In this document: positions 1 through 64,000 of the stretch, piece after piece
Layout: every line of letters starts with the position of its first letter
How positions within the stretch are numbered: the first letter of the stretch is position 1
Source of the DNA: a virus
Reading direction: 5' to 3' (one strand)
IMG/VR virus record: IMGVR_UViG_3300045988_149975
DNA length: 64,000 nt
Program-made: the position numbers and the translations under genes
The notes under the pieces: model-generated
Databases searched by the model: none
Told to the model about the DNA's origin: nothing
What the model saw: the letters and a program-made list of their open reading frames with translations, nothing else

Positions 1-126
1 CTCTATGAATTACAGCTACTTTAGTTAAAGGAAAGTCATCATCCAAACATTCAGAAGTGGAAACTGTAACTTCAGATTTTTCATTATATTGGTCTAAAAT
101 ATCAACCAAATCTTTAATTTTCATCT
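1..126 (-). CDS. hypothetical protein, N-terminal fragment (gene continues past the window start)
   Basis: ATG at 124..126 reads MKIKDLVDILDQYNEKSEV... in the reverse complement and stays open to the window edge. RBS AAGGAGGAG lies 6 nt upstream. Confidence 0.4.
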
Positions 127-146
127 TATCTCCTCCTTATGTATTA

Positions 147-175
147 AGTATAGCATATAATATTTAATTTGTCAA
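147..175 (-). promoter_or_regulatory. sigma-70-like promoter for the 1..126 gene
   Basis: Minus strand TTGACA (170..175), 17-nt spacer, TATACT -10 hexamer (147..152) with a TGn extension (153..155). RBS and ATG lie about 20 nt downstream. Confidence 0.45.
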
Positions 176-408
176 TCTTTTATAAAAATAAAAATCAACA
201 AAAAGATAATGGATATAAGCCCTAAAATAAATGGTGCAATTACAAAAAGCCATCCATAAGGAAAAACGCCCAAAAGTTTTATAATACCTAAAATAATACT
301 TAATAAAGCGCAGATAAGATAAAAGAGTAAAGTTCTTTTAAAAACCTTTTCAAAGAATGTATACATACCTACTTGCACCTCTCCATTAACATCTTTATTA
401 CTATTCAC
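172..408 (-). CDS. small membrane protein (2 predicted TM helices)
   Basis: 78-aa ORF with hydrophobic stretches LLFYLICALLSIILGIIKLLGVF and FVIAPFILGLISIIFLLIFIFI. Confidence 0.4.
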   Translation of the reverse strand: MNSNKDVNGEVQVGMYTFFEKVFKRTLLFYLICALLSIILGIIKLLGVFPYGWLFVIAPFILGLISIIFLLIFIFIKD

Positions 409-410
409 TC

Positions 411-791
411 CTACTCTCCTAAATACTTTTTCCTCAAAACAGGTAAGGCAGCTTCACACTCCTCTTTTGTTTTAAATGCCATACCAGCCTCTTTTAAAGC
501 AAAATCTGACGAATAACCTTCCCAAAAAGCAACATCTACACATTTAAAATAGGCAGAAGGACGGTAATATATGTCACCTTTTCTTGGCTGCCACGGAAGT
601 TTAACAATTTTACATTCACCTTTTATTAAATCAAAGAACTGATATTCGGCGGGCAACCAGGCTCCATCACATTGGAAACACAATCCGTTTTTAAAAAATC
701 TATAAACTTTATCTGAACTATCAATCATAAATTCTTCTTCAAGTTCCACACCAAGCATTTTTGCTACATCTTGCATATAGTTTTTAGCCAT
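411..791 (-). CDS. hypothetical protein
   Basis: 126-aa ORF tightly packed with its neighbours on the same strand. Confidence 0.5.
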   Translation of the reverse strand: MAKNYMQDVAKMLGVELEEEFMIDSSDKVYRFFKNGLCFQCDGAWLPAEYQFFDLIKGECKIVKLPWQPRKGDIYYRPSAYFKCVDVAFWEGYSSDFALKEAGMAFKTKEECEAALPVLRKKYLGE

Positions 792-793
792 AA

Positions 794-955
794 TTACTCC
801 TCCACTATTTCATAATCATAATCAACACTTTCATTAAAAATCTCTTCTGCCATTTGTTCAGCTTCATAATCATCTACTTCATCATCAATTTCAAATTCTA
901 CACTCTTATGAGTTCCACCGAAAGAAGTATAAATATTTACTTTTAATTTTTTCAT
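794..955 (-). CDS. small acidic hypothetical protein (53 aa)
   Basis: Manual translation MKKLKVNIYTSFGGTHKSVEFEIDDEVDDYEAEQ...EIVEE. Fills the gap between annotated ORFs and is not in the track because it is under 60 aa. Confidence 0.3.
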   Translation of the reverse strand: MKKLKVNIYTSFGGTHKSVEFEIDDEVDDYEAEQMAEEIFNESVDYDYEIVEE

Positions 956-956
956 T

Positions 957-1193
957 CTAATCTACCTCAATCTTAAACTGTTTCATTATTTCATTTGTAA
1001 GAATGTATACATTACCAAAATTATCCCTCATCATATAATCAGTATAAGTTGTAATAACTTTCTCCTGTTTAGTATGATTAAAACTTGAAAATGCCTTTGC
1101 TTCATAGATTTTATCCTTTGTAAAGAAAGCAGAATCTACTTTACATTTAAGCGTTAAGTATTTTGTATAATAGGAAAATCTTGAAGGAATCAT
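957..1193 (-). CDS. hypothetical protein
   Basis: 78-aa ORF overlapping the next gene by 4 nt (ATGA). Confidence 0.45.
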   Translation of the reverse strand: MIPSRFSYYTKYLTLKCKVDSAFFTKDKIYEAKAFSSFNHTKQEKVITTYTDYMMRDNFGNVYILTNEIMKQFKIEVD

Positions 1194-1636
1194 AAGTTTT
1201 TCAACTCCCTTGCTGTTTCCACAATAGACTGCATTAAAGTTTGTAATCCACTTTTAGAAATTTCACCTATATAGCTTACACCTCTATCTACTAATGCACC
1301 TGTACTGTCTACTACAGCATTGATGTTGTCAGGGGTAACATAAGAAGCAATAATCATTTTATAAACAGTATCTTGGTCAGGAATAAAAATCATCCCTAAT
1401 CCGCATACTACTAACATGGAAATGCCTGTACAAATCCCTCTCCACTGCATCTTTGCAAGTTTTTCATCTGTTCTTGTTACCCATGTATCATTAGTATAAA
1501 TTTCCTTGTCTTTATCTATCATAAAAGCAAAGAATGTAATCATCATTCCAAGGCAAAATAGTAGTCCGCAAGCTGATTGAATTTTCGGCAATAAATCAAC
1601 AAAATAGAAAAGCCAAGGTGAAATAATAGGCTGCAT
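1190..1636 (-). CDS. membrane protein
   Basis: 148-aa ORF with several hydrophobic segments (LFYFVDLL, CGLLFCLGMMITFFAFMI, GISMLVVCGLGMIFI). Confidence 0.5.
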   Translation of the reverse strand: MQPIISPWLFYFVDLLPKIQSACGLLFCLGMMITFFAFMIDKDKEIYTNDTWVTRTDEKLAKMQWRGICTGISMLVVCGLGMIFIPDQDTVYKMIIASYVTPDNINAVVDSTGALVDRGVSYIGEISKSGLQTLMQSIVETARELKNL

Positions 1637-1639
1637 AAT

Positions 1640-2068
1640 TTATTCTCCTTTCAAGTCCCTTTGTAATGTTTTATAAATTTCCTCTGCTTTCTTAACTATT
1701 TCACTATTTGATAAATGTGAGGTATCTTTAAATACCAACCCCAAAGCAAGCATTAATAAATCTTTTGAATCATTATAACGAAAAGAGCCTTTACTCAATT
1801 CAATATTACCTTTAAACATTCCTGCATATACAACTATCTCACCCTCTTTAGGTTTCCAGTTAGATATTACTTCAATTTCCCCGCTTAAAATTTGTTTAAG
1901 GAAATAGGAAGTCATACTAACCCCTATATTATCTGCTTCAAAAATACCATTACTTTTTAAAACATAAGCACCAAGAGGTCTATCATGTGAAAGAACAGTA
2001 AAAGGTTTATCAAACTCTATATCAAAAGTTCTGCTGAACCACTCTAAAAAGCTACCTAAATAATTCAT
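1640..2068 (-). CDS. hypothetical protein
   Basis: 142-aa ORF. Confidence 0.5.
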   Translation of the reverse strand: MNYLGSFLEWFSRTFDIEFDKPFTVLSHDRPLGAYVLKSNGIFEADNIGVSMTSYFLKQILSGEIEVISNWKPKEGEIVVYAGMFKGNIELSKGSFRYNDSKDLLMLALGLVFKDTSHLSNSEIVKKAEEIYKTLQRDLKGE

Positions 2069-2069
2069 A

Positions 2070-2477
2070 TTAATTCTCCTTATATTTCCTCAAAGTAATA
2101 GAAGTTTTACCATCTGAAAATACATATTCATCATAATTATTAGCAGTGTTCACAGAAATTAAAGGCAAATCAAAATCAATATCTCCCTCAATACAAACAT
2201 TATATTCTGCACCTAATATAAAGGGGTAAAGTGAATCAGCAGGTTCAATCCAATCTTCCTCAATATGCTTACAGTCTTGCCCATTCTCAAATTTAACTCT
2301 GTAAACAAATCTATCATCTTCATAGGCTGTAAATACTACTTCACCTATATCTCCCTTGTTTATTAAAGAATCTTTTACAAAGGTTTTACAAATTCTTACT
2401 TTATCACCATTGTCGAATTTACTTTCTTTAACGATTCTCATTCTTAAACAACTCCTTAAAAATATAATACAGTACAT
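2070..2477 (-). CDS. hypothetical protein
   Basis: 135-aa ORF. Confidence 0.5.
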   Translation of the reverse strand: MYCIIFLRSCLRMRIVKESKFDNGDKVRICKTFVKDSLINKGDIGEVVFTAYEDDRFVYRVKFENGQDCKHIEEDWIEPADSLYPFILGAEYNVCIEGDIDFDLPLISVNTANNYDEYVFSDGKTSITLRKYKEN

Positions 2478-4443
2478 CTACTACAATACTATTACCTGCC
2501 ATTTTATAAAGCTGTGTATTACTTATTCCTTTACATACTTCAATATCCCTATCCTCAAAGCCCATAAGCCTGAAGCACTCTTTAGGAGTAAGTTTACGGA
2601 TTCTATTCTCAATTTTGTAGAGTCCTGTTTTAGCACCTAATCCACCTGCTTCACCTTTAAGAGTAACAGATAAACCGTTTACATCATACACCACCCTTTT
2701 AGCCTGTGGCATACCGCTTGTAAGTTCTGTAAGCTGTGGAACTACAACACCTGTTGCAATTCTATCATCATTTTGTAAGAAATTTGCTTGTGAAGTTTTA
2801 TAATAATTAGCTTTAATAGTTCTACAAGTACCATCCTTTTCAGTACCATAGGGCGTAACAGATTTAAAATGTTTGATGTAATCTTTAACTTTATCATCTC
2901 GCATAAAGTATCTATCCTCTACCTCATTTTCAAGCACATCCTTTAGACTTTTAGTAAGTGGAAACGGCGCAGGAAAGTTAAAACCTTTATCAATATCTTT
3001 CCTAATAGATATTATAAATACTCTTTCTCTCCTTTGAGGTATTCCATAATCTGCGGCATTTAATACCTTCCAATAATTATTATACCCCATCTCACTTAAA
3101 CAGTCAAGTATATAATTAAATTCTTTTGTAAATTTTTTACCAGTGAGATTTTTAACATTCTCACATACTGCATATTTAGGTTTGACAGCATCGATAATCC
3201 TTAAAGCGTCAAACACTAATCCGCTACGAGTTTTTTCACCATTATATTCCAACCCCATTTTCTTACCACTTACAGAAATATCTTGACAATTATGCACTAT
3301 AATGTTATTGACAGTATATGAATTATCATTTTCAACTTCAAGATTGAATACCTCGATAGGCTTTTCAATCATTTCAATAGCTTTAATAGGTACTGCTATT
3401 TTATCTCCTATAACTAATTGATGCAATGCTCTATCAGAAAACTGCGCATTATAACAATCTTTAAAACTATCTTTTTGTCTATCTTTTCTAATACTTGTTG
3501 TAGGTACTACATTATAAAGTTTAATAACAATTCTACACAACTGTAAAAACATCTGCTCATTTATAGTGCTAAACATAAAAGTTGCTCTATCTTTTCTTCT
3601 ATGCCCATCACCACTCATATAACCATCGAAGAATTTAGATAACTGTTCTTTATTTAAAGACACAACCCAATCAGGAATTTTCTTAATACCTGCTCCACTA
3701 CCACAACTATGTATTACAGATTCTAATTTATCATCTATAATTCTGAAGTCAATACACGTTCTTTTACTATGTCCTTCATTATATCTGATATTAGTTAAAT
3801 GTTTTATAAATTCCTCTTTCTTACCTGAACCAATACAAAATATGGGACGTTTCTGATAAAGTTTTTCACAATAACCGTCTGCAAAATATCTACCAAAAAG
3901 CCATAGCCTATCATCATCTAAATCTGTATAGGCAGACTCTGTATTTATATTATAGGTAATGAAATCTGTAAGTTTTAGATCTTTAGCCTTAACCCAAACA
4001 AACTCTCCATCTCTATAAACATATAAAGGATGCTCATTAGTTAAATAAAGATTATAAGCCCCTACCCCTTTAATATGTCTAATACTATTAGAAATTCTTG
4101 ACATCGTTCTTAAAACTTTTTGATAATTATTTGTATGTGTAAGTACATAATCACCTACAATTATATCTTCAATATTTTTATAACCACACTGCACTTTAAT
4201 TTTTGTTCCAGCAGGAACACATGGAAATCCATAAGTTACTAAATCTACTCCAGGAAGTTCGCCTTCATTTACTTTAGTAATATCCCAAAGGTTTAAACTT
4301 TCAGGCACGTTATGGATTAAGGAATATGCTTTACTTGCATACTTATCTACTTCACAATAGTTGACAAGGGTATAATTAATTCCCAATCTTTCAAGGGCTT
4401 TTTCAAAAGCCCCTATACCTCTAAACAAACTTAATAATTTCAT
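2428..4443 (-). CDS. DNA (cytosine-5) methyltransferase interrupted by an intein
   Basis: C5-MTase motifs in order: I (FRGIGAF), IV GFP|C...HN|CQ (PCQ split by the intein), VI VCENVKN, VIII QRRERVFII, X GNSIVV. Without the 311-aa insert the exteins form a roughly 360-aa Dcm-type enzyme. Confidence 0.85.
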   Translation of the reverse strand: MKLLSLFRGIGAFEKALERLGINYTLVNYCEVDKYASKAYSLIHNVPESLNLWDITKVNEGELPGVDLVTYGFPCVPAGTKIKVQCGYKNIEDIIVGDYVLTHTNNYQKVLRTMSRISNSIRHIKGVGAYNLYLTNEHPLYVYRDGEFVWVKAKDLKLTDFITYNINTESAYTDLDDDRLWLFGRYFADGYCEKLYQKRPIFCIGSGKKEEFIKHLTNIRYNEGHSKRTCIDFRIIDDKLESVIHSCGSGAGIKKIPDWVVSLNKEQLSKFFDGYMSGDGHRRKDRATFMFSTINEQMFLQLCRIVIKLYNVVPTTSIRKDRQKDSFKDCYNAQFSDRALHQLVIGDKIAVPIKAIEMIEKPIEVFNLEVENDNSYTVNNIIVHNCQDISVSGKKMGLEYNGEKTRSGLVFDALRIIDAVKPKYAVCENVKNLTGKKFTKEFNYILDCLSEMGYNNYWKVLNAADYGIPQRRERVFIISIRKDIDKGFNFPAPFPLTKSLKDVLENEVEDRYFMRDDKVKDYIKHFKSVTPYGTEKDGTCRTIKANYYKTSQANFLQNDDRIATGVVVPQLTELTSGMPQAKRVVYDVNGLSVTLKGEAGGLGAKTGLYKIENRIRKLTPKECFRLMGFEDRDIEVCKGISNTQLYKMAGNSIVVDVLYYIFKELFKNENR
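3289..4221 (-). mobile_element. intein with LAGLIDADG homing-endonuclease domain inside the C5-MTase
   Basis: Starts with Cys immediately after GFP (residue 75) and ends VHN followed by Cys+1 (residues 384..386). Two LAGLIDADG-like motifs (LFGRYFADGY and FFDGYMSGDG). Splicing would restore GFPCQDIS. Confidence 0.75.
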
Positions 4444-4613
4444 TCGATAACCTCAATTTCATCTACCTGAAAATCTCTAATAATGCTAATGAAATTTAAA
4501 GCGCCGCCGAAGTGGTTATAGAGTTTATCTAATACTTCTTTCTCACTGTCGGCTAATACAATATACTGTTCTAACTTTCCATCATAATAAAATAGAATTA
4601 CACCATAAGTCAT
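4440..4613 (-). CDS. small hypothetical protein (57 aa)
   Basis: Manual translation MTYGVILFYYDGKLEQYIVLADSEKEVLDKLYNHFGG... Strong RBS AAAGGAG upstream. Its stop overlaps the MTase ATG (ATGA). Confidence 0.45.
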   Translation of the reverse strand: MTYGVILFYYDGKLEQYIVLADSEKEVLDKLYNHFGGALNFISIIRDFQVDEIEVIE

Positions 4614-4795
4614 TTATTTTTCTCCTTTAAAATAATATCATAGCCTTTTACTCTTACTTCATTAATTAAATAATTTTCTACAACATCTCCGTATTTCTCA
4701 TTAATGTAATCTCTTACTTCCTTTCTGCTTTTAGCAGCATGGGTCATAATAACTTTATCACCGTAAAAATCCATCTGAACTAAATAGAGTTTCAT
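4610..4795 (-). CDS. hypothetical protein
   Basis: 61-aa ORF, translationally coupled to its neighbours. Confidence 0.45.
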   Translation of the reverse strand: MKLYLVQMDFYGDKVIMTHAAKSRKEVRDYINEKYGDVVENYLINEVRVKGYDIILKEKNK

Positions 4796-5082
4796 TATTC
4801 CTCGCCTCCAATGTTTAACTCTTCTAATGCGTTAAATAAGATGTCATCCATTATTATAAGTCCTTCTTTGAGGAAAAGGTTATCTCCAATCTGACTAAAC
4901 ATTTGTCTTATAAGGTCATAGTCATCTCTTCTGAAAAGCTCTATATCCTCATTATATAACCCATTAATGCCCATTTTAACAGGGGTACTTGCCATAATCA
5001 GATAGTCGCCATTATAGCTATCTCTTACCCAAATTCTTTCAACTTCTACAATATCCTGCTGTTTTAAAAGCTGTACTAACAT
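4795..5082 (-). CDS. hypothetical protein
   Basis: 95-aa ORF. Confidence 0.5.
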   Translation of the reverse strand: MLVQLLKQQDIVEVERIWVRDSYNGDYLIMASTPVKMGINGLYNEDIELFRRDDYDLIRQMFSQIGDNLFLKEGLIIMDDILFNALEELNIGGEE

Positions 5083-5591
5083 TTTACCTGTCCCTCCAAA
5101 ATTTCTTTATAAAAATCATATTTACCATCTTTATCAGTAGTATAACTTCTGCCTGTAAGATGTACACCATCACTTAATAAAAACTTTTTAAAGTAATCAA
5201 TCTTTTTAAGGGTTCTCTTATCAAGTTTTCTATAAACTTCATCAAAATATTTACTGCAATTAAAGTTATAAACAATAGGGATTACTTTACGATTAAACCA
5301 TCTACGCTCTAAAACGTATCTAATAAGCTGTAAACCTTGTGCAACAGCCCTTGCAGCCCTATTAACATGATTACTGTAGTCAATCACTGTAATGTGACGA
5401 CCCATGGCAAGGTTAAGCAGAAAATCATTATCCAAATCCTGAATAACCATATCCCAATTCTTTTGTTCACATTGAGTAGATTGAATACGAATAAATCTTA
5501 CACTGCCAATAGGTTTACAGATTGTTTTTTCCTCATGTAATTCCCAATCCTTTAAGTATTCAATACCATTAGTAAGATTTAAGTAAATCAT
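5076..5591 (-). CDS. hypothetical protein
   Basis: 171-aa ORF immediately downstream of a consensus promoter. Confidence 0.5.
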   Translation of the reverse strand: MIYLNLTNGIEYLKDWELHEEKTICKPIGSVRFIRIQSTQCEQKNWDMVIQDLDNDFLLNLAMGRHITVIDYSNHVNRAARAVAQGLQLIRYVLERRWFNRKVIPIVYNFNCSKYFDEVYRKLDKRTLKKIDYFKKFLLSDGVHLTGRSYTTDKDGKYDFYKEILEGQVKC

Positions 5592-5610
5592 TTTATCACC
5601 TCATTAATAA

Positions 5611-5657
5611 TGCCTTATCTTTGTACTTATTATAGCAAAGATAAGGCATCTTGTCAA
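5611..5657 (-). promoter_or_regulatory. consensus sigma-70 promoter with an operator-like inverted repeat over the -10
   Basis: Minus strand TTGACA (5652..5657), 17-nt spacer, TATAAT (5629..5634). A 13-bp inverted repeat TGCCTTATCTTTG / CAAAGATAAGGCA (5611..5623 and 5636..5648) brackets the -10. Confidence 0.5.
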
Positions 5658-5665
5658 TAGGTAAA

Positions 5666-6130
5666 TTACATATTTTTTACTACACTTACATAATATCTAA
5701 AGGCTTTTCCTGGGGGAACATCTTTATCTGTAAGCCAAAGTTTAGTATAATTTACATAATAATCCGTATTATCACCAAATAAAGGCTTTAAATCACTGTA
5801 AGCCATATTAAGAACATAATACCAATCATAACTATTAAAATGTTCTTTATTAAAATCTATACCTGCTTTTTGTGCAAGTTGAATAGACTGTTCCACAGTC
5901 CAATGTCCACCCCTTGTACCGTCAACATTTTCCATTCCCCTTACAGCTTCGTCAGCAAGCATGGGAGTAAAACATTCACCATAAATAGCAGTATAGATGG
6001 CTTTGAACAGTTTTAAAGATTCTTCTTTATGCTCTTCAAAATAATTTTTAAAAAAAGTCATCATGAGTTTTAAAGCATCAGGATTACTTTCTGCTGCTGT
6101 AATTAAAGATTTAATATCCATAATTTGCAC
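5666..6130 (-). CDS. hypothetical protein
   Basis: 154-aa ORF. Confidence 0.5.
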   Translation of the reverse strand: MQIMDIKSLITAAESNPDALKLMMTFFKNYFEEHKEESLKLFKAIYTAIYGECFTPMLADEAVRGMENVDGTRGGHWTVEQSIQLAQKAGIDFNKEHFNSYDWYYVLNMAYSDLKPLFGDNTDYYVNYTKLWLTDKDVPPGKAFRYYVSVVKNM

Positions 6131-6296
6131 TACCTTTCTTTCCTTCTAAAATATCATCAAAGAAATTCATAAAATTACTACCATAACCCTCAAAACATTC
6201 TTTATATATATCAGGGTCTATAATAGCCTTTTTGAACTTATCACACCCATAAGTATAGTTGAAATTTCTAAAGTATTTACACTCCCTGCACCGCAT
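6111..6296 (-). CDS. small Cys-rich protein
   Basis: 61 aa, reads MRCRECKYF...YGCDKF...YKECFEGYG. Confidence 0.4.
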   Translation of the reverse strand: MRCRECKYFRNFNYTYGCDKFKKAIIDPDIYKECFEGYGSNFMNFFDDILEGKKGSANYGY

Positions 6297-6480
6297 AGAA
6301 CTTTACCTCTTTTCCTGCATATAATTCAACCCAATCCTTTAACTCTACTATACAATCAAGTATATATGTTTTACCGTTTATTACAATATATACATCTTTT
6401 CCTGCCCTTAATCCAAGTAAATCATTGGATTTTAAAGTAATATCAGTATTAGAAGGTTTATAATTCATTTGTTTCTCCAT
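6277..6480 (-). CDS. hypothetical protein
   Basis: 67-aa ORF. Confidence 0.4.
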   Translation of the reverse strand: MEKQMNYKPSNTDITLKSNDLLGLRAGKDVYIVINGKTYILDCIVELKDWVELYAGKEVKFYAVQGV

Positions 6481-6628
6481 ACAAGATTACCTCACCATTA
6501 ATAAAATCTAAATCATCAATGTATGTACAAAAATTTTCATATTTACTATCAATACTAATAAAACATTCTACATTCCCTTGCTTATCTCTTACTTCAATGA
6601 GTGCATCAATAAGTTCATTTAATTTCAT
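6458..6628 (-). CDS. hypothetical protein (start moved to the internal Met)
   Basis: The track ORF 6458..6667 probably starts at MKLNELIDAL (RBS AAAGGAGAGG upstream). That ATG overlaps the stop of the upstream MTase reading frame. Confidence 0.4.
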   Translation of the reverse strand: MKLNELIDALIEVRDKQGNVECFISIDSKYENFCTYIDDLDFINGEVILYGETNEL

Positions 6629-7326
6629 TAGAAATCCTCTCCTTTGCAATGTTGAAATAATTTTCATCTTTTTCTATTCCAATAAACTTACGATTATTCT
6701 TTAAAGCTGCTACACCAGTGCTACCACTACCCATACAATTATCCAATACTACATCACCTTCACTTGTATAAGTCTTAATAAAGTATTCAAGCAATGCAAC
6801 AGGTTTTTGTGTAGGATGTAATCTACATTTATCTTTATTAAAATCTAATACATCTACTGGATAGCGTTTTCCATCATTTACCGTTACTACTGATACTTGC
6901 TCTCCATAATTACTACTACCTCTACCACTTTTGCAGGTATAAGGTTTCCCTTCTCTAAATTGTGGATGGTACGGGGGGGGAGGAATAGAATACTAAAATA
7001 TTTTCATGGTTCTTTAAAGGCATTTTCTTTGCGTTTAAATGTCCTGTTCCCTGTGGTTTACGCCATATCCACTCATACTTGAGATTTTTGATATTGCTTA
7101 CACCTAATACCTTATCAAAAGGAGTCTGTGCAAAGAGTAGGATAGCACCATTATCTTTTATAATACGATTATATTCTTTCCACATTAAGTCCAAATCTAT
7201 AACACTATCCCATTTATTCCTTGTAGTACCAAAAGGCGGATCACAAAGAATTAAATTAACACACTTATCAGGTATATCTTTCATTACCTCTAAACAATCA
7301 CCTAAATACAATTTTAGTTTATCCAT
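6615..7326 (-). pseudogene. beta-class N6-adenine/N4-cytosine DNA methyltransferase, frameshifted in a G8 homopolymer
   Basis: N-terminal frame (6955..7326) carries motif IV DPPF (ILCDPPFGTT). After the G8 tract the -1 frame encodes LHPTQKPVALLEYFIKTYTSEGDVVLDNCMGSGSTGVAALKNNRKFIGIEKDENYFNIAKERI (HPTQKP and motif I FxGxG) and ends at 6615. Removing one G, or adding two, restores a single ORF of about 236 aa. Confidence 0.7.
6973..6980. repeat. G8 homopolymer (C8 on the coding strand) at the methyltransferase frameshift point
   Basis: Direct read: acGGGGGGGGagg in roughly 30 % GC DNA. Confidence 0.9.
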
Positions 7327-7886
7327 CTAACTACAGTTTCTCCTTTAAATCCCTTTTCCCAAATAAACCAAGCATAAGCAATCGCATTGGATGGGTATTT
7401 ATCAAAATCACCATTCTTTGCGCAAGAAAGCCTACCCCTTGCAACATATACATACTTTGGTGGATTTTCTTTATAAAATTCTCCACGCTCTTTGCCTTCT
7501 AAAAATTGAAGGCGTAAAAAGAACGCTACAGAGTTACCTTTAGGAATAATATCTAATGCGTGTTTCACAAATGGAAGTGCTTGTTTGTAAGGAGGATTAG
7601 AAACAATATCTCCGCCCCATTCAGTCACATCAAAGAAATTTTGTACCTTACCATATCCTCTATCATAAAGGTCAATACTTTCTACAATATAGTTAGCTTT
7701 TTCTAACTCTTTACTGATATGCCCCTCACCACAACAACACTCTAAAATTTTCGGAGCAAATTTGTACTCTGCAAGTAGTAATTGTACTGCTTTAGGCTGT
7801 GTAGCATAGTAATCCTCTAATTGCCTTTCTTCCCTTGAATGATTACTTGCACCAAGAGTTACATATACATTATGCTTTCCGTTCAT
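7314..7886 (-). CDS. putative N6-adenine DNA methyltransferase (motif I followed by NPPY)
   Basis: ILECCCGEGHIS (motif I-like) followed by DIVSNPPYK (motif IV NPPY). 190 aa, intact. Confidence 0.6.
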   Translation of the reverse strand: MNGKHNVYVTLGASNHSREERQLEDYYATQPKAVQLLLAEYKFAPKILECCCGEGHISKELEKANYIVESIDLYDRGYGKVQNFFDVTEWGGDIVSNPPYKQALPFVKHALDIIPKGNSVAFFLRLQFLEGKERGEFYKENPPKYVYVARGRLSCAKNGDFDKYPSNAIAYAWFIWEKGFKGETVVRWIN

Positions 7887-8214
7887 ACTTAACCTCCAAT
7901 TTTACTTTAGTGCTAAATTCAGAGTCTTTCAATGCTTCAATTCTTTCTTTCAAATACTTACAGCAATTTTCCTCTGTCATTGTTTTAATAAATTCGCAGT
8001 TCTGTAACAAAACTTTCATTAAATAATCTTCAGTAGGGCAAAAATCGTACATTTTATCACTATGCGCTTTAAGCACATACCTATCGAATGTTACTGTTAA
8101 ATCAGTAATATAGCTACTTCCATAATCACAAGTGGGGCAGCCTTTAAAGGCTTCTTTATCATAATCAATGTTTACAATACCACCGTCTACTAATTTCATT
8201 AAATAATCTTTCAT
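7870..8214 (-). CDS. hypothetical protein
   Basis: 114-aa ORF with several Cys (CPTCDYG, CPTEDY). Confidence 0.45.
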   Translation of the reverse strand: MKDYLMKLVDGGIVNIDYDKEAFKGCPTCDYGSSYITDLTVTFDRYVLKAHSDKMYDFCPTEDYLMKVLLQNCEFIKTMTEENCCKYLKERIEALKDSEFSTKVKLEVKYERKA

Positions 8215-8721
8215 TTTTTAATCTCCTCAAATATAATTTGTTTTGGTAAAATATTATGACATACATATACGCTTGAAAACGGTGGATTAAGAGATGGTTT
8301 TTGTTCTCTATAATCTTTGAAGTATGCAACTCTCTTATTAAAGTACATAATTTCAAAGTCATTATCTTTGAACATATTAAATCTCTTTTGGCTTTCAAAT
8401 AATCCTACAACACCTACAAGCATTGCAAAGGGTTTACCAATCTCAAACAGCCTTTGTAATACCTCGCCCTTTAAAGAATAGGGAGGATTACTTATAATAT
8501 AATCACAATCAGGAATAGGCTCTTTAAAGAAATCTTTACCCTCATTTATATGTGAGTGTATAACCTCATTTCCCCCCCCCTAAAATCTTTACAAAATTCG
8601 ACTCTTCAGTATCAAAGGGACACCAAATTGTAGAACCAGGTTTTAGATATTTAATTAAAGGTTCAATAGCATATACAGGAGTGTAAAATTCATCATTACC
8701 GCTGCTTGCCACTTTATCCAT
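8211..8721 (-). pseudogene. phage Dam-like N6-adenine DNA methyltransferase, frameshifted in a G9 homopolymer
   Basis: N-terminal frame MDKVASSGNDEFYTPVYAIEPLIKYLKPGSTIWCPFDTEESNFVKILGGGK stops right after the tract. In the -1 frame it continues NEVIHSHINEGKDFFKEPIPDCDYIISNPPYSLKGEVLQRLFEIGKPFAMLVGV... (equal to track ORF 8211..8423). The DEFYTP N-terminus plus NPPY is typical of small phage Dam-family MTases. Removing one G gives an ORF of about 169 aa. Confidence 0.7.
8572..8580. repeat. C9 homopolymer (G9 on the coding strand) at the second methyltransferase frameshift
   Basis: Direct read: cattTCCCCCCCCCtaaaa. Confidence 0.9.
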
Positions 8722-8723
8722 TT

Positions 8724-9056
8724 TCATTCCTTATCATACCTTTCTACGTTAGGTTTATCAAAAGTTTCCCACTTATAAGCACGCCAACCAGTTATAATAG
8801 AACCGTTACTCGCTACTACATAACAAAAATCACATTGACGCATTGGTATTCTTACACACACTTTTATAATCTTATCACCACTCATTGCCATTTCAAAAAC
8901 CATATTTTTTGAAAGTTTATCCTTTTGTACAAGCGGTAATCTTTTTTGTCTTGCCCTTACCATAAAATGATGAGTAAAATTTACCCTTTCAAAGCCATCC
9001 CAAAACTTCTGCATATCTACTTTAGGCATAAATATATTTTTGTGATACAGTTTCAT
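8724..9056 (-). CDS. hypothetical protein (start moved to ATG)
   Basis: The track ORF uses a TTG start 5 codons upstream. The ATG (MKLYHKNIF...) lies 8 nt after GGAGG and just downstream of a consensus promoter. Confidence 0.45.
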   Translation of the reverse strand: MKLYHKNIFMPKVDMQKFWDGFERVNFTHHFMVRARQKRLPLVQKDKLSKNMVFEMAMSGDKIIKVCVRIPMRQCDFCYVVASNGSIITGWRAYKWETFDKPNVERYDKE

Positions 9057-9087
9057 AATAACAACCTCCAATCTTTTCTATGGTTTT

Positions 9088-9116
9088 ATTATACACTACT
9101 ATTATCACTATGTCAA
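9088..9116 (-). promoter_or_regulatory. consensus sigma-70 promoter
   Basis: Minus strand TTGACA (9111..9116), 17-nt spacer, TATAAT (9088..9093), immediately after the terminator hairpin. Confidence 0.5.
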
Positions 9117-9120
9117 TACC

Positions 9121-9154
9121 TTTTAATAAAAAAGCCGCCCAAAATCGAGCGGCT
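9121..9154 (-). terminator. rho-independent terminator
   Basis: 6-bp GC-rich stem AGCCGC/GCGGCT (9133..9138 and 9149..9154) followed on the minus strand by TTTTTTATTAAAA. Sits at the 3' end of gene 9153..9464. Confidence 0.55.
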
Positions 9155-9464
9155 ATTTAGTTAAAGTTTCTTTTACATAAATCTTATATTTAGAATTGCC
9201 ATAAGTAGAACTTTCAAATGTATTTGTTGGAATTTTAAAAACACTTTGAAAATTCTCACCAACTGATGATGTGTCTATACAAATAAAATAATCCTTGCTT
9301 ATATAGACAATAAAAGCACAAGTGAGAAAATCCTTTCCCTCATCTATTAATATTCTAACAGGGAAATTGTTACTAACATATATACAACTCATTAAAAATA
9401 ATAAGTTGCCATTATTAGGAACATATTTATCCCCATTCTCACTAATAATATATTCGGGAAACAA
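9153..9464 (-). CDS. hypothetical protein
   Basis: 103-aa ORF ending in the terminator. Confidence 0.45.
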   Translation of the reverse strand: MFPEYIISENGDKYVPNNGNLLFLMSCIYVSNNFPVRILIDEGKDFLTCAFIVYISKDYFICIDTSSVGENFQSVFKIPTNTFESSTYGNSKYKIYVKETLTK

Positions 9465-9477
9465 CTCTACTCACCTC

Positions 9478-9666
9478 TTAATCTTCATCTTCCAAATCAC
9501 TAACATTTATAAAATCAATAGTTTTAACTGTAGCAAGATTTACATATTTTAAAATATAATTATCTTCAAATACTGTTAAATCCTTGTCATTAATCGTAAA
9601 ATCTTCACGATCAGCATAAAGTTCCTCCATGTCATTATTAGCATAAGTAATTAAAATCTGTACCAT
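9478..9666 (-). CDS. small acidic hypothetical protein (62 aa)
   Basis: Internal ATG (MVQILITYANNDMEEL...) preceded by AAGGAGGAA. The longer track ORF (MVWWCCRF...) lacks an RBS and runs into the promoter leader. Confidence 0.4.
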   Translation of the reverse strand: MVQILITYANNDMEELYADREDFTINDKDLTVFEDNYILKYVNLATVKTIDFINVSDLEDED

Positions 9667-9815
9667 TATATATTCCTCCTTAATTAAAACCCATAATAAT
9701 GGTGCATAACACCAAGCGCAAAACCTACAACACCACCAAACCAAAAGTAACCATTCGTAAATACTTCTTTAACTTTATTATATAATTCCACTCTTTTCAC
9801 CTCCATTATGTGCTT

Positions 9816-9844
9816 ATTATAACATATTTTTACTGAAATGTCAA
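9816..9844 (-). promoter_or_regulatory. consensus sigma-70 promoter
   Basis: Minus strand TTGACA (9839..9844), 17-nt spacer, TATAAT (9816..9821). Confidence 0.5.
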
Positions 9845-9850
9845 GTAAAA

Positions 9851-9889
9851 TTTATTCCACACTTTGACGCATTTTTATTCCACACTTTG
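9851..9889. promoter_or_regulatory. two 16-bp direct repeats just upstream of the -35 (candidate regulator-binding sites)
   Basis: TTTATTCCACACTTTG at 9851..9866 and 9874..9889 (23-bp periodicity), 7 and 30 nt upstream of the -35 on the transcribed strand. Confidence 0.4.
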
Positions 9890-9890
9890 G

Positions 9891-10964
9891 CTATTCATTG
9901 TTTTTAAGTAAGAAATCAGGATTAATGACTTTAAAGGATATATCCTCTCTATAATTTCTTACAACAATACCTTCCCTATCTATATCATATAAAAGAGATT
10001 TACCTCTTGCTTTTTCTACAATATCATGAATAGTTGGGGGAAGTATAAAATCATTTGTAAGTACAGGAACATTGTTAAGCCCTAATTTTTTGCAGATAAA
10101 ACTTGCCTTATCTTGTTCAATGCGTAAATCATCTATAATTACATTGTAAACAAAGAAGTCATATCCTGAAACATGATATTTATTTCCTTGTATAGATTTA
10201 CCTATAATCTCACCTTGTATTACTACTTTATTAGCATTATATGTTTTAGCTATATCTTTTAAACAATCTTTTAAACCAAAACGCCTTGCCACTTCCCAAT
10301 ATGGGGAATCATCTTCTTTTCTTAACCATACATTTCTACTGCATACACCAAATTTTCCTTCATTTAAAAAATATGTAGCACTACATCCGTCTAATTTTTC
10401 AGTCATATAGAACTTAACATTGTCCTTATGCCATTTTTCATATTGATTAGGTAAATTTTGTACCCTTTCTTCATCTGTCTTATTACATATATTTACAGGA
10501 AATGAAGCATTTGTAGTTTTAAATTTCGCTAAAAGTTTTCTAAACCACCTGTATTTCATTAAAAACCGTAAAAATCTTGGGTAACTTACACTTTGTTTAA
10601 TAAGTTTTGTTTCAGCTTCAGCCTGCGGGTCATATTTAGTTATACCAAGTTCTTTTGTAACATCATCACCGATTTCATGATAACTGCCCCTTAAATAACT
10701 AATAGGTAATACCAAACCTTGTGAAATTTGCTTCCTTAATTTAATAGTTCTTACCCTGTACTTTCTATCCTTCATAAAAGCAAATTCAGGACGAGGAGGC
10801 AAAATGGAATCTACTTCTACAAAAATAACTTTATCCCCTACATTAAAATTATCAGATTTAGATACAACACATTCCCATCCCCTTACAGTAGCCTTGAGTA
10901 TTCTATCCGCATTGGGAATAGGTTCTAAACTTTCAATTCTTGCTATAGTTGCTAATTTACGCAT
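9891..10964 (-). CDS. ATP-dependent RNA ligase with N-terminal OB-fold, tRNA-binding-like domain (Rnl5/DraRnl-like)
   Basis: Nucleotidyltransferase motif I KLDG (MTEKLDGCSATYF). The N-terminal 60 aa (LATIARIESLEPIPNADRILKATV...VGDKVIFVEVDSILPP) resemble tRNA-binding OB folds. Confidence 0.55.
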   Translation of the reverse strand: MRKLATIARIESLEPIPNADRILKATVRGWECVVSKSDNFNVGDKVIFVEVDSILPPRPEFAFMKDRKYRVRTIKLRKQISQGLVLPISYLRGSYHEIGDDVTKELGITKYDPQAEAETKLIKQSVSYPRFLRFLMKYRWFRKLLAKFKTTNASFPVNICNKTDEERVQNLPNQYEKWHKDNVKFYMTEKLDGCSATYFLNEGKFGVCSRNVWLRKEDDSPYWEVARRFGLKDCLKDIAKTYNANKVVIQGEIIGKSIQGNKYHVSGYDFFVYNVIIDDLRIEQDKASFICKKLGLNNVPVLTNDFILPPTIHDIVEKARGKSLLYDIDREGIVVRNYREDISFKVINPDFLLKNNE

Positions 10965-10974
10965 TTATTATACC

Positions 10975-12840
10975 TCACTTTACTACCTCTGCTTCAATAG
11001 GTTTTTCTTCTGTTAAAAGTGCTTCAAGTATTCCTCCGCTGCGTGGATTACTACCCTTTACAACGGTACTTTCTATAGTTCCACCTTTTACTACCGTTTT
11101 ACTTACTGTTACAGGATTACCATTTACCTCATTCTGTAATTTATGTAGTTTTTCTAAATAACCCCATGCATCTTTCATTAAATCAGAAGTTCTTTCTGTA
11201 GCTATACCACCTTGTTGAGTTTCTTGTAAATATGATTTCTGTACTCTTTCCAAAGCTAAATCGGCTAAAGAAGTCATACCATCTATTACATCATCTTGAT
11301 TACGAGTATTAAACTTACGGAAAAGATTATCGTAAGCACAGATATATCCTGCTTGATATTCAGGACAATTAGTTGCTAATACGCACCTGTCACATGATAA
11401 TCTTGCTATTGCTTTAGTAGAAATTTTCTTTTGTTTTCTTAATTTTTTAATACCTGCCTTAATATTACCGTCTTTATCATATATAGGTGTAATATCATTT
11501 CTAATAAGTTCTTTTTCTACCTCATCCTTATCATAACCTGCTGTAAGCAGCGCAGGAAGAAGTTTTCCACATTCCTCTCTTGATAACTCCACCTCTGTAT
11601 ACTCTTTATCTGTAATATACTGCTGACGCTCTAATGCTTTACGTTCATTATCTAAAGGCTCATGTAAATTCTGTAAAGCCCTCTCCTGTCCATTTAAAGC
11701 GTTTTTAAAAGCCTCTTTTAAGAAGGCTATACATTTATCCTTTGTATTATATTTAACACCCTCTGCGCCAAAATATGCGCAAATTTCAACTAAATCTTCA
11801 AGCTGATAAGCATTTAAGTCTTTATTATTAATAAAGTTATAAAAATCTAATAATAAAGTAGTGCCAAAATCTTTAGGTACTTGTGTATCTATACCTGCTT
11901 CATCTAACTTATCTTCCCAATCGTTCATATCAGTTGAAAACCACTCATAAGAAGGTAACTTATACATCTTTCTATCACTCCAATACTTTTTAGGGAACAT
12001 AACCTGTTTTACATACTCTTCCATTTTCTTAAAAGCAATAGCTGATGCTTTCATAAGTTCAGTTGACGCTTCTATATCCAATAATTTAGGATTAAGTTTA
12101 AGTGCTTCTAACTTTCCACGATATTCCCCATCTTTCCATTGCTCTTTTTTCAACCTTTTAAGTTTACCACCTTCAAAATAGTTTACTTCCCCGAACTGTG
12201 AACCCGTAAGCCAACTTGTCATATCAGCAGAGAAAAAAGGATGTTTGAGTAATAATTTATTACTTCCTACACCAAAACCATGTATTTTAGCTTTATTTTT
12301 GACTGCTATCTCAAAAAGTTTATCAATATACTCAATAGGATTATCTAAACTTGCGTTCATTTCAACAGCAGAAAAACCAACATAAGGATGTTTTCTACAA
12401 AGTTTATCAAAATCCTCAAAGCTATCATCTAAATGATATACATATATTACAGGTATACCCTCTTCTTCTAAAGGCATAAAATATTCTTTACGCCATCTTT
12501 CTACAACATCTTTGCCAACAAGACTTGATAAGTCAAGTTCTACACAAGCAAAGATTAAATCTCTATGCTTTTTAACAAAGCCTATGTATTTCTTTAGATA
12601 ATCTTCCCACCACTCTACGCTTTTATCACGATATTGAGCGTCATTTATGAAAGTATGTGCGCCACTGTCAATAAGAAATTTCATTCCTTTTTTCTTGTAT
12701 AACCGTTCTTCTATCTCCTCTTTACCTCTACGCCTTATATAGTAATAAGACAATAATAAATTTTTAGTGACTGCACTTGCTATATCATAAATTTGTTTAG
12801 GCTCAACACCTGATAAAAATAATGTAAATTCGCTTTTCAT
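10975..12840 (-). CDS. dpdA: tRNA-guanine-transglycosylase-superfamily protein, candidate 7-deazaguanine DNA transglycosylase (DpdA-like)
   Basis: FLIDSGAHTF resembles the TGT DSGGFQ substrate motif. The C-terminal region has a Cys cluster (CDRCVLATNCPEYQAGYIC) like the TGT zinc site. It sits in a block with QueC and QueE. 621 aa. Confidence 0.45.
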   Translation of the reverse strand: MKSEFTLFLSGVEPKQIYDIASAVTKNLLLSYYYIRRRGKEEIEERLYKKKGMKFLIDSGAHTFINDAQYRDKSVEWWEDYLKKYIGFVKKHRDLIFACVELDLSSLVGKDVVERWRKEYFMPLEEEGIPVIYVYHLDDSFEDFDKLCRKHPYVGFSAVEMNASLDNPIEYIDKLFEIAVKNKAKIHGFGVGSNKLLLKHPFFSADMTSWLTGSQFGEVNYFEGGKLKRLKKEQWKDGEYRGKLEALKLNPKLLDIEASTELMKASAIAFKKMEEYVKQVMFPKKYWSDRKMYKLPSYEWFSTDMNDWEDKLDEAGIDTQVPKDFGTTLLLDFYNFINNKDLNAYQLEDLVEICAYFGAEGVKYNTKDKCIAFLKEAFKNALNGQERALQNLHEPLDNERKALERQQYITDKEYTEVELSREECGKLLPALLTAGYDKDEVEKELIRNDITPIYDKDGNIKAGIKKLRKQKKISTKAIARLSCDRCVLATNCPEYQAGYICAYDNLFRKFNTRNQDDVIDGMTSLADLALERVQKSYLQETQQGGIATERTSDLMKDAWGYLEKLHKLQNEVNGNPVTVSKTVVKGGTIESTVVKGSNPRSGGILEALLTEEKPIEAEVVK

Positions 12841-13025
12841 CTATCAAAGGAACGGTATAAAGGATTACGGCGAAGCCTATCTACTCTCGAACTTAACCTA
12901 TTCCATGTTCGCTGATTCCATGTCGGTCGATTTCGGCGTAAACGCCCTGTATCATTACGTTTAATGTCAATAGACACATCATTATTACTATTGCCTAATG
13001 TATTATAATCTTTTCTACTACCCAT
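12837..13025 (-). CDS. small arginine-rich basic protein (questionable)
   Basis: 62 aa, about 25 % Arg, in locally GC-richer DNA. Could be a nucleic-acid-binding peptide or non-coding. Confidence 0.25.
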   Translation of the reverse strand: MGSRKDYNTLGNSNNDVSIDIKRNDTGRLRRNRPTWNQRTWNRLSSRVDRLRRNPLYRSFDR

Positions 13026-13603
13026 TATAATTCCCCCATTTCATTTTTAGTTAAATAGAATTTATATTTCTGTGCTTCTCGCCATTTACAGTCAGTACAT
13101 TGTCCACAAGGCTCTCCTACATTATTTGCAAAATTACAGGAAAAAGTATCTTCTAAATTAACATTTAAAGAGCAGCCTATACGATACACTTCATCTTTAT
13201 CCTTGTCTATAAATGGTGCAATTACTTTATATTTGTCCTCAAATTCCACTCTTAAATAAGCATTTATAGCATCCACCCACTTTTGAGTAGTATCTATAAA
13301 TTCTGTATTAGCAATTAATCCTATATAAATATTAGCGTCCTTTGGATATACCCTATTAATTAATTCTAATACAAATCTTGCATTACGGCAAGGATTAAAA
13401 CCATCTTTTTCAATTTTGGAGCGCATTTTATCAAAATAATCAAACTCTTTATTCTCCAAAATTTCACCTACATTAATAAGTTTACTATCTGTATCTTCCA
13501 TAATAAAGAAAAATGTTTTAGGATTTAAACCTTTATGTTCCATCCATGCCTTCAACACTGTACTGTCATAACCATGACTCCATAATAAAAAATTATCTCT
13601 CAA
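13025..13603 (-). CDS. queC: 7-cyano-7-deazaguanine synthase QueC-like
   Basis: N-terminal PP-loop variant LLWSHGYDSTV (as in SGGxDS). C-terminal zinc motif CGQCTDCKWRE (CxxCxxC), as in QueC. Confidence 0.65.
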   Translation of the reverse strand: MRDNFLLWSHGYDSTVLKAWMEHKGLNPKTFFFIMEDTDSKLINVGEILENKEFDYFDKMRSKIEKDGFNPCRNARFVLELINRVYPKDANIYIGLIANTEFIDTTQKWVDAINAYLRVEFEDKYKVIAPFIDKDKDEVYRIGCSLNVNLEDTFSCNFANNVGEPCGQCTDCKWREAQKYKFYLTKNEMGEL

Positions 13604-13808
13604 TCCAAACTACGCCCCTTTTCTTTCTATATTTTGTAACAAGAGTATATAAACTCTTTGTACCAAATATAAATACCTTATTAAAGTTGAAAGCATTAAG
13701 AATATCTATATCGCCACCATAAAAAATTTCAAAAGGTACATTAAACTTTTTACAGAAATTATAAACTGCCACAATATTTATGTCCCCTATACTGCAAAAG
13801 ATATTCAT
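13593..13808 (-). CDS. hypothetical protein
   Basis: 71-aa ORF. An A9 tract lies immediately 5' of its ATG. Confidence 0.35.
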   Translation of the reverse strand: MNIFCSIGDINIVAVYNFCKKFNVPFEIFYGGDIDILNAFNFNKVFIFGTKSLYTLVTKYRKKRGVVWIER

Positions 13809-13868
13809 TTTTTTTTGCCATTTAAGTGAAATTCAAGCACATCTGATATATCCTCTTCTGTCAAAATC

Positions 13869-14375
13869 TTATTTGACAGGACAAGTGCTTGCTGCATTTA
13901 ATTTTACCTCCAAGTCTGTTAAGTTATCAACAGAACTATCATCTAAATAAACGTGGGCAAATACTTTTCTTGCTCTTAAATTTTCTATCCACCATTTCAT
14001 ACCGTCAGGGAACATTTCTTTTATACGCTCCAAATCATCATTAACAGCGTCAAACTCTAATCCCAACTTTTTACAATAAGAAACTGCCTCATCTAAACTC
14101 TTACCACACCTGCAAGTCCAAAGGATTAATTCGTTCCCTGCTTCTTTTAATTCTATGAGTTTTTCTATTACACATCTACCGCTTTTATCTTCTTTAAGAT
14201 AGCCAATATTCGGAAAAGCATTTTCTACGATAGTTCCATCAAAATCTACTGCTATAATCATTTTATACTCCTTATAAAATAGTGCGCCAAAAGGCGCACC
14301 ATAATTAACATTTACTATAGCCACAATTATTACAATAAGCACACTTACCATCAGGAATAAGAGTATACTCACCAC
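13869..14375 (-). CDS. HAD-superfamily hydrolase (nucleotidase-like)
   Basis: DxDxT motif IIAVDFDGTIV near the start of the soluble part, after an N-terminal hydrophobic segment. Overlaps the 3' end of the RNR gene. Confidence 0.5.
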   Translation of the reverse strand: MVSILLFLMVSVLIVIIVAIVNVNYGAPFGALFYKEYKMIIAVDFDGTIVENAFPNIGYLKEDKSGRCVIEKLIELKEAGNELILWTCRCGKSLDEAVSYCKKLGLEFDAVNDDLERIKEMFPDGMKWWIENLRARKVFAHVYLDDSSVDNLTDLEVKLNAASTCPVK

Positions 14376-17184
14376 ATTCAGGGCATTTCATTTTGCCATT
14401 ATGAATATCATCCTTTACCTCATGAATAGCTTTCTGCGTTTCCTCTGTAAGTGCTTTTTCAAAAGTATTTTTAGCATCCTCTATAGCTGTCTTATTTTCT
14501 TGCAAGTCTTTATAAATATCTCTAATTGCACTTGCAATACAAGAAGCGCAAGATTTAGAAATATCTTTTCTACCGCTACGCATTAAATAACTACAAGCAG
14601 GACAGTTAGCGTTGCTTAACTCATCAGCAATATCTAATGCTTTACCACCAAGCCTTAAAGCATAGCTTGTAAGTCTTGCAATAGTAGAAATATTAGCTTG
14701 ACAGCCTGTTTCTGCACCTACAAAAACCTCAAAAATGTGATTATCTTTTACATTTACTGTTACATAAAAATTTCTTACACAAGCTGTATGGTAAACAAAA
14801 GTGCGCCCCCAAAGGGATTTCACTCCATTACGTTTAACAGGCTCAAGATTATCTAACTGTCTTGCTTGCATATCATCTACTGTAACAGGTTCTTTAATAA
14901 TCTCAACTTTTGGCACATGATTTTTAACTTCTTTATTCTCTACATCAGCACGTTTTACACCATGGTCAGTACCAAGGATATTAATGCGTTTGCAGTTATC
15001 ACGAAAAATAGTAATACCCTTACAACCATTTGACCATGCCTGCAAATAAAGGTTAAAAATATCATCTACAGTTGCACTCTCTTTAAGATTAATAGTAGAA
15101 GAAATTGCATTATCTACATAAGACTGCATAGTAGATTGTAAATCAACCCTATCCTTGGGGTCAATATCATAAGTATCTACAATATAAGGAAACTTTTCTT
15201 TAATCTGTTCAGCAGTAAGTTCATTGGGATTATAACCTCTAAATTTTAAAAGATTTTCCACTGCAAGCATATTAATATGGAAAGATTTACCTTCTTTTTC
15301 AAGAACATGAGTAGTTCTATCATAAGACACTTGATAGTATGGTTCTACACCACCACTTTCTCTAAAGAGCATTGAAATTGAACCGGTAGGTGCAATACTC
15401 AATAAAGTGCCATTACGCATATTTTGAGATAAATCCTTTGCCACTCTTGAAGTAAATCTGTACTGAATATCATGTACCATACCACTTTTATCAAATTTTT
15501 CTTTGTCAAATTTACCAAAACTACCCTTTTCTGCCCCTAATTTTGCAGAAGTGGCATAGGCAGTAGTCTGCATATTGCGCATAATAGATGCTATAAGTTC
15601 AATACTTTTTTGACTGCCATATTTAATACCCATTGCTACAAACATATCTGCCATACCAAATATGCCTAAACCAATGCTACGCCAATCATCAATACATTTC
15701 CTATTCTTATCTAAAGGTTGAAGTTCATAACCATAATCAAGAATTTCATCTAATGCGGTTACAGCATTTTTAACTGTATCACAGAATCGCTCCATATTGA
15801 AATGCGCCGTATCAGTATAAGGATTATCTACGAAGTTATAAAGATTAATACTACCTAAATTACAAGCATTATACTCTGAACCTGCAAATTCACCACAATT
15901 CCCTGTCAAAACACCATTGGCAATGAAGGTATGATTTTTAGGCTCATTCATACAATAAACAGTATCAACTACTTCTGCTTCTTCGATAGCTACAACGCTA
16001 ATTTTAGGGCAGGCATAAGCTGTTACAATAAAATCAAGGTCATTATTAAAAACAGGATGTTTATACCAATCTAAAGTGTCACCAACTTTTAAATCTTTAG
16101 CTTCAACTCTGCCGACATCCCTCAATACCCATTTATGGTAAGGGGTACACTGAACAGTAGCACCATTAGAGAATTTAATCTTTAAAGTCTTTTGGTCATG
16201 CCCTGTTACTTTAGGAGTAACTTTGCTCCACTCATAACCATTCCAAACTTCTACCTCTTTACCTGCTAATTCCCCAATAGGTTTATACCCCTTTTTAGTA
16301 AGAATAAGGGTATCACCAGTTACACAAGGGTTTGTAGTATCAATCCTATATTCATTAATAGGATAGCCACTCAATAAGTTACATTCTCTTACATTATCAA
16401 TAAATAATGCCCCAGGCTCTCCCCAATCATACTGCGCTTCACAAAATTTCCTAAAGAAATCTCTTGCATTAATTTCTTTTTTAACCTCTTCACCATTTTC
16501 TTCATTTTTAAAGTGCAACTCAAAATTCTCATTACTAATTACACTTGTCATAAAATCATCAGTGAAACATATAGAAATGTTCGCACCCTGAATTTTATCA
16601 TTATTCTGTTTAATAGTTAAAAATTCTTCAATATCAGGATGGTCACAATTCAAGGAAATCAGAATTGCTGCCCTTCTTCCGTTATTTCCAATAACTTCAC
16701 CAATTACATTATAGACATCCATGAAGGAAACTGCACCGCTTGAAGTCTTTGCAGAATTATTAACTTTAGCACCCTTTGGGCGAAGGTTACTCAAATTAAT
16801 ACCTGCTCCACCGCCAAAGCTAAAAATTCTTGCCATTTCCTTACCTACATCAAAAATAGATTCAATGTTATCTTTAGGTGAGGGAAGAATATAACAATTA
16901 CTTGTTGTGGCTCTAAATTTTCCTTTACAACCTGCTGCATAAAGTGTTCTGCCCGCAGGTAAGAAAGTACCATCTATAATACTCTCTACCATAAAATCTT
17001 GTAATTCTTTTGTAGAAAAAATACTTGATACTCTTTTAATGAAAGCATTAAATCCTGCATCAAAACCTTCCTGTTCTACAATTTTTAACTCGTCATCGTG
17101 CATATATTTTTTCTTTATAATATTTTGCGGAATTTCATCATCCCACCATACTTTATACATATTTACATTACTAATTCTACCCAA
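14305..17184 (-). CDS. nrdJ: ribonucleotide reductase (class II NrdJ-like) interrupted by a mini-intein
   Basis: Active-site motif TTNP|C...N|CGEF, which restores NPCGE on splicing. C-terminal zinc ribbon CPECGEYTLIPDGKCAYCNNCG. 959 aa including a 143-aa insert. Confidence 0.7.
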   Translation of the reverse strand: MGRISNVNMYKVWWDDEIPQNIIKKKYMHDDELKIVEQEGFDAGFNAFIKRVSSIFSTKELQDFMVESIIDGTFLPAGRTLYAAGCKGKFRATTSNCYILPSPKDNIESIFDVGKEMARIFSFGGGAGINLSNLRPKGAKVNNSAKTSSGAVSFMDVYNVIGEVIGNNGRRAAILISLNCDHPDIEEFLTIKQNNDKIQGANISICFTDDFMTSVISNENFELHFKNEENGEEVKKEINARDFFRKFCEAQYDWGEPGALFIDNVRECNLLSGYPINEYRIDTTNPCVTGDTLILTKKGYKPIGELAGKEVEVWNGYEWSKVTPKVTGHDQKTLKIKFSNGATVQCTPYHKWVLRDVGRVEAKDLKVGDTLDWYKHPVFNNDLDFIVTAYACPKISVVAIEEAEVVDTVYCMNEPKNHTFIANGVLTGNCGEFAGSEYNACNLGSINLYNFVDNPYTDTAHFNMERFCDTVKNAVTALDEILDYGYELQPLDKNRKCIDDWRSIGLGIFGMADMFVAMGIKYGSQKSIELIASIMRNMQTTAYATSAKLGAEKGSFGKFDKEKFDKSGMVHDIQYRFTSRVAKDLSQNMRNGTLLSIAPTGSISMLFRESGGVEPYYQVSYDRTTHVLEKEGKSFHINMLAVENLLKFRGYNPNELTAEQIKEKFPYIVDTYDIDPKDRVDLQSTMQSYVDNAISSTINLKESATVDDIFNLYLQAWSNGCKGITIFRDNCKRINILGTDHGVKRADVENKEVKNHVPKVEIIKEPVTVDDMQARQLDNLEPVKRNGVKSLWGRTFVYHTACVRNFYVTVNVKDNHIFEVFVGAETGCQANISTIARLTSYALRLGGKALDIADELSNANCPACSYLMRSGRKDISKSCASCIASAIRDIYKDLQENKTAIEDAKNTFEKALTEETQKAIHEVKDDIHNGKMKCPECGEYTLIPDGKCAYCNNCGYSKC
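15898..16326 (-). mobile_element. mini-intein (no endonuclease domain) at the RNR active-site Cys
   Basis: Begins CVTGDTLIL (block A) at residue 287 and ends ...FIANGVLTGN followed by Cys+1 at residue 430. Penultimate residue is Gly, not His. 143 aa. Confidence 0.65.
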
Positions 17185-17197
17185 TTCATTCCCTCCA

Positions 17198-17794
17198 TTA
17201 TAATAAAAATTCTTCTGCCATTGGCAACTTCTCTACAAAATCCATGAATACTTTATTCCACGCTTTAAGTCTATGGTTTTTACGCTGCGATACCATAGTT
17301 TTAATTTGCTGATAATTTGTAGAAATACGAGCAGTAAGCTGATAACCCATTGGTACATTAGCAAGTACAGTATCAAAATCACATTCACCTTTATTGTATC
17401 TATCTACATATTCTTCAGCAATAGCGATAACTCTTTCATCTGTACCTTCTACACACATCTTTGCAATATCTGCTTTAAGTAACTTGTGCATTTTACTTGT
17501 GCTACTTACAATCTGCTGAAAATGATACCTTTGCCATTCTGCCCAAAAATATTGTGGCATTTCTAAATCAAACTGAACTATAATACCAGTTAAAAAATTA
17601 TTATGACCGCTTCCGATAGGTGCTTTGGCTAATGCTTCTGCTCTAATAATATGTTTATTTTCATCATCCAATAATGCAATTTTCATTGTCTGTTTATCAA
17701 ATTCTTTAGCATTAGGAGTTTTCAATAACATAGGATAACCCGAAGCCAAAATACTTTCCTCTAAACCATACACATTTACATTACTTATCTCCAT
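17198..17794 (-). CDS. hypothetical protein
   Basis: 198-aa ORF. No confident motif; weak, unconvincing resemblance to the QueF/ThyX signature (STSKMHKLL, WQRYHF). Confidence 0.4.
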   Translation of the reverse strand: MEISNVNVYGLEESILASGYPMLLKTPNAKEFDKQTMKIALLDDENKHIIRAEALAKAPIGSGHNNFLTGIIVQFDLEMPQYFWAEWQRYHFQQIVSSTSKMHKLLKADIAKMCVEGTDERVIAIAEEYVDRYNKGECDFDTVLANVPMGYQLTARISTNYQQIKTMVSQRKNHRLKAWNKVFMDFVEKLPMAEEFLL

Positions 17795-18008
17795 TTTTTA
17801 CCTCCAAATACTGTCCTGTCTTAATAATATAACCTTTTAACCCACATTTTGAACATACTATATCTTTCAACCATAATTTTGTAGGTGCTACAATAATGCC
17901 ACGATATAAACATTTTAAACAGATGCCCTCAAATACTTGATGAGGAATCTTCTGTTCCCTTAATTCATCCATATCAATTACCATCTTGTTCTTCCTCAAA
18001 TAATTCAT
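17781..18008 (-). CDS. small zinc-ribbon protein
   Basis: 75 aa with CLKC...CSKC. Confidence 0.4.
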   Translation of the reverse strand: MNYLRKNKMVIDMDELREQKIPHQVFEGICLKCLYRGIIVAPTKLWLKDIVCSKCGLKGYIIKTGQYLEVKNGDK

Positions 18009-18369
18009 TTAAAACCCTGGGAGCATAAGCACGTCCTTCAGTTTTAGCTAATGCTTTTTTAGTTTCATTGACAATCTTACCCATCCTATTAATAGAATTA
18101 TTATCATATCCATTTGCAAGCGGCGTAAGAATATCAATTAAATCTTTAGCTACCCTACGTTCTTTAGAGTATTCATTAATTAACCTACATATTTTAGTCC
18201 GCATTTTTCTATCAGTAGGATAATTAAATTCACAAAAGTGGCGAATATCACCAAAGGCTTTATCTGCTTCATTAACAGTAGTACTACAAATTGAAATATC
18301 GGATTTTGCATCCTTTAAAACTTCATAAAAATCAGAAATAATTTGACAAATCTCTTCTTTTGTTTTCAT
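17974..18369 (-). CDS. hypothetical protein
   Basis: 131-aa ORF preceded by RBS GAGGTGA and a consensus promoter. Confidence 0.45.
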   Translation of the reverse strand: MKTKEEICQIISDFYEVLKDAKSDISICSTTVNEADKAFGDIRHFCEFNYPTDRKMRTKICRLINEYSKERRVAKDLIDILTPLANGYDNNSINRMGKIVNETKKALAKTEGRAYAPRVLNELFEEEQDGN

Positions 18370-18387
18370 ATAATCACCTCAATAATG

Positions 18388-18416
18388 ATTATACCACAAA
18401 ATATCTAAAATGTCAA
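18388..18416 (-). promoter_or_regulatory. consensus sigma-70 promoter (extended -10)
   Basis: Minus strand TTGACA (18411..18416), 17-nt spacer, TGgTATAAT (18388..18396). Confidence 0.5.
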
Positions 18417-19058
18417 TTACTTTACATTTAAAATTTTATGTAATTGTATACCTATCCTGCCCTTTATACTTCCGTCCAGTAAAGTTTTATTTATAAGTTT
18501 TACAGATTCCTCATTGTTATTAACTGGTGAAAGAATTATTTCTGCTTTTGTAGGATATTTCTTCAAAATCTTTTTAGCAAATTCAATATCCCTCTCATTA
18601 TCAATCACAAACTTAACTTCATCATAGGATTTTAATACAGCTAAATTATTATACTTATTAAGCCCTTCTACACCACTACATGGACATTTTATATCCATTA
18701 CATAATTATAGCTTCTTTTATAGTCATCACTATCTATATCTATAAGTCCGCTTGTTTCAATACTTACAATATATGAAAAAGATAAAAGTTCATAAATAAG
18801 CGGGTAAATATCATTCTGTAATAAAGGCTCTCCACCTGTTAAACAAACATATTTATTACCTAATTTACTTACCTCTAACATAATTTTATCCAAACTCATT
18901 AAACTATAATTCTTACCCTCACAAGCATATATTGAATCACAATATCTACAAAATGGCTTTGCAACACATCCATAAAACCTAATAAAAGTAGTAGGATAGC
19001 CCGTATACTTCCCCTCACCTTGTATTGATGAAAAAATTTCAACTACTTTCATTTTCAT
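18417..19058 (-). CDS. queE: 7-carboxy-7-deazaguanine synthase QueE (radical SAM)
   Basis: EIFSSIQGEGKYTGYPTTFIRFYGCVAKPFCRYCDS matches the QueE signature (IFxSIQGEG...FxRxxGCNLxCxxCD). 213 aa. Confidence 0.75.
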   Translation of the reverse strand: MKMKVVEIFSSIQGEGKYTGYPTTFIRFYGCVAKPFCRYCDSIYACEGKNYSLMSLDKIMLEVSKLGNKYVCLTGGEPLLQNDIYPLIYELLSFSYIVSIETSGLIDIDSDDYKRSYNYVMDIKCPCSGVEGLNKYNNLAVLKSYDEVKFVIDNERDIEFAKKILKKYPTKAEIILSPVNNNEESVKLINKTLLDGSIKGRIGIQLHKILNVK

Positions 19059-19422
19059 ACCCCCAATCTAATTTGACAACATCACCATTCTTTCTTCTTC
19101 CAAAATTTCTTGAAAAACTATCGACTAATAAAAAACGTAACTCTTCTTCAGATTTAACTTTAACTTTAAAATATTCCTTTAAATCTAACTTACTATAGTC
19201 ATATTTATTTAATGGTGTAACACGTTCTGCAATATTGCATAAACCAAACGGTAAGGAAACATACAACTTGGTAAGATACTTACTTCTATTCCTGTTTTGC
19301 CATTCATATTTATTCTGTTTTATGCCTTCACCAACTGTACGATAGTATGGAAATTTTAAAACAAAGTTACCTATAATCAATATAAACCTACTACCACCTC
19401 TTGTAGTATAAAACCATTTCAT
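19039..19422 (-). CDS. hypothetical protein
   Basis: 127-aa ORF. No CxxxHGH, so not an obvious QueD. Confidence 0.4.
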   Translation of the reverse strand: MKWFYTTRGGSRFILIIGNFVLKFPYYRTVGEGIKQNKYEWQNRNRSKYLTKLYVSLPFGLCNIAERVTPLNKYDYSKLDLKEYFKVKVKSEEELRFLLVDSFSRNFGRRKNGDVVKLDWGYENESS

Positions 19423-19445
19423 TACCCCAACTCCAAATTGGAAGC

Positions 19446-19477
19446 CTTAAAAAAGAAGCCCCCATAAGAGGGCTTTT
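19446..19477 (-). terminator. rho-independent terminator after the SpoVS-like gene
   Basis: Stem AAGCCC/GGGCTT (19456..19461 and 19470..19475) with an 8-nt loop, followed on the minus strand by CTTTTTTAA. Confidence 0.5.
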
Positions 19478-19757
19478 AATTTAAACTTGTAAATAATTTA
19501 ATCAAAGTGCGTTCTTCACCTTCAACTACAGTAACATCAAATCCTGGGCGCACAACTATATCCCTACCATTTGAAGCAAGAAAACCTCTTGCAACAGCAA
19601 CTGCTTTTACAGCTTGTGATAAACTTGCAGCACCTATACAATGTAATACTACATTTGAAGCTACTGTATTGCCCTCACCTTTAAGAGTTTTAGCAATACA
19701 GCCTGCAAGAGATTTAACATTACTGCTACCACTTACTTTTAATACTACCTCTTTCAT
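19476..19757 (-). CDS. spoVS: SpoVS-family protein (stage V sporulation protein S homologue)
   Basis: Co-linear similarity to SpoVS over 93 aa: LKVSGSSNVKSLAGCIA, IGAASLSQAVKAVAVARGF, VEGEERTLIKL. Confidence 0.7.
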   Translation of the reverse strand: MKEVVLKVSGSSNVKSLAGCIAKTLKGEGNTVASNVVLHCIGAASLSQAVKAVAVARGFLASNGRDIVVRPGFDVTVVEGEERTLIKLFTSLN

Positions 19758-19847
19758 TGCCTTACCTTCCTATATTTTCTGCTTATTTATTATACTTTTA
19801 ATCTACATTTAAAGCCTCAATTATACATATTTATTTCTATACTTTAT

Positions 19848-19875
19848 ATTATAACATATTTTGATAAAAATTCAA
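19848..19875 (-). promoter_or_regulatory. candidate promoter for the SpoVS-like gene
   Basis: Minus strand TTGAAT (19870..19875), 16-nt spacer, TGtTATAAT (19848..19856). Confidence 0.35.
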
Positions 19876-20405
19876 CATTGATTTATAATTTTTTTCTCAT
19901 CAATAATAGAGAAAAAATCATTAAATTTCAACATTACAAAATCTTGTGACTTAAACTTTCCTTTTACCTGACTTTGGTGCATTATAAGTACAGGTATTTT
20001 TCCATTAATGCAATCATTTTCTGCCTGTTTAAACCATTCCTGAACGGAAGTCCATCCATTCTTATGATTTTTAAGTTCTAAATGTAAGAGAAAATTTACA
20101 TTATCAGTATAACATACTACATCTCCTCGCAAAGCATTATTCTCAATTCCCTTTAAATAACCACCACTTGATGCTGTTCTACCGAATTTAAGTAAAGGAA
20201 AAATTTTATTCAACTCATTGACTATTTTCCTTTCAAAATTTGCACCTTTAGTTTTAGAGGATTTACCTAAATTGCTTTTTTTAATTTGTTTTTCTAATTT
20301 CTCTATTTCAGGACTGTCAGGAGCATTTTCTTTCAAGAAAACTAATTTATCTTTTAATAAATCAACCCTACGCATTAAACTTTCCGCTCCTATTACTATC
20401 TTCAA
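19872..20405 (-). CDS. VRR-NUC-type PD-(D/E)xK nuclease
   Basis: C-terminal half reads GDVVCY...FLLHLELKN...SVQEWF, matching the VRR-NUC G-PD...E-K...Q..W pattern. Confidence 0.45.
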   Translation of the reverse strand: MKIVIGAESLMRRVDLLKDKLVFLKENAPDSPEIEKLEKQIKKSNLGKSSKTKGANFERKIVNELNKIFPLLKFGRTASSGGYLKGIENNALRGDVVCYTDNVNFLLHLELKNHKNGWTSVQEWFKQAENDCINGKIPVLIMHQSQVKGKFKSQDFVMLKFNDFFSIIDEKKIINQC

Positions 20406-20844
20406 AATCTTTCAAGCGGCGGGAAAGTTCACGGCTCACAAGGAAAGTACCATCTTCATAAGATTTAAGAATATCACTTAAATAATCATACTTTTCAAGT
20501 GCATATTCCATTGCTTTCCTACTCCCCTCTGCAAAAGAGTCATTGAATACCCTTAACTCTTTTTCTGTTACACTCATTCGTGGAGGACATTCTGAAAATA
20601 CCCTGCATTTCTCTTTATCAAAAATTGATTTAGCTTCCCTATATACCGCCCTTGCATCACTCATAAGTGTTCTTACATACATTCTCTGCTGCACAATAGC
20701 ATTAAGATATTTACTAATATCTGATGTGGATAAAATAGTTAAATCCTTGGGCAATGTAAGATAATCAATTTCTACATTTTTATTATTAAACAATACTACC
20801 CCATCTTCCTGTAATTCTTTCTTAATTCTTTCTATATTTGTCAT
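20368..20844 (-). CDS. hypothetical protein
   Basis: 158-aa ORF. Confidence 0.45.
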   Translation of the reverse strand: MTNIERIKKELQEDGVVLFNNKNVEIDYLTLPKDLTILSTSDISKYLNAIVQQRMYVRTLMSDARAVYREAKSIFDKEKCRVFSECPPRMSVTEKELRVFNDSFAEGSRKAMEYALEKYDYLSDILKSYEDGTFLVSRELSRRLKDFEDSNRSGKFNA

Positions 20845-20852
20845 AACTTACC

Positions 20853-21368
20853 TCACTTATAATTTGTGGAAAACATTATTCCTACTGCTGATGTTTCACC
20901 ATCTGTCATTCCCCAAGCATGGATAGGAGAATGTCCTAACCTCAAAGTTGCTATTCCTGCAACCTTTTTATTAGTAGATATGCCTACACCCACACCCCAT
21001 GTTGGCTCTAAAGGTTTATTATCAATACTTAAATTATACTTACTTTCCTGCTTTAAACTTACATAATCCCTGCCATACTCAAATGTATCTTTATTTTCAG
21101 GCTTTAAGTTAAACCTTTCACCGTTTAATTCTACATCAAAAGTTTGTTTACTATTATAAACTAAATCAGGGTCAGAAGTGTTCTTTTTAGTTTGAACACT
21201 CACTGACGCTGTATTTTCCGTTCTGACAACTTCAGTTACTACAGGGGTACTAACTACCCTTTCTATAACTTTCTCACTTGTAGGTGGATTTATGTGGATA
21301 TAAACGGCATATATAATGCAAACTATTGCTATTATATAAGGTAACGTGTCTTTAATTTTTTCCCACAT
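20853..21368 (-). CDS. membrane-anchored hypothetical protein
   Basis: N-terminal TM helix LPYIIAIVCIIYAVYI. 171 aa. Confidence 0.45.
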   Translation of the reverse strand: MWEKIKDTLPYIIAIVCIIYAVYIHINPPTSEKVIERVVSTPVVTEVVRTENTASVSVQTKKNTSDPDLVYNSKQTFDVELNGERFNLKPENKDTFEYGRDYVSLKQESKYNLSIDNKPLEPTWGVGVGISTNKKVAGIATLRLGHSPIHAWGMTDGETSAVGIMFSTNYK

Positions 21369-21567
21369 TTACTTTATCCTTAAAATTAAAGAATAAACTA
21401 ACAAGCAGGGTATAGAACACTAAATAAAAGAAGTATAAATTAAGCCCTGTAAAATGTGAAGCACCATAAGCTGCTACTACAGTCCACAAACAAGCTGCCA
21501 CATATACAGTTCCTACTACAATAGCCATTAAAAGTACAATAACTAAACCCATAAGTAAATATTTCAT
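21352..21567 (-). CDS. small membrane protein (2 TM)
   Basis: 71 aa, very hydrophobic. Confidence 0.4.
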   Translation of the reverse strand: MKYLLMGLVIVLLMAIVVGTVYVAACLWTVVAAYGASHFTGLNLYFFYLVFYTLLVSLFFNFKDKVNVGKN

Positions 21568-22434
21568 CTAATTTCCCCTTTCACACAAATCTTTAAATGC
21601 ACACCATTTACAATAACGTGTATTATCCTTTTTAGGAATGATTCCTTCTGCTACATACTTATTAATCTCCTTACAACGATTAAGCAAATCACTAATTAAA
21701 TCTCTATCCCATTCAAAGGGAAATTCCTTCAATTCTTGTGTATCTTTACATTCATAAAGAAAAATAATCTTTCTAATAGGTTTAGGATATTCCTCTAAAA
21801 GTTCAAGAGTTTTATCAAAGATTGCCATTTTCTTTTCCAACTTCTGCTCTTTTGTATATTTTCTACCATCCTCTAAAAAACTCTCTAATTTAGTTTTATA
21901 AAGATTTCTTAACCATTCCCCATCACCTAAAAGAACTTTTTTACGCATTTCATCTAAACAATACATATATAAACTTGCTTGAAGTTTATGTTCAGGTTTT
22001 GCATCAGTTAAAGCATTAAAACCGTTACTATTAATACTCTTAATTTCAAGTATTGATAACCTGTCACTATCTTTAAGTAAACCATCTGTATTACCCATTA
22101 CTTCATATTCCACATTAAATACAGGTGCCTCATCAAGTAAAAGTACGCCTGCTTCTTTTAAATAACCTTGTAATCTCTCATGTACAAAAGTGCCATTATT
22201 TAAAATGCGGAGGGAACGTGGGTCATCATTAGCATTAGTCTTTTTAGCAAAACAACGGTTATAATAAGAAGCCCTCATGCAACCTCCTATACCACTTGGA
22301 CTATTCCATCCATGCCCCCTATCCTCTGTTCCGCTATCCTTCATTAAAAGCATATCAATAGCAGGAATTAACAGGCTGTTCTTTGTAAGTGTATTTAAAG
22401 AGGGAACACTTCCTACTACTTTAAACTTCTTCAA
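21568..22434 (-). CDS. Cas4/RecB-like PD-(D/E)xK exonuclease with Fe-S Cys cluster
   Basis: N-terminal Cys (CMRASYYNRC) and C-terminal CKWCAFKDLC cluster characteristic of Cas4-family phage exonucleases. 288 aa. Confidence 0.55.
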   Translation of the reverse strand: MKKFKVVGSVPSLNTLTKNSLLIPAIDMLLMKDSGTEDRGHGWNSPSGIGGCMRASYYNRCFAKKTNANDDPRSLRILNNGTFVHERLQGYLKEAGVLLLDEAPVFNVEYEVMGNTDGLLKDSDRLSILEIKSINSNGFNALTDAKPEHKLQASLYMYCLDEMRKKVLLGDGEWLRNLYKTKLESFLEDGRKYTKEQKLEKKMAIFDKTLELLEEYPKPIRKIIFLYECKDTQELKEFPFEWDRDLISDLLNRCKEINKYVAEGIIPKKDNTRYCKWCAFKDLCERGN

Positions 22435-22880
22435 ATTACTGCTACCTCCTTAAAATCCTCTAATCTTGTTATCTGCCAAACTGCACCACCGTTGAATCTA
22501 TACAAATATAAATACCCCACATCAATATAATTTAAAATATCAGCAGAAAGTTTAGAACTCTCCTTGCAATCTAATACATCACTCTCATTATAGTAATTAT
22601 AAAAATCATAAGCCCTATAAGCAATATAATCTTTATCTTTAACTCTTATTGCAAGTAAGGGTATTCTATTACATTTAAGTGCCTCATTCTCAATCTTGCT
22701 TAAAATCTTCCCCTTTAAAATGTAATAATCTTTTTCAGTTGCTTTACACTCAATTAAATAATCATCTGTTACTACATCACCTTTTGCAAAATATAATGCG
22801 CCTGAAGCTATTACTGTTTTTCCACCTAAACTTTCTGCTATAAATGTTTCATGCTTATTACTTAACTTCTTCGGTTTCAT
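22431..22880 (-). CDS. putative PD-(D/E)xK nuclease / resolvase-like protein
   Basis: DVVTDDYLIECKATEKD fits a D...E-x-K core. Weak call. Confidence 0.3.
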   Translation of the reverse strand: MKPKKLSNKHETFIAESLGGKTVIASGALYFAKGDVVTDDYLIECKATEKDYYILKGKILSKIENEALKCNRIPLLAIRVKDKDYIAYRAYDFYNYYNESDVLDCKESSKLSADILNYIDVGYLYLYRFNGGAVWQITRLEDFKEVAVI

Positions 22881-23190
22881 CTTTCACATCCTCTGGTTTC
22901 CAAAAACAACAAAATGTTCTACCTTCCTCTGTTACCATATCAAAAGGGGTAACAAAAGAATTTTGGCAGATGTCATTTTCGTCATAATATTTACAACTCT
23001 CACACCTTGAAATGAAATGGGCAGCTTTCATTAAGGCTACATAAAGCCTTGTATCATAGCCTACATGAAAATCCAATACCTCACCTCCTTTATTGTAACT
23101 CTTGATAAGCAAATTCACCAAAATATTTGAGTTCACCTGCTCTCCTTGCTTGTTTAGCCTCTTCCTCTGTTGTATAACACCATAGTTCAC
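22858..23190 (-). CDS. hypothetical protein
   Basis: 110-aa ORF with Cys pairs (CESCKYYDENDIC...CCFW). Confidence 0.4.
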   Translation of the reverse strand: MNYGVIQQRKRLNKQGEQVNSNILVNLLIKSYNKGGEVLDFHVGYDTRLYVALMKAAHFISRCESCKYYDENDICQNSFVTPFDMVTEEGRTFCCFWKPEDVKDETEEVK

Positions 23191-24266
23191 ATTCTTTTCA
23201 CAATTTCAGCAAACAATGATTCATTTTCCCTTAAAAGACGGACTAAATTATCTTGACCTTGTGCAAGCATTTGGGAATCCATGTAATACCACGCTCCCTT
23301 ACGCTCTATAATACCTTTAAGAACAGCTAATACAACTAACTCTTTAGCGGTATCAATAGAACCTTTAGGAAGTAATCCATCATCAGTATATAAATCGTAT
23401 TCACCTGTTGTAAAAGCAGCACCTAATTTATTTTTCTGAATTTTCCATTTAATTACACGCCCTACAATTTTAGCATTAGTACCAGTGCCTTCTTTAATGT
23501 AATCGCCTGCCCTTAAACGGATTTCGATACTATTAGTAAACTTTTGGCTATTTCCTCCAGGAACAGTAGTAGGATCACCATAACCACCAATTTTATCCCT
23601 AAATTGATTTATGGATAAGACAGTAGTAGGCAGTTTACCATTCCTCTCCAAAGTATTATTAAAACTTTGAAATTTACCGTGATAAGTCTGTAATTTCAAT
23701 GGTTTAATACCCATTTGAGCAGTATCAGAAATATCTGTTTCAATATACTTTGTGGGTAACATGGCAGCAATAGAATCTATCACAATAAATTCCACACCCG
23801 CTTTTTGCAATTCTACTGCAATATCTAATGCTTGTTCCATACCTTCAGGTTGACAAAATAGTAATTTATCATTATCAATACCATTCTGCGCTCCCCATTC
23901 CTCACTATAACTACCACTTTCAATTTGAATTAAAGCAGCTTGTAGGGGTATATCACCATCATCAGCTACTACCTCATATTCAAAATTGCCTTTAGTTATT
24001 TTCTTCTTATACATATTCTGTACGGCAGCAATGGCTTTATAAGCAAGTAAAGATTTACCACTACTCTCTTGCCCTGCAAGTGTAATATATCGCCCCGAAG
24101 GTAAGCCACCACCTAATGCGTCATTAAGTGATACACTACCTAAAGGAATTTTGAAATTCATTTCATCATTTATATCTGCGCCCTTACGGATGGCATTTAC
24201 GCCAAAGCGTTTGTTTATATCTTTTATTAGTGTATTTATATCTGCCATAATTTCCTCCTTTATCAT
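23187..24266 (-). CDS. RecA/UvsX-like recombinase
   Basis: Walker A GQESSGKS within a RecA-like core (LPSGRYITLAGQESSGKSLLAY). 359 aa. Confidence 0.7.
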   Translation of the reverse strand: MIKEEIMADINTLIKDINKRFGVNAIRKGADINDEMNFKIPLGSVSLNDALGGGLPSGRYITLAGQESSGKSLLAYKAIAAVQNMYKKKITKGNFEYEVVADDGDIPLQAALIQIESGSYSEEWGAQNGIDNDKLLFCQPEGMEQALDIAVELQKAGVEFIVIDSIAAMLPTKYIETDISDTAQMGIKPLKLQTYHGKFQSFNNTLERNGKLPTTVLSINQFRDKIGGYGDPTTVPGGNSQKFTNSIEIRLRAGDYIKEGTGTNAKIVGRVIKWKIQKNKLGAAFTTGEYDLYTDDGLLPKGSIDTAKELVVLAVLKGIIERKGAWYYMDSQMLAQGQDNLVRLLRENESLFAEIVKRM

Positions 24267-26521
24267 TTTGCGGTGTAATAATCCCTACCGTACCCGGTCT
24301 CTGCCTCCAAAGGAATAGTAAGGTGTATTCCTCTGCGTGGCATACAATGGCTCATAATATATTGCATACGCTCCATACACAAGTGTACAAACTCTGTGGG
24401 GCACATCATTACAACCTCATCGTGTACAGAACTTACTTGATATGCGCCAATAGAATTAAGAATTGTATCATTGTCTAAATCTATCTGTGCAAATGCTACT
24501 GCATCAGCAGCACTACCCTGCGAAAGCACATTCACTGCTACTCTTTCAAGATAAGAACGTACCCTCATATCTTCACTATTTATATCCCAAAGATGTCTTT
24601 TATGTCCACCCAAAGTTTTTACATAGCCATTTTCCCTTGCAAACTTTACTGCTGCTTTATCATAAGCGTGTAAACCGCTGAAACCCTCAAAATATTTATC
24701 AATATATCCTTGTGCTTCTTCTTTACTAATCTCAAGGTTTTTAGATACTGCTATACTCGTGCCCCCATAATCCACAGCGAAGCCTATCTTTTTAGCTATC
24801 TGCCTCTTTTCAGGGGCAATCTTTTTAACATCATTAGGGTTTACATCTTTAAGTTCAGGAAAAACCAAAGTAGCTACTGTTCCGTGGGGGTCAAGATTTT
24901 CTACCATCATTTTAATAAGCATTTTATCTTGAGATAAATGTGCTGTTAAAAATTTTTCCAAGGCATGATAATCGGCTGCCACTACTGAATAACCTTCATC
25001 TGCTATAAAAAGTTTTCTTATTTCAAATCTATCCCAAAAATCAAAATAAGTTCTATCTTCACCCTCTTTAGGCTCTTCTAAAGGATGAGGAAGCTGCTGA
25101 AGATTAGGCTGTTGACAAGATAAACGGAAACTATCTGTACCACACAACCCAAAACTACAATGCACTTTACCATCTTCATAAATTAAATCCCAAAGTCCAT
25201 CCATAAAAGCACTTTTTAATTTTACTAACTTCTTATAATCAGTAAGACAATCTATAAATTTATGTGCTTCTTCTGATACTTTTTGGCGTTTTAATTTCTT
25301 TAACTCATCTTTACCTACCTTCGGCGTTTTTAATTCCTCATAGGCATATTGCCCTCCTGCTGTCCATTCTACCACTTTAAAACCAAAATTTCTACTTACA
25401 AAATCTTTATTATAACTTTCCTTAAAGATTACATTTGCCCTTTCAGACATTAACTGTTTCTTATAGCTTAATTTATCTTTTGTCGCCAAATTCTTTGCTA
25501 CTTCATCATACGCTTTTTGCGCACTCTCATTAAGCTGTACAGCTTTCTTTTTAAAACCGAATAATAACTCATAAAGATTTTGTGAACTTGAAGGATTAAA
25601 TTCTACCCCCGCTAAACTATATAGCTTATATTCAAGATTTTTAATCTCTATCTCTGCTTCTTTAGACATTTTCTCTAAAAGCTGTGTATCAATTCTAAAA
25701 CCTTTTCGCTCCATTTTCCACAACACTTTGAGATAAGGAATACGCACTTTATAATAGTAATCTGTCATTCCCTCATTCTTTAAGCCCTCAATAAGCTGCG
25801 GAAACATCTGTTTCATAAACCATACGTCCTCGGCAGAGTATTGTCCACCAATGGGAATCTGTACTTGCATAAAAGCGGCATTAGCATTGGCTTTTATACC
25901 TACTGATAATTTCTCATCATTTGTAACAGTCTTAATAACATCACTATAATGTGACTTTTCTACGCCATAAATCATTTTAGTTACTGCTTCCAAATTCTTT
26001 TCCACAGTTTCATCTATAGTATGAACCATTACCATTGTATCTTCAATAATATTTTTATTAAAAACTTTTACTATATCTATATCCTCATTAGCAATGGCGT
26101 GTAAGTCAAAATCTATATTATGGGCAATATATGTCTTGCCCTCATTTTCCATTATTAATCTCAATCTCTGTGCAAAATTATAGGCATCTACATTGTAATA
26201 TTCCCCTTCAAACTTTGATTTATCAAAATCAGGAAAATATTTAGGATTAAAAAATTTCGGAGGAACAAGTCTAAAACGATTATTCTCTTTATATAATCCT
26301 TCAAAATCATGCCTCACAGGAACATAAAATACATCTTTAGATACTTCATCTTCAAAAGCAAATGTATAACCTACTACATAATCTTTCCCTGTCCATCTTA
26401 CACTTGTCCCTGAAGTTTCAGTATCAAAATATACCATCTTTGCCTTTTCAAATAAAGCAAAAAAGGAGTCTAAAGAATGTTCCTGCACAATACTTAAATT
26501 AAAATATTTTTGGTGAAACAT
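24263..26521 (-). CDS. family A DNA polymerase (3'-5' exonuclease plus polymerase domains)
   Basis: Exo motif HNIDFDLHA. Pol motif A-like ADYHALEKFLTAHLS. Motif B RQIAKKIGFAVDYGGTS. Motif C VHDEVVM. 752 aa. Confidence 0.85.
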   Translation of the reverse strand: MFHQKYFNLSIVQEHSLDSFFALFEKAKMVYFDTETSGTSVRWTGKDYVVGYTFAFEDEVSKDVFYVPVRHDFEGLYKENNRFRLVPPKFFNPKYFPDFDKSKFEGEYYNVDAYNFAQRLRLIMENEGKTYIAHNIDFDLHAIANEDIDIVKVFNKNIIEDTMVMVHTIDETVEKNLEAVTKMIYGVEKSHYSDVIKTVTNDEKLSVGIKANANAAFMQVQIPIGGQYSAEDVWFMKQMFPQLIEGLKNEGMTDYYYKVRIPYLKVLWKMERKGFRIDTQLLEKMSKEAEIEIKNLEYKLYSLAGVEFNPSSSQNLYELLFGFKKKAVQLNESAQKAYDEVAKNLATKDKLSYKKQLMSERANVIFKESYNKDFVSRNFGFKVVEWTAGGQYAYEELKTPKVGKDELKKLKRQKVSEEAHKFIDCLTDYKKLVKLKSAFMDGLWDLIYEDGKVHCSFGLCGTDSFRLSCQQPNLQQLPHPLEEPKEGEDRTYFDFWDRFEIRKLFIADEGYSVVAADYHALEKFLTAHLSQDKMLIKMMVENLDPHGTVATLVFPELKDVNPNDVKKIAPEKRQIAKKIGFAVDYGGTSIAVSKNLEISKEEAQGYIDKYFEGFSGLHAYDKAAVKFARENGYVKTLGGHKRHLWDINSEDMRVRSYLERVAVNVLSQGSAADAVAFAQIDLDNDTILNSIGAYQVSSVHDEVVMMCPTEFVHLCMERMQYIMSHCMPRRGIHLTIPLEAETGYGRDYYTAK

Positions 26522-26807
26522 CTTTACTCTCCTTTACTACTTTCCTATACCTCTCTGTCATACTTGGCACAATGCGAGTTACTTTAGCATATTCTATCTG
26601 TCCTGTAAGCACGTTATGATATTTTTTGGGCTTTGATTCTGCAATATGGTAATCCATAATAGGGTATAACCTAAAACGCTTATATCCGTCTTTAGTTAAA
26701 TCTTCAATAGCGAGTAATACATTATCTACCATCTTTCTTGCCTCATTAAGTGATACATTCTGCATTGTCCCGATTTTCCTTGCAATAATCTCTCTATTTG
26801 CTAACAT
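26499..26807 (-). CDS. hypothetical protein
   Basis: 102-aa ORF. Confidence 0.45.
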   Translation of the reverse strand: MLANREIIARKIGTMQNVSLNEARKMVDNVLLAIEDLTKDGYKRFRLYPIMDYHIAESKPKKYHNVLTGQIEYAKVTRIVPSMTERYRKVVKESKDVSPKIF

Positions 26808-26827
26808 AACATACTCCTTAATAAACT

Positions 26828-26850
26828 AAAGCCCCATTCACAGGGGCTTT
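26828..26850 (-). terminator. intergenic hairpin (weak terminator or attenuator)
   Basis: 7-bp stem AAGCCCC/GGGGCTT (26829..26835 and 26843..26849). The U-tract on the minus strand is weak. Confidence 0.3.
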
Positions 26851-26861
26851 AGTATTATACC

Positions 26862-27587
26862 TTAAAGTCTTTTAAGTCCAGTAGCTTGCTGTACTTCTTT
26901 AGGCTCTTCTACTTCAGTTTCACCATAAGGTACAAACAAATTCTGTAATACACCCATAAAACCTTCAGTCTTTGCAATCTCCTTATATTTTTCAGGCAGT
27001 GATTCAATAATCTTTTCTTTAGCTTCCTCTGTTAAAGGTGCTTTAGACCAGTACAGAGGGTCTTTACCTGCGGGGCAATCATCTACCCTATCAAAGTTAT
27101 AAGGATTTTTCTTACCATTCTTACTTACATAATATGCTCTATCAAGTAAACCATACTTTTCTTTATTACGCTGAATAGCTGCAACATCAGAAGTACCTCT
27201 CACCATTACTCTTACTTGGTCAGTATACTCAATAACTTTACCAGTAGGTACGCCATTTACTACCTCATCTTTTGTAGTTACAGTACCATCAAGTACAAGG
27301 AAGGCAGATTTAATGGAGCGTTTATTAAGTTTACTTGCGTCAAAACTATCAGGCTGCTGACAACCTTTGCAATCAGGTTCACCAGTGCATACAAATACAC
27401 GAGGTACAGTACCTACCTTAATAGTATGGGCGTAAAAAGAAAGCGGCTCATCAGTTAAGAAACGCATAAGTTTCTCTTCCCCATCTTTTACATAAAAATC
27501 ATAAATACCAGTTCTACCTGAATTTGCTTTTGCTTCTTCACTCATTTTATTAACTGCGTCAAAACCTTTTTGAAAAAAACTTTTCAC
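26862..27587 (-). CDS. possible single-stranded-DNA-binding or annealing protein
   Basis: Sits between primase and polymerase. Has a Cys cluster CTGEPDCKGCQQPD. No firm motif; call is mainly positional. Confidence 0.3.
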   Translation of the reverse strand: MKSFFQKGFDAVNKMSEEAKANSGRTGIYDFYVKDGEEKLMRFLTDEPLSFYAHTIKVGTVPRVFVCTGEPDCKGCQQPDSFDASKLNKRSIKSAFLVLDGTVTTKDEVVNGVPTGKVIEYTDQVRVMVRGTSDVAAIQRNKEKYGLLDRAYYVSKNGKKNPYNFDRVDDCPAGKDPLYWSKAPLTEEAKEKIIESLPEKYKEIAKTEGFMGVLQNLFVPYGETEVEEPKEVQQATGLKRL

Positions 27588-27598
27588 TTTACATTCTC

Positions 27599-28387
27599 CT
27601 ATTCATATAAACTATAATTTCTCTTTGGATAAATTTCCAAATTACTAAACATTACTTTTAATTCATTTTCATTACAATCTTGTATATCTTTTTTACCATC
27701 AGGAAATCTACAACGCATAAAAGTAAAATCATTCTTTAAATACTTATAAATTCTTTTACAACCATCTTCTCCTGCCTTATCATTATCTAAAGCTAAAATA
27801 ATTTTATCCGCTTTAAACATTTTAAGTTTTTCAATTTGTGTCTTACTAATTTGAGCAGATATAATGGAAAGAGTATTAGTATAACCAAATCTATATAACC
27901 AAATTGCATCTAATAAACCCTCCACTAAAATAATCTCATCTTTAGGTTCAAATAAGTTCATGGGGTAGAAATAATCTTTAGCATTAAAATGATTATAAAT
28001 CTTATATTTAGGCTCATTACCATAAATAGAATTATAACCTCTATCCTTTTCGGATAATACTGCCCTACTACTAAACCCTAAAAGATTACCACTATAATCA
28101 AAAAAGGGAATTGTAATACGTTTTAATTCACCATCCCAACCTAATTTAAACTTAACAAAATCTTCCTCACTAAAACCTCTCTTTAATAAATAAGGATGTA
28201 CAATTTCTCCACTTTTAAAAGGCGCAAGCGCACTCATAGACAATACATCTTCTTTAATCTCATCGGATTCTTCGTATAGATTTCTATGTCTACTTACAGC
28301 CATTCTAAAATCTTTATTAAAGTAACTGTTAAGAAATTCATAAGCGTCCATAATTGAAATATCTTTTACAAACGCTACTAAAGACAC
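27599..28387 (-). CDS. DNA primase, TOPRIM domain (DnaG-like); its zinc finger lies upstream in another frame
   Basis: TOPRIM motifs EIILVEGLLD and ILALDNDKAGEDG. The ORF starts at a GTG; the remainder of the zinc finger lies upstream in the same frame with no start codon, and the frameshifted CHC2 N-terminus lies further upstream (next feature). Confidence 0.7.
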   Translation of the reverse strand: MSLVAFVKDISIMDAYEFLNSYFNKDFRMAVSRHRNLYEESDEIKEDVLSMSALAPFKSGEIVHPYLLKRGFSEEDFVKFKLGWDGELKRITIPFFDYSGNLLGFSSRAVLSEKDRGYNSIYGNEPKYKIYNHFNAKDYFYPMNLFEPKDEIILVEGLLDAIWLYRFGYTNTLSIISAQISKTQIEKLKMFKADKIILALDNDKAGEDGCKRIYKYLKNDFTFMRCRFPDGKKDIQDCNENELKVMFSNLEIYPKRNYSLYE

Positions 28388-28463
28388 TAAATTGAATTTT
28401 GCACCACAAGCAAAACAACCACCTACCTCTTTCTCTGCATGAATACCACAAGAGGGATTACGT

Positions 28464-28553
28464 TCACCATGATAGATAAGGACAGCAAAACATAATATTT
28501 TCGCCCCTAACTGTTACTTTTTCAAGCCCCAGTTCATTGCAAAAATTCTTCAT
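28464..28553 (-). pseudogene. N-terminal zinc-finger fragment of the primase, out of frame because of a 4-bp tandem duplication
   Basis: MKNFCNELGLEKVTVRGENIMFCCPY in one frame. The rest of the CHC2 finger, (Y)HGERNPSCGIHAEKEVGGCFACG, runs in the +1 frame into the TOPRIM ORF. The junction reads TATCTATC (plus 28471..28478 gatagata); deleting one TATC gives CCPYHGE. Confidence 0.6.
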
Positions 28554-28564
28554 TTCATCTACTG

Positions 28565-29155
28565 TCACATAACCACCTCCTGTTTTATTCTAAAAAATAC
28601 TTTTACGCCATCAATTACAGAACATCCTCTGTTACTACTAATAGTATGCCCTCTTATCATAGCGTGTACTATTGACTTATCTTTATTAGGAAATAAGGTA
28701 CGAGAAGCAGCCTTACTGCTCTTAAAAGTAGCTAATACCTCATTACTTTCCACAGAAACCATCTCAACTGGTTTTTCAAATAACCTATGTAACTTTTTAG
28801 CGGATATTCTTGCTTTCTCACGAACATTCTCTCTTAAACCGATATTCCACGAATGTAATAAATTATCTTTGTTTTCTATCCACTCTAAATTTTCAACATG
28901 GTTATTTAATTTATTACCGTCTTTATGATTTACTTGTGGTAAATTTTCGGGGTTAGGTATAAATGCTTCTGCTACTAAACGATGTACCCTTTTAGGATAA
29001 CACTTACCATCTTTAGCTAATGCTACCTGTAAATAACCCTTTGTAGTTGTGTTTGCCATCAAACACCTCTCTTTATTATACTTATGAGATATTACTACCC
29101 CTTCATCTGTAACAGTATAATCAGGAAAATCTTTTACAATAGCTTCTATAAGCAT
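28565..29155 (-). CDS. HNH homing endonuclease (free-standing)
   Basis: GYLQVAL...VHRLVAEAFIPNPENLPQVNHKDGNKLNNHVENLEW (HNH_3). Close paralogue of 63128..63658. Confidence 0.8.
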   Translation of the reverse strand: MLIEAIVKDFPDYTVTDEGVVISHKYNKERCLMANTTTKGYLQVALAKDGKCYPKRVHRLVAEAFIPNPENLPQVNHKDGNKLNNHVENLEWIENKDNLLHSWNIGLRENVREKARISAKKLHRLFEKPVEMVSVESNEVLATFKSSKAASRTLFPNKDKSIVHAMIRGHTISSNRGCSVIDGVKVFFRIKQEVVM

Positions 29156-29176
29156 TTCACCTCCATTACTTCATAT

Positions 29177-29205
29177 ATTATATCATAAAATTACCAATTT
29201 GTCAA
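29177..29205 (-). promoter_or_regulatory. consensus sigma-70 promoter driving the HNH gene
   Basis: Minus strand TTGACA (29200..29205), 17-nt spacer, TATAAT (29177..29182), then RBS GGAGGTG and ATG. Confidence 0.5.
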
Positions 29206-30449
29206 GATAATTTTTTCAAAGTTTGTGGTTTATCTACCTTAAATGTTCGCTCTTTCTTATCATCAAAATTTGCATAGACTACATCATAATTCATTTCCCT
29301 AAAATCAAATTGCATTGTAAATTTTGGTGTCCATTCACCATCACGAATTTTAAGAGTTTGAATTTCAACCTCTTTAGCTGCCCTCTGTACTTCATCCTGT
29401 AACATTGCCCACATTCCATCACAATACTGTTTAAGACTTGTAGCATAAGCAATATTACCCTTATCAGTAAGCTGTGTAGTAGTAATAATGGGTATTTTCC
29501 TGTTTAAAGCAATAATTTTAAATGCCTTAAATACTGCTAATACTGCTTTCCAATCTTCAGGGTCTTTACCCTCACTCATAAGATAACCACCATCTATTAA
29601 AACTATATCAGGTTTATAGGCATCTATTTTAGCTGCGCACTCTGCTACACCGTTTATAATAAGTTCAATGCTTAATTTAGAAGCATACTTTGGCGCAATA
29701 TTTTCAAGATAATCTTTATAAATACTTTCTTCATCATTAGTTAAAGCACCATCTTTTAAACGGCTATAACTTACACCACTCATTATAGCATCCACCCTTT
29801 TTAATATTTGATGTGGACTCATTTCCTTTGTAAGAAAAAGTGTCTTATAACCTGCTTTAATTAAATTAGAAGCTATAATACATAACAAAAAAGTTTTACC
29901 TACACCTGACTTTGCAAGGAATGATATTAAATCTACCTCTTTTATGCCACCAGTTTGTTTATCAAGAGGGTAAATCCCAAGGGGTATACCTGTCATACCT
30001 CCTGTAGCTTTATTTACTAAATAATCTTGAAAACGCTTCTCTGTATTTGCCCCTAAATCAACTTTTTCAGTAAAGGTAAAATCACTATTTACTTCTGAAA
30101 TTAAACTCTCCAAAAGGGTATAACATTTATCTACATCCCTATCATTTATAAGATTATCTATCTTTTCTAAAGTAGTTACTAACTTATTATGCCTAATCTT
30201 ACGGCGCAGTTCATCACAATAATAACCTACTGTTTCAGGACTTTCAATGTTAAGATTGACTTCAGGAAAATGCTTTTTAAAAGTTTCCTTATCAGGCAAT
30301 TCACCATACTTAACTTTAAAATCAGATAACCACTTAAAAGCCCTTTTATTTGCACCTGAAAAATAGTCAGCAGTTATATCTTTGTTAAGTACAGTTTCCC
30401 ATTCTTTTGTTTCAATAAGTTTTCTTAAAAAAGAATTTTCTACTGACAT
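29202..30449 (-). CDS. DnaB-like replicative helicase
   Basis: Walker A LAKSGVGKTFLL in a DnaB C-terminal-domain context (GIPLGIYPLDKQTGG). 415 aa. Confidence 0.75.
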   Translation of the reverse strand: MSVENSFLRKLIETKEWETVLNKDITADYFSGANKRAFKWLSDFKVKYGELPDKETFKKHFPEVNLNIESPETVGYYCDELRRKIRHNKLVTTLEKIDNLINDRDVDKCYTLLESLISEVNSDFTFTEKVDLGANTEKRFQDYLVNKATGGMTGIPLGIYPLDKQTGGIKEVDLISFLAKSGVGKTFLLCIIASNLIKAGYKTLFLTKEMSPHQILKRVDAIMSGVSYSRLKDGALTNDEESIYKDYLENIAPKYASKLSIELIINGVAECAAKIDAYKPDIVLIDGGYLMSEGKDPEDWKAVLAVFKAFKIIALNRKIPIITTTQLTDKGNIAYATSLKQYCDGMWAMLQDEVQRAAKEVEIQTLKIRDGEWTPKFTMQFDFREMNYDVVYANFDDKKERTFKVDKPQTLKKLS

Positions 30450-30838
30450 TAATACATCTCCTTAAATTTCTCTAAACTGATAGCATTTTCCACAAATTCC
30501 GTGGTATGTGTTTCATCTATATAATACTTGTACAAATATATGCAATTACTGTATAATTCATTAAGAGAAATCTTTTCAATTTGATTAAAAAATAAATATT
30601 TACCAAACAACTCATCCTCATATACACTTATATCCTCTTTTGTTGATATAATATGTATGTTAAATTTATCAAAAAGTTTTAAAGTTAAATCTCTATATTC
30701 AGGATTAAACTTATATTTAAAACTATCACCAAATATACCTTTCAATCTTTGCATTGTAGTAGGTTTTCTGTTAAAAATTGTTTCAAAATTTATAGCAATT
30801 ATTGGAGCAGTTTTATTGCTAATATCACCGTTTTTCAT
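30449..30838 (-). CDS. hypothetical protein
   Basis: 129-aa ORF. Confidence 0.45.
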   Translation of the reverse strand: MKNGDISNKTAPIIAINFETIFNRKPTTMQRLKGIFGDSFKYKFNPEYRDLTLKLFDKFNIHIISTKEDISVYEDELFGKYLFFNQIEKISLNELYSNCIYLYKYYIDETHTTEFVENAISLEKFKEMY

Positions 30839-30995
30839 GATACTTCTTATCCAATTCCGCTACTGATAAATCACCATTTAAAACAGCCAGTGTATGATAA
30901 TCACATAACGGTACTGCATTTTCTCCTGCTTTACTACGAATTGTATAATTATCCTTACCTTCTAACAAACAAGCAAAACATTTTTCTTTTACCAT
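30825..30995 (-). CDS. small zinc-ribbon protein (56 aa)
   Basis: Manual translation MVKEKCFACLLEGKDNYTIRSKAGENAVPLCDYHTLAV... RBS GGAGGG upstream. Its stop overlaps the next ATG (ATGA). Confidence 0.4.
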   Translation of the reverse strand: MVKEKCFACLLEGKDNYTIRSKAGENAVPLCDYHTLAVLNGDLSVAELDKKYHEKR

Positions 30996-31005
30996 TTTAA
31001 CCCTC

Positions 31006-31620
31006 CTATTTCAAATACTGTAATGCGGATTTACTTCTTAAAGTTGTTTTCCGCACATCTTCACCTGTAATATCAATCTTGATATACTCACTTAACATAG
31101 AAAATACTGTATTTCCATACCTTGTCTTAATAGTATTCAAATCTAAATTTGTACAAATTATTGTAGGTAAACCTTTTGAAAATCTTTGTTTTAAAAGTTC
31201 CTCTAATAATGATTTTTCAGAGGAACTTTTAAGATTGACCTCTGCTCCTAATTCATCTAATACTAAAAAATCGACATTATAATAAATATCTACATCCTCA
31301 TTATTAAAAGTCTTTGAAATTAAATCCTTAAAGGTCAAAAGTCTTGCAGTATAATAACAGGAATAAACATATTGTAAGATAATAGAAGAAGCATAAGTTT
31401 TTCCAACACCATTACTACCACTTAAAAGAATACAAATGTTATCTCTATACATTTCATCACAATGACTTGTATAACCAGTCAATACCTTTTTGAGTCCCTC
31501 ATTTGTAAACCTAAAATCTTTCCATGTCAAACCTTGATAAGTAACAGGAATACCCATTAAAGTAAGTGCTTCACTACTAATAACATCTCTTGTTCCTCGT
31601 TTAAAATTCAATAGTAACAC
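31006..31620 (-). CDS. DnaC/IstB-like AAA+ helicase loader
   Basis: Walker A LSGSNGVGKTYA, Walker B FLVLDELG. 204 aa. Confidence 0.65.
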   Translation of the reverse strand: MLLLNFKRGTRDVISSEALTLMGIPVTYQGLTWKDFRFTNEGLKKVLTGYTSHCDEMYRDNICILLSGSNGVGKTYASSIILQYVYSCYYTARLLTFKDLISKTFNNEDVDIYYNVDFLVLDELGAEVNLKSSSEKSLLEELLKQRFSKGLPTIICTNLDLNTIKTRYGNTVFSMLSEYIKIDITGEDVRKTTLRSKSALQYLK

Positions 31621-32041
31621 CTTCCTTAACTGCTTCCCTACCCCTTACAGGGGTTTCTTTATAGTTATTATACCACCTAATTGCCTTATTGTAAATACCA
31701 TTTAACCATTTATTGGATAAAAGAAAAAGCCCATAAGATGTATAATTTAATACACCATCTTTAGTATAAATTCTCTCATCACTATCCCAAAGATAATCCA
31801 TCATTATTTTAATCTCACTACTCTTAAAATTCTTCATAAGACTCTTAATAATTGCTCGGTCACTGTATTTAACAGGAACATAAATAATATCTTTTTCCTT
31901 TGCTTTAGTTTTCCAGTATTTCATAAAATCATCAGCAGTATAGTTTTCTACATCTAAAGCAGATTTTAAAACACCCTCTGCTTTAGATGTAACTACTGCT
32001 TTACCAAATAAAACTTTGCTCATTGCTTTATTATAAAACAT
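31601..32041 (-). CDS. hypothetical protein
   Basis: 146-aa ORF. Confidence 0.45.
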   Translation of the reverse strand: MFYNKAMSKVLFGKAVVTSKAEGVLKSALDVENYTADDFMKYWKTKAKEKDIIYVPVKYSDRAIIKSLMKNFKSSEIKIMMDYLWDSDERIYTKDGVLNYTSYGLFLLSNKWLNGIYNKAIRWYNNYKETPVRGREAVKEGVTIEF

Positions 32042-32232
32042 TAGCCTTGCAGCCCCTTAAATTCTTCCTCTAATACATTATCAATTTGAATAGAAAGTCT
32101 TTGAATTTCTTTTTCCCAATCCTTCTCATCTACAATAGTTTCAAAACCACATTCAACTCTTGCACTTTCATAATTACCCATATTTACTGTTTGACTTTTT
32201 ACTAATCTAATTAATCTTTCACCTTTATTCAT
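32041..32232 (-). CDS. hypothetical protein
   Basis: 63-aa ORF. Confidence 0.35.
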   Translation of the reverse strand: MNKGERLIRLVKSQTVNMGNYESARVECGFETIVDEKDWEKEIQRLSIQIDNVLEEEFKGLQG

Positions 32233-32629
32233 CTAATAACTCCCTTTCTAATGCTTCTTTAATTGCTAATTGTAATCTGCTCTTTAATACATCATTCCAA
32301 GAACTTTTCTTATCTGCTCCACACTCAATAAATGTGAGTACAATAGCTTCAATCATTGCCCTTGTATAATAAGATTTTCTATTAATAATAATAGGACTTT
32401 CAGGTAAAATACCATTTTTACGCCATAAATTAATAGTTTGATAAGTTCGTGGAATACCATAAGCAGAAAAGGCTTCTACTAATTTAGCTGTAGTATAAAC
32501 CCTTAATTCTTTTCCATTAACCTTAATAATTCTGCCAATAGTTGCCCAATCTTTAAAATGCTGTGCGCAAAACTCCTTATTCGATTTCTTCTTCCTGCGT
32601 TTCCGCTTTTTCGACTGCATAAAGTGCAT
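32225..32629 (-). CDS. hypothetical protein
   Basis: 134-aa ORF with a basic N-terminus. Confidence 0.4.
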   Translation of the reverse strand: MHFMQSKKRKRRKKKSNKEFCAQHFKDWATIGRIIKVNGKELRVYTTAKLVEAFSAYGIPRTYQTINLWRKNGILPESPIIINRKSYYTRAMIEAIVLTFIECGADKKSSWNDVLKSRLQLAIKEALERELLDE

Positions 32630-33020
32630 AACTCTCCTTTTGCTTAAACATTTTACTCAAATCTTCTTTATTTATTGTACCATCTTTTATATAATTTGTC
32701 AAGACATTTAAGTCATACTGTGGTACAAAAGTTACTACCTTATCATAAATGTGCAAGCGTTTAAGAATAGGGTCAGCCATAATTGGGTCAATTTCTTTAG
32801 TAATTCTTAAAGCATTTTTAAAGTTACCATTAGAAGTTTCAATCCAATAGTTGCCACTACCATCCCTATTTACAAACTTGTCCTTTAATAACTCTTTAAT
32901 CTCCTTGCGTCTTTTCTCTGCCATTGAAATAGTTTTTGTATACATTACATATTCATCGTACAAAGTATCTAAATCAATTTTCTTTTCTTCCTCCACTACA
33001 ACCACATCTATTTTTTTCAC
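32577..33020 (-). CDS. hypothetical protein
   Basis: 147-aa ORF. Confidence 0.4.
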   Translation of the reverse strand: MKKIDVVVVEEEKKIDLDTLYDEYVMYTKTISMAEKRRKEIKELLKDKFVNRDGSGNYWIETSNGNFKNALRITKEIDPIMADPILKRLHIYDKVVTFVPQYDLNVLTNYIKDGTINKEDLSKMFKQKESYALYAVEKAETQEEEIE

Positions 33021-34528
33021 TATTCTACCTCCATATTAAATATACCCATGTTTTTATAAAAAATATCTCTCTTATAACCATGATAACAAATACCTGATAC
33101 AAAAGGATGACGATAATCATAAAAGATTATTTTTTCTTTTCCTTCCTTTGTACGTCTTAATCTGCCTATTATTTGAATTAAATCTTTTTCGTTAGCTACA
33201 CTTGATACTAAAAATCCTACTTCCCATGACTTAACATTAGTACCTTCAGTAGCTATTGCAACAGTAGCTAATGTTACTAATACTTCTTTACTCTCTGCCT
33301 TTCTCAAAACCTCTTCTTTAGAGTCGCCCATATTACCATAAAATTTTTGAATTTTGGGGCAGGAAGGTAAGAGCATTTCATATAGATTATCTAACTGCTC
33401 AATAGTCTTACAGAATACTACACAGGATTTTCCCTCATTATAGTTCTTTTTAATATCAGCACATATCATCCTATTAAAGTTATCATCATTAGCAATTTTA
33501 GCGTATGCTTCATGTAATCTTAAAGGATAGGCTTTTATCTTACCTAACGCTTCAAGTTCTATACACATATCACGCCATTCAGGAGTCCCTTCTACAAATT
33601 GATTACCTTTATACACAAAACTATGTACGTCCTTCAAAGTTTTAACATCATAATAATATTTCTTATAATACCATTTCACATTACTCTTTCTTACCTTTAT
33701 GAGTATGTTTTCAGGGGCTATTATAGCGTCAGATTTTAGTTTTGAGCCGTCAAAAACGGTTGCCCCACAGATTATATCTACCACATCAACAAGCCCGTCA
33801 TTTCGCATTTTTGTAGCTGTAAGCCCTAACCTGAACATTGCAGGAAAATTAAATAATACTTTATAACTTGCTGCGCCAACATGATGTACCTCATCACAAA
33901 TAATAAAACCAATATGCTCATAAAGCTGTTTAAGTTTAACTTCACCTAAACGAGAGAGAGTTTGTATTGTAGTAAGTGTAAAATGCTTACCAAGTTTAAA
34001 TACTTTTCCTTTTACAAGTCCTACATCAGCTTCTCCATTATATGCAAGTTCAATATCCTTTTTCCACCCTTCAATTAAATCATCTTTATTAACAACTATA
34101 AGAGTGCTTTCAGACATTCGCCCTGCAAGATAAATGCCACAAAGACTTTTTCCGCTACCAGTTGGTAATACAAGAGTTCCGTATGGATAATTACTATTTA
34201 ACCACGCTTCAGTAGCTTGCTTTTGTATATCCCTTAACTCTAAAACAAATTTAGGAAATCCCACAGTATTTACTACCCTTGAATCATTTACTACCTCAAA
34301 ATCATCTACTTTAAGAACATAACCCATAGGCACTTCAATAAATGCTTTATTATCCTTATAGTAATGCAAATATGGAGGTACTTTTGTTTTAGCATATTTA
34401 CTATATTTTAGTACACTTTCATAGGCAGGATTTTTAAAAGTTAAATCTTTTCTTATCTGCATTTTTTGTTCTTCTGTTAAACAAAATATTCTTTTACAAT
34501 TACTGTATGCTACTTTTATCAATACCAA
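33020..34528 (-). CDS. superfamily-2 DEAD/DEAH-box DNA helicase
   Basis: Motif I LPTGSGKSL, motif II DEVHH, helicase C-terminal region (IIGRLRR). 502 aa. Confidence 0.7.
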   Translation of the reverse strand: MVLIKVAYSNCKRIFCLTEEQKMQIRKDLTFKNPAYESVLKYSKYAKTKVPPYLHYYKDNKAFIEVPMGYVLKVDDFEVVNDSRVVNTVGFPKFVLELRDIQKQATEAWLNSNYPYGTLVLPTGSGKSLCGIYLAGRMSESTLIVVNKDDLIEGWKKDIELAYNGEADVGLVKGKVFKLGKHFTLTTIQTLSRLGEVKLKQLYEHIGFIICDEVHHVGAASYKVLFNFPAMFRLGLTATKMRNDGLVDVVDIICGATVFDGSKLKSDAIIAPENILIKVRKSNVKWYYKKYYYDVKTLKDVHSFVYKGNQFVEGTPEWRDMCIELEALGKIKAYPLRLHEAYAKIANDDNFNRMICADIKKNYNEGKSCVVFCKTIEQLDNLYEMLLPSCPKIQKFYGNMGDSKEEVLRKAESKEVLVTLATVAIATEGTNVKSWEVGFLVSSVANEKDLIQIIGRLRRTKEGKEKIIFYDYRHPFVSGICYHGYKRDIFYKNMGIFNMEVE

Positions 34529-34748
34529 AAAACTCCTTCCTTACTTTAAAAATCAAATCCCAAAGTTTATCACTATCTTTATGTGGTAACATAATTGCCC
34601 TTAAAGAAAAATAAACATCACCCTTATCAGAAAAACTTACAAGTAATCCATCACTATCTTTAATACAAAGCCTTAAATTGTTATTTTCCTCTATAACCAA
34701 CTTTATCACCTCTGTACATATATTACCATACTTTCTACATTTTGTCAA
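34500..34748 (-). CDS. hypothetical protein (true start probably internal)
   Basis: 82-aa track ORF, but its ATG lies inside the promoter spacer. A TTG 6 nt after GAGGTG is a candidate start. Confidence 0.35.
   Translation of the reverse strand: MTKCRKYGNICTEVIKLVIEENNNLRLCIKDSDGLLVSFSDKGDVYFSLRAIMLPHKDSDKLWDLIFKVRKEFFGIDKSSIQ
34720..34748 (-). promoter_or_regulatory. candidate sigma-70 promoter
   Basis: Minus strand TTGACA (34743..34748), 17-nt spacer, TAATAT (34720..34725), right after the terminator. Confidence 0.35.
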
Positions 34749-34754
34749 GTCTTA

Positions 34755-34791
34755 TAAATAAAAAAAGTAACAAGAGATAACTCTTGTTACT
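34755..34791 (-). terminator. rho-independent terminator after the amidase gene
   Basis: 11-bp stem AGTAACAAGAG/CTCTTGTTACT (34766..34776 and 34781..34791), loop ATAA, then TTTTTTTATTT on the minus strand. Confidence 0.55.
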
Positions 34792-35320
34792 GTAAATAAT
34801 CTGTTACACCTCTTGCAATGGCTCTTGCAATATCATCTTTTTTATTTACTAAAATATTTGCATCGTCCATATTATCAATAAAGGCAATTTCTACTAAAAC
34901 GGCAGGCATTGAAGTAGAATTTAATACCACTAAACCTGTTCGTTCTTTTAAACCTCTATCTACTGTGCCAATAGTGCTTACAAGCTGATTTTGTATACAT
35001 TGCCCTAATTTTGCACCTGCACCATATAAACTATAAACACAAGTTTCAGTGCCTTTAGCTTCTGTATTAAAAGCATTACAATGTAAACTAATAAATAAAT
35101 CAGCATAACTATTGGCAGATTCTACAACACATTCCCCTATACCATCATAATTAAGATTATCAGACTGCAAAAGTTTTACCTCAAAACCTGCATTTTCAAG
35201 ATAACCTTTTAACAAATTACCTATTTCAAGAACTGTATCAGCTTCAGTAATACCTAAAATATGATTTACTGCACCTGAATCGATACCAGGGCAATGCCCA
35301 GGATTTATAAAAATCCTCAT
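34787..35320 (-). CDS. N-acetylmuramoyl-L-alanine amidase (Amidase_3-type endolysin)
   Basis: MRIFINPGHCPGIDSGAV...CNAF...E pattern of zinc MurNAc-LAA amidases. 177 aa. Followed by holin-like genes. Confidence 0.7.
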   Translation of the reverse strand: MRIFINPGHCPGIDSGAVNHILGITEADTVLEIGNLLKGYLENAGFEVKLLQSDNLNYDGIGECVVESANSYADLFISLHCNAFNTEAKGTETCVYSLYGAGAKLGQCIQNQLVSTIGTVDRGLKERTGLVVLNSTSMPAVLVEIAFIDNMDDANILVNKKDDIARAIARGVTDYLQ

Positions 35321-35643
35321 TTCTTATCCTCACCTTCCTCTAAAGCGTCAGGAGTACCATTGTTATTAGTATCTACAAGCATACCTAAAATAAAAGTTAC
35401 GAAACCTACCATAGAACCGTCAATTAATATTCTCAAGTATGCTAAAAGTTCTGATAACATCACTTTGTCTAATACAAATAGATATATCCAACAACCTAAA
35501 TATAATAATAAAACAACGGCAACTATTAATATATACCCTATAAGTACATACTTCACAGGTTTAGGCATATTCTCTAAACCTACCCTTAACTTATTAAGAA
35601 GTTCAGGTATTTTAGATTTAATAGTATTTAATAAATTATTCAC
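35317..35643 (-). CDS. holin-like membrane protein
   Basis: 108 aa with 2 to 3 TM helices and a charged C-terminus, adjacent to the amidase. Confidence 0.4.
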   Translation of the reverse strand: MNNLLNTIKSKIPELLNKLRVGLENMPKPVKYVLIGYILIVAVVLLLYLGCWIYLFVLDKVMLSELLAYLRILIDGSMVGFVTFILGMLVDTNNNGTPDALEEGEDKK

Positions 35644-35651
35644 TTTCTCAC

Positions 35652-35972
35652 CTACTTTAAAATACCTAATAAAATTGAACTTATTAAAGATATAATAAAA
35701 GCAATTATAGAAGCCATTCTATATATATTTTCCATTTTATCGTCTAATAATTTAGAAAAATCTACTTGCCTATCCCTATTTAACTTCTTTTCCGTTTCAA
35801 GCCCTCTATCAACACTTTTTAAAGAAACTTCAAGCACGGCAATATCTTTGCCGTGCTTTTCAAGTTCTTTTGCTTTCTCTTTTAAATCTTCAGCAAGTGC
35901 TTTCTGTGCTTGATTTACCTCTGCCAATTTAGAAGTGGCATCTAAAAGAAGTTCTAAAATTTCTTTCTCCAT
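35652..35972 (-). CDS. coiled-coil protein with C-terminal TM anchor
   Basis: 106 aa: KE-rich helix, then IIAFIISLISSILLGIL. Confidence 0.35.
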   Translation of the reverse strand: MEKEILELLLDATSKLAEVNQAQKALAEDLKEKAKELEKHGKDIAVLEVSLKSVDRGLETEKKLNRDRQVDFSKLLDDKMENIYRMASIIAFIISLISSILLGILK

Positions 35973-36002
35973 AAAATCACCACTTTAAATATGGTAAGAA
36001 AA

Positions 36003-36494
36003 TTATGCTACTTTAACAACAGTCATGGAAGCATTAGTAAGTGTTACCGCAGTATCTACCTGTACTTGTAAACTTGCGCCCACATTAGGATTACAAGCAC
36101 ATGGTTTAGCAACCCTAATTAAAGTTGTAAAACTTAAATTATCAGTATCACCTGCTACACCTGTTACAGACGCTTCTGCACCATTTACATCTACACCATT
36201 ATTTACTAATCTAATAGAATATAAACCTGCAACAGTAGGTACTGCATCTACATTTACCTCTACTAAATATATACCTTCTCCACACAAATTAATAGTTGTA
36301 TCAATACCTCTTTGTTGGCACAAATTTTGTACCATTCCTTGTAACTGCTGCTCATTCATTCCCTTATACTGATTCATAATTCCTTGTACTTCGGGATTAT
36401 TACCAAACATCCTCATAAACATTTGTTCAGGATTAGGATTGTTTCTTATTTGAGCCGCCATTTGCAGAACCTGCATTAGTGATTGGTCTAACAT
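36003..36494 (-). CDS. hypothetical protein
   Basis: 163-aa ORF. Confidence 0.35.
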   Translation of the reverse strand: MLDQSLMQVLQMAAQIRNNPNPEQMFMRMFGNNPEVQGIMNQYKGMNEQQLQGMVQNLCQQRGIDTTINLCGEGIYLVEVNVDAVPTVAGLYSIRLVNNGVDVNGAEASVTGVAGDTDNLSFTTLIRVAKPCACNPNVGASLQVQVDTAVTLTNASMTVVKVA

Positions 36495-36909
36495 TGCCCA
36501 TCTCTCCTTTCAGCTTTTCAACATCATTTACAAGTTTTCTCAAAGTATCATCATACTTCTTAAAATACTCTTCAGGTTGAACATTTGTAGGCTGATACAA
36601 TTTATAGGTTAAGAAATCTGATGTACCATTTGCTAAATTATACTGTTTAGTATAAATCTCTCCTTGAGATACATTAACAAATACATACATACTACCATCT
36701 AAATCTACTATTGCCGCCTTTGCCTCTTCAAGAGATGTTACAGGCAATGCCTTTAAGTACACTCTTGCAGATTGATTATTAGGAACATAATTAGACAAAC
36801 TGTTTAGACCAGGACTTGTTTGTCTATTCATATCCCAATTATTATAATTAACGCCATTATTAGGCGCAGGGTAACTAAAACCATTTCCATAATTATTATT
36901 ATATAGCAT
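36433..36909 (-). CDS. hypothetical protein (N/G/Y-rich N-terminus)
   Basis: 158-aa ORF overlapping the previous one by about 60 nt. Confidence 0.35.
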   Translation of the reverse strand: MLYNNNYGNGFSYPAPNNGVNYNNWDMNRQTSPGLNSLSNYVPNNQSARVYLKALPVTSLEEAKAAIVDLDGSMYVFVNVSQGEIYTKQYNLANGTSDFLTYKLYQPTNVQPEEYFKKYDDTLRKLVNDVEKLKGEMGNVRPITNAGSANGGSNKKQS

Positions 36910-36974
36910 AATTTCTTACCTCCATAATACTATTATACCACACTTTGGCAAAATTGCCACACTCATTTTCAATA

Positions 36975-37259
36975 CTATTTTAACATCTTATCAATAAGAA
37001 TTTGTATCTCTTTAGGATATAACTCATAGTCATCATTCATAAGGCGTTTCATTTCAAGCCTTGAAGTGCTTAATAAATTACTTGCGGATTCATAGGTAAG
37101 AACCATCTTTTCTGATATATCCCAAAGACTATCTTGATTTACATATTTTAACATTAATATTTCTTCATTTCTTCTATGTAAACCAAGAGCAGGTATTAAT
37201 GTTTTTAAGGTATTTACATTAGCCAACTTTAACTTTCTACTAAACTCCTTCTTATCCAA
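36975..37259 (-). CDS. small HTH protein resembling sigma-70 region 4
   Basis: LHRRNEEILMLKYVNQDSLWDISEKMVLTYESASNLLSTSRLEMKRL matches the region-4 HTH pattern. Immediately downstream of the RT gene. Confidence 0.4.
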   Translation of the reverse strand: MDKKEFSRKLKLANVNTLKTLIPALGLHRRNEEILMLKYVNQDSLWDISEKMVLTYESASNLLSTSRLEMKRLMNDDYELYPKEIQILIDKMLK

Positions 37260-37261
37260 TC

Positions 37262-38551
37262 TTATGCCCCTAATTTTTCCACAATCTCATCTTTTGTAAA
37301 ACCAAGGTTTTTATAAAGACTCCGTGGATTTTCTACATATTCGTATTTTAAAATGGTAGTCTTACCATTTTCTTCCATTGTTTCATATTTAACTGTATCT
37401 GTATTCTTGCCTGCTTTTTCTACCTCACCTGCATAAATCCAAATATAATCATCAAATAATAGATTACCCCATAAAGGCTTCCAAACTTCCTCGTTGAAAT
37501 TTTCTGCCATATAATAGTAATCCTCTTTAGAACTTAATACTTTTGGTATACCTCTCATTAATAACTCAATCCTTTCTTTAACAGAATCTAATTTTATACT
37601 TTTACGAAAATTATAGGTATTTGCCCACTTCATCCAACCTTCTATACTGGCTACCATACCTCTTGCATAGTCCAAATCTAAATCAGCAGTCTTTAATAGA
37701 CTATCCAATTTTCTAAACCTGCGTTTTATCCTTTTTGCTGTACTCTTTCTTAATAAAACACAGTTGTTAGGAAATGTCCTATAACCAAGAAAGTCTACAC
37801 CTTGCGTTATAGGAAATACATTACTTTTACTTAATAACAGGTTTAACTTATCATAAGCAAATACCTTCGCTTTTTCAGCTACCTCATGTAACTCCTTCTT
37901 ATCATTACCGAAAATTATAAAATCATCACAATACCTTATATATGCACTACATTTTAAATCATACTTTATATAAGTGTCTAATTCATTCATGTATAGATTA
38001 CCAAACCACTGTGAAAGATAATTTCCAATAGGTACGCCCGCCTTTCTATGACCAAATTCCTCTACATATCTTTCAAGTTTTCCACGCATTATATCAGCAT
38101 CTTTACGCCCTTCAAAATTCTTCAAATAACCTATATTAGCTTCTCTTGTTGCAAGGCTATCTATTATTATATCAAGAATACTTAATAAATCTTTATCTTT
38201 AATCTTTTTACGCAATATTATTTTCAATATTTCATGGTCAATATTTACATAAAATTGTGAAATATCAAGTTTAGCACAATACTTATACTTTCTTACATAT
38301 TCAGAGCATTTTATCATTCCCTTATGCTGCCCCTTACCTTTACGACAAGCATAACTATCATATATAAATAAACTATCCCAAATAGGCTCTAACACATTCA
38401 TTATAGCATGATGTACTATTCTATCAGGATAATATGGAAGTACATAAATTAAACGCAATTTAGGCTCATACATTGAATAAATCCTATAAACGGAGTTCTT
38501 ATAATTTCCATCCATTAAATCTTTTTGTAATGATAATAGGTTAGCTTCCAA
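37262..38551 (-). CDS. reverse transcriptase of a diversity-generating retroelement
   Basis: RT motifs in order: RIYSMYEPKLRLIYVLPYYPDRIVHHAIMNVLEP (1/2), LDISQFYVNIDH (A), KAGVPIGNYLSQWFGNLYMNELD (B'), YIRYCDDFIIFG (YxDD). 429 aa. Lies 3' of a TR/VR pair. Confidence 0.8.
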   Translation of the reverse strand: MEANLLSLQKDLMDGNYKNSVYRIYSMYEPKLRLIYVLPYYPDRIVHHAIMNVLEPIWDSLFIYDSYACRKGKGQHKGMIKCSEYVRKYKYCAKLDISQFYVNIDHEILKIILRKKIKDKDLLSILDIIIDSLATREANIGYLKNFEGRKDADIMRGKLERYVEEFGHRKAGVPIGNYLSQWFGNLYMNELDTYIKYDLKCSAYIRYCDDFIIFGNDKKELHEVAEKAKVFAYDKLNLLLSKSNVFPITQGVDFLGYRTFPNNCVLLRKSTAKRIKRRFRKLDSLLKTADLDLDYARGMVASIEGWMKWANTYNFRKSIKLDSVKERIELLMRGIPKVLSSKEDYYYMAENFNEEVWKPLWGNLLFDDYIWIYAGEVEKAGKNTDTVKYETMEENGKTTILKYEYVENPRSLYKNLGFTKDEIVEKLGA

Positions 38552-38604
38552 ATTTTCTCTTACTTTAATAACCTCTGATAAATTTCCTTTACCTTTTCCT
38601 GCTT

Positions 38605-38910
38605 TTAATTCAGCAATTTTAAGATTTTCAATATCAATAATTCTATTCCAAAGATTTCCATATCTTCGTATTTGAAAAACACCCTCTCTATTAAAAAGTT
38701 TAACAAATTGGCACTCTTTATAAAGAGTGCCAAAATGCTATTTAGGTATTTAGGTAAATTGATTTTCGCCTTAACTACTAACCCCTTTACCATCCTGTAA
38801 TGTGTTTCTGCTTTCGCAGAGGATAGAGATTCAGCCGAAGGATTAGCTTTATACCTATTGTATGATACCTTCGTATCACTACAGCTACGCTCGCCGTTGT
38901 TAGAGTTCAC
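38605..38910 (-). CDS. questionable ORF in the DGR spacer
   Basis: 101-aa ORF overlapping the TR 3' end and a 12-bp-stem hairpin (38707..38732). This region is normally a structured non-coding RNA in DGRs. Confidence 0.2.
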   Translation of the reverse strand: MNSNNGERSCSDTKVSYNRYKANPSAESLSSAKAETHYRMVKGLVVKAKINLPKYLNSILALFIKSANLLNFLIERVFFKYEDMEIFGIELLILKILKLLN

Positions 38911-38992
38911 ATTCGCTGAAGCATTATTGACATTAACTGAACGAGAACTGCAACTCGAACTGTTATTCCAGTTACTGCCGAGTTTCGCCTTT
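38877..38992 (-). repeat. DGR template repeat (TR)
   Basis: 116 bp aligning with 39151..39266. About 32 mismatches, every one at a plus-strand T of the TR, which is an A on the transcribed minus strand, changed to C, A or G in the VR. Confidence 0.8.
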
Positions 38993-39124
38993 ATAACCTC
39001 TACCCTTTTAGTTGCAACTATTTATATATATAAATTGGGGGTACGAGATGGTTGTCTACATTACCTCTCCAAGTTTATATCAACTTAAACACCACATTAA
39101 CTTGAATTAATGGGCTACGCCAAC

Positions 39125-40186
39125 TCAATTCCCAAGTTTATGGAGCGGCTCACCACAGCCACGCCCGCCGCTGAAAGAGTCCACAAGCGCCGAAGCACCA
39201 TTGACATCAACCGAACGAGAACCGCAACCCGAACCGCCACCCCAGAGACCGCCGAGCCTCGCCCTGTACAAAGTACCATAGCTTCTACCATAAGACTGGT
39301 CATCTACACCACTATTATATACAGAATCATTCCAACCACTTGAACCGTTTACACCAACATCACTTGCCCATTGCCATAAGAAACCACAAGCATCTTCAAG
39401 CCCATAATTACTTATCATTCTTCTGCCCGCTGTATCAACGTGTCCACCAGTTGTATTGGCATCTGTACTACCTTGTATATTAGTACCTTCATTACTTCCT
39501 TTTGCCGCCACCTGAAACTCATATCTCCACGGCAATCTTTTCTTTATATCAGCAAGTCTTTCTACAAACTGTTCACCATGAAATTTCTTTGTAGAAGCAC
39601 CATCTGCTGTTGTTCCACCATTTACACTCACAAGTTTACTTCCATTCCACGAGTTTAAGTAAATGTCCATCCATATATCTACTTCAGGAATATAAACCAT
39701 TCCTTCAGGTGAACATTTTGGGCGATGAATTAAATCCCATACTGATTGTGGTAATATATCACCTGCTACATAACCACTTAATGTATGCCCGCTTATCGTA
39801 CCCACATTTGTACATAAACAATGGAAACCACCTATTTTTCTACTATTATCTGCATTATAACCATTAGGTACAGTAGAATTTAAAGATAATACAAAATCTA
39901 ATCCATTATTTTCTACTGCATACACATAAACATCTTTACCGTTTCTATTTGCCAAACTTAAAGACAATGTTTTATCCATATCAGTAGAGTATACATTATC
40001 ATTTATTCTTAAAACCATCCCCGCAGGTATTGTTACAGTAGTCTTATTTGTAGTCATTAAACTTTTTCTATTAAAATAAGTATCAATATACTTTGCCAAA
40101 ATTTCTTCACTAAAATTTTCACCATCTATTAAAGAGTTTAAATATGCTCTAATTGTTTCTACCCTTAAATTATTTAATTTATCCAT
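39125..40186 (-). CDS. DGR target (variable) protein, probable receptor-binding tail protein with a C-type-lectin/FGE-like C-terminus
   Basis: 353-aa ORF in the tail-fibre region. The C-terminal Gly/Cys-rich segment (GGLWGGGSGCGSRSVDVNG...GGRGCGEPLHKLGN) carries the VR. Confidence 0.65.
   Translation of the reverse strand: MDKLNNLRVETIRAYLNSLIDGENFSEEILAKYIDTYFNRKSLMTTNKTTVTIPAGMVLRINDNVYSTDMDKTLSLSLANRNGKDVYVYAVENNGLDFVLSLNSTVPNGYNADNSRKIGGFHCLCTNVGTISGHTLSGYVAGDILPQSVWDLIHRPKCSPEGMVYIPEVDIWMDIYLNSWNGSKLVSVNGGTTADGASTKKFHGEQFVERLADIKKRLPWRYEFQVAAKGSNEGTNIQGSTDANTTGGHVDTAGRRMISNYGLEDACGFLWQWASDVGVNGSSGWNDSVYNSGVDDQSYGRSYGTLYRARLGGLWGGGSGCGSRSVDVNGASALVDSFSGGRGCGEPLHKLGN
39151..39266 (-). repeat. 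DGR variable repeat (VR) at the 3' end of the target gene
   Basis: See TR. Lies inside the last 50 codons of ORF 39125..40186, ending about 25 nt before its stop. Confidence 0.8.
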
Positions 40187-40197
40187 TATCTCACTCC

Positions 40198-40470
40198 TTA
40201 AACTTTCAATTTATAGTAATACTTACCACTTATAGGCTCTTCCAAAACAATATTATTGCTGCTTGTATCATATAAAACAGAATTATTATTACTATCTACT
40301 ACTGCAAGCGGTAATCTTTCTGCCGTTACTGCTAAAGTATATACATCCCCACTTTGTGTAAAATCATCGGCAGAAAAAGACTGTGACTCTGCTGTACTTC
40401 CACTACTGCCGCTATTTGCTACATTTATAAGTTCCCAAGTTACAGAACCATCTACAATTAAACTACTCAT
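40198..40470 (-). CDS. hypothetical protein
   Basis: 90-aa ORF. Confidence 0.4.
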   Translation of the reverse strand: MSSLIVDGSVTWELINVANSGSSGSTAESQSFSADDFTQSGDVYTLAVTAERLPLAVVDSNNNSVLYDTSSNNIVLEEPISGKYYYKLKV

Positions 40471-40482
40471 TTTATTTCCTCC

Positions 40483-40710
40483 TTATATAATTAAGAATAA
40501 ATACCATACCCCTAAAACCGCACCTAATATTATAAAATACTTTATGTATATTAAAATATAAAGCGCAATTAAATCATACATGGTCATTACATGGGCAGAG
40601 GTACGATTACTAATACAATAACTAAATACTATACAAACTATTACTGCTAATACAAACCATACTGCTAATGCTATCTCTAAAACCCCAATCATTCTTCTAC
40701 CTCTTTCCAT
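40483..40710 (-). CDS. small membrane protein (2 TM)
   Basis: 75 aa, hydrophobic. Confidence 0.4.
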   Translation of the reverse strand: MERGRRMIGVLEIALAVWFVLAVIVCIVFSYCISNRTSAHVMTMYDLIALYILIYIKYFIILGAVLGVWYLFLII

Positions 40711-41399
40711 CCTTGCGGATATGCTTCAGGACTCCATACATTATTATCTATTACACTTTCATAAATTTTTCCATTGAATTTTACTTTGTCACCTTTCATA
40801 TAAGGATTAGTTGAAGATGGTTGCTCCCAATCTAATATTTCTCCCTCACTTGTCAGCACTTTTGCAAATAAAGAGGGCGCAGAAGTTGGTGTCCATCCTT
40901 CTTGAGATGTATGATTTTGTAATACTTTGTATAATACATTATTATATAATACTTTATCACCTACTACATATTCTTTACTATTACCATTCCAGTGAGGGAA
41001 TACTTCGGTCATTTTTAACGCCGCTCCATCACTAATAGAACGCAGTTTAGTTTGATAAGTATTCTTTGTTTCTACTAAATCATCATCTGCTAATGACATC
41101 ATCATAGCATTTATGGCTAAAGTTTGTAATTCATTTTTTGCTGCCGCTGCTTCTTGTTCATCTAACTCATCTTGTGTTGGCACATAAGGTGGCTCTTCTT
41201 CATAAACTACTTCACCATCTACTTCCTTGCGTATATACACTTTACCATCCGTATTACCTATAAGTAATTGATAATCTTCCTCATTAATCTCTATATAACC
41301 TTCATCTAAAAGTTCTTGTATTCTTTCTTCTGTCATTTCTTCTTTTACATAAGTTTCTTGACGATTTCCATTTTCATCGAACTTAATAATATATGTCAT
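40689..41399 (-). CDS. hypothetical protein (possible tail-fibre assembly or accessory protein)
   Basis: 236-aa acidic ORF immediately downstream of the tail-fibre cassette region. Confidence 0.4.
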   Translation of the reverse strand: MTYIIKFDENGNRQETYVKEEMTEERIQELLDEGYIEINEEDYQLLIGNTDGKVYIRKEVDGEVVYEEEPPYVPTQDELDEQEAAAAKNELQTLAINAMMMSLADDDLVETKNTYQTKLRSISDGAALKMTEVFPHWNGNSKEYVVGDKVLYNNVLYKVLQNHTSQEGWTPTSAPSLFAKVLTSEGEILDWEQPSSTNPYMKGDKVKFNGKIYESVIDNNVWSPEAYPQGWKEVEE

Positions 41400-41460
41400 A
41401 TTATCATTCCTTTCTTTCAGTTTTCATAATTTATATGCCCATCATCAGAAAGTATATCTT

Positions 41461-41529
41461 TGGACAATCTCCAAAGGTACTAATGGTTGGGCGAGGGAGA
41501 GTAGCACAGGATTCACAATTCAATGGGGG
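41461..41529 (+). repeat. inverted copy of the tail-fibre junction (encodes WTISKGTNGWARESSTGFTIQWG)
   Basis: 31 bp (41462..41492) identical to the reverse complement of 42572..42602 in gene 42322..43755. The next 37 bp encode the same peptide with different codons (version 1: GGATTCACAATTCAATGGGGG). Confidence 0.7.
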
Positions 41530-41750
41530 AGAGGCACAACATCTTCAAATTGGAATACAAAAATTTTTTTAATAGAAGTTTTAGTAGTATTTATACTATA
41601 AATTTAGATATTTATAATCCTAATGGTAGTCCTGCAAGTGGGGTTTATCAGGACAGCGGCGGTATTACGTATTTTGATAATGATGGTTTTTACGGCGGTT
41701 TTTCACGAGTTGGTTACACGTTTTTTTGGATAGCAGTAGGTATATCTTAA
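41530..41750 (+). other. silent tail-fibre C-terminal cassette D (promoterless, +1 frameshift in an A5T7 run)
   Basis: Encodes ...FNRSFSSIYTINLDIYNPNGSP...GYTFFWIAVGIS*, homologous to the A, B and C tails (FPRxFxT motif, W-x-A-x-G-I-S end). The reading frame changes between the junction copy and the cassette at AAAAATTTTTTT (41559..41570). Confidence 0.55.
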
Positions 41751-41751
41751 T

Positions 41752-41801
41752 GTTTGCTGAAATGCAATTTTTAAAAATTTAAAAATTGCATTTCAGCAAA
41801 C
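41752..41801. repeat. 50-bp perfect palindrome (23-bp stem, 4-nt loop)
   Basis: GTTTGCTGAAATGCAATTTTTAA-AAAT-TTAAAAATTGCATTTCAGCAAAC. Sits between the convergent ends of cassettes D and B. No flanking U-tract. Confidence 0.9.
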
Positions 41802-41821
41802 AAATTAGCTTATTCCAATGG

Positions 41822-42070
41822 CTATCCAATTACATCTATTAAACCACGGGCTACCCCCATATCTTGTTGATATAAGTAAAATCCACTTTTATCTACAGTT
41901 CTTACTTGAAATTCTCCATCATATCTTGAGGGATTATTAGTATCAGTATTTACTAAACTTACCATCATAGTATAATAAGTAGTAAAAGTTCGAGGAAAAT
42001 TGAATTTACCAATTTGTTGTTCAGATGCACTATTAGTGCCTACTACTTGCCCCCATTGAATTGTGAATCC
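41822..42070 (-). other. silent tail-fibre C-terminal cassette B (no start codon, preceded by an in-frame stop)
   Basis: Reverse complement encodes *GFTIQWGQVVGTNSASEQQIGKFNFPRTFTTYYTMMVSLVNTDTNNPSRYDGEFQVRTVDKSGFYLYQQDMGVARGLIDVIG*. The junction uses DNA version 1 (plus 42050..42070). Confidence 0.65.
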
Positions 42071-42101
42071 TTAAAAATTCACTTTATAAACCCCATTTTA
42101 T

Positions 42102-42329
42102 ACTGGTTTTACTATACAATGGGGTTCAACTGGTACTTTAAGCGGCACTGCAACAATTTCTTTTCCTCGCACATTTTCTACTGTTTATCAAGTTATACCT
42201 GTCGGAAATGTAGAAGAAACAAATGAAAACTGGGGTTTCCCATTAAATGAACGTCCTACAACAAAGAATTTTAAAGCTGCACATTGGTATAGTGGTCAGT
42301 GGAGATACATTGCAGTAGGAATTAGCTAA
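42102..42329 (+). other. silent tail-fibre C-terminal cassette C (no start codon, preceded by an in-frame stop)
   Basis: Encodes TGFTIQWGSTGTLSGTATISFPRTFSTVYQVIPVGNVEETNENWGFPLNERPTTKNFKAAHWYSGQWRYIAVGIS*. The junction uses DNA version 2 (GGTTTTACTATACAATGGGG, 42105..42124). Its stop lies in the palindrome GGAATTAGCTAATTCC shared with gene A. Confidence 0.65.
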
Positions 42330-43755
42330 TTCCAATAGCATACCATAATAAATATCCTCCTGTAGTATACATTTGACCCCAAAGCCAATTAAAATTTGTT
42401 GTAGAAAAAGATTTTATACGGGAAGTATATTTTTCGTCATTAGTATTTAAACCTGTTTGTGTTAAATATACTCCATATAAAGTTGTAAACTTTCTGGGAA
42501 AAGTTGTAGTACCGGCTACTGCTTTGCCTGTAGTTCCCCATTGTATAGTAAAACCAGTAGATGATTCACGTGCCCAACCATTAGTACCTTTGGAGATTGT
42601 CCATCCATTATTAGTAATACTACCACTTCCGCCGCCGATTCCTGCACCATCAGCAGGGTCAGGTGAAGGCTGTGTACTTCCTGTTGTACCTGCTACTTTA
42701 CATACCAAAAAACAACCTGCATATTGCTTACCTACAAGTTTACGCACTGTATCTCTTGTAACAGTTTCATTAGGCTGCCAATATCCAGTATCTACATCTG
42801 TTAAAACTCTTTTCCATACATAATTAGTATCTTCACTTGCTGTATCAATAGAAAATTGCAATACATAATTTACTGCATACCCATTTCCACTCTCTGTTGT
42901 AATCTCATAAAAAACATGATTAGTATGCGCTCTTACTACTGTCAAATTACCAGTTTGAGAAGGATAATTATATGTATTACCTTCCCCACCAATTCCCACT
43001 ATGAGCATTGAATTTGCAGGTAAAGCATTACCTATTGCATAAGGTGAATTATCTAATACTCCCCCGCTTAACCCTATTTGACTTAATTGACTATAAGTCT
43101 TAATATTTGTTAAATCATTAAGCGATTTTTTATTTACCACATCATAATCATTTACAGGGCTTTTATCTGTCTGTAAACTTTTAAATAATGTAGGGATTAC
43201 ATTCATATCACTACCTAAAGTTACTAAATTCGTAACAGATGTATTTACCACAGGGGCAATCCACTCTTCTGTTGTATAACCACTTACCCATAAAGTATCT
43301 GCATTACCAGTTGTTAGTTTTAAGCCCGCATATTTTATATTATTATATGTAAAAGTACAAGGCTCTGCTTTGGCATCATCACTATTTGTAGTATTAAAAT
43401 TTACATTACATTCATTAGAATTGTGTACTTTTTGTAAATTAATGTCACAATTTACCGCTGCTGTACTACCATTTTTAGTAGACATTACTACCTTCAATGA
43501 GCAAGCAGAGAATTTTGCAATATCTATATTATCTAATACTGCTAAAGGCAATACCTGTGTAGTACCTGTTCCTAAAGTTGTTTCATGAATTAAGAATTTA
43601 GCATTAGTTCCTTTAAACTGTACAGGCATTACCTGCCAACGAGAAGCATCATCTACATATTCTTTTAAAGAATTAAAATTCTCATTTAATAAAGGGGCAA
43701 GTTCTGTATCTACATATTCTTCCCCTGTAAAAATGTGTAAATCTCCTAAAGCCAT
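42322..43755 (-). CDS. tail fibre / receptor-binding protein with an exchangeable C-terminal domain (expressed copy, cassette A)
   Basis: 477 aa. C-terminus ...WTISKGTNGWARESSTGFTIQWG-TTGKAVAGTTTFPRKFTT...GGYLLWYAIGIS*. The junction peptide and 31 bp of DNA recur in inverted orientation at 41461..41529 and 42102..42124. Confidence 0.7.
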   Translation of the reverse strand: MALGDLHIFTGEEYVDTELAPLLNENFNSLKEYVDDASRWQVMPVQFKGTNAKFLIHETTLGTGTTQVLPLAVLDNIDIAKFSACSLKVVMSTKNGSTAAVNCDINLQKVHNSNECNVNFNTTNSDDAKAEPCTFTYNNIKYAGLKLTTGNADTLWVSGYTTEEWIAPVVNTSVTNLVTLGSDMNVIPTLFKSLQTDKSPVNDYDVVNKKSLNDLTNIKTYSQLSQIGLSGGVLDNSPYAIGNALPANSMLIVGIGGEGNTYNYPSQTGNLTVVRAHTNHVFYEITTESGNGYAVNYVLQFSIDTASEDTNYVWKRVLTDVDTGYWQPNETVTRDTVRKLVGKQYAGCFLVCKVAGTTGSTQPSPDPADGAGIGGGSGSITNNGWTISKGTNGWARESSTGFTIQWGTTGKAVAGTTTFPRKFTTLYGVYLTQTGLNTNDEKYTSRIKSFSTTNFNWLWGQMYTTGGYLLWYAIGIS

Positions 43756-43767
43756 TCATTTACCTCC

Positions 43768-44961
43768 TTAATCATTATATCTCAATATAATCCATCCGTC
43801 TTGTCCTGGACTTGCACCACCTGCATAAGAAATGCCATTTGCACCATCATGTCCTTTAACCCAAGTCCAACCATCATCACTTTTTCGTGAAACATAACCA
43901 CCACTACCTGCACCACCGCCTCTTGCAGTAGCACCAAAAGCAGTAGTATTTCCACCTGCTGTACCACTTCCTGCACTTACAGGAGTTTCACCTTTTCTTG
44001 TAGCATCACTACCATTAGTGCCACCTTTACCTACTACAAGACTATACTTTTGACCCGCTGTAACATTTACAGTACCACTTACTAATTCGCCAGTACCGCC
44101 ATCACCACCATAACCTACTCCATGGTAGACATCATCTTGGTCATCATAATCGGCTCTTGCAGTACCACCTGCACCACCACCTGCACCATAAAGTGAATAG
44201 TTTACAGTTTTTACATTTGCAGGGCAAGTCCATTGCTGACTACTTGTAATTTTTAAATAATTTTTATAACCACTATATGTAACCTCTACTTGAAAAGGGT
44301 CAATATACAATGCTGCGTGTTTATTATTATTCTCATACATTCTAATCCACAAATCAAAAGTATTAACGCCGCCTTTTAAGCCAACTTCAATATTCTCACC
44401 TAAAGTCATCCATTTAATAACGCCTGGCATATTACTCTCATCTGCTCTACCTGTACTATAAGGATAGAAAATACTTTCAGCTAATGTATGCTGTCCTGTA
44501 TCTGTTAAAATATCGTTACCAAAACGTGTTTGAAACTGATAAGCAGAGTTTCTTCTATAATTATGATAATCATTGTAACTACCTGCCCATTTAACTTTAG
44601 AAGTTATAGTATATAAACCATCTTCAGGAACATTAACAGTACAACTTAAAACCTTGGCTAAACCATAACTTGCACTCCCGCCTGATATATACTTGTAAAA
44701 ATGTCCTGTAGAAACAAACGGTTCACCTTGTTCAAATGCAGATGTTAAAAAATAGTACCTTATACCGTCTACTATTACACCTGCATTTACACTCATATCA
44801 GAACGTGTTGTAGTAAGAGGAGCATAAAGATCTTTATTAAATGTTTTTATCCGTACATATTTTCCATTATAAAAATCTCTATAATCATCATATAAAGGGA
44901 GGCTATGTTTTGCTGAACCTATTGTTAAATTTAATCTTGTTTTTGTATCTATATTAGCCAT
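43768..44961 (-). CDS. glycine-rich tail fibre protein
   Basis: 397 aa with long G-rich runs (GAGGGAGGT..., GYGGDGGTGE, GGGAGSGG) typical of fibre shafts. Confidence 0.5.
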   Translation of the reverse strand: MANIDTKTRLNLTIGSAKHSLPLYDDYRDFYNGKYVRIKTFNKDLYAPLTTTRSDMSVNAGVIVDGIRYYFLTSAFEQGEPFVSTGHFYKYISGGSASYGLAKVLSCTVNVPEDGLYTITSKVKWAGSYNDYHNYRRNSAYQFQTRFGNDILTDTGQHTLAESIFYPYSTGRADESNMPGVIKWMTLGENIEVGLKGGVNTFDLWIRMYENNNKHAALYIDPFQVEVTYSGYKNYLKITSSQQWTCPANVKTVNYSLYGAGGGAGGTARADYDDQDDVYHGVGYGGDGGTGELVSGTVNVTAGQKYSLVVGKGGTNGSDATRKGETPVSAGSGTAGGNTTAFGATARGGGAGSGGYVSRKSDDGWTWVKGHDGANGISYAGGASPGQDGWIILRYND

Positions 44962-44965
44962 AACC

Positions 44966-45574
44966 TTAACTCCCTATAAAAATAGTATTACCATTAGTAG
45001 AGGTAAGTGAACCATCATCATTAAATACAGCCACATTATCAGGAATTACAGAATCATTGAGTTTCCCTTTTGATACCAAAACAGGAATCTGCCCTTCCTT
45101 TACGCCTAAATTTAATACACCTGTAGGAATTTTTCCATCTGCCCCTACCTGTACTATTTGATTAGCCTTTGTACCAGTATCAATTAAAGATGTAGCTATA
45201 TGGTTATTATCACCTACAGCTACTAATTGCCCATTTTCAACACCAGTATACATTAATGACATTTTAACTTTTTTAGTAAGAGGGTCTATCAAATTATCTA
45301 CCCTACTAATATCAATGTGCATACTATCAACATATTCTTTATCTACATAAGTTAAAGTAAGCTGCGCTATCTTAACCCATAATCTATCATGTACATTCGC
45401 TAAAACATATAATGCTAACTCATCTGTCCTAAAACACGCTTGCCCTAATTCCAAATTAGAAACTGGAAAGCTAATACCACTATTCTGTGATAAAAGACTT
45501 TGCCAGTTTTCATTCATTGGTGCAAGAGAATTAGCTATTGTCCATTCCTCTTGTATTGTCTGAACATTTTGCAA
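44966..45574 (-). CDS. tail fibre or baseplate-associated protein
   Basis: 202-aa ORF in the fibre cluster. Confidence 0.4.
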   Translation of the reverse strand: MQNVQTIQEEWTIANSLAPMNENWQSLLSQNSGISFPVSNLELGQACFRTDELALYVLANVHDRLWVKIAQLTLTYVDKEYVDSMHIDISRVDNLIDPLTKKVKMSLMYTGVENGQLVAVGDNNHIATSLIDTGTKANQIVQVGADGKIPTGVLNLGVKEGQIPVLVSKGKLNDSVIPDNVAVFNDDGSLTSTNGNTIFIGS

Positions 45575-45577
45575 TTC

Positions 45578-46249
45578 TTACTCCCCCTTATACGCAAATT
45601 CACCAAACAACTCTTCTCTTAACTCTTTAGCGACTTTTGCTGCTTCCTCTTCAGTGTCATAACTGCCACCATAAAAACGCTTACCATCTTTGCTACAATA
45701 CGCTTTCCATTTACCCGTTTCCTTATTATAAGAATAACCCTTACGCCTATGATTCATATTGTTTTGCCTTACTGTACAAATTCTTAAATTGCACTTCCTA
45801 TTATCTGCTTTATCGTGGCTAATATGGTCAACTATCATTCCTTCAGGGCAATCCATAATAAACCTGTTTAAACGAATATGTGTATGTGTAGTTTGCCAAT
45901 AACCTTTAGAACCTAATGTAAAATAATGCGGTTTTACTTTCTCAATATCCTCCGTATCTATTAAAGTATAATTTCCCTTATTATCATACATTTTTGTAAC
46001 TTCACCATCTATATAATATGTGTTATAAGCCCTGTTCTTTAAAGAAATTGCCTTTCTCATATTACAACCACAAGAAGTTGTACTACCTTGTCTTAAAGAA
46101 CGATATATAACAGGTTTTACATTTCCACAATCACATTGACATAAAACCTGCGCTTCAGTATTGCCTGACTTTGTAATCTTGTCAGGCAATAATCCAATAA
46201 TTTCCATTCTACCATATCTTTCCCCAATTTGAGGAATAATCTTTCTCAT
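45578..46249 (-). CDS. HNH homing endonuclease with AP2 DNA-binding domain (free-standing, inside the tail cluster)
   Basis: HNH core VDHISHDKADNRKCNLRICTVRQN. AP2-like C-terminus GYSYNKETGKWKAYCSKDGKRFYGGSYDTEEEAAKVAKELR. Confidence 0.7.
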   Translation of the reverse strand: MRKIIPQIGERYGRMEIIGLLPDKITKSGNTEAQVLCQCDCGNVKPVIYRSLRQGSTTSCGCNMRKAISLKNRAYNTYYIDGEVTKMYDNKGNYTLIDTEDIEKVKPHYFTLGSKGYWQTTHTHIRLNRFIMDCPEGMIVDHISHDKADNRKCNLRICTVRQNNMNHRRKGYSYNKETGKWKAYCSKDGKRFYGGSYDTEEEAAKVAKELREELFGEFAYKGE

Positions 46250-46262
46250 ACCTACACCTCCA

Positions 46263-46991
46263 TTAGTAACCTCTACTTGCCCAAGAAATCGTGCCCGCTA
46301 CATATTCACTACCCATTTTCATTGTCACATCAAATGATTTAGTAGTAATATTATAAACAATTATTGTAGGCGTTCCATCAATTCCACTATAAGATTTAAT
46401 AGTAGTATTTACATCAGGCACAATATGTAAAGGTCTTGTAAATTCTACTGTATATGGCTGATTATCTTCCGTAAGTTCTGCAATGCCTGTTTCATAAGTA
46501 TCTGGGCAGTCTATTTTATGAATATAAGTTCTTGCATTAGGTCTATCAGCATTTAAACTTGCTTGCATTACAAACTTACAAAGACATTTTTGATAAATAT
46601 AATCACCTGTAATTAATTCTTTCCATTTACCATAACCAAATGGAGTAATTGTTTCATCCCAATTAGTTTCATTTAATACCTTGTTATAAAATCTAATGTC
46701 ACCAATTACTTGCCCCGCATTTGATACCTTCAAGAAACCTACATCTAAATTAATAGGCACATTTTTAGTAAAATTATTTACTACTGTGGTATCCATATTA
46801 ACATTAATATTAAAATTTCTTATAAAAGCGTTAGTTGTAGTAAATGGTAATTCTACATCTAAAGTATCTAACCATGTATTTAAATATTCTATACCATTTA
46901 CATCTTTAATCTTATAGTGTAATTCATTCATTTTAAAAGGCAATTCAATCATTTTATAACTTCTCGCCTTTTGACTGATTACAACACTCAT
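46263..46991 (-). CDS. tail-associated structural protein
   Basis: 242-aa ORF. Confidence 0.4.
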   Translation of the reverse strand: MSVVISQKARSYKMIELPFKMNELHYKIKDVNGIEYLNTWLDTLDVELPFTTTNAFIRNFNINVNMDTTVVNNFTKNVPINLDVGFLKVSNAGQVIGDIRFYNKVLNETNWDETITPFGYGKWKELITGDYIYQKCLCKFVMQASLNADRPNARTYIHKIDCPDTYETGIAELTEDNQPYTVEFTRPLHIVPDVNTTIKSYSGIDGTPTIIVYNITTKSFDVTMKMGSEYVAGTISWASRGY

Positions 46992-47446
46992 ACCGTTTCT
47001 ACCTCATTAAATAATAATGTAAAACTAATTATATAAGTATCTAATTCCTCTTTATTTATAACAGGATAAGTTACCCTGTCAAACATTGTTCCTTCTGTCG
47101 CCGCATTAAATATACCTGCCTCTGTTAAAGCCCCTGTTGCTACGCCTGCGCCAAAAGTTGCACTCAATGTTAAAAACTTATCGGCAGAAGTATGACTATA
47201 ACCCGCTTTAAGCCTTTCTATTTCTGCAACAAGTGTAGTATCAGTTAAAGCAGGTGCTGTAGTACCTGTTCCTACTGCTATATATTCCATAGGGTCAGGG
47301 CGTGTTGCATTTGCAAAACAATTACATAAAAAATCATAACCCACATTAGTTATAAGATTATGTTTTATAAATTTTTGTTTTAAATTTCCTTCCCCATCTA
47401 ATAACTCACCTGTTACAATAACTTTTATTGCACTTTTTGTATTCAT
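46988..47446 (-). CDS. tail-associated structural protein
   Basis: 152-aa ORF. Confidence 0.4.
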   Translation of the reverse strand: MNTKSAIKVIVTGELLDGEGNLKQKFIKHNLITNVGYDFLCNCFANATRPDPMEYIAVGTGTTAPALTDTTLVAEIERLKAGYSHTSADKFLTLSATFGAGVATGALTEAGIFNAATEGTMFDRVTYPVINKEELDTYIISFTLLFNEVETV

Positions 47447-47457
47447 TTTATACCTCC

Positions 47458-50400
47458 TTATAAATCACCGTATAAAGCAAACTGATTATATACTTTCGGC
47501 GTTTCATAACGCTCCCTGCTTATTTCAAAAGAATCGTAAGTAAGACTATACATTACAAAAGTAAAATAACCATCGCCCTGTGATATTACAAAACTCAAAA
47601 AGTCTGCTTTACCTGAAAAATCTTTCAATGTATATTCTTTTCCATCTGATAATGTTACTACAAATCTATCATCTGTTTCCCTATAATGTAGCCATATATA
47701 ATCGCCCTCATCATTTTTCATTGTAAAAACAGTATAATTATTTGTACTATCAAACGGTACATACATTGTAAAACTGATTGAAAACTTCTCTGTTAAATCA
47801 ATATCTGTCCACTTTGGTCGACATTTTCCATCTATTAGTAAACCTTTTTCATACCTATTTTCTGCATAAGATGGTACACCATAACCACTTAAAGGATTAT
47901 TCCCTTCATCTGATACAAGTGTTTCATTTAAAGATAACCTATCCTGCACAGATTCCTTATTAGCCTCACTATAAGTAGTTATCTCTGTCCAAGAATTATA
48001 CATATCGTCTACACCTAATGGAAACCATAACCTACGGCGTGCATCTTCACTATTCCATACAAAATGTGCATCTTTCCATTTTAATTCCAACGCTTCATTT
48101 GCAGGTTTAATTACCTTTTCAATCCAGTTCCTCGCACAATATTCTTGGTCAAGTTCTATCTCATAAGTGTAATCACCATATACCTTTGCAGTATCAAGCT
48201 GTAAACCTTCAGCATTAACATGGGTATTATAGAATCTGCCATTCCAATCTTCTGCAACAGCGTCATACTCCTTAATCATATTTCTATTAGGTATAGAAGC
48301 TACTGTTAAAGTACAATATGCAGGATTTTCACAGGAAACACCTTTATCTGTATAAGCCTTTAACCAAAACATTGTACTTTGCGCCCACGCATAAGGATAA
48401 CTGAAGAATTGACCTGCACTTGTAGCAAGTATATTACCATATTCCCAATTATCGCCCTCTTTTAATACATAATAGGCTGCACCTTCTACTTTATCCCAAT
48501 GGAACTCAATATTACGTTCATTCTGAACACAGTCAAAACCACCAACATCTCTTGGTCTTGCAATTTCCATTTCCAATACAGCAGGAGTAGAACGATTACC
48601 CACAGTATCTACTGCAATAAGTAAAAATCTATACTCACCAACATCTGCACTATAATAAAAATTATCAGCGTGTATATCTCTTGCAATAGCTGTTTCATCT
48701 GATACAACACCTAAATATAATTCATAATGGTCTACATCTAACTCACCTTTATCCCAATATAACTGGAAACCACCAACTACTTCTTCCCCTCTAAAATTCA
48801 AGGGCATTGCAGGTGCTACATTATTTCCTGTTATATAAATTTCAGGTGAATAAGTATAGGCTGATACTTTACCATATTTACTTGTATTTTGAAATCTAAA
48901 AATATAAGTTTCAAAAATCTCCATATCACCTACAATAGCAGTATATTGTCCATCATCAACAAAGCCGCCGTCTACCCACTCGTCACTACCAACTTTTCTG
49001 TAACTTACGTTAAATCCTTTATTGTAAGTAAATTCAGCATAAGAAACATTTAACTTAACATTACTTACCACCACCTTATCAGGTAAGATATAATATTCTT
49101 GCTCATTAGATATATAAACAATTTCAGGCGGCGCTTCTTGTGGGTCTGCCAAATTTGACACATTAATGATTGGATTACTTGCACCACGTTGTTCAGAATA
49201 TATATCTTCATTATATTCTCTACAAGTAAGTTTAATGCTGCCATCTTGAGTATCTTCTATTTTTTGAATACGGAATTTCTTATCAATGAACTCTGTAACA
49301 TAATCTGTTACAGATATTACATCACCTACTGTTCTATTTAAAGCACGCCTATCTGTTTCAAATTCTATATAAGTCTGACAAGTAAGTGCTTGGTTCAAAT
49401 AAAACCATGCTAATCTACTTGCCTGGTCAAAATTAGTTACACCATACAACTCCATTGTTTCTACTAAAGGCTGTTTTCTAATATAACTTTCAGGACTTAA
49501 CGATGCTTCAGCATTTACTTTTACCCATTCATTATTAGGGTCAACATAGACTACCCTATAAATATCGGGAACATCCTGTAATGGCGCAAAACTAATAGAT
49601 AAACCACTCTTTATTTCAGCAGGAGTATAACTCTGTACTACCTCGTCTGCCTTTTCTACAAATAGACTATATTTACCCGCTCTATATACAAGCATTGAAC
49701 GGCAGCAATTAAGCATATACTGTACCCACTCTAACCTACTACGCTGTTCATCCAAACATAAGTTCAAAGTATAATCCTTTTCATCAAAAAACTTTGCACC
49801 GTCTATAAAACTTTGTACATCAATTTCGTCTAAATCCATACCGCACCCGTTATAACGTGTCATGAAATCAAGTACACACCATGCAGGATTATCTGACCAT
49901 TCTTCCGTATAATCTGTTAAATCTTCAGCATTATTATATTTTTTAACAATAGAACCATCTACTATACAAGTAAAATTAAAACTACCATTCAAATTTTCAT
50001 TGGCATTTGCTTGCAAAGCTGCATAGGCTAAATGCCTTAAACCACCTACTGTTTCAGCTTTAGTTTCTTGGTCACCACCAGTAACACGCCCATCAATTTG
50101 TTGAGTACCGTCACCTACATAAGTATTCCACGATACACCTTCAAATTTATCTGAATTAATAGGTAAATCATCTAATTCCAACTCTCTGATTTCTTTAATT
50201 TTACCATCACACAAAGCGATAATCTTATAAATTGTTTTTTTATCACTACTTAAACGAGAATAAATTAAATTACCTGCTACTTTTACAGTACCATAAATAA
50301 TTGGTATAGGACTTGTATTGCTTACACTTGTTTGTAGTGCGCCGTCACTATATGTATAAGACTGCCTTTTTTTAGATAACTCTTTTTGCTTTCTTAAACC

Positions 50401-50469
50401 TACAAACGTACTTACAAGAGTAAGTGCTATACCAATCCAACCAAAAACTGAACCTAATACTTTGGACAT
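47458..50469 (-). CDS. central tail fibre / host-specificity protein (lambda gpJ-like, FN3-containing)
   Basis: 1003 aa with an N-terminal TM helix, following M/L/K-like tail-tip genes. Internal FN3-like repeats. Confidence 0.55.
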   Translation of the reverse strand: MSKVLGSVFGWIGIALTLVSTFVGLRKQKELSKKRQSYTYSDGALQTSVSNTSPIPIIYGTVKVAGNLIYSRLSSDKKTIYKIIALCDGKIKEIRELELDDLPINSDKFEGVSWNTYVGDGTQQIDGRVTGGDQETKAETVGGLRHLAYAALQANANENLNGSFNFTCIVDGSIVKKYNNAEDLTDYTEEWSDNPAWCVLDFMTRYNGCGMDLDEIDVQSFIDGAKFFDEKDYTLNLCLDEQRSRLEWVQYMLNCCRSMLVYRAGKYSLFVEKADEVVQSYTPAEIKSGLSISFAPLQDVPDIYRVVYVDPNNEWVKVNAEASLSPESYIRKQPLVETMELYGVTNFDQASRLAWFYLNQALTCQTYIEFETDRRALNRTVGDVISVTDYVTEFIDKKFRIQKIEDTQDGSIKLTCREYNEDIYSEQRGASNPIINVSNLADPQEAPPEIVYISNEQEYYILPDKVVVSNVKLNVSYAEFTYNKGFNVSYRKVGSDEWVDGGFVDDGQYTAIVGDMEIFETYIFRFQNTSKYGKVSAYTYSPEIYITGNNVAPAMPLNFRGEEVVGGFQLYWDKGELDVDHYELYLGVVSDETAIARDIHADNFYYSADVGEYRFLLIAVDTVGNRSTPAVLEMEIARPRDVGGFDCVQNERNIEFHWDKVEGAAYYVLKEGDNWEYGNILATSAGQFFSYPYAWAQSTMFWLKAYTDKGVSCENPAYCTLTVASIPNRNMIKEYDAVAEDWNGRFYNTHVNAEGLQLDTAKVYGDYTYEIELDQEYCARNWIEKVIKPANEALELKWKDAHFVWNSEDARRRLWFPLGVDDMYNSWTEITTYSEANKESVQDRLSLNETLVSDEGNNPLSGYGVPSYAENRYEKGLLIDGKCRPKWTDIDLTEKFSISFTMYVPFDSTNNYTVFTMKNDEGDYIWLHYRETDDRFVVTLSDGKEYTLKDFSGKADFLSFVISQGDGYFTFVMYSLTYDSFEISRERYETPKVYNQFALYGDL

Positions 50470-50756
50470 TATTTATCACCTACATATCTAAAAATACCTT
50501 TTACACGGTCTTTATACCTTGCATAAGAGATTATCTCGGTTTTAATATGCCCTGTACAGTGAATCGCCTTTCCATCACCTAAACAAACCATTAAATGCCA
50601 TTTATTTAACGGTAATTTTACAACCAAAATATCACCATACTGAATATCTTTAAATTCTTTTATTTCTTCACAATGCTCTTTAAAATATTGTAACATATTA
50701 ACTTCTTCACTTACTGGATATTTGAACTTCCATGTTTCAGGAATTATTTCATACAT
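50469..50756 (-). CDS. NlpC/P60-like tail-tip protein (lambda gpK-like, short)
   Basis: Cys/His pair MVCLGDGKAIHCTGHI. Position matches gpK. Confidence 0.35.
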   Translation of the reverse strand: MYEIIPETWKFKYPVSEEVNMLQYFKEHCEEIKEFKDIQYGDILVVKLPLNKWHLMVCLGDGKAIHCTGHIKTEIISYARYKDRVKGIFRYVGDK

Positions 50757-50860
50757 AGGTGCAAGCTAAAGACAACCCCAAGCAAAGCCGTCCTTTTCGT
50801 CAATAAATGGCTGTCCTACCAGTTTTACAGCTTCATTTCGAGTCAACATTAAACCACCTC

Positions 50861-51478
50861 CTATTTATTAATCAAATATTCTCTCGGCACACTTGGATAA
50901 CCACCAAAATTTAACTGATTATGCCTTTGAATACAATCATTTAAAGTTTTACCGCAAGAATAATACTCTAATCCATTATAGCCACATCTATCACTCTTAA
51001 ATACAAGTTGACAATTTACATCATAAGTCATTAAGGGGGCTTCTTGTTCATAATCCCCTAAAACCCTTACTACCGAAAGTGAAAATGTTTCGGCAGTCAT
51101 TTTAATATCATCAAGTATTCCTGAATACATTGCAACTGGTTCATCTTCAGGATAGTCAGGAAACCATTCATATAAAGTGCATTTTTTACCTAAAAACTCA
51201 TTACCATGATTAGCTACTATTGCTGCCCATTCTTGCCATTTATTGCTTAATTCAAGTGAAATACTTTCGATAGAGTTATCAGAATTTTCCTCTCTTGTAC
51301 CCCTTACAATCGGCGCAGATTGATATACATTGCCATCTATTTCTACACTCTCTACACTATCGTCAGCTATAAATCTATAAATATTATTTTCATCATACCA
51401 TATTACTACTAATAATCTTGTCTGTACCTCATCAGTTTCTAAATACTCTGCTATCTCATTTTTAATACCAACAGTCAT
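50861..51478 (-). CDS. tail-tip assembly protein (lambda gpL-like)
   Basis: 205 aa with a C-terminal Cys cluster (CQLVFKSDRCGY...YSCGKTLNDC), as in the gpL Fe-S C-terminus. Confidence 0.45.
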   Translation of the reverse strand: MTVGIKNEIAEYLETDEVQTRLLVVIWYDENNIYRFIADDSVESVEIDGNVYQSAPIVRGTREENSDNSIESISLELSNKWQEWAAIVANHGNEFLGKKCTLYEWFPDYPEDEPVAMYSGILDDIKMTAETFSLSVVRVLGDYEQEAPLMTYDVNCQLVFKSDRCGYNGLEYYSCGKTLNDCIQRHNQLNFGGYPSVPREYLINK

Positions 51479-51510
51479 TTAGTCACCTCCAATAATTTAA
51501 GGGGCATATT

Positions 51511-51939
51511 TTATGCCCCATTTCTGACCTCCAATAAGTCGATTGTTACAACTCGATAGCCCATTTCATTAATTTGAAACTGCAAATCATCTGAAGCGAA
51601 CCTTACATAATACCATTGGTCATCTCCGCCCATATCAGTACCATCCTCATAAGTCTTTGACCACTTGAACTTAAAGGCTTTGAACTGACCTCTAACCTCT
51701 TTAAAGAAGTTTTCAAGTTTTCTACCACCATCAGGTGTCTTTCTAAACTCTAAAGTCCATTTTCTGCGTGGATAAGTCCACTGCTGTCTACGCTGTTCAT
51801 TCCCTGTCCACTTCTCATCAACAAGTGTATTATAACTTAAAGTATAGGAATAAACCTGTAATGCCATAATCCCCCACGCTTCTACGCCATTAGCTACATC
51901 TTTATAGTCGCTATTACTTGTTACATCAAGTCCTATCAA
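51511..51939 (-). CDS. minor tail protein (gpM-like)
   Basis: 142-aa ORF directly after the tape measure gene. Confidence 0.4.
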   Translation of the reverse strand: MIGLDVTSNSDYKDVANGVEAWGIMALQVYSYTLSYNTLVDEKWTGNEQRRQQWTYPRRKWTLEFRKTPDGGRKLENFFKEVRGQFKAFKFKWSKTYEDGTDMGGDDQWYYVRFASDDLQFQINEMGYRVVTIDLLEVRNGA

Positions 51940-51951
51940 GTTGTCACCTCC

Positions 51952-54900
51952 TTACTTTGTTGCACCTTTTGCAGCGTTCCTCATACTTGAATTAGTCTGC
52001 AAATCCTTTATAATCTGTGAACGAATCATAGGATATTGCTGTTTCCACATATCCATATTAGCTTTAGGGTCTACAGATTGGAAGTTATTATTTATCGCTA
52101 ATTGAATAGGCTGTCCACCCACTGCCCCACTATTACTTGCAAGGTCAGCACTTGTGTCTGCCGTTACATAACCACCTTCAGCATAACGGAATTTAGGTAA
52201 CTTACCTTTACCACTTAATCCACTACCTGCTGTATTTAACCTATCTAAAAAGTCTGTTCCTAAAGCCCTTACTGCTTTTGCCCTTACTACATATTCACCA
52301 TCTGACAATCTTGCAGGTATACTATCACTTGTAGATGTTCCTGCACCACTTACATAACCGCCTCCTGCAAAACCAAATCCCAATAAACTTGAAGATTGTG
52401 CTTTGGCTGCCTGCATTTGCATCCACATTTGCCAAATCTGCATTACTGCCATTAAAATCATCATTGCATTAGATAATTTTTCCGAATTAGCAGAAGCACC
52501 TATTAAGGCTGCCCCCATACTAATTGCATTTGCTGCGGCGATTTCATTAGCATAGTTATAACCAGTCTGTGCTGTATCACCAAATTTAACAGCAGAACCT
52601 AAACTTGTCATTTTCTCGCCTGTAGCTGTTACAACATCACCTAACTCAAGGAAATCATTATCTAACTGCATACTGCCATTTACACCGTTTACAGTAGTTG
52701 AACTACCCCTGCCCATATTATAACCTGTATTTGTAAAGCCACCTGTTACAGTAGTTGTAGTACCACCACCTAAAGATGTTGTAGTTCCACCAGTAGTATC
52801 AGATACCTGAATACCTACTGCACCGCCTATCTTCTGTGCCGCCTGTGTTACCACATCACCTAACTGCCTAATTGGAGGAATAGCAGTATTTACAATGGCA
52901 TTTTGGAAATCCAAAGAAGCCTGTTTAAACTTATCTTGAAATTCTTTAGAATCTACATCTATTATCTTTAACTTACTCTGTACAGTAGAATCAATTTCCA
53001 CCTCTCTATTACCGACCTGTTCATTAGAGGGTAGTATTGCACTGAATAAGCTGTCTGTAATATTTGTAGCCATCCTATCAAATATCTTCTTACTCCACGT
53101 TTGCAGTACAGATTTTGCAAAATCTTGTAATGCTTCTTTAGCTGTTTTTTCACCCCAAAGCATACTTTGGAAAGCATCTGATAAACTACCAATAAACTCT
53201 TCCTTAATAACTCTTTGGAATGGAGGTACAGCGTCAGTAAGTTCAAGCAATGCTTGTTTAGCATCTAATGCCTGTTGCCTAAAATTATTTGCCTGTGTTA
53301 AACTACCTCTTTGGGCAGCAACCTGTGACATTTTAGTATATAAAGCAATCATATCTGTATATGCGTCTATATACTCATCCATGTGTTCTTTACGGAAATC
53401 GAATAAATCACCTTCAGCGTCTGCTTCTGTATAAGCTAATCTATTAGCTTGATTTTTCTTACTAATATATTGCTCTTGTACATCAAGATTTATTCTCTCT
53501 ATCTGTGCATTAGCTTGCTGTGCTTGCTTCTCAAGGTTTCTTAATCTAATAATATCTTCTAAATTATTTATTGTCCCCTCTAAAGCAGTTTTACGGATTC
53601 CCCATGCATCTATCTCTGCTTGCTTACCACTCTCTACTGCCTGTGCATAACGTTCTTGAGCAGTAGTCATTTCAGCAAGTAATCTTGAATAATCACCTGC
53701 AAATTCTCTAATTAAATTCTGTTCAAATGCTTGCCTTGACTCGCCTGCTATATCTTGATATTTCTTATTTATCTCATCTAATCTATCGTCTAACTTTTTA
53801 TATTCTTCAATCAGCTTTCTTGTATATTCAGCTTCTAAATTCATTGCCTTCTGTCTTGCTTCAGCAATTTTATTATCAAACTGCTCTACATCAGAAGTTT
53901 GTCCCAAGGACTGTGCAATTTCTTTACGCTTTTCATAATTTGCAATTTCCTCATCAAGCTGTTGCTTTGATAATTCCATTGATGCTTCTATATAATTTTG
54001 AGTAGATACTAAATCATTTTTATATGCAGAATCTAACGCCTTTTGCTGTTCCTTTAAAGATGTTAAAGCAAGTTTTAACTCTGCCTCTAATGCTTTATAA
54101 GCACTTTTAGCTAATTTACCTGCCCCTTTTCCTGCACTTCCTGCATCAGCACTATCACCTGCTGTAAACAAAGCCTTAATATTATCAGGTAACAAACTGC
54201 TATCTGCAAAATCCTTCATAAGATTATCAGGATTTAAAGTATCTTTAACTTTATTTGCCGCCGCTTTAGCATCTGCTACAAACTCATCCATTATGTCACC
54301 CATAGTGGTTGAGTCATAAGCGTTCCACGCATTATTTACGGCATTGGTTAAAGTATCAATTTCACCCTGCATTGCATTAGCAGCGTCTTTATCTGTTAAG
54401 GAATACCAAAATTGCTCTATTTTCTTTTTAGCTAAATCTACTTCGAGTCCGATAGCGTTCCACAATTTATTCCATTTCTGTCCTAATGCACTTGAAGCGT
54501 CAGACACTTTGTAAACTGCATATACAACAGTTCCTATTGCCGCAACTATTGCCGCTATGGAAGCCACTGTTGCCGCTGACGCAACTAAAAATGCCGCTAT
54601 TCTTGCAACTAATAATGCAACTTGTTTTGCCGCATTTTTTAAACCAATGGATAAGGTATTAGTAATAACTGACCATATAGCTGTCGCACCTGAAGCCGCT
54701 GTCTGTGCTACTGTAGAAAGTGTAACTTGTCCTGTAAATAAACCTATAATAGTTCTTCCAGTTGCCAATACACCATTAAAAATAGCTTGTGCTGCTGACC
54801 ATGCTGTTGTAGCTATCCTACCTGCTATTGTTGAATCTGCAAATGCTTTAGTTGCATTTGCCATAGCTGTTATAGCACCTGTAAATGTTGTACTTTGTGA

Positions 54901-56745
54901 GATAGCGACACCCAACAATCTCCATTGATTAACTAAATTAGCTAATGTTGTAGAAATTCCTGCTAATTTAGTTAAGCCACTTGCAGAACTAAACATATTT
55001 GCAAATTCACTTACTAAACCTATAATACTATTTTTAGCTGTTACTACTATTGCACTTGTTGTAGCTATTACAGCTAACAAAGCACCATATTCACTTACAA
55101 ATCTGCCAATAGAAGTATCAGAGAATGAGGCTATAAAATTATACATCTCTGCTGCCGCATTACTTATAATACTTATTAACGGCTGTAACATAGTCAATGC
55201 ACCATTTAAAGTTACAACTAATATATTTATAACATTTAATGCACCATTAAAAGCCGCATTAAAAGCAGGCATCGCAGTTTTACCAATAGTCCAAATCAAA
55301 TCAAGTAGATTAGATAATGTATTATAAAACTTTGTCATTGTACTCAAAGTTTGCTGATTCAAATTTATATCCGTTACTACTTCTCTTGTCTGCTGTTGAC
55401 CATTACTATCAGTATAAGTAAAATCCTCTTTCTGCAAAGTAAACAACATATCTGTTATTTCTTTTAATTTACTTTTAGTATTCTGATAAAGATTTTCTAC
55501 TGCTACACTTGCAATCTTATTTACACCATCAGCAAAGTTGTTTAACATACCTTCCCAAGTGGTACTTAAATCATAAGAGGCTGCTTCAAAACCCGCCATA
55601 CGTTTCCTAATATCTTCATACAGCGTTCCCTCTTCACGCAGTTTATTTACAGTTGCAGTAGTATAGCCCAAAACTGTAGCCATCATATCTACACCTGGGC
55701 GGATTGCATCACCGCTAATTAAACCACGAATTTCCTGTATTACCTGCTGTTTCGGTAAACCGAATGATTTAACTGCATTTGCAGAAGCTACTACTAAATC
55801 CATTATTTGATTTAAGTCCATACCTGCATTTAAACCACCTGCTAATGCAGATTGATACGCTTCTGATAATTCAGAAACGGTTAAAGTAGTGCGCATTGCT
55901 TCTATCTGCATACGTTTAAGTATTTGTTCAGATATTTGTAAACCTTGTGCATAACTTGTCTGCTGCCCATTTATTTCAGTAGTAGATGCTAAAATACCTG
56001 CCATGCCTATCCTCATAGTTTCCATTGAGGAAGCAAATTGGAAACCTGGGGCTACAAGACTTTGTACTGTCCCTGCAATCATTTGAAAAGACTGTTCCAA
56101 AATAAATGCCTGGAAAGAAATCTTACTAATCATCTGCCAACTACTACTTAAACTACCAAAGAATGAATTTGCGCTCTTTGCTGCCCCATCCATACTACCC
56201 GCTAAATTGGTATTCCTTGTAGGGGTAGTAGACTGTTTACTTGTTGGCGTTTTTACATTTGCTCCGCTTGCTAAAGCCTTATTTGTAGCTTCTGCTTGCT
56301 TTTGTATAGCTTGTAAATTAGATACTACTGTTTTAGTATTCTTTGTACTTGCAGTAGCTAATTTATTCAAACCTGTTGTAAAATCCTTATTTGTCGCCTT
56401 TTGTAGATTAGCAAACTCTTTAGACAACTTTTGTAATTCTTTTACAACATCTGCTCTCATTTTATTAATTGCTTTTGTAGTTGTTACTGTATTTGAAGCC
56501 ATAGAATCATTTAATACTTTAAAACTATTCTGTAACTTCTTTGTTTGTGAAATTACAGAGTTTGTATTTTCATTAACTGATTTATTTATAGCTACTAAAT
56601 GCGTATTAATATTCTTACTTGCTTGCTGAAATGATTTAGAAAGCTGGTTTAAATCTTTTTCGGCAGTTTTTACACCTTTTTCAAGGTCAGTAGTATCTAA
56701 TGTAATATCAGCAGATACACTACCTACTTTAAAATCGTCTGCCAT
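51952..56745 (-). CDS. tail tape measure protein
   Basis: 1597 aa, coiled-coil-rich, with long Ala/Gly-rich hydrophobic segments and a C-terminal Gly-rich region. Largest gene in the tail operon. Confidence 0.8.
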   Translation of the reverse strand: MADDFKVGSVSADITLDTTDLEKGVKTAEKDLNQLSKSFQQASKNINTHLVAINKSVNENTNSVISQTKKLQNSFKVLNDSMASNTVTTTKAINKMRADVVKELQKLSKEFANLQKATNKDFTTGLNKLATASTKNTKTVVSNLQAIQKQAEATNKALASGANVKTPTSKQSTTPTRNTNLAGSMDGAAKSANSFFGSLSSSWQMISKISFQAFILEQSFQMIAGTVQSLVAPGFQFASSMETMRIGMAGILASTTEINGQQTSYAQGLQISEQILKRMQIEAMRTTLTVSELSEAYQSALAGGLNAGMDLNQIMDLVVASANAVKSFGLPKQQVIQEIRGLISGDAIRPGVDMMATVLGYTTATVNKLREEGTLYEDIRKRMAGFEAASYDLSTTWEGMLNNFADGVNKIASVAVENLYQNTKSKLKEITDMLFTLQKEDFTYTDSNGQQQTREVVTDINLNQQTLSTMTKFYNTLSNLLDLIWTIGKTAMPAFNAAFNGALNVINILVVTLNGALTMLQPLISIISNAAAEMYNFIASFSDTSIGRFVSEYGALLAVIATTSAIVVTAKNSIIGLVSEFANMFSSASGLTKLAGISTTLANLVNQWRLLGVAISQSTTFTGAITAMANATKAFADSTIAGRIATTAWSAAQAIFNGVLATGRTIIGLFTGQVTLSTVAQTAASGATAIWSVITNTLSIGLKNAAKQVALLVARIAAFLVASAATVASIAAIVAAIGTVVYAVYKVSDASSALGQKWNKLWNAIGLEVDLAKKKIEQFWYSLTDKDAANAMQGEIDTLTNAVNNAWNAYDSTTMGDIMDEFVADAKAAANKVKDTLNPDNLMKDFADSSLLPDNIKALFTAGDSADAGSAGKGAGKLAKSAYKALEAELKLALTSLKEQQKALDSAYKNDLVSTQNYIEASMELSKQQLDEEIANYEKRKEIAQSLGQTSDVEQFDNKIAEARQKAMNLEAEYTRKLIEEYKKLDDRLDEINKKYQDIAGESRQAFEQNLIREFAGDYSRLLAEMTTAQERYAQAVESGKQAEIDAWGIRKTALEGTINNLEDIIRLRNLEKQAQQANAQIERINLDVQEQYISKKNQANRLAYTEADAEGDLFDFRKEHMDEYIDAYTDMIALYTKMSQVAAQRGSLTQANNFRQQALDAKQALLELTDAVPPFQRVIKEEFIGSLSDAFQSMLWGEKTAKEALQDFAKSVLQTWSKKIFDRMATNITDSLFSAILPSNEQVGNREVEIDSTVQSKLKIIDVDSKEFQDKFKQASLDFQNAIVNTAIPPIRQLGDVVTQAAQKIGGAVGIQVSDTTGGTTTSLGGGTTTTVTGGFTNTGYNMGRGSSTTVNGVNGSMQLDNDFLELGDVVTATGEKMTSLGSAVKFGDTAQTGYNYANEIAAANAISMGAALIGASANSEKLSNAMMILMAVMQIWQMWMQMQAAKAQSSSLLGFGFAGGGYVSGAGTSTSDSIPARLSDGEYVVRAKAVRALGTDFLDRLNTAGSGLSGKGKLPKFRYAEGGYVTADTSADLASNSGAVGGQPIQLAINNNFQSVDPKANMDMWKQQYPMIRSQIIKDLQTNSSMRNAAKGATK

Positions 56746-56760
56746 TTAAACTCCCCTTTC

Positions 56761-56799
56761 TTTTATAAAAAAAGTCGAGATAGTAACACTACCTCGACT
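56761..56799 (-). terminator. hairpin plus U-tract (partial terminator or attenuator before the tape measure gene)
   Basis: Stem GTCGAG/CTCGAC (56774..56779 and 56794..56799) followed on the minus strand by TTTTTTTATAAAA. Confidence 0.35.
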
Positions 56800-56802
56800 G
56801 TC

Positions 56803-57062
56803 TTATTTTCCTTTTATCATCTTACCTGACCATAATTTAAAAAGTTCAGGTGTCATCTTTGGTAAATCGGAAACATCCTTATTAGGTTTTTTAGATGGAT
56901 TTTCTACACTCAAATGGTAGTCCAATAATGCGAAAATCTTTGCAGGAGAACTACTCCAAAATTCAATATCTGACATTTTAAGCACCCTCTTTGCAAAATA
57001 ATAAAATGCTACCCAATCCCACTCACCATCATCATTGGAAAGAGTTTTCTTTAGTTTTTTCC
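56803..57062 (-). CDS. -1 frameshift extension of the tail assembly chaperone (gpGT-like)
   Basis: Slippery heptamer A_AAA_AAC (plus 57054..57060) at the end of the G ORF. The -1 frame stays open through track ORF 56803..56985. Confidence 0.5.
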
Positions 57063-57443
57063 GCTTTTAGGTGCTTTTTCTGTATTTTCAGGTAATGAAG
57101 AAGTAAGAGCATCTGTGATTACCTCTACAAGTTGTGTAATGTTTCGTGGTGTAAGATAAGAACCCAACTCTTTAGTTGAAATATCAACATCACTTGAAGC
57201 CATACCTGCCTTAATAATATTAAGAATATCTATCATTCTTGCATTAACTGACATTGCTTCAAATGCTTTTTGAACAGACCCAAACTTCTCCTCTAACTCT
57301 GCAAAAGCGTTAAAATCATAAACTAATTCAATATCTTTACCACCCAAGCTAATAGTAACACCTTTAGCCTTAACAAGATTTAATTTACTCATATATTTAT
57401 TACTCCATTCTTTTCTAACTTTTATACATATATTATACCACAA
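57051..57443 (-). CDS. tail assembly chaperone (gpG-like)
   Basis: 130-aa ORF upstream of the tape measure gene, ending at a slippery AAAAAAC. Confidence 0.55.
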   Translation of the reverse strand: MWYNICIKVRKEWSNKYMSKLNLVKAKGVTISLGGKDIELVYDFNAFAELEEKFGSVQKAFEAMSVNARMIDILNIIKAGMASSDVDISTKELGSYLTPRNITQLVEVITDALTSSLPENTEKAPKSGKN

Positions 57444-57469
57444 AAATTACATTTTGTCAAGTAAAATTT

Positions 57470-57501
57470 TAAAAAAATAAGGGGTAAATTAATTTACCCC
57501 T
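57470..57501 (-). terminator. rho-independent terminator after the Ig-like tail protein gene
   Basis: Perfect 22-nt palindrome AGGGGTAAATTAATTTACCCCT (57480..57501) followed on the minus strand by TATTTTTTTAA. Confidence 0.55.
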
Positions 57502-57889
57502 CTGGCTCATAAGACAGTTCAAAAGCATAATTCTTTGTTACTTCCCTTGAACCTGTGGCATTTACTTTAATCTGTAAGGATTTTTTCTTTGCTTCTGTAT
57601 CAGTATTACCCAGGAAAACAATTCCAATGAAATCTTCATCAAAATTTACTGCACCTTTCTTACCATTAACAACTTGGAAAGAAGCTACACCTCTTGACTC
57701 ATCCCAATCTTCGGGTTTTTCAAGTTTAAAAGGTAAGAAATAACCTTCTTGTTCAGTAGGCTCTGATGCATTAAAACCTGTATAACCTGTTACATATTTC
57801 AAACTACCACTAATTACGCCATTAACACCGTCATTACCTATGTTAAAGGCTATATTGGAAGCTAAATCAGAAGTTTGTTTCCCTAACAA
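57494..57889 (-). CDS. Ig-like-domain tail protein (paralogue of 60771..61388)
   Basis: Shares the GKxTSDL...V.G..K.VTG.T.F...E..GY.LPF.LE.P pattern with 60771..61388. 131 aa. Confidence 0.45.
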   Translation of the reverse strand: MLGKQTSDLASNIAFNIGNDGVNGVISGSLKYVTGYTGFNASEPTEQEGYFLPFKLEKPEDWDESRGVASFQVVNGKKGAVNFDEDFIGIVFLGNTDTEAKKKSLQIKVNATGSREVTKNYAFELSYEPEG

Positions 57890-57930
57890 ATCCTGTTCAG
57901 CAACAGCGGTTAAGGTAATCTCACCGCTAT

Positions 57931-58524
57931 CTACTTCCCCGCACCAATTTCCTCCGCAGTAGCATTAAGTACCATATCCCACCATTTACCGCTAAAGTTA
58001 GTAGGTACGGCAGAACCAGTGAAGGAACATTCACCGAAGTCACCGCTTGCATCATTAATATCAAAGTCAGGTGCTTCAGTCATACGGCACTTATAAAGTG
58101 TAACATGGGCATCGGCTACCGTACCGTCTGTTGACGGATAATTCCACTTACCTTCAATTTTAAAGTAAGGAGGTGTAGCTGCATCTGCTGTCATACTATA
58201 AGTAACTTTTTCAGTTAAATCAGTACCACCTCTTGAAACTTTACCGCCCATAATAACTTCCAAACCACTAAAACTCAATACACTGTTAGTAACTGTAAAA
58301 TTAATACCAGTAATACGAGAATAAGTGTCCATAATAATGGAATCGCCCTGTAAATTCTTTGTTTCCATTTCAGGGGAAATCTGTAAAGTTAAAATACCTG
58401 CTAAATCTACCCATTCACTATAAGTAGGCTCGGCAGTTGATGGGTCAGTTAAAAGTTTAGCAACTTTAACATCCTGCAACTCCATAAGTACAACTTTTGT
58501 ATCGTCAATACTTGCTGCCATCAA
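57931..58524 (-). CDS. major tail protein
   Basis: 197 aa, Thr/Ser/Gly-rich beta-protein in the canonical position upstream of the chaperones. Confidence 0.5.
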   Translation of the reverse strand: MMAASIDDTKVVLMELQDVKVAKLLTDPSTAEPTYSEWVDLAGILTLQISPEMETKNLQGDSIIMDTYSRITGINFTVTNSVLSFSGLEVIMGGKVSRGGTDLTEKVTYSMTADAATPPYFKIEGKWNYPSTDGTVADAHVTLYKCRMTEAPDFDINDASGDFGECSFTGSAVPTNFSGKWWDMVLNATAEEIGAGK

Positions 58525-58922
58525 TAATCAATCCTTTCATAATTTAAAGCTAATCCAGTTACATTTAATATCCAGTTAGCCCTGTTTGAATCATCATACA
58601 TAAGAAATGTAGGAGGATTTAAAGGTCTTATACAAAACCTTTTATCATTCCCATCCCTAATTTCTCCTTTATTTAACAATAAATAAATATCATGTGCAAT
58701 CTTTACTGCCATATCATTTTGTTGATTTCTAACTCTAATCTGACAAGTAAAATCTACACTATTTCTTTCTCGCCCTCTTATTGCATAAGAAGCGGTATCG
58801 TATACACATATTGAATTATCTGCTTCCCCACGCCTTGAAGGAAACCTATTAATAAAAATATCTTTATCAATAGTACCAAAATTTGATTTTTCTAAAAAAG
58901 TCGCCATACTCTTTGCAAACAT
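58521..58922 (-). CDS. head-tail joining / tail completion protein
   Basis: 133-aa ORF, positional. Confidence 0.4.
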   Translation of the reverse strand: MFAKSMATFLEKSNFGTIDKDIFINRFPSRRGEADNSICVYDTASYAIRGRERNSVDFTCQIRVRNQQNDMAVKIAHDIYLLLNKGEIRDGNDKRFCIRPLNPPTFLMYDDSNRANWILNVTGLALNYERIDY

Positions 58923-59335
58923 TATTTTCTCATTTCCTCTCTCACTATACTAATTAATTTATCAGCATTACGCCTTAAAGGCTCTTCCAAATACTTCGCT
59001 TGCCCTACTTCATGATGGTATTCAAGATTTTCATGCTGTATCATAGCATAGTTATAACCAGTTTCAGGATTTTCAGTAGAATATACCACACTATAACCTT
59101 TTGGAATCTCTACTACTTTCCCCGATTCTTTCAATCTACCAGTATCAACAGGAACTAAAGGCTGTGATTCTTCTAACAAATATTCAGCAGCTTTTTTGCA
59201 ACCTCTCATAGCTTTTTGCTTTGTAGTATTTGCAAATTCCTGTATAAATTTAGGGTTTAAATCAAGATACAGTTTGACACTGCCACCATATTTAAACTTA
59301 CCTAATGTTGCTAATGCCATTATCTGCCCATTCAA
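58922..59335 (-). CDS. head-tail joining protein
   Basis: 137-aa ORF, positional. Confidence 0.4.
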   Translation of the reverse strand: MNGQIMALATLGKFKYGGSVKLYLDLNPKFIQEFANTTKQKAMRGCKKAAEYLLEESQPLVPVDTGRLKESGKVVEIPKGYSVVYSTENPETGYNYAMIQHENLEYHHEVGQAKYLEEPLRRNADKLISIVREEMRK

Positions 59336-59804
59336 AATCAGTAAAAGTAGAAGTCATTTCAAAGGCTCTCACACTTACATAAACACCTTGTAACAGAACG
59401 CCATTATCTATGCCTACAATTAAATAATTAGCTGTTCTTCCATCAACAAACTCTATGTAAATTCTATCTAAAACCTGTACTTTATGAGGGGCAATACTAT
59501 CTAATGTAAATTGTATAGTGACAATCTTTTTATTTGTTGTAAGCTGCGCAGTAGTGGTTTCTAAATCAACATCACTTGTTTGAGTAGAGTTTATAGTAGC
59601 ATTAATAGGGATTTTATTCTCAAAATCATAATCTATATAATCAAGACTATTTTTAAAACCCCTTGACAATATAGGCACATAATAGTATTTCATGCCTATA
59701 CCACCTAACCAACTATAAACTTCATCAAAAGATTTACTCAAATATTCTAAATCATTCATAAGGCAATGTCTTTCCTGTAATTTCAGATGCTGTAAAAGAA
59801 CCAT
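59298..59804 (-). CDS. head-tail joining protein
   Basis: 168-aa ORF, positional. Confidence 0.4.
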   Translation of the reverse strand: MVLLQHLKLQERHCLMNDLEYLSKSFDEVYSWLGGIGMKYYYVPILSRGFKNSLDYIDYDFENKIPINATINSTQTSDVDLETTTAQLTTNKKIVTIQFTLDSIAPHKVQVLDRIYIEFVDGRTANYLIVGIDNGVLLQGVYVSVRAFEMTSTFTDFEWADNGISNIR

Positions 59805-60504
59805 CTCTACTGTAAAAAACTATTACAATATAATAGCTTGTATCAGCTTCTAAATCTGTTAAACGGTATTTCAAACGCTTAATATCATAAAAATCAAATT
59901 TTGTTATATCTAAACCATCCCGCAACTTTGTTTCGGCGTATTCATCATAAATAGGTTCTTTACTATACATTAAAGTGTACTTATAAAAGTTACCCTTCGA
60001 CATATCATATCTATTCCATTCTAACTCGAAAGAATAAACATTTGTACTATTTATTTTGAATTTAATTGTTTGTTCTTGGGATAATTTATAGTTCCGTAAA
60101 GAACCATCTCTTGCCCTCAATATAATATCTTTTACTTCAACAGGTGAATTGGAGATTGCCTCATCTAATTCCTCTTTAATTTTATCGGCTAAAGAGGTAT
60201 AATGATAAACCCTATCACCTTTTTTAAATGTCACCTGTTCAGTGCTTGCATCATATTCAGGTGCTACAGCAAGTGCTAATCTTAAATAAATTGTATGTAA
60301 ACACTTTAAAATTACAATGTTTATTTCCTCTGATGTCAACTCTTCCGCATTATCTTTACCTATGCTTACCATTGACATTTTAATTATGGTAGGAATACTC
60401 TTTTCAACACTTGCAAAAGCGGGGTCATTTTCAATAGAAGGTGTAGATAACATTAAGCTATCTATCAAATATTGAGTAATTAACTCTAAATTTGAATCCG
60501 CCAT
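59752..60504 (-). CDS. structural protein with C-terminal FN3-like domain
   Basis: 250 aa. C-terminal segment ...YKYTLMYSKEP...TSYYIVIVFYSRDGSFTASEITGKTLPYE. Confidence 0.4.
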   Translation of the reverse strand: MADSNLELITQYLIDSLMLSTPSIENDPAFASVEKSIPTIIKMSMVSIGKDNAEELTSEEINIVILKCLHTIYLRLALAVAPEYDASTEQVTFKKGDRVYHYTSLADKIKEELDEAISNSPVEVKDIILRARDGSLRNYKLSQEQTIKFKINSTNVYSFELEWNRYDMSKGNFYKYTLMYSKEPIYDEYAETKLRDGLDITKFDFYDIKRLKYRLTDLEADTSYYIVIVFYSRDGSFTASEITGKTLPYE

Positions 60505-60522
60505 TTTACACCTCCAAATCTA

Positions 60523-60771
60523 TTAAAGAACTGCTAATGCTCCCTGTAAACGAAGATACTCTTTAATTTCAGGAATAACAGATACTTTCTCACCTTTATT
60601 GAAGAAATACCATCTATCCCCATAATAAATTTTTAAATCCTCATTAGTAGCTACTTCTACTTTCTTTTCCACAGGGGCTTTTTTAGTTTCAACCTTGGTT
60701 TCAACTTCTACTGTTGGCATTGTTACTTCAATTGCTTTATCTTCTTTCTTAATTGCCATAATTTCCTCCAT
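60523..60771 (-). CDS. small KE-rich structural protein
   Basis: 82 aa with VE(T)K repeats. Confidence 0.35.
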   Translation of the reverse strand: MEEIMAIKKEDKAIEVTMPTVEVETKVETKKAPVEKKVEVATNEDLKIYYGDRWYFFNKGEKVSVIPEIKEYLRLQGALAVL

Positions 60772-61388
60772 TATTCATTAAATGTAGCTGTCGCAACTGA
60801 TAATGTTAAAGTTACATTATCATTCGTTTTAAGCTGTACAGTTACAGCCCTTGCAGTTGTAGAATCTGCACCTAAAAATACAACAGCAGTTTTATCAGAA
60901 TCATCTATAGTACGCCATTCTTGTAAACGTGAGGAGTACATTTGAATCGAAGTAGAACCTTTAGGTAATTCTACTGTAAATGGTAAATAATAACCATTCT
61001 GTTCATCTTCTTTACTACTAAAATCTGTCCAACCTGTTATTTTTTTAAATGTACCAGTTACTACACCTGTTTCACCATATACAGGACTCTCTACTAAATC
61101 AGAAGTATTCTTTCCTAATAATGTAATAGTAGGTGCTTTAACTACAATTTTCCTTTCTACTGGCGGCTCACTACCACCATCAACTGCTTTTACAAAAGCA
61201 CTACTACCTGCTTCAGCATAAAATACTTGTGAGGGTTTAACGCCTAATTTTGTGGCTACTTTATAAGGGTCTTGCTCCATATAAAACACCTCATTTGCTG
61301 TTACATTTTTACCTAATGCTTTTGCTAACTTTTGTGGAGATTGTTTTGCGTACAGTACATCATTTGCTGTTATACTCATGTTCAACAC
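60771..61388 (-). CDS. Ig-like-domain structural protein (possible head decoration)
   Basis: 205 aa, paralogous motif with 57494..57889. Confidence 0.4.
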   Translation of the reverse strand: MLNMSITANDVLYAKQSPQKLAKALGKNVTANEVFYMEQDPYKVATKLGVKPSQVFYAEAGSSAFVKAVDGGSEPPVERKIVVKAPTITLLGKNTSDLVESPVYGETGVVTGTFKKITGWTDFSSKEDEQNGYYLPFTVELPKGSTSIQMYSSRLQEWRTIDDSDKTAVVFLGADSTTARAVTVQLKTNDNVTLTLSVATATFNE

Positions 61389-61406
61389 TCCTAAATATAA
61401 ATGGAA

Positions 61407-61426
61407 GGGAAACCTAACGGTTTCCC
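61407..61426 (-). terminator. hairpin downstream of the capsid-like exon
   Basis: 8-bp stem GGGAAACC/GGTTTCCC with a 4-nt loop. The U-tract is modest. Confidence 0.3.
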
Positions 61427-61435
61427 TAAAATTAA

Positions 61436-61771
61436 TTACGCAGTTTCAATTATTACGCCATGTGTAGGATTAAGAACTGCTGTACCCCAAATGCCATACC
61501 AAGCAATCTTAACTTCACGCCCAAAATCTTCAGTATCATCTGTACGAATTTCAGGGGCTAAAGATTCTGCAAGTGCATAATAATCTTCGCCAAAGATTAC
61601 TGCCTGATATACGTTAGCACTGGAAGCACCTGCGGCTTTAAGTTCTGCTACATAGCCTAAATCGCTTTCAGCAGCAGCACCATTAGGCATAATGGTTGTT
61701 TCAATAAAACGAACATCGTCAATTCTACCGATTTCCAATCTGTTACTATGGGCGGTAAATACCCATTTCAC
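61436..61771 (-). CDS. probable 3' exon of a capsid-like structural gene
   Basis: Starts with GTG immediately after an in-frame stop, directly 3' of a group I intron core ending ...GUAAG. 111 aa ending AVLNPTHGVIIETA. Confidence 0.4.
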   Translation of the reverse strand: MKWVFTAHSNRLEIGRIDDVRFIETTIMPNGAAAESDLGYVAELKAAGASSANVYQAVIFGEDYYALAESLAPEIRTDDTEDFGREVKIAWYGIWGTAVLNPTHGVIIETA

Positions 61772-62975
61772 TTACTTTATGTAAGCGGGGGCGTACTTCT
61801 ATGAGTGTCTTTACACTCGACTGCCCCTCTTATGTTCACACATAAGGTCTGACTATCTCTTTACCCCTTTCTTATGTTCGAGGTATCTCGTGTATAGTCG
61901 ATAGACTTTTTTCAGATAATTTATAACTCATTGATTTTGGTATAAATTCTTTTATGTAGTCGCAAAACTTTGTAAAACTTTTTGAAGGTATTCTTATCAT
62001 CGGATAACCACATTCAAGCTGAACATAGGTTTCAATTTTAATAATTTCATTTAAAGAATTGCTCAATAACTGACACTCCTCAATAGTAAAACAACAAGTT
62101 GCTATCTTACCCCAATTTCCTTTACCTTTACTACCATCATCTGCATACCATATAGCGATTGATAAAGGATTGAGCATTTCCTTAATGTTATTAGGAATAA
62201 TCTTTGTTTTACCTTTATAGAACATTTCCCTTAACTGTTTTATATCTCCAAAGGCTTTTGTCCTTTTCCTAACCGATTGATAACCTTCTTTAGTTTTTCT
62301 ATAATAACTACTGCTTATATCATTGCCAAAGAAACTTGCCTTATAGTTTAAGTAATCTTCTTGTTTAAGCGAATGACTTAAATAAAGTACCCTTCCATCA
62401 AGATAACCGTCACCTAAAATGCTACCAATTACAACACTTCTTTGATTATCTGTTAAGTGCTTATAATCACTTTGTACAGCAGATATGCCATAATGTGTTA
62501 GCCATTTTGTAACTGTACTATTCTTTACATTAAACTTTTCGCCGACATCTTTCTTCCTACCACCATTTTGAAAAACCTCTAATATCTCCTCTTTCGGTGG
62601 TATATAAGCAAAATGTTCAAAAGTTCCTAACTTATACTCTTTAACAAGTCTTTTTATAACTTTTAAACTTACACTAAAATGTTTTGCAACTAATTTCTGA
62701 CTTTTTAAGTCATTATATACTTTTTGTAAATCTTCTTTTGCAATATAAATCTTTTTCATTATAAATTACCTTCCTTTAGTACGGTATTACCCCTCTGGGG
62801 TTCACTTTCTATATACATAGTATTATAGGCTTTTTAAAGCCAACCGTTTAGCGAGATGCTTTGTACTTGTTTTTATTCAAGCACAACGGCAAAATCTACC
62901 GTTAAATAACTGTTCAGGCGCACCATAGTTGCTCGCATTACAGCACTATTACTTTCACCCACTATGGTAAGGGTT
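61772..62975 (-). mobile_element. group I intron (B) carrying a LAGLIDADG ORF; boundaries approximate
   Basis: Minus-strand RNA 61930..61800 contains R-like CGACUAUAC, a P8 hairpin, S-like GAGAUAGUC (P7 GACUA/UAGUC) and a P9 hairpin CCUUAUGUGUGAACAUAAGAGGGG. 54-nt block 61808..61861 repeated at 63018..63072. Confidence 0.5.
61872..62759 (-). CDS. LAGLIDADG homing endonuclease (intron-encoded)
   Basis: Two LAGLIDADG motifs (IGSILGDGYLDG and IAIWYADDGSKG). 295 aa. Confidence 0.75.
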   Translation of the reverse strand: MKKIYIAKEDLQKVYNDLKSQKLVAKHFSVSLKVIKRLVKEYKLGTFEHFAYIPPKEEILEVFQNGGRKKDVGEKFNVKNSTVTKWLTHYGISAVQSDYKHLTDNQRSVVIGSILGDGYLDGRVLYLSHSLKQEDYLNYKASFFGNDISSSYYRKTKEGYQSVRKRTKAFGDIKQLREMFYKGKTKIIPNNIKEMLNPLSIAIWYADDGSKGKGNWGKIATCCFTIEECQLLSNSLNEIIKIETYVQLECGYPMIRIPSKSFTKFCDYIKEFIPKSMSYKLSEKSLSTIHEIPRT

Positions 62976-62979
62976 ACTG

Positions 62980-63795
62980 ACTAATATCTCTATTAGCGGG
63001 GCAACTGCTTCTCTAAAGTGTCTTTACACTTGAGTCACCCTCTTATGGTTTCCCATAAGGTTAGACTATCTCATCCCCCGATTTTTTACATCGGGGGCTT
63101 CGTCCATAGTCGTTGCAAGGGTATCAATTAAACATATTCAAACCTATACGTTCCTAATAATACATTATTTCTTAACAATGCAGAAGTTATTGATGGGTAT
63201 TTAAGATTGAGTTTCTCTGACGCTTCTCTCGTACTATTAAACTCAAACTTTTCTCCTGTTTTTATATTCTCACATTTAATTTTGCGACTTCTATGTTTTA
63301 TACCATTTTCTCTCGCCGCTTTGCTATGTGCTTCTGTCATAACATTTATCAGACCATGTGCATAAGCGTGTCTAATATTATAACTTGAATCACACCATTC
63401 TAAATTCTCAACGTGGTTATTTAACTTGTTACCATCTATATGATTTACTTGCGGTAAATTATCAGGGTTAGGTATAAAATTCATTGCTACAAGCCTATGA
63501 ATTTTCTTTGAATGTTTACCATCCTTATCATATAAGTTTACATATAAATAACCGCCTTTGTTGACAGTTTGAACTAAAAACTTTTGTGTAAATGTGGAAT
63601 ATACCCTTCCATCATCATAAATATAATAATTTTCAAAACCTTTAATTTTTCGTTTCACTTACGTTACTCCTCTCTTTATGTTTAATCTTAACCTTCTCAC
63701 AGGATTGGCATGACTTTTCAGTTTTAGCTTTCCCTGTTTTCACGAAGTTTAATCGAGTACATTACTGTACAAGTGGACTAATGCTAATGGCTTTA
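62980..63795 (-). mobile_element. group I intron (A) carrying an HNH ORF; boundaries approximate
   Basis: Minus RNA 5' part has P4/Q-like ACAGGGAAAGCU...AAUCCUGUG (63700..63660). 3' part (63127..63010) has R CAACGACUAUGG, P8 CCCCCGAUGUAAAAAAUCGGGGG, S GAUGAGAUAGUCUAACC and P9 CCUUAUGGGAAACCAUAAGAGGG. Confidence 0.5.
63128..63658 (-). CDS. HNH homing endonuclease with NUMOD4-like N-terminus (intron-encoded)
   Basis: GFENYYIYDDGRVYS (NUMOD4-like) plus HRLVAMNFIPNPDNLPQVNHIDGNKLNNHVENLEW. GTG start after RBS GAGAGGAG. Paralogue of 28565..29155. Confidence 0.8.
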   Translation of the reverse strand: MKRKIKGFENYYIYDDGRVYSTFTQKFLVQTVNKGGYLYVNLYDKDGKHSKKIHRLVAMNFIPNPDNLPQVNHIDGNKLNNHVENLEWCDSSYNIRHAYAHGLINVMTEAHSKAARENGIKHRSRKIKCENIKTGEKFEFNSTREASEKLNLKYPSITSALLRNNVLLGTYRFEYV

Positions 63796-64000
63796 TGCCA
63801 CTCTTTCAATCCATTCAGGGCAATCTCTCAAATCACGGCTCTGATGAGGATGAACAAATGCGATATAATAACTACCATCAATTTTCGGTGCATTATTAGT
63901 AGAAAGAATTTCTACTGCATCTTTAATAGTAGCTACTGTAAGGGTATTTACACCTGCTGCTAATTGATTACGCTGTGTAACTTTAGCACCGTCTTTCTGT
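63796..64000 (-). CDS. 3' part of a capsid-like structural gene (5' exon, partial)
   Basis: Reverse complement reads ...KIDGSYYIAFVHPHQSRDLRDCPEWIERVA* and stays open to the window edge. The stop is immediately followed by intron-like sequence. Confidence 0.35.

Follow-up and report, generated by a model that had tools for sequence, protein, structure and literature searches.

The question raised by this locus was whether the reading frames at one end of the window, a stretch of 64,000 nucleotides of viral DNA, were separate genes or the parts of a single gene interrupted by introns. The preliminary description had proposed that two homologous group I introns carrying different endonucleases split a capsid-like gene. 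The gapless joining of the exons, the splice-site rules, the covariation of the RNA helices, and the matches of half-introns to the Rfam family Intron_gpI (E 3e-4 to 3e-3) all agreed with this proposal, and the major capsid protein (MCP) gene is very probably interrupted by two related group I introns, each carrying a different homing endonuclease gene.

The host gene lies on the minus strand, and the window holds only its 3' part, with the 5' end of the gene outside. Its product was identified as an MCP of the N4-gp56 family (PF13252/PF25209). The predicted spliced product was 86% identical to the intron-less homologue P0001 with 100% coverage, P0001 has both PF13252 and PF25209, and many database matches of the spliced product were named N4-gp56 family MCP. 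Pfam searches with single exons gave just a weak match for the exon 1 fragment (E 0.09) and no match for exon 3. The nearest MCP relatives in genomes were at most 69% identical and were found in Clostridia MAGs, while the nearest isolate by MCP was Bacillus phage BCD7 (53%). Exon 1 (63809..64000, minus strand) was defined by translation and by alignment to P0001 and its intron-less DNA, L001. It is partial, since the gene start lies beyond the window end, and it finishes with ...CCUGAAUGGAU, the final U of which is paired to a guide G. Alignment to the intron-less homologue also placed, on the same strand, exon 2 at 62898..62940 (43 nt, encoding (I)NASNYGAPEQLFNG) and exon 3 at 61436..61735 (EIGRIDDVRF...VIIETA, including the stop). 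The short middle exon, previously only suspected, does exist. It has neither a start codon nor a ribosome-binding site of its own, it cannot be expressed separately, its length is not a multiple of three, and it was kept at the protein level in every capsid locus mapped. Comparison with an intron-less homologue had been suggested as a check, and the three exons joined in silico aligned without gaps to L001 as DNA and to P0001 as protein, exact excision restoring the host reading frame. The predicted joins, ...UGGAU to UAAUGC... and ...AACGGU to GAAAUC..., would produce a continuous MCP frame. The junctions would read ..GAAUGGAU followed by UAAUGCGAGC.. and ..UUUAACGGU followed by GAAAUCGGU.., and the spliced MCP would hold the peptide EWINASNYGAPEQLFNGEIGR across them.

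These junctions made the element wider than the span of 61772-63795 first given for it, as intron 1 runs from 63808 to 62941 and intron 2 from 62897 to 61736, with the outer splice sites beyond that span. The flanking reading frames had been taken as the 5' and 3' exons. The upstream one does hold exon 1, but its last residues (..ERVA before the stop) are read-through into intron 1. The downstream one, opening with GTG, holds exon 3, but its first 12 codons (61771..61736) belong to intron 2, of which they form the 3' end, so that the spurious GTG “start” at 61771 falls inside the 3' domain of that intron.

Both introns followed the splice-site rules of group I introns: the U at the end of each 5' exon lies opposite a G of the guide in P1, a P10 pairing is present, and each intron ends in G. 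Intron 1 (site B; 62941..63808, minus strand, 868 nt, omega G at 62941) and intron 2 (site C; 61736..62897, minus strand, 1162 nt, last base G at 61736) were both delimited by exon alignment, Rfam half-intron matches and covariation. The internal guide of intron 1 (63774..63784, minus strand) was located by its P1 and P10 pairings and by a compensatory change. Its GUCCA (63778..63774) pairs with UGGAU of the 5' exon, with U.G at the splice site, in a P1 that was invariant in 11 sequences, and its GCAUUA (63784..63779) forms a P10 of 6 bp with UAAUGC of the 3' exon, which is replaced by the compensatory GCGUUA/UAACGC in the relatives L097 and L115. The guide of intron 2 (62885..62896, minus strand), located by P1 and P10 pairings and exon/guide co-variation, pairs through GCCGUU (62890..62885) with AACGGU of the 5' exon and through GAUUUU (62896..62891) with GAAAUC of the 3' exon, the latter again a P10 of 6 bp. 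Two positions of this P1 co-vary with the exon, and four exon/guide combinations were found in relatives (AACGGU/GCCGUU, AAUGGU/GCCAUU, AGCGGU/GCCGCU, and AGUGGU/GCCACU). P1 was mismatched at two positions (AAUGGU/GCCUGU) in 4 of the 11 intron 2 relatives, and the efficiency of splicing may, given these mismatches, vary among them.

Every helix of the group I core (P3-P4-P5-P6, P7-P3'-P8-P7'-P9, and the P3/P7 pseudoknot) could be placed in both introns. On the minus strand of intron 1, the Rfam half match and covariation placed P2 at 63770..63757, the 5' strand of P3 at 63747..63742, and P4-P5-P4' at 63737..63699, where the ACAGGG/CCUGU pair noticed earlier was found (63737..63732 and 63703..63699). 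The HNH reading frame is looped out of P6/P6a, with P6 formed by AAGG (63695..63692) and CCUU (63120..63117) and P6a by AUUAAAC (63686..63680) and GUUUAAU (63133..63127). The 3' half of the catalytic core (63042..63111, minus strand) was supported by Rfam, covariation and a core model, and comprises the 5' strand of P7 (63111..63106), the 3' strand of P3 (63103..63098), P8 (63097..63075), the 3' strand of P7 (63069..63064), and P9 with a GAAA loop (63059..63042). It is followed by a peripheral 3' domain (62941..63041, minus strand, from covariation) of P9.1, P9.1a (63030..63017), P9.2, P9.3, and a GUAAUAG..G tail. In intron 2, covariation placed the 5' helices at 62781..62884 (minus strand), with P2 at 62884..62863, the 5' strand of P3 at 62857..62852, P4 at 62847..62843 paired with 62785..62781, and P5 at 62800..62790. 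The P4-P5 region is atypical in having a pair of additional hairpins inserted between the two helices. A long-range P6 (62770..62760 with 61925..61915), part of the basis for which is the inverted repeat I2, encloses the LAGLIDADG reading frame, and the 3' end of that frame overlaps P6', P7, P3', and P8. The 3' half of the core (61829..61899, minus strand; Rfam, covariation and core model) contains P7 (61899..61894 with 61856..61851), the 3' strand of P3 (61890..61885), P8 (61884..61863), and P9 with a GUGA loop (61846..61829), and the peripheral 3' domain (61736..61828, minus strand, from covariation) contains P9.1, P9.1a (61817..61804), P9.2, P9.3, and a GUAACAG..G tail.

The R-like CGACUAU (63112..63106 and 61900..61894) and the S-like GAGAUAGUC (63072..63064 and 61859..61851) reported on the minus strand were present at both sites, followed in both introns by the P8 and P9 hairpins. 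The repeated block was also found, although it is longer than the 54 nt reported (70 nt, 77% identity, 61804-61873 versus 63017-63086). The homology claimed for the two introns was clear for the P7-P9.3 domain, which was 64% identical, with the same helices and an identical P9.1a hairpin, but the 5' domains were just 46% alike and intron 2 has its extra hairpins; judged by sequence, the two introns come from one intron lineage. Across 11 relatives per intron, the P2-P9.3 helices including the P3/P7 pseudoknot were paired in 98-100% of cells. The 65 pairs of the intron 1 type were paired in 99.7% of cells, and 19 of them had changed on both sides, compared with 1-4 in slid controls and a count never as high in 500 shuffles. 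In the intron 2 type, 97.9% of cells were paired over 83 pairs, 28 of the pairs had changed on both sides versus 0-4 in controls, and the long-range P3 showed compensation at five of its six pairs. Compensatory changes were thus far above controls in both introns, which excluded chance.

The Rfam search that had been recommended gave a divided answer. The whole-window scan produced no Intron_gpI match at the gathering score, because the model is interrupted by reading frames of 530-890 nt. When 61300-64000 was scanned permissively, Intron_gpI was again not matched. The gathering score of Intron_gpI (RF00028) is 50 bits, a detection threshold of the curator and not a structural definition. As a workaround, each intron half was searched separately as a truncated match with the reading frame left out. 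Intron_gpI was the best match in three of the four halves, namely the 3' half of intron 1 (23.4 bits, E 2.9e-4), the 3' half of intron 2 (22.3 bits, E 5.9e-4), and the 5' half of intron 1 (19.6 bits, E 0.003), all below the gathering score, and the other match in each was non-significant (E 1.3, 0.67, and 6.9). Nothing was found by Rfam in the 5' half of intron 2. A natural copy of the intron 2 type lacking the reading frame matched Intron_gpI over its full length (33.2 bits, E 4e-5), still under 50 bits. The lack of a covariance-model match had been named among the conditions for rejecting the introns, and on the default whole-window scan alone they would have been wrongly dismissed. A family-specific core-domain model (R1) gave 90.7 and 88.1 bits at the two sites, scores that are high by construction as both introns are in its training alignment, and its search of the whole window with filters off returned no further intron of the family (best other match, 14 bits). 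Subgroup IA2, to which phage introns such as T4 td and those of Streptococcus phages typically belong, has additional helices, P7.1/P7.2, separating P7 from P3'. An assignment of the window introns to IA2 was rejected, as P7.1/P7.2 are absent, with just 2-3 nt from P7 to P3' in each. An alignment with two Streptococcus phage introns (A3) was discarded because it was misaligned owing to a P7.1/P7.2-type insert.

The endonuclease families assigned in the preliminary description were borne out. The reading frame of intron 1 (63128..63658, minus strand, 176 aa, with a GTG start and a GAGGAG ribosome-binding site) matched Pfam HNH_3 (30.2 bits) and NUMOD4 (30.4 bits), both above the cut-offs, and more weakly an I-HmuI_NUMOD-like family. 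It was similar to I-HmuI (PDB 1U3E, E 7e-16) over residues 4-175 of 176, so that an HNH motif, NUMOD modules and full-length similarity all mark it as I-HmuI type. The reading frame of intron 2 (61872..62759, minus strand, 295 aa, with an N-terminal HTH region) matched LAGLIDADG_2 (PF03161; 110 bits, 1.5e-31) at profile positions 1-168 of 168 and I-SceI (PDB 1R7M, E 2.6e-14) at chain residues 28-226 of 235, the domain spanning both halves of a monomeric I-SceI-type enzyme. The I-HmuI-like enzyme probably nicks one strand, and the I-SceI-like enzyme probably makes a double-strand break. A second HNH gene (29155..28565) lies between the helicase and primase genes of the window; it was considered as a third intron and set aside, being free-standing with no ribozyme core there. 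Intein-like Hint domains occur in two other genes of the same genome.

Of the mapped capsid loci, 72 were intron-less and matched in one full-length piece, 11 matched in split form, and 1 matched only in part. Four insertion sites were found within 37 codons (MCP residues 213-250), a segment among the most conserved stretches of the MCP (0.905 versus a mean of 0.70). The number of introns per gene copy ranged from none to three, and versions with and without a reading frame occurred at the same site, so that introns and reading frames were both polymorphic for presence and absence. One relative, 95-97% identical on both sides, lacked exactly the LAGLIDADG reading frame region. A like arrangement recurred in many long phage contigs (30-100 kb), and a megablast search of the region against INPHARED phages gave no nucleotide match. 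It is a tentative and rather improbable reading that one lineage spread into the four sites (213/214, 226/227, 240/241, and ~250; 111 bp) while swapping and losing its cargo (HNH versus three LAGLIDADG lineages, with repeated loss), and that the cluster goes beyond passive selfish DNA. Were this true, the cluster could act in competition between phages, its stacked endonucleases cutting the capsid gene of a co-infecting relative, and the 43-nt micro-exon would tie capsid output to the ordered splicing of both introns. Marker exclusion of this kind has been shown for the intron endonuclease of PhiPA3 (PMC11620839).

In the mechanism proposed here, the MCP gene would be transcribed as a single pre-mRNA in which each intron folds into a group I core comprising P1-P10 and the P3/P7 pseudoknot. 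Its internal guide would base-pair with the last bases of the preceding exon, giving P1 and its U.G pair where cleavage occurs, and with the first bases of the following exon, giving P10. Guanosine-initiated transesterification would remove 868 nt and 1162 nt and join the exons as given above. Each intron has its own endonuclease gene in the P6 loop, and during mixed infection the gene products would cut capsid gene copies that lack the intron, whose repair would copy the intron in (homing). Catalytic splicing, the activity and specificity of the endonucleases, and actual homing are predictions from sequence.

A contrary reading is that the capsid gene is dead and fragmented, with the endonuclease genes inserted as free-standing cassettes, the RNA a non-splicing relic, and the phage either defective or using another capsid gene. 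The sub-threshold Rfam scores and the existence of a free-standing HNH gene elsewhere in the window would suit it, but the three exons are all in frame and share 86% identity with an intact homologue, the protein sequence of the 43-nt exon is conserved in every locus, and the arrangement is repeated in numerous phage contigs 30-100 kb long. The guides also follow both synonymous and non-synonymous exon changes, which indicates that P1 and P10 are under selection, and 47 pairs carry compensatory changes over the two intron types. We consider a dead gene highly improbable. The proposal that the insertions are inteins removed at the protein level, or group II introns, was refuted by the sequence and keeps practically no probability. 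Hint domains like those of inteins do occur in two other genes, yet the exon frame is closed by stops 5 codons into intron 1, exons 2 and 3 lie past several stops, and Pfam gave no Hint or intein family in either intron reading frame. Neither a reverse transcriptase/maturase reading frame nor a group II family match was found, and the RNA has the P3/P7 pseudoknot, the splice-site U.G and the terminal G of group I.

It is also conceivable, but unlikely, that only one intron is autonomous and the other needs a host or phage factor or its endonuclease as a maturase, or that exon 2 is skipped to give a frameshifted product. LAGLIDADG proteins can serve as maturases, as in organellar introns, the P4-P5 region of intron 2 is atypical and its 5' half had no Rfam match, and exon 2, at 43 nt, would shift the frame if skipped. 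Against such dependence, copies of the intron 2 type without a reading frame persist in an essential gene, which argues against a strict need for a cis-encoded maturase, and each intron can form complete P1 and P10 guide pairings with its own exons. Splicing of both introns from one capsid transcript is the reading that we prefer.

Read as one capsid gene with two group I introns, the locus is broken by gene callers into a truncated reading frame, two “endonuclease genes”, and a spurious GTG-started frame, and the database proteins P0004-P0006, P0101, and P0120 are artefacts of such mis-annotation. Default Rfam scanning wholly misses phage introns that bear reading frames, and forms without them also score below threshold. 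The relatives provide a natural series, the same gene with none to three introns, with or without endonuclease reading frames, in phages 95-97% identical, which is useful for studies of intron homing, endonuclease gain and loss, and guide-exon co-evolution.

The window introns are fresh examples of a well-documented, ordinary selfish element with a textbook mechanism. HNH-bearing group I introns of the I-HmuI/I-BasI type interrupt DNA polymerase genes of the Bacillus phages SPO1, SP82, and Bastille. They share with the window introns an essential conserved gene as host, Firmicutes-type phages, and a reading frame looped out of the core, and the window HNH protein, which has NUMOD domains, is a full-length homologue of I-HmuI (1U3E, E 7e-16); however, the host gene is the DNA polymerase there and the MCP here, and nicking by the window enzyme is only predicted. 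Introns of Streptococcus phages, in terL of S. thermophilus phages such as SW13 and in the portal gene of S. suis phage phiJH1301-1, were about 90% identical to the window introns in J8/7, the 3' strand of P7 and P9 (GAGAUAGUCU..CUUAUGGGAAACCAUAAG). They likewise lie in late structural or packaging genes annotated as split and are recognised by Intron_gpI, at 50.1 and 58.6 bits for terL and portal, reaching the gathering score. These introns (L005 and L006) have no reading frame, and a P7.1/P7.2-type insert some 90 nt long separates their P7 from P3', whereas the window introns have 2-3 nt there, reading frames, a large P9.1-P9.3 domain, and scores below gathering. A gene of phage Twort (Landthaler and Shub 1999, cited in PMC6669764) contains three group I introns whose splicing was shown; it resembles the present case in having several related introns in one phage gene with short exons between them, and differs in phage, gene and intron sequences and in that splicing of the window introns is predicted. 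Introns in major capsid genes are also found in the Cluster J mycobacteriophage LittleE, with a LAGLIDADG-related endonuclease and splicing shown by RT-PCR and N-terminal sequencing (PMC3706429), and in lactococcal phage Tuc2009, each intron following an exon that ends in U and itself ending in G. Those phages have one intron per gene in unrelated capsid families, whereas here two introns lie 43 nt apart and up to three occur in relatives.

Every gene of the window was located on the minus strand. The coding pieces flanking two endonuclease ORFs of 176 aa (63658..63128) and 295 aa (62759..61872) matched N4-gp56-family major capsid proteins (MCPs) in a protein search. The upstream piece, MCP exon 1, entered from beyond the window end, with the 5' end of the gene outside the window, and reached a stop codon after ..DCPEWIERVA, and the downstream piece was a 111-aa ORF with a GTG start (61771..61436). 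P0001, a 291-aa intron-less MCP homologue (86% identity, 100% coverage), contained the peptide NASNYGAPEQLFNG, which was missing from both flanking pieces; its coding sequence was at 62940..62898, in the stretch separating the two endonuclease ORFs. Joining ..63809, 62940..62898 and 61735..61436 gave an open frame with a gapless DNA alignment to L001, the gene locus of P0001. This alignment showed the structure of the gene and its junctions, placing intron 1 at 63808..62941 (868 nt) and intron 2 at 62897..61736 (1162 nt), both on the minus strand. The upstream ORF ended with four codons of intron sequence, and the GTG ORF began with twelve. The junction of intron 2 was unambiguous; that of intron 1 could move by one base in the alignment and was fixed by the rule that the introns must end in G.

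The last base was U in both 5' exons and G in both introns. The 3' part of the intron 1 guide GCAUUA-GUCCA (63784..63774) formed P1 with the 5' exon UGGAU, leaving a U.G pair at the splice site, and the 5' part formed P10 with the 3' exon UAAUGC. The guide of intron 2, GAUUUU-GCCGUU (62896..62885), was arranged in the same way with AACGGU (P1) and GAAAUC (P10). P2 through P8, and P9 with a GNRA loop, could be placed in both introns, which also had a peripheral domain of P9.1, P9.1a, P9.2 and P9.3 in common. In each case the long-range helix P3 bridged the ORF, P7 was pseudoknotted with P3, and the endonuclease ORF looped out from P6. An 11-bp pairing in intron 2 (62770..62760 with 61925..61915) enclosed the ORF and took in its start region; this location within P6 may limit translation from the folded RNA. 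The LAGLIDADG ORF continued across P6', P7, P3' and P8. The direct repeat between the two introns, which the preliminary description gave as 54 nt, was real, although it extended over 70 nt with 77% identity (61804-61873 and 63017-63086).

The ORFs, at 530-890 nt, break the model apart, and neither the default Rfam scan of the whole window nor a permissive scan of the region gave a match to Intron_gpI. Each intron half was searched separately, with the stretch cut at the ORF. Intron_gpI was then the top match for the 3' halves of intron 1 (23.4 bits, E 2.9e-4) and intron 2 (22.3 bits, E 5.9e-4) and for the 5' half of intron 1 (19.6 bits, E 0.003); each of these searches had one other match, which fell short of significance (E 1.3, 0.67 and 6.9). 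The 5' half of intron 2 had no Rfam match, possibly because a further pair of hairpins is located between P4 and P5. In the related locus L094, a natural 360-nt intron of the second type without an ORF matched Intron_gpI along its full length (33.2 bits, E 4e-5), below the gathering score of 50.

Relatives drawn from protein-cluster contigs, IMG/VR and one metagenome scan were placed in two alignments, A1 (intron 1 type) and A2 (intron 2 type), each of which comprised 11 distinct sequences without their ORF loops but with short stretches of flanking exon. A1 covered 65 pairs in 13 helices, with standard pairs in 99.7% of the cells, and 19 pairs had changed on both sides, compared with 1-4 when the partners were slid by 1-3 columns. 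The corresponding values for A2 were 83 pairs in 15 helices, 97.9%, and 28 changed pairs compared with 0-4. The observed covariation was reached by 0 of 500 shuffles for either type, a control that overstates significance because several of the 11 sequences per alignment are closely related; sliding the partners and counting the distinct compensated pairs give safer measures. Five of the six P3 pairs of the intron 2 type were compensated, and its P1 occurred in four exon/guide combinations (AACGGU/GCCGUU, AAUGGU/GCCAUU, AGCGGU/GCCGCU and AGUGGU/GCCACU), with a mismatch in one group of relatives (AAUGGU/GCCUGU). P10 of intron 1 had the compensatory variant GCGUUA/UAACGC. Such tracking of exon changes by the guides would be difficult to account for if the RNAs did not splice.

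Both endonuclease ORFs were intact and had plausible ribosome-binding sites. The 176-aa protein matched HNH_3, NUMOD4 and the I-HmuI NUMOD-like domain in Pfam and was a full-length homologue (PDB 1U3E, E 7e-16) of I-HmuI, a nicking enzyme that belongs to the DNA polymerase intron of SPO1. The 295-aa protein matched LAGLIDADG_2 (1.5e-31) and, along almost the entire chain, I-SceI (E 2.6e-14), from which it differed by about 100 additional N-terminal residues with HTH matches. From the families involved, we infer catalysis, cleavage specificity and homing: the late capsid operon would be transcribed through, each intron would fold, guanosine would attack the U.G pair of P1, and P10 would guide exon ligation, allowing a continuous MCP to be translated. 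The intron RNAs would serve as templates for the endonucleases, through which the introns would spread to capsid genes lacking them when phages co-infect a cell.

When the capsid exons were mapped in all fetched loci, four insertion sites were found inside 37 MCP codons: site A between VHP and HQS (residues 213/214), site B between EWI and NAS (intron 1 of the window), site C between FNG and EIG (intron 2 of the window) and site D between DVRF and IETT (residue about 250). The core sequence was common to all four intron types, and all obeyed the U/G end rule. Type B carried an HNH ORF, and the LAGLIDADG_2 ORFs of types A, C and D had a mutual identity of only 26-29%. A promoter-like TTGACA..TATAAT preceded the LAGLIDADG ORF in the site D introns. 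Site A was occupied in L012, site B in L014, site C in L003, and site D in L004, L018, L019 and L021; the combinations were A and C (L013), A and D (L082), B and C (the window, L002, L097, L111 and L119) and A, B and C (L092-L094 and L101, all contigs of IMG/VR 3300045988), giving up to three introns of the same lineage per capsid gene. Another 72 mapped loci gave a single full-length capsid match and were therefore scored as having no intron. Natural ORF-less copies measured 309-311 nt for type B and 314-360 nt for type C and were found, for the two types together, in L094 (6531-6890, minus strand), L111, L113, L117, L119 and L120. In one type C copy, a 10-codon remnant joined the start of the LAGLIDADG ORF to its C-terminal end, which points to loss of the endonuclease gene by deletion. 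L111 had 50 nt in place of window positions 62799..61900, the LAGLIDADG ORF and P5-P6, and its identity to the window was 95-97% on either side. The segment with the four sites was among the most conserved 38-residue stretches of the family (ranking fourth of 302 windows; mean majority frequency 0.905, compared with 0.70 overall), and highly conserved segments are the usual targets of homing endonucleases.

Six public gene calls of this phage lineage (P0004, P0005, P0006, P0101, P0120 and P0042) were truncated capsid "proteins" that began within intron 2 (MKWVFTAHSN..) or ended as intron read-through (..WIDFCA, ..FNGRFCLCA, ..DDVRLTV); these entries are annotation artefacts from unrecognised introns. 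A second HNH_3/NUMOD4 gene (28565-29155, minus strand; context 27599-30449), whose product had 39% identity with the enzyme of intron 1, was free-standing between the genes for a DnaB-like helicase and a Toprim primase. A near-consensus TTGACA-N17-TATAAT promoter-like site was located upstream, and no ribozyme core was found around the gene. The primase zinc-ribbon motif CPYYHGERNPSCGIH (about 28440-28567, minus strand) did not share a reading frame with the apparent GTG start at 28567; a one-base frameshift was located near 28475, for which an assembly error, a pseudogene or recoding may account. Two minus-strand genes had intein-like Hint domains: a C5 DNA methylase (2428-4443; residues about 74-385, Intein_splicing 43 bits) and, just below the cut-off at 35.1 bits, the large subunit of ribonucleotide reductase (14305-17184; residues 294-427). 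With two introns, a free-standing HNH gene and two Hint domains, the genome is rich in splicing and homing elements. An ORF with a reverse transcriptase domain match (37262-38551, minus strand; RVT_1, 4.6e-16) may be part of a diversity-generating retroelement, since it adjoined the tail/tail-fibre gene block.

Group I introns are established in phage late and structural genes. The capsid gene of mycobacteriophage LittleE has an intron proven by RT-PCR, with a LAGLIDADG-related ORF, and that of lactococcal phage Tuc2009 also has an intron (PMC3706429). An intron interrupts terL of Bacillus phage Silence (PMC4599081), one gene of Twort has three, as cited in PMC6669764, and gut jumbo phages have thousands, part of them validated by metatranscriptomes (PMC12880540). 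Unannotated gaps that split terL and portal genes in Streptococcus phages shared about 90% identity with the J8/7-P7-P9 block of the window and were ORF-less introns above the gathering score (50.1 and 58.6 bits). Between P7 and P3', the Streptococcus phage introns carry about 90 inserted nt; the window introns have no such insert and were for this reason not placed in subgroup IA2. The closest isolate MCP was that of Bacillus phage BCD7 (53%), and the closest genomic relatives were in Clostridia MAGs. The window adds an uncultivated phage lineage to these systems, and its particular points are scores under the Rfam gathering threshold, two related introns separated by just 43 nt whose endonucleases come from different families, and a hot spot of four insertion sites.
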